Assembly (NCBI GenBank): GCA_964247135.1
Contig: CAXTTL010000169.1
Location: forward strand, 1 to 10,610
Origin: an uncultured Deinococcales bacterium
Lineage (GTDB): Bacteria; Deinococcota; Deinococci; Deinococcales; JAAFIG01
Direction: 5' to 3'
Length of the DNA stretch: 10,610 nt
In this document: one piece after another, positions 1 through 10,610 of the stretch
Layout of the letters: each line of letters opens with the position of its first letter
How positions within the stretch are numbered: position 1 is the stretch's first letter
Position numbers and translations under genes: made by a program
Notes under the pieces: model-generated
Database searches by the model: none
What the model was told of the DNA's origin: nothing
The model's input: the letters and a program-made list of their open reading frames with translations, nothing else

Positions 1-7
1 TCTTCAT
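1..7 (-). CDS. First codons of a downstream gene (partial; possibly a PtuB-like HNH endonuclease)
   Basis: Minus strand reads ...GAA TCT GAA TGA AGA. The ATPase stop TGA (6-4) overlaps an ATG (7-5) in an ATGA coupling, giving M-K-. The product is inferred only from context. Confidence 0.45.
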
Positions 8-1410
8 TCAGATTCCTCGAGAAATGATATCAGTGCTTCCGCTCGAGTAATTTCAGGGTCTTCAATACCAAGCGTTTTCTGAATTTTTGCAATCATCTCT
101 CGAGCCGCAACAAAATCCTCGGCATCCACTTTACGGAACAATTCTTGAAGTTCCGCATCAATGGCAGCATTTCTCGAGGGCGCACCCATGAGTTCTTCTA
201 GCACACGGTTAGAATCCAAACCCAAAGCTTGCGGCGGAATCCATTGAATGACCTTTCCGGTTTCGTCTCGGGTTAAAAATCGAATGCACTCGGCTGGAAC
301 TTCGCCAATGATTTGCGGCGAGTGCGTGGTGATAATAAATTGGCAGTTCTGAAAAGTTGCCGTTAAACGCCTTAGCGCGTCCCGTTGCCAACTTGGGTGC
401 AAGTGAAGCTCGAGTTCATCAATTAAGACAATCGCTTTACCCTCCGCAATTGGGTTGCTCGAGCTTGGGTTTGCCAGTGCCAGCCGCCGTGTTAAATCAA
501 ACACCAGCACCAGCAAACCGCGTTCACCGTCTGAGAGTTGCCCTAACTCGAGCGCCACACCGTTTTTGTCCACGATAAGGCGTGGTTTGGGTGTTTCTTC
601 GAGGCGCAAGTTAGAAAATTCTCGAATGAACGTTTCTACTGACTTACGCAATGCCGTCAACAAAAATTCGCGTTTTTCTTTTGTATCAGGGTTGTCCGAT
701 TGCTCGAGAAATTTAAACCAGTGCATGAAATGTCGGAGGTCAATTTCGGTTTCTTGAAGCGCATTTTCAAACGCTTGGTCTATGCCAAACGGAATACTCT
801 CGAGCGGTTTGGTAACTCTTTTAAAAATGTGCCGAAGAGGTGAATAGTAAACTGCGAACGGTAAGTCTGGTTTTGCTCGTAAGTCTGAGACTGAAACTTG
901 CAAAGGACGATTTAAAAGTCCAAGACCAAACTCAAATTCCATTATTTCCCATTGCAAAGCATATTGATCTTCACGGGATGTCAATAAGGCTTTATAACCT
1001 CGAATTTTACCGTTAGCATTGGATAACGCGGGTTTATCTTTGCGTTGCTTAAAAAGCAAAGCATCAGTAGTAACTTTTTCAAGCTCTTTCATCCAAATTT
1101 CACGCCATTTTTGACTGCTCGAGCTTCGCTGGATTGCCGCCCGAAACGTAATATTATCAATTTTAATTTCGCAGCCCACATTTAACGATGATTGGTCACT
1201 TTGCACGTCATCTTCTGTGAAACTGGCTTTAACCATTTTGTCAAAAGCAACATCTTTTAAAAGCCTCGAGAAAAGCACCCGCAGTGCATGAAGCACACTG
1301 CTTTTGCCCACACCGTTAATACCCGCAATGACATTCACTTTTTCGTGAAAGTCAATCTCGAGTTGTTCAAAGCCCCTGTAATTGGTCAGGCTGAGGTTTT
1401 TGAGGATCAC
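4..1410 (-). CDS. ABC/SMC-like AAA ATPase, PtuA-like (Septu / retron effector ATPase family)
   Basis: 468 aa, GTG start overlapping the hsdS stop (GTGA). N-terminal LKNLSLTNYRGF, Walker A GINGVGKS, signature LSDGERG, Walker B/D-loop IVLIDELELHLHP, H-loop TTHSP. C-terminal helical tail (GLDSNRVLEELMG...DPEITRAEALISFLE) of the kind seen in PtuA-type ATPases. No TM segments or TOPRIM domain evident. Confidence 0.88.
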   Translation of the reverse strand: MILKNLSLTNYRGFEQLEIDFHEKVNVIAGINGVGKSSVLHALRVLFSRLLKDVAFDKMVKASFTEDDVQSDQSSLNVGCEIKIDNITFRAAIQRSSSSQKWREIWMKELEKVTTDALLFKQRKDKPALSNANGKIRGYKALLTSREDQYALQWEIMEFEFGLGLLNRPLQVSVSDLRAKPDLPFAVYYSPLRHIFKRVTKPLESIPFGIDQAFENALQETEIDLRHFMHWFKFLEQSDNPDTKEKREFLLTALRKSVETFIREFSNLRLEETPKPRLIVDKNGVALELGQLSDGERGLLVLVFDLTRRLALANPSSSNPIAEGKAIVLIDELELHLHPSWQRDALRRLTATFQNCQFIITTHSPQIIGEVPAECIRFLTRDETGKVIQWIPPQALGLDSNRVLEELMGAPSRNAAIDAELQELFRKVDAEDFVAAREMIAKIQKTLGIEDPEITRAEALISFLEESE

Positions 1411-2702
1411 GAGCTTACTTTATCAAACTCGAGTTGTCCTGTGACGGCTGCGGTAATCAGTGCGCTGCGCCGTTCGCGTAGAAGCTCGAGGGAATAATCA
1501 AGCTCTTTTTTGAATTCCGCATTTTTTCGTGTTTCTACCGCAACAGTTGCAACAATTTTGCTTTGTTCTGCAAGTGTTGGAACTGGAATTTTCATGTCAA
1601 GAAATGATTCGGGGTAAAGCCGAAGCCGTGATGACCAAACGCCTTTCGAGAATCGAATGACTTCAGCAACAAATGGTTTAGACCGACAGAACAATTCTAC
1701 ATACTCCGTTTTAAGTTGTTCCCCAGGCGTATAAACATGATATGCAGGACTAACAATCCCTTCTTGCCAAGCAATTCCCATTGCTCCCATCCATGCCCAA
1801 AGCGTGTTAATGACAAAATCACCAGGTTGACAGCATTTATAACCGGTCATGTCTTCTGCTTTAAACATGTTCACGTCTTTTTCGGCTCTCGAGGTCACGC
1901 CCGTAATGTGCGAAACCGTGAGCAATTCCTCTTCTCCCGCTTCTGAAACTTCCTCGCGTAACGTAAAAAACTGTTTTGCTCGCTCGAGCTTCCAATGTTC
2001 TGGTATTTTCCCCAGCCACTCGAGACCAGATTCTTTCATTGGCGCACTTGGGTTTAACCCTTTGGTCACAGCCTGACTGATTAACGCAGCGCGTTTCTCC
2101 TCGAGCAAGTCCAGCATTCGTTCTTTCTCGAGAATCAAAGCATCAATTTGTGTGGTTTCGGAATCCAAGTAATCTGCAATGCGTTTTTGAACCTCGAGCG
2201 GGGGAATGGGCAATGGCAAATCCCCAATGGCATCTTTTGGCAATCCAAATCTCGTCACGCCAGTAGCTTCAAGCTCGAGAGACAGACGAATGGCTTTCGC
2301 TTGCAAGCACCGCAAGAGAAAACGCCCATCCAATTTTTCACTGTCGGGACGTAGCAAAGCGAGGTGATACCCGCATACAAGATCATCGGCTGTTTCTTTA
2401 ACCAGCGCAGGAATTGCAATGTCATCCCAAGATTCGGAATCCTTTGTGATGATGACATCGTTCTCGAGTAAACCGAATTTTTCGATTTCCTCAAATGTTG
2501 CAGTAGATTTCATGAACTCGAGATTCAGTGTGATGAAATCATTTTTGTAAACGTCAGTGTAATTGCAAAGCCTGACTGGTTCTTCGTCTGACGATGGGAT
2601 TTTATTAACGTTGCTGACGGTATGAAAAGCCACTCGTTTAAGCGGCTTTACTTCCCATCCTGATGGGATTTGTTGAATCCAATCAATGTGGGATACTTTC
2701 AT
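1407..2702 (-). CDS. hsdS: Type I restriction-modification specificity subunit
   Basis: 431 aa with two TRDs, each followed by a conserved helical region: LPIPPLEVQKRIADYLD...EKRAALISQAVTKGL...SGLEWLGKIPEHW and IPVPTLAEQSKIV...RERRSALITAAVTGQ. N-terminal WIQQIPSGWEV. SD-like AAGGTGAT just upstream of the ATG. Confidence 0.96.
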   Translation of the reverse strand: MKVSHIDWIQQIPSGWEVKPLKRVAFHTVSNVNKIPSSDEEPVRLCNYTDVYKNDFITLNLEFMKSTATFEEIEKFGLLENDVIITKDSESWDDIAIPALVKETADDLVCGYHLALLRPDSEKLDGRFLLRCLQAKAIRLSLELEATGVTRFGLPKDAIGDLPLPIPPLEVQKRIADYLDSETTQIDALILEKERMLDLLEEKRAALISQAVTKGLNPSAPMKESGLEWLGKIPEHWKLERAKQFFTLREEVSEAGEEELLTVSHITGVTSRAEKDVNMFKAEDMTGYKCCQPGDFVINTLWAWMGAMGIAWQEGIVSPAYHVYTPGEQLKTEYVELFCRSKPFVAEVIRFSKGVWSSRLRLYPESFLDMKIPVPTLAEQSKIVATVAVETRKNAEFKKELDYSLELLRERRSALITAAVTGQLEFDKVSS

Positions 2703-2706
2703 TCGA

Positions 2707-2713
2707 TCACCTT
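2707..2713 (-). promoter_or_regulatory. Shine-Dalgarno site of hsdS
   Basis: Minus strand reads AAGGTGA-TCGA-ATG, complementary to the 16S rRNA 3' end. Confidence 0.65.
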
Positions 2714-2809
2714 GCTTAGAGCGAGTTGTTGTTTACAGCTTGTAGGTAAAAAACTTTAATCTACTACAGATTACAGGTTAACACACACGGCAAATCAACC
2801 GCAGCACGG

Positions 2810-2815
2810 TATAAT
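2810..2815 (+). promoter_or_regulatory. -10 box for a leaderless transcript of the 64-aa gene
   Basis: Perfect TATAAT followed by 6 nt (GACCGT) and the ATG at 2822, with no SD. Confidence 0.7.
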
Positions 2816-2821
2816 GACCGT

Positions 2822-3016
2822 ATGAGTCAACTCGAGGTTTTAGAAAAACAAATTCTGGAATTGCCAAAAGCAGACCGTGACACCCTGCGGGACTGGTTTT
2901 TAGAACTCGAGTCCGAAGCTTGGGATTTGCAAATCGAAGCGGATGCGGCTTCGGGTAAATTGAAGGCTGTAGAGGATGATGCTCGAGCACAGATTTTAAT
3001 GGGTGACTGCGCTTAA
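2822..3016 (+). CDS. Small acidic protein resembling addiction-module antitoxins (orphan)
   Basis: 64 aa with its own -10 box. The pattern LEKQILELP..DR..LRDWF.E....AWD.QIEADA.SGKL resembles small antitoxin-like proteins usually encoded just before RelE/ParE-like toxins (recognition from memory). Its 3' end overlaps the hsdM 3' end by 21 bp. Confidence 0.7.
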   Translation: MSQLEVLEKQILELPKADRDTLRDWFLELESEAWDLQIEADAASGKLKAVEDDARAQILMGDCA

Positions 3017-5176
3017 CAATTTTAAAATCCGTGCTTCCACCTCGCTCAATTCTTGGTCTATCACCTCGAGCGCCCGTGGTGGGTCGTACTTAAAAAACTC
3101 GCGGTTGAAGTTGATCTCGTAACCTTTCTTACCTGCGCCACCGTCTTTTTCGTCGGCTGCGTCTGGGTCTATCCAGGCATCTGGCACGAACGGGCGCACT
3201 TCGCGCAAGAAAAACGTGGCAATGTCTTCAGAAAGCGGTACGTTTTCAGAATCGCGGAGTTTCGGGTCGGGTTCGTACTTTGTGTCTTTCTTGGTTTTGG
3301 CGGCTCGAGTAATGCCAAAAATCTCGTCGAGTTCGGTTTGTGTTAAGTGCGCTGGAATGCTGTGGTCTGGGAAGTGAATCTGACCGATGCTGCCCGCAAA
3401 ATGACCCGTTTCTTTAATCACGGGTGCTGCCAACGGGTCGGTTTGGGTGAACACGTCTCTGAAGAATTTACGGATTTTGGCTGTCCATTTGATCTTTTGT
3501 TTTTTCACCAGCGTTTCAACACCGTCCCGAACAATATTCCAGTCGTGGTGTGCCGTATTACCAAATTGTGGCTCGAGTATCCGAATCAAATCCAAGTATT
3601 CGGGTGCGGCGTCCAAGAAGATTTCTTTGGCTTCTCGAGTGATCTGAAAACGCAGTCGTAACGGGCGTTCGACGGTAATGCGGCGGTAGCCAAAGTATTT
3701 GCTGTCAAAAATTTTGCAATGCTGGCTGGGAACAAACGCGCCGTGTTCGCGGGTGATGTCAACAATGGTTTGGTCGTTTAAATACCGTCGTTTGTCGCCC
3801 AAACTGCGCCGCATTGGTGTCCAGCGTTCTCGAGCGTCTATCAATTGAATTTTGTGTTTGCGTTCTTTGACTTTGCGGTTGGTGACAATCCAAACGAACG
3901 TGCCAATGCCGGTGTTGTAAAACATTTGTTCGGGCAGGGCAACAATGGCTTCGAGCCAATCGTTTTCGATCATCCAACGTCGTATTTCGCTTTCGCCACT
4001 GCCAGCGCCGCCTGTGAACAACGGGCTGCCGTTAAAAACCACGGCGGCTCGAGACCCACCATTGTCTTTTTGGTTGTTAAAAAGTGGGGCATTCTCGAGT
4101 TTGGTGTTGGGTTTGTTGATGGGTTCAAATTTGGCGACCATGTGCAGCAAGAACAGCAACGCGCCGTCGTTGACCCTGGGTAGTTTTGGTCCGAAACGTC
4201 CTGCGTAGCCACGGTTTTGGTGTTCGTTTTCTATAATTTGTTGTTGCCCTTTCCAATCCACGCCAAATGGCGGGTTGGCGAGCAGGTAATCGAATTTCGA
4301 GGGGAGTTTGGAATCTTCGGATTCCCTGAATTGATCGTTGGTTAAGGTGTTCCCAAGGGCAATGTGGCTGCGTTGGTTGCCTTTCATGAGCAAATCGGAT
4401 GCGGCAACGGCGTAAGAGCGTGGGTTGTAATCTTGTCCGTACACGAAAACTTCGGCTTTGGGGTTATGCTCGAGAATCCAATTTTGCCCTTCGGAAAGCA
4501 TTCCGCCCGTGCCACACGTTGGGTCGTAAATGGTTATGATTTTGTTGTCTTTGGTTAAAATTTCTGTGTCAGGCTCGAGCAGCAGGTTGACCATCAGTCG
4601 AATCACTTCGCGGGGGGTGAAGTGATCGCCTGCGGTTTCGTTGGCATCTTCGTTAAAGCGTCTTATCAGGTCTTCAAACAGCAAACCCATGTCAATGTTT
4701 TTGATTCGGCTGGGGTGCAAGTCCATTTTTGCGAATTCACGCACGATCATAAAAAGTCGGTCTGCTTCGAGCAGGCGTTCGATTTCTTTTTCAAAATCAA
4801 AATGCCTGAAAATCTCGCGGACTTCAAAAGAAAACCCGTTCAGGTAATCCATGAAGTGTTCTTTGATGTTGTTCGGGTCGCCAAGTAAAATCTTGAAGTC
4901 TTGTTTGCTGCGGTTATGAAAACCAATATTACCTGCGACAAGGTTTAGGTCTTTGTCGATACGGTCGCCCAGACGCTCAAATTTCCCAATTCGTTTTAAT
5001 TCTTCAAATCGTTCCAACACGGCTGGTTTGGTGTCCTCGAGCACGTAATCGAAGCGACGTAAGACGGTCATGGGCAGCATGACCCGTTCGTACTGGGGTC
5101 GGCGGTAAGGTCCTCGCAGGAGGTCTGCGACGTTCCAGATGTAGTTGGAGAGTTCTTGAACGATTTGATTTGACAT
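2996..5176 (-). CDS. hsdM: Type I restriction-modification methyltransferase subunit (N6-adenine)
   Basis: 726 aa from MSNQIVQELSNYIWNVADLLRG (HsdM N-terminal domain). GDHFTPREVI, motif I YDPTCGTGGML, motif IV LANPPFG, LPEQMFYNTGIGT, and a C-terminal PDPKLRDSENVPL...GYEINFNREFFKY. The ORF-track start at 5392 overlaps the divergent gene and is too long; an alternative ATG at 5236 cannot be excluded. Confidence 0.96.
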   Translation of the reverse strand: MSNQIVQELSNYIWNVADLLRGPYRRPQYERVMLPMTVLRRFDYVLEDTKPAVLERFEELKRIGKFERLGDRIDKDLNLVAGNIGFHNRSKQDFKILLGDPNNIKEHFMDYLNGFSFEVREIFRHFDFEKEIERLLEADRLFMIVREFAKMDLHPSRIKNIDMGLLFEDLIRRFNEDANETAGDHFTPREVIRLMVNLLLEPDTEILTKDNKIITIYDPTCGTGGMLSEGQNWILEHNPKAEVFVYGQDYNPRSYAVAASDLLMKGNQRSHIALGNTLTNDQFRESEDSKLPSKFDYLLANPPFGVDWKGQQQIIENEHQNRGYAGRFGPKLPRVNDGALLFLLHMVAKFEPINKPNTKLENAPLFNNQKDNGGSRAAVVFNGSPLFTGGAGSGESEIRRWMIENDWLEAIVALPEQMFYNTGIGTFVWIVTNRKVKERKHKIQLIDARERWTPMRRSLGDKRRYLNDQTIVDITREHGAFVPSQHCKIFDSKYFGYRRITVERPLRLRFQITREAKEIFLDAAPEYLDLIRILEPQFGNTAHHDWNIVRDGVETLVKKQKIKWTAKIRKFFRDVFTQTDPLAAPVIKETGHFAGSIGQIHFPDHSIPAHLTQTELDEIFGITRAAKTKKDTKYEPDPKLRDSENVPLSEDIATFFLREVRPFVPDAWIDPDAADEKDGGAGKKGYEINFNREFFKYDPPRALEVIDQELSEVEARILKLLSAVTH

Positions 5177-5310
5177 AAGTTTAAGGGAGCACCGTTTCAG
5201 TGATTCTGGTCTAGCATAACGGTTTTTGGGTGTCATGAGGTTATAAACCTCGAGCGTTACGCCATAACGCCCATAGACAAAACCATTCATCACAAGCCAG
5301 ACTGAAACCC

Positions 5311-6192
5311 ATGACCTTGGCTCGAGTTGCCCCAATCGTTTTCGTTTTCTTGTGGAGCACAGGTTACATCGGCGCAAAGTATGGTTTGCCATTCGCGCCG
5401 CCGTTCACGTTTTTGTTGGTGCGGATGGTGCTGGCATCGCTTGCGTTGCTGCTAATCGCTCGAGTTCTGAAAACACCTTTCCCAAAATCCTGGCTCGAGT
5501 TTTCCCATGCGGCGGTTGCTGGTTTGTTGTTGCACGCTGGTTATTTGGGTGGTGTGTTCATGGCGATCAAACTTGGGATTTCGGCGGGCATCAGTTCGAT
5601 CATCGTGAATTTGCAACCTGTGCTGGTCTCGAGCCTTGCCGCGAAAGTCTTGGGCGAAACGGTCACGGCACGTCAATGGTTGGGTTTGACCCTGGGTTTT
5701 GTGGGTGTGCTGCTGGCGGTTTCCGAAAAGTTTTTGGTTGCCTCGAGCAACCCCGTCAAACCTTGGGGCATCGTGGCTTGCGTGGTGGCGCTCGTCTCGA
5801 GTACGGTTGGAACGATTTACCAGAAACGCAACGCCACCCAGATTCCACTCGTGACTGGAACAATTGTCCAGTATTTCGCGGCGGGTTTGGTGTTCGCGGT
5901 TTTGGCGTTCACGTTCGAGCCAGTGCATATCGATTGGACCTTGCAGTTTGTGTTTGCACTGTCCTGGTTTGTGCTGGTGATTAGCTTGGGCGCGATTTTG
6001 CTTTTAATGTGGCTGATCCGCCAGACTTCTGCCAGCAGCGTCTCGAGTTTGTTTTACCTCGTGCCGCCGTTGACCGCACTCGAGGCTTATGTTTTGTTTG
6101 GCGAACGCCTGGGGGTTGCGGCGTTGCTGGGTTTGGTCTTGTGCGCGGCGGCGGTGGCGCTTGTGGTCAGCGCTCCAAAAACGAAGAGCTAA
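5311..6192 (+). CDS. DMT/EamA family transporter
   Basis: 293 aa, about 10 hydrophobic segments. FVFLWSTGYIGAKYGLPFAPPFTFL..R, LQPVL, LGETV...QWLGL.LGFVGV, and a second repeat SSLFYLVPPLTALEAYVLFGERL. Confidence 0.93.
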   Translation: MTLARVAPIVFVFLWSTGYIGAKYGLPFAPPFTFLLVRMVLASLALLLIARVLKTPFPKSWLEFSHAAVAGLLLHAGYLGGVFMAIKLGISAGISSIIVNLQPVLVSSLAAKVLGETVTARQWLGLTLGFVGVLLAVSEKFLVASSNPVKPWGIVACVVALVSSTVGTIYQKRNATQIPLVTGTIVQYFAAGLVFAVLAFTFEPVHIDWTLQFVFALSWFVLVISLGAILLLMWLIRQTSASSVSSLFYLVPPLTALEAYVLFGERLGVAALLGLVLCAAAVALVVSAPKTKS

Positions 6193-6668
6193 TCTTCTCG
6201 GACGTTTGCCACCGTCCCGCCCGTCATGCGCTCGAGGTGCGCGGGATTCAGTTCAAACAAGCTGTTTGGATGTCCCGCCGCCGCCCAAATGCTGGGGTGC
6301 TCGAGCAAGTCTTGGTCAATGACCACCACGGGTTGCACGGCATGACCGACCGGTGGAATGCCGCCTATCGCAAATCCGGTGCTCGAGCGGACAAAATCGG
6401 GGCTGGCTCGAGAAATACTTTCACCAATGATTTCAGCAACCCGAGATTCATTGACGCGGTTTGAACCCGAGGCGATCACCAGCACAGGTTTGCCCGTTTC
6501 GGAGATAAAAATCAAACTCTTGGCAATTTGCGCGACACTGCAATTCACGGCATCGGCGGCTTGTTGCGCGGTTTTGACGGGAATCTCGAGTTCAATGACT
6601 TTATGCTCGAGGTTGAAGGTATCGAGCACGTCTTGAACTTTTTGGGCGCTGGAGCGAAGGGATTTCAT
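6189..6668 (-). CDS. YbaK/EbsC family protein (aminoacyl-tRNA editing / deacylase domain)
   Basis: 159 aa. TAQQAADAV.CSVAQIAKSLIF (conserved Lys), PVLVIASGSNRV, TGFAIGGIPPVGH (GGxxP loop), IWAAAGHP. Convergent 4-bp overlap with the EamA gene stop. Confidence 0.93.
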   Translation of the reverse strand: MKSLRSSAQKVQDVLDTFNLEHKVIELEIPVKTAQQAADAVNCSVAQIAKSLIFISETGKPVLVIASGSNRVNESRVAEIIGESISRASPDFVRSSTGFAIGGIPPVGHAVQPVVVIDQDLLEHPSIWAAAGHPNSLFELNPAHLERMTGGTVANVRED

Positions 6669-6674
6669 GGCTCG

Positions 6675-6683
6675 AGAATATCA
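6675..6683 (-). promoter_or_regulatory. Extended -10 promoter, leaderless start of the YbaK gene
   Basis: Minus strand TGA-TATTCT-CGAGCC-ATG (TGn + TANNNT + 6 nt + start), no SD. Confidence 0.65.
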
Positions 6684-6720
6684 AATGCTCAACTCGAGAA
6701 TGACTTTCGAGCGTCAAGAT

Positions 6721-6750
6721 ATTTTTGTGATACCTTCAATGCACAAAAAT
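6721..6750. repeat. 9-bp inverted repeat (possible operator or hairpin)
   Basis: ATTTTTGTG (6721-6729), 12-nt spacer, CACAAAAAT (6742-6750), between the divergent YbaK gene and the ybjQ-like remnant. Confidence 0.45.
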
Positions 6751-6770
6751 CTTCAAACCCGAGGTAAACC

Positions 6771-6924
6771 ATGAGTGTCAAATCGCTATCACGTTGTTTA
6801 CTTCGTTTGCCGAGAAAGCCAGGGAAGAGGCGTATGAATTGACGGTTGACCATGCCAAGGTCCGCGGCGTAAACGCGATCATTGCCATGAGCTACGACGC
6901 CACGAGATCATGGTAGGCATTGCC
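6771..6924 (+). pseudogene. Degraded YbjQ/UPF0145 family gene
   Basis: GAGG SD and ATG at 6771 open only a 23-codon frame. Another frame from 6788 reads ITLFTSFAEKAREEAYELTVDHAKVRGVNAIIAMSYDAT, then after a 1-nt frameshift EIMVGIA. This matches the C-terminal half of YbjQ proteins (AREEA...A...GANAII.MRYD..EI). The N-terminal half and the final YGTAV strand are missing. Confidence 0.78.
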
Positions 6925-6937
6925 AAATCTTGTATCT

Positions 6938-7549
6938 TCAGTTGGATTTGGGTTTACCACGTTGATAGTAGCGTTTCATTTTATCTCTCGAGCCACAAGT
7001 GTTCATGCTGCACCAGCGTCGCAAACCATTTTTACTGGTGTCCAGAAACATCCAACCACAACCTGGGCAGGCTTTGAGTTTGCAGCTACCGCTCGAGATT
7101 AAAAGCTCGAACATCGAGTTCACCAATTTGTGCAATGGTGTGTTGAGATCGGTTGTGTCCTGCCATTGCACTGACAAACCATCGTCTTTTTGCTTAAGTT
7201 TGGCGGCTTTTACGGCTTGTGCAAAAAGCATTTTGATCTTCTCAAGATCATCGTCATTTGGTTTTTGTTGTGTTGTAAAACTTGACAATACCCGTTTGAC
7301 AAGGGCACGAAACTCAAGTATCTGATTGAATGCGCGGTTCGCAAGGCGGGTTTGACTTAATGTACGCTCTCTCAGTATTTTGACCTGATCTTTTGACAAC
7401 ACATTGGCGTACAGGCACCACTCGAGAAAGGTTTCGTAACTCTCGAGGTAGTCGTGCTGTTGATCGTCGTAATCAATCAATGAATTGACAAAATCAAGGC
7501 AAATGGCATTGCCGACAAATTCGAGTGTTTCAAGCGTTCGATACGACAT
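6938..7549 (-). CDS. ABATE / CGNR zinc-finger protein (putative transcription regulator)
   Basis: 203 aa. N-terminal FVGNAICLDFVNS...DYL..Y..FLEW (ABATE-like) and C-terminal LKACPGCGWMFLDTSKNGLRRWCSMNTCGSRDKMKRYYQR (zf-CGNR, four Cys). Confidence 0.93.
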   Translation of the reverse strand: MSYRTLETLEFVGNAICLDFVNSLIDYDDQQHDYLESYETFLEWCLYANVLSKDQVKILRERTLSQTRLANRAFNQILEFRALVKRVLSSFTTQQKPNDDDLEKIKMLFAQAVKAAKLKQKDDGLSVQWQDTTDLNTPLHKLVNSMFELLISSGSCKLKACPGCGWMFLDTSKNGLRRWCSMNTCGSRDKMKRYYQRGKPKSN

Positions 7550-7555
7550 CGTTTT

Positions 7556-7564
7556 ATCTTACCA
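7556..7564 (-). promoter_or_regulatory. Extended -10 promoter, leaderless start of the CGNR gene
   Basis: Minus strand TGG-TAAGAT-AAAACG-ATG; overlaps the left arm of palindrome 1. Confidence 0.7.
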
Positions 7565-7587
7565 TTAAAATTCACTTGACAGGTAAG
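7558..7587. promoter_or_regulatory. Putative operator 1 (CTTACC-N18-GGTAAG)
   Basis: CTTACCATTAAAATTCACTTGACAGGTAAG, an imperfect 30-bp palindrome with the same arms and spacing as operator 2. Confidence 0.75.
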
Positions 7588-7604
7588 AGAATTAATCTTA
7601 CCAT
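7576..7604 (+). promoter_or_regulatory. Sigma70-type promoter of the MFS gene
   Basis: TTGACA (7576-7581), exactly 17 nt, TACCAT (7599-7604). Confidence 0.75.
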
Positions 7605-7626
7605 TGAAATATATTTCAATGGTAAG
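7597..7626. promoter_or_regulatory. Putative operator 2 (perfect 30-bp palindrome)
   Basis: CTTACCATTGAAATATATTTCAATGGTAAG equals its own reverse complement; it covers the MFS -10 box and expected transcription start. Confidence 0.8.
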
Positions 7627-7637
7627 GAAGTACTGTG

Positions 7638-8858
7638 ATGTCAACACCAACCGCAGCCACACCAAAACGCAATCTCAACCTGAAATGGCTAACGACTGGA
7701 AATGGATTCTCGCAACTTGGCGATGGGTTATACCAATTCACCCTGCCAATCGTTGCGGTCTCAATGACACGCGATCCAAATTTGATTGCAGGTTTGAATG
7801 TGATGTTGAGTTTGCCGTGGCTGATCTTTGCACTGCTTGCGGGGCGAATCGTGGATCACTCTGACCGACGCCGTTTAATGATTGCAGTCAACATCGCTCG
7901 CGCAATTGTTTTGCTGGGTCTAACCTTGGGTTTGTACTTTCATTTTGTTTCAATACTGCTCTTGTACGCTGTTGCCGTGCTGCTTGGTATTGGAGAAACT
8001 CTTGTTGATACTGCGCTTACCAGCATCATTCCAAGCCTCACCTCGAGTCATGAACGAAGCGTCGCCAACGCCCGAATTGAGGCTGGAATCAACATCTTCA
8101 ATCAATTTGTTGCACCACCACTGGCAGGTATCCTGACGGCAATCAGTATCATGCTCTCCTGCGGCATCAGTACAATTTTGTACGCGTTCAGCACCATCAG
8201 CTTAAAAAAAATTCGAGGACAATTTAAACCTCCAGTCTCGAGTGTCCGCCCGTTCTGGACGGAATTTCTGGTTGGATTGCATTTTTTGTGGCGGCAACCC
8301 CTGCTACGCATTCTGACCCTATTGACTGCCGCCATGAACTTGTGCTGGTCGTTCTGGAGTGCGGTCTTGGTGTTGTTTGTCATCAAACCTGGGACTCTGG
8401 GACTCGGTACTTTTGAGTACAGTTTGCTGCTCACCGCAATGGCACTTGGTGGCACGCTGGGCGCAAATATATGCACCACCCTCGAGCGTTATTTTGGAAG
8501 GCGCCCAGTTCTAATGCTTGATTTGCTTGGCACTGTCATTTTGGTGGTTGCTCCTGCCATTACCACAAATCCATTTTTGATTGGCACATCCATGTTTGTG
8601 GGCGGTCTTGGCTCGAGCTTATGGCGAATCGTTGTTGCCACAATCCGCCAACAACTTGTCCCAGACGAATTGCTTGGACGTGTATACACCGCCAACCGTT
8701 TTATCACCTGGGGGATTAGTCCGATTGGGGCTTTTCTGGCAGGTGGTATTGGCTCGAGATTTGGAGTGCAATTGGTCTTCGCCATTGGTGGAATACTTGG
8801 TGGGATGGTGCTTTTGTGGTTTATTCTTGTGTCAAAAAACCTGAATTTCGAAGCGTAA
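7638..8858 (+). CDS. MFS transporter (DHA3 / macrolide-efflux-like, EntS/MefA-type)
   Basis: About 12 hydrophobic segments. FSQLGDGL...TLP, LPWLIFALLAGRIVDHSDRRRLM (MFS motif A), TIRQQLVPDELLGRV, PIGAFLAG. SD AAGGAAG at 7624-7630 favours ATG 7638 over GTG 7635. Confidence 0.93.
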   Translation: MSTPTAATPKRNLNLKWLTTGNGFSQLGDGLYQFTLPIVAVSMTRDPNLIAGLNVMLSLPWLIFALLAGRIVDHSDRRRLMIAVNIARAIVLLGLTLGLYFHFVSILLLYAVAVLLGIGETLVDTALTSIIPSLTSSHERSVANARIEAGINIFNQFVAPPLAGILTAISIMLSCGISTILYAFSTISLKKIRGQFKPPVSSVRPFWTEFLVGLHFLWRQPLLRILTLLTAAMNLCWSFWSAVLVLFVIKPGTLGLGTFEYSLLLTAMALGGTLGANICTTLERYFGRRPVLMLDLLGTVILVVAPAITTNPFLIGTSMFVGGLGSSLWRIVVATIRQQLVPDELLGRVYTANRFITWGISPIGAFLAGGIGSRFGVQLVFAIGGILGGMVLLWFILVSKNLNFEA

Positions 8859-8933
8859 CGCGAAAAAATTAACAAAGATACAAGCACATTGTCTTTACGA
8901 GCCATCGTCACGTTCGTCCCGCCCTCGGCGCGT

Positions 8934-8939
8934 TAGACT
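8934..8939 (+). promoter_or_regulatory. -10 box, leaderless start of the ABC permease gene
   Basis: TAGACT-CGAGCC-ATG(8946), no SD. Confidence 0.65.
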
Positions 8940-8945
8940 CGAGCC

Positions 8946-10118
8946 ATGAATTTCGCAGACTTATTTGTTCTCGCGCAACGCGGTTTGCTGCGCCGTCCGG
9001 TCAGGACGCTTCTGACCGTGCTGGGTATTGTTGTGGCGGTGGCGTCGATGGTCATCTTCCTCAGTTTGGGCGAAGGATTCAGACGCGCTTTGGGCGCCGA
9101 GATCAGCAACGTCGGACCGGATTTGCAAGTCACCCTGGCGGGCAACGAAGGCTCGAGCGTCTTTGGCAGCCCAATTCCCGACGTGCCGCTCGAGAATGCC
9201 AAACGCTTTGAAGATGTCGCTCAGGAACTCGGTATCAAACAAGTCATTCCGTACATTCTGACGGCTCGAGGCAGTTTTTCGGGGCAGGGTTATCTGATTG
9301 CGGGGTATCCGTTTGAACGCGTGCCGCTGGGCGACATTTACCCAAATCTCAAATTGCTCGAGGGCAAGATGTTCACGCCCCAAGACGCGTTCTCGAACAT
9401 TGCGGTGGTCGGTTCGACGGCAGCCAAAAATGCCAGTTTAAAACTGGGCAGTGTCTTGCGCTTAAACCGTGACGTCAGTTTTAAAGTGGTTGGGATTTTG
9501 CAAAAAGGTGATGGTTTTACCGATTCCTTTATTTTTGTTCCGTTCGGGGCACTGGCAAAAGGCATCGGCATTGCCAACCGAGCCACAGGCATAGCCATCA
9601 AACTGAACGATGCCGGAGATTCGCGCAAAGTCGCCAATGCGATCAACAAAAGATTCCCAGATTTGAGCGCCAAAACCCAAGGTGATGTCTTGAGCATTCT
9701 GGACAAAGCCATCGCCATCGGCGACGCGTTTCGCTTCGGCATCAGCTTAATTTCCCTGATCGTCGGCGGTCTTGCCGTGGCGAACACCGTCATGATGGGC
9801 GTCTACGAGCGAACCCGAGAGTTTGGGGTAATTCGGGCGATAGGCGCAAAACCCAGTTTTGTCTTCAGCCTGGTCGTGCTCGAGAGTATGCTGCTGGCTT
9901 TGATCGGCGGCGCTGGTGGCGTGTTGGTCGGTTACTTGGGTTCGTTCGTGGTGAATTTTGCCGTGCGCGATCTGGTCAGCGTGTCCATCGCCGCCGTGAC
10001 CCCAAGGTTGATTTTGTTGGCGGTCGGCGTGGCGGCGGTGCTCGGCTTGTTCGCGGGTTTACTGCCCGCAAGGACTGCGAGCAAGCTCGTCATCACCCAA
10101 GCCCTGGGAAGGAATTAA
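8946..10118 (+). CDS. ABC transporter permease, MacB/FtsX family
   Basis: 390 aa. RRPVRTLLTVLGIVVAVAS (TM1), a large extracytoplasmic domain, then ISLIVGGLAVANTVMMGVYERTREFGVIRAIGA and GLFAGLLPARTASKL (FtsX domain). Confidence 0.95.
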   Translation: MNFADLFVLAQRGLLRRPVRTLLTVLGIVVAVASMVIFLSLGEGFRRALGAEISNVGPDLQVTLAGNEGSSVFGSPIPDVPLENAKRFEDVAQELGIKQVIPYILTARGSFSGQGYLIAGYPFERVPLGDIYPNLKLLEGKMFTPQDAFSNIAVVGSTAAKNASLKLGSVLRLNRDVSFKVVGILQKGDGFTDSFIFVPFGALAKGIGIANRATGIAIKLNDAGDSRKVANAINKRFPDLSAKTQGDVLSILDKAIAIGDAFRFGISLISLIVGGLAVANTVMMGVYERTREFGVIRAIGAKPSFVFSLVVLESMLLALIGGAGGVLVGYLGSFVVNFAVRDLVSVSIAAVTPRLILLAVGVAAVLGLFAGLLPARTASKLVITQALGRN

Positions 10119-10124
10119 GCACCT

Positions 10125-10610
10125 GTGAGCACGATTTTACAAGCCAGCGACATCTCCAAAGTCTACCCCAGCGGCGAGGACACCGTGACCGCCCTCAACC
10201 ACCTGTCGCTCGAGTTTGCTGCGGGTCGAATCACCGCCATCGTCGGTCCAAGCGGGTCTGGCAAAAGCACGCTCTTAAATTTGCTGGCGGGTTTTGATGT
10301 TCCCTCGAGCGGCTTTGTCACCCACAACGGCAACAGCATCACCGCCATGCCAGAAACCACACTTGCCAGTTACCGACTGGCGCATTTTGGATTTATTTTT
10401 CAGAATTACAACCTCATCAGCATTTTAAACGCTCAGGAAAACGTCGAACTACCGCTCTCTCTGGCGAACGTGCCAAGGCTCGAGCGCACCAAACGCGCCA
10501 AAGAATTGCTATCTCGAGTTGGGCTGGGCAAACGCAGCACCCACCGTCCAAATCAACTTTCTGGCGGCGAACAACAACGCGTCGCCATCGCCAGGGCGCT
10601 TGCGACCAAT
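10125..10610 (+). CDS. ABC transporter ATP-binding protein, LolD/MacB-like (partial, runs off the window)
   Basis: Not in the ORF track. GTG start 6 nt after the permease stop: [31 protein letters not shown]...[18 protein letters not shown]...[10 protein letters not shown]...[16 protein letters not shown]. Confidence 0.95.

Follow-up and report, generated by a model that had tools for sequence, protein, structure and literature searches.

In Septu systems, dimers of the ATPase PtuA hold PtuB by way of C-terminal helices, and activated PtuB cleaves tRNA or DNA, so that the infected cell is arrested. For PrrC, both its silencing by Hsd proteins and its activation by Stp have been shown. The prrC gene is reported to be always linked to R-M genes (PMC3458546), and in retrons PtuA, unlike PtuB, is reported to group according to its partner (bioRxiv 2025.05.10.653283). 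Payne et al. (bioRxiv 2024.01.29.577857) state as open whether embedded defense genes are coupled to the system they sit in or merely ride with it. Septu, the embedding of defense genes, and guards of R-M enzymes are all already known. We found no paper on the Septu lineage described below, in a search that, for bioRxiv papers, covered the main text.

The hsdM-hsdS-ptuA locus and its missing end

The window, meaning the whole 10,610-nucleotide stretch that was analyzed, is the entire contig C169 of an uncultured Deinococcales bacterium. Its minus strand carries, in this order, hsdM (2996-5176), hsdS (1407-2702), and the ABC ATPase gene ptuA (4-1410). PADLOC profiles bear out the gene identities given in the original prediction. 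The 726-residue type I methyltransferase encoded by hsdM scores E = 1.9e-248 to MTase_I, with Pfam matches to N6_Mtase and HsdM_N, and its ATG start at 5176 is shared by its homologs. Motif I (DPTCGTGGML) and motif IV (NPPF) are both present, and the model resembles PacII M with Z = 27.2 and rmsd 3.7 over 435 aligned residues. The 431-residue specificity subunit encoded by hsdS scores E = 4.4e-95 to Specificity_I, with a Pfam match to Methylase_S, and a comparison of termini finds no fused extra domain. An HsdM with motifs I and IV plus an HsdS place the locus among type I R-M systems.

The ptuA product has 468 residues and matches PtuA1 at E = 1.8e-118 over residues 1-466. It has the Walker A sequence GINGVGKS, the signature LSDGE, Walker B VLIDE, and LHLHP and TTHSP, all in conserved columns, so that Walker A and B, signature, and D- and H-loops of a Septu PtuA are confirmed here. 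A helical hairpin is inserted at about residues 100-144, and the protein ends in a tail of 3 helices. The model has a pLDDT of 91.5, and its best fold matches are Eco7 PtuA (9kjy) and Septu PtuA (8eea), with TM scores of 0.71-0.72 (8eea at 0.72). Judged by its sequence, ptuA at 4-1410 is intact.

The original prediction placed hsdM, hsdS, the ATPase gene, and a following gene in this order on one strand, with the ATPase module translationally coupled to the R-M operon. The order stands for the first 3 genes; of the fourth, the contig end leaves only 7 nt (1-7, minus strand), which by analogy with relatives are probably the clipped start codons of ptuB (ATG AAG, Met-Lys). The coupling is seen at GTGA (1410-1407), where the hsdS stop overlaps the ptuA GTG start, a 4-nt overlap found in 32 of 41 related loci. 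At ATGA (7-4), the ptuA stop lies within the overlap with the next start; this depends on the A before the TGA stop and is weak alone, but among the 43 related loci with a called ptuB, 26 show this 4-nt overlap at its start. The coupling does not extend to hsdM and hsdS, which are 293 nt apart. That gap is occupied by a 64-residue open reading frame on the plus strand (2822-3016), overlooked in the original prediction, which belongs to an unnamed family of proteins of about 66 residues (an Atlas lead, scoring 0.89, points to hypothetical proteins). It has no Pfam, PADLOC, or NCBIfam match, and with no homolog among the related loci fetched, it is not conserved there. No sigma-70 promoter was found at 2600-3100.

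Leftward, where the original prediction proposed looking for an HNH gene and hsdR, the contig stops after the 7 nt, and the assembly holds no overlapping contig. Another contig, C215, begins with a 252-residue HsdR C-terminus, the only part of HsdR in this genome. It shares 55-75% identity with HsdR proteins from the lineage and no more than 49% with others. Because this tail matches the lineage, ptuB and the bulk of hsdR are probably located in a gap of the assembly. The single public run found contained 6% of the words; contigs from it leave positions 1-217 uncovered. A search of the genome with the HSDR_N profile gave no match, TIGR02646 gave 2 weak matches that are both below cut-off, and queries with PtuB of the lineage found no PtuB of this type elsewhere in the genome, which is 84% complete.

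The PtuA lineage, its neighbors, and their correlated distances

The hsd-linked homologs do form a clade, a point that the original prediction had put forward as a check. The clade has support of 100/100 in a careful tree (33 of 71 rows) and 99 in a tree with 44 clade rows, from which 24 redundant or long rows had been excluded, with 21 more excluded for the 71-row tree. Because earlier trees put L101 and L154 outside, both were kept off the clade label in the 71-row tree. No hsd-less PtuA is inside the clade (0 of 55, in a tree excluding PtuA below 380 or above 520 residues), nor is any of 15 independently sampled Pseudomonadales PtuA. The gene order in relatives is hsdM-hsdS-ptuA-ptuB(HNH)-hsdR. 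An HNH PtuB together with an hsd gene is found in all 43 other clade loci, which bears out the expectation of a nuclease effector downstream, the copy belonging to the window probably lying beyond the contig end. Where 4 kb upstream is available, hsdM and hsdS are present in 36 of 36 loci, and 29 of the 31 loci with 5 kb downstream in view contain hsdR; its nuclease and Walker motifs are intact save in truncated or split copies. Judged by length and termini, HsdS of the clade carries no fused winged-helix module. The clade loci, some of them near-copies (L161, L168), span 9 named phyla plus that of the window, at least ten; this layout is widespread and not unique. No near match occurs in E. 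coli genomes, clade HsdM at a strict threshold was found among 72,556 plasmids in 4 Ketogulonicigenium records only, and single-protein viral scans gave no match.

The HsdM proteins of these loci also form one clade, of 34 rows with support 100 and ptuA in 33, though mostly sampled through PtuA; HsdM below 550 residues (L115, L101) were excluded from that tree. Sampling from the HsdM side finds ptuA in 12 of 14 scorable loci, with 7 more unscorable, and in none of 36 loci of neighboring HsdM, 32 of which have hsdS and hsdR in view. The R-M genes occur without ptuAB in 2 of the 14 (L136, L167), and clade ptuAB was never seen without hsdMS. Alignment and model show an HsdM insert domain at about residues 505-590 (3407-3664, minus strand) made of 4 helices and a hairpin, with model confidence of 84-97 in this stretch. 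The insert is kept across the PtuAB-linked HsdM clade, including the 2 loci that lost ptuAB, and in the alignment it differs or is missing in neighboring HsdM. Co-folding a PtuA dimer (residues 1-400) with the region of the insert (495-655) scored 0.00 in both runs, made without folded controls, and counts neither for nor against contact between them.

Distance correlations for HsdM are 0.85 with PtuA, 0.86 with HsdR, 0.45 with PtuB, and 0.04 with HsdS. PtuA segments up to residue 370 correlate at 0.75-0.76 with HsdM and at 0.26-0.32 with PtuB, and the PtuA tail follows PtuB (0.73). At fine scale, congruence between HsdM and PtuA is weak: they share 7 of 30 splits, compared with 17 of 24 for HsdM and HsdR, and the within-subclade correlations are 0.65/0.64 compared with 0.97/0.83. 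Linkage by itself can give congruent trees.

Possible roles: guard, passenger, or cooperating partner

Being found only beside one methyltransferase subfamily, the lineage looks like a back-up toxin arm that R-M would keep in check. The R-M genes can lose ptuAB and ptuAB never occurs without hsdMS, which resembles PrrC and favors a guard. Our leading reading, tentative and put a little short of an even chance, is that PtuA of this R-M-bound lineage and the predicted PtuB form a back-up abortive arm that HsdM/HsdS would silence until a phage interferes with the R-M complex. The ATPase body of PtuA would be tuned to the Hsd complex, with HsdM/S rather than HsdR as its partner, the PtuA tail and PtuB would form an exchangeable effector cartridge, and the trigger would be an anti-restriction protein. 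As the restriction arm stays active, what such a guard watches over would be a functional enzyme rather than a decoy. To this extent the guard idea of the original prediction is partly supported by sequence comparison. Slightly more doubtful is a wider version, in which one type I methyltransferase subfamily would have co-opted this PtuA lineage. This would be a third mode of Septu control, next to self-control (type I) and retron control (type I-A), and an independently evolved counterpart of the PrrC guard spread across at least ten phyla, with HsdM2S docking on and silencing the PtuA ATPase body, the effector cartridge being swapped, and anti-restriction proteins bringing about release.

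Hitchhiking is a close rival of the guard. An ordinary self-regulated Septu may have entered the operon once, long ago, sharing its promoter and its transfer while sensing phage by itself, and we consider this quite possible though somewhat less than probable. The same operon slot also accepts unrelated cargo such as IetAS, these operons carry other cargo at their M-S, S-A, and B-R junctions, and at L154 the slot is taken by a divergent PtuAB from outside the clade. Other PtuA lineages are located in BREX, in Hma, and in another type I family, so Septu embeds readily. Type I R-M, BREX, and Hma are reported to be common hosts of other known systems, for which a genomic sink or linked transfer may be the explanation (bioRxiv 2024.01.29.577857), and stand-alone Septu is reported to work alone, defending without an external inhibitor (PMC13096335). 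The PtuA catalytic motifs are all standard, which also suits a passenger, as does the weak fine-scale congruence. The unrelated cargo, L154, the insert retained after loss of ptuAB, the weak fine-scale congruence, the frequency of Septu embedding, and the independence of stand-alone Septu all count against a guard. Against a passenger, none of the 43 clade loci is outside an hsd context, whereas the sister lineage shifts among stand-alone, BREX, and other R-M settings. PtuB adjoins hsdR, yet it correlates less with HsdR (0.43) than does the more distant PtuA body (0.56-0.64), so distance alone is no explanation.

Cooperation without inhibition is unlikely. Here Hsd would supply PtuAB with a signal or an address, and PtuA would answer the ATP drain or the breaks made by translocating HsdR, or would bind DNA mimics directly. 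HsdR of type I systems has strong ATPase activity, PARIS binds anti-restriction DNA mimics directly, Ocr triggers other ABC-ATPase systems, and the HsdR motifs in the clade are intact. ATP is also reported to restrain the Septu nuclease (PMC12640716, bioRxiv 2025.05.10.653283). Against this, L062 and L085 keep hsdM-hsdS-ptuAB with no trace of hsdR within 8 kb, and PtuA correlates less well with HsdR (0.70-0.73) than with HsdM (0.85).

If the guard reading is right, type I R-M took up a tRNase or DNase guard of the ABC-ATPase kind on 2 occasions, as PrrC and here, and PtuAB has been tamed by 2 unrelated sensors. If the guard fails, the locus holds a well-annotated passenger, for which existing tools already give the call 'RM type I plus Septu'. 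Natural test pairs are cognate and non-cognate HsdM, L136 and L167 lacking ptuAB, L062 and L085 lacking hsdR, and L014, L019, and L104 with a swapped PtuB.

Comparison with described systems

The embedded type I R-M systems of Payne et al. (bioRxiv 2024.01.29.577857) are similar in that a known system is nested co-directionally in hsd and a back-up function is discussed; passages of their main text place Septu within Hma rather than describing a Septu clade tied to a single HsdM clade. Ronin (bioRxiv 2023.04.06.535777) is similar in that HsdMS is proposed to sequester a toxin freed by anti-restriction proteins. The Ronin toxin is a 61-residue membrane protein and its ECOR55 locus is without hsdR, whereas here the predicted toxin is PtuAB; the 468-residue ATPase after hsdS, and hsdR in 29 of 31 relatives, set aside identity with Ronin.

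PrrC of EcoprrI is similar in that its ABC ATPase gene comes after hsdS and before hsdR and is constantly linked to type I R-M, a linkage seen here in 43 of 43 clade loci. PrrC has its anticodon nuclease fused in one protein, unlike the separate predicted HNH effector here, and the gene product is not PrrC, having Pfam matches to ATPase families only, a 3-helix PtuA tail, PtuA proteins as best folds, and no fused anticodon nuclease.

Retron type I-A, or Septu type II (Ec78/Eco7, Ec83), also has a PtuAB effector, with PtuA clustering by partner and PtuB not. The PtuA here is without the N-terminal domain of about 63 residues that contacts RT-msRNA, its residues 3-5 aligning to 65-67 of retron PtuA chains, and the retron PtuA of L192 is outside the clade. 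As originally predicted, hsdS rather than a reverse transcriptase precedes ptuA; a type I-A RT query found nothing in the window or in L001-L168, and one distant RT on another contig, C4. A retron identity is rejected on these grounds.

A further close relation is with Septu type I of E. coli (PDB ID: 8EE4/8EEA; Septu Ec-B88), which has the same PtuA fold, motifs, and 3-helix tail, an adjacent HNH PtuB as in the relatives here, and no RT. The sister lineage has a motif W[FY]x2-3EDxEN that is in 0 of 44 clade rows, compared with 55 of 72 other rows; distant lineages are also missing it, so its absence from the clade need not be a loss. Unlike Septu type I, the clade described here is separate, is always beside hsdMS, is without that motif, and has diagnostic residues of its own, such as R297-G298 adjoining the signature motif.

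Gene order and the missing end of the operon

The original prediction read hsdM, hsdS and an ABC-type ATPase gene on one strand, and the three do lie in that order on the minus strand, with hsdM at 2996-5176, hsdS at 1407-2702 and ptuA, encoding a 468-aa ATPase, at 4-1410. Both predicted start-stop overlaps are present, GTGA between hsdS and ptuA and ATGA between ptuA and the next gene, of which just 7 nt precede the contig end. Continuity is incomplete, as 293 nt separate hsdM from hsdS and hold a plus-strand ORF of 64 aa (2822-3016) from an unnamed family, which shares 21 nt with the end of hsdM and gives only a weak lead (0.77) to addiction-module proteins. The flank at 5311-10610 encodes an EamA transporter, a YbaK-like editing protein, an ABATE/CGNR regulator, an MFS transporter and, assigned from sequence, an ABC permease and ATPase beyond it. 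This is housekeeping material unrelated to defence, and on that side the operon does not belong to a defence island.

The window is the complete contig C169 of a genome, G000, that is 84% complete. Searching G000 for hsdR and an HNH gene succeeded in part for the first: HsdR queries from the clade described below match a 252-aa HsdR C-terminus with which contig C215 begins, showing 55-75% identity to HsdR of the clade and at most 49% to other HsdR. PtuB, the HNH partner, was not found in this assembly. Relatives, annotated and unannotated, have the order hsdM-hsdS-ptuA-ptuB-hsdR; hsd genes occur in 18 of the 18 best-scoring homologue loci, and the genes downstream of ptuA there encode PtuB1 HNH proteins, the anticipated nuclease. 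Hence, ptuB and most of hsdR probably fall in an assembly gap.

Among hexamers in G000 the palindrome CTCGAG leads by a wide margin, with 33,925 copies where base composition predicts about 1,368, an abundance reminiscent of the highly iterated palindromes of cyanobacteria. Its density in ptuA and hsdS is 8.5 per kb, equal to that elsewhere, which suggests that the operon has long been resident in this lineage.

The ATPase and its clade

PADLOC identifies the ATPase as PtuA1 over its full length (E = 1.8e-118), and the NCBIfam model for retron PtuA gives it 268 bits, where the cut-off is 500. The structure model (pLDDT 91.5) matches PtuA of Eco7 and of stand-alone Septu at TM 0.71-0.72, and the Walker A, signature, Walker B, D-loop and H-loop motifs are all there and conserved. 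Retron PtuA has an N-terminal domain contacting RT-msRNA, whereas the window PtuA lacks it, and no reverse transcriptase was found near ptuA. Elsewhere in G000, contig C4 carries a reverse transcriptase, and C280 and C292 hold two additional, distant ABC ATPase matches, of which the one on C280 has a weak HNH match close by. Within the same family, the named relative closest to the window PtuA is database homologue P0007, labelled Deinococcota, whose sequence reads as the ATPase of G131, a relative's genome. Within the homologue alignment A1, the C-terminal third of P0005 is nearly letter-for-letter that of P0002 while the upstream part differs, and P0003 has an unrelated tail; these mosaics point to recombination near Walker B.

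The expectation that hsd-linked ATPases form a clade held when the phylogeny was run. Among 92 PtuA rows, 36 of the 37 hsd-linked ones, counting that of the window, group together at SH-aLRT 99. Inside this group fall none of the 55 hsd-less rows, meaning those with no hsd gene by profiles in the fetched flank, which is short for some loci. The 37th row, an Enterobacter plasmid locus with a different type I family, stands apart. With added loci the clade has 44 rows at support 99, and in a careful tree of 71 rows its support is 100/100. The best 119 database homologues, taken without context, all fall inside, and all 15 PtuA from an independent sampling of 201 Pseudomonadales genomes fall outside, including one retron, one Hma-embedded and two BREX-embedded copies. 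In the other clade loci, ptuB and an hsd gene are found in 43 of 43, hsdM and hsdS in all 36 with enough flank, and hsdR in 29 of 31. Comparison loci L194, L195, L199 and L203 represent other PtuA lineages, L194 inside Hma and L195 and L199 inside BREX; L194 falls in a well-supported 8-row group, so it may be general for Septu lineages to be host-specific.

The view from HsdM

The HsdM proteins of these loci group in a single clade (34 rows, support 100), with ptuA present for 33 of the rows, in a set biased by the fact that most loci were reached via PtuA. Sampling was therefore repeated from HsdM, using 364 genomes of the window's phylum, 401 Pseudomonadota, 281 genomes of one class and 56 of one order by motif, and viral contigs; 301 genomes of one genus gave no new clade member. 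Seeds aside, this produced 21 clade loci: 12 with ptuA, 2 without and 7 truncated or remnant, where the 12 include G131 (split over two contigs), two near-copies, and L154, whose divergent PtuA lies outside the PtuA clade. Neighbouring HsdM loci have ptuA in none of the 36 fetched from a longer list, and many carry other cargo. Thus, the R-M system can lose ptuAB, whereas ptuAB of the clade was never seen without hsdMS.

The two loci without ptuAB are L136 and L167. L136 has instead IetAS, an ATPase and S8 protease pair (3913-7522), alone; in L134, which has the same operon type, the pair lies at 2567-6182, there after ptuAB, as judged from matching gene sizes. L167 encodes at 6714-8750 (minus) an HsdS of 678 aa that carries about 250 aa of additional N-terminal sequence, which by eye resembles NADAR.

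Tree-distance correlations are 0.85 for HsdM-PtuA, 0.86 for HsdM-HsdR, 0.45 for HsdM-PtuB and 0.04 for HsdM-HsdS, two shared subclades accounting for much of them. At fine scale, HsdM and PtuA share 7 of 30 splits versus 17 of 24 for HsdM and HsdR, which means that ptuA has changed places inside the family. The segments of PtuA as far as residue 370 track HsdM (0.75-0.76), and the PtuA tail tracks PtuB (0.73 overall, 0.82 and 0.91 within subclades), which fits the known tail-to-PtuB contact and swapped PtuB types. Clade PtuA has its own diagnostic residues and lacks a motif present in the sister lineage; a conserved insert domain at about 505-590 is common to clade HsdM and retained in both members without ptuAB, and neighbouring HsdM have other inserts at that site. 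Because kin share traits, none of this is proof of co-evolution.

How PtuAB and the type I enzyme may be related

We tentatively prefer a model in which the HsdM/S complex would keep PtuAB quiet, and a phage block of that complex would release it. The guard would work beside a functioning restriction enzyme, and HsdR motifs are intact in related loci. A nearly as good account is a Septu that sits in the operon and acts independently of R-M: embedding of defence systems is common, as outlined in bioRxiv 2024.01.29.577857, and stand-alone Septu functions alone, as outlined in PMC13096335. Cooperation through ATP drain or direct sensing of mimics seems unlikely.

All components are already known, and existing tools would label the locus type I R-M plus Septu. 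The literature, covered mainly as titles and abstract openings so that earlier coverage is possible, yielded no paper that describes a Septu clade bound to a single HsdM clade. The present analysis contributes a clade test run in both directions, sampling from the HsdM side, and the observation that the ancestry of PtuA is split. What inclines us to the guard model is the one-sided dependence together with known systems, in so far as their sources outline them: the precedent of PrrC (PMC3458546, PMC12707154), Ronin (bioRxiv 2023.04.06.535777), and the parallel with retrons, where PtuA clusters by partner and PtuB does not (bioRxiv 2025.05.10.653283).
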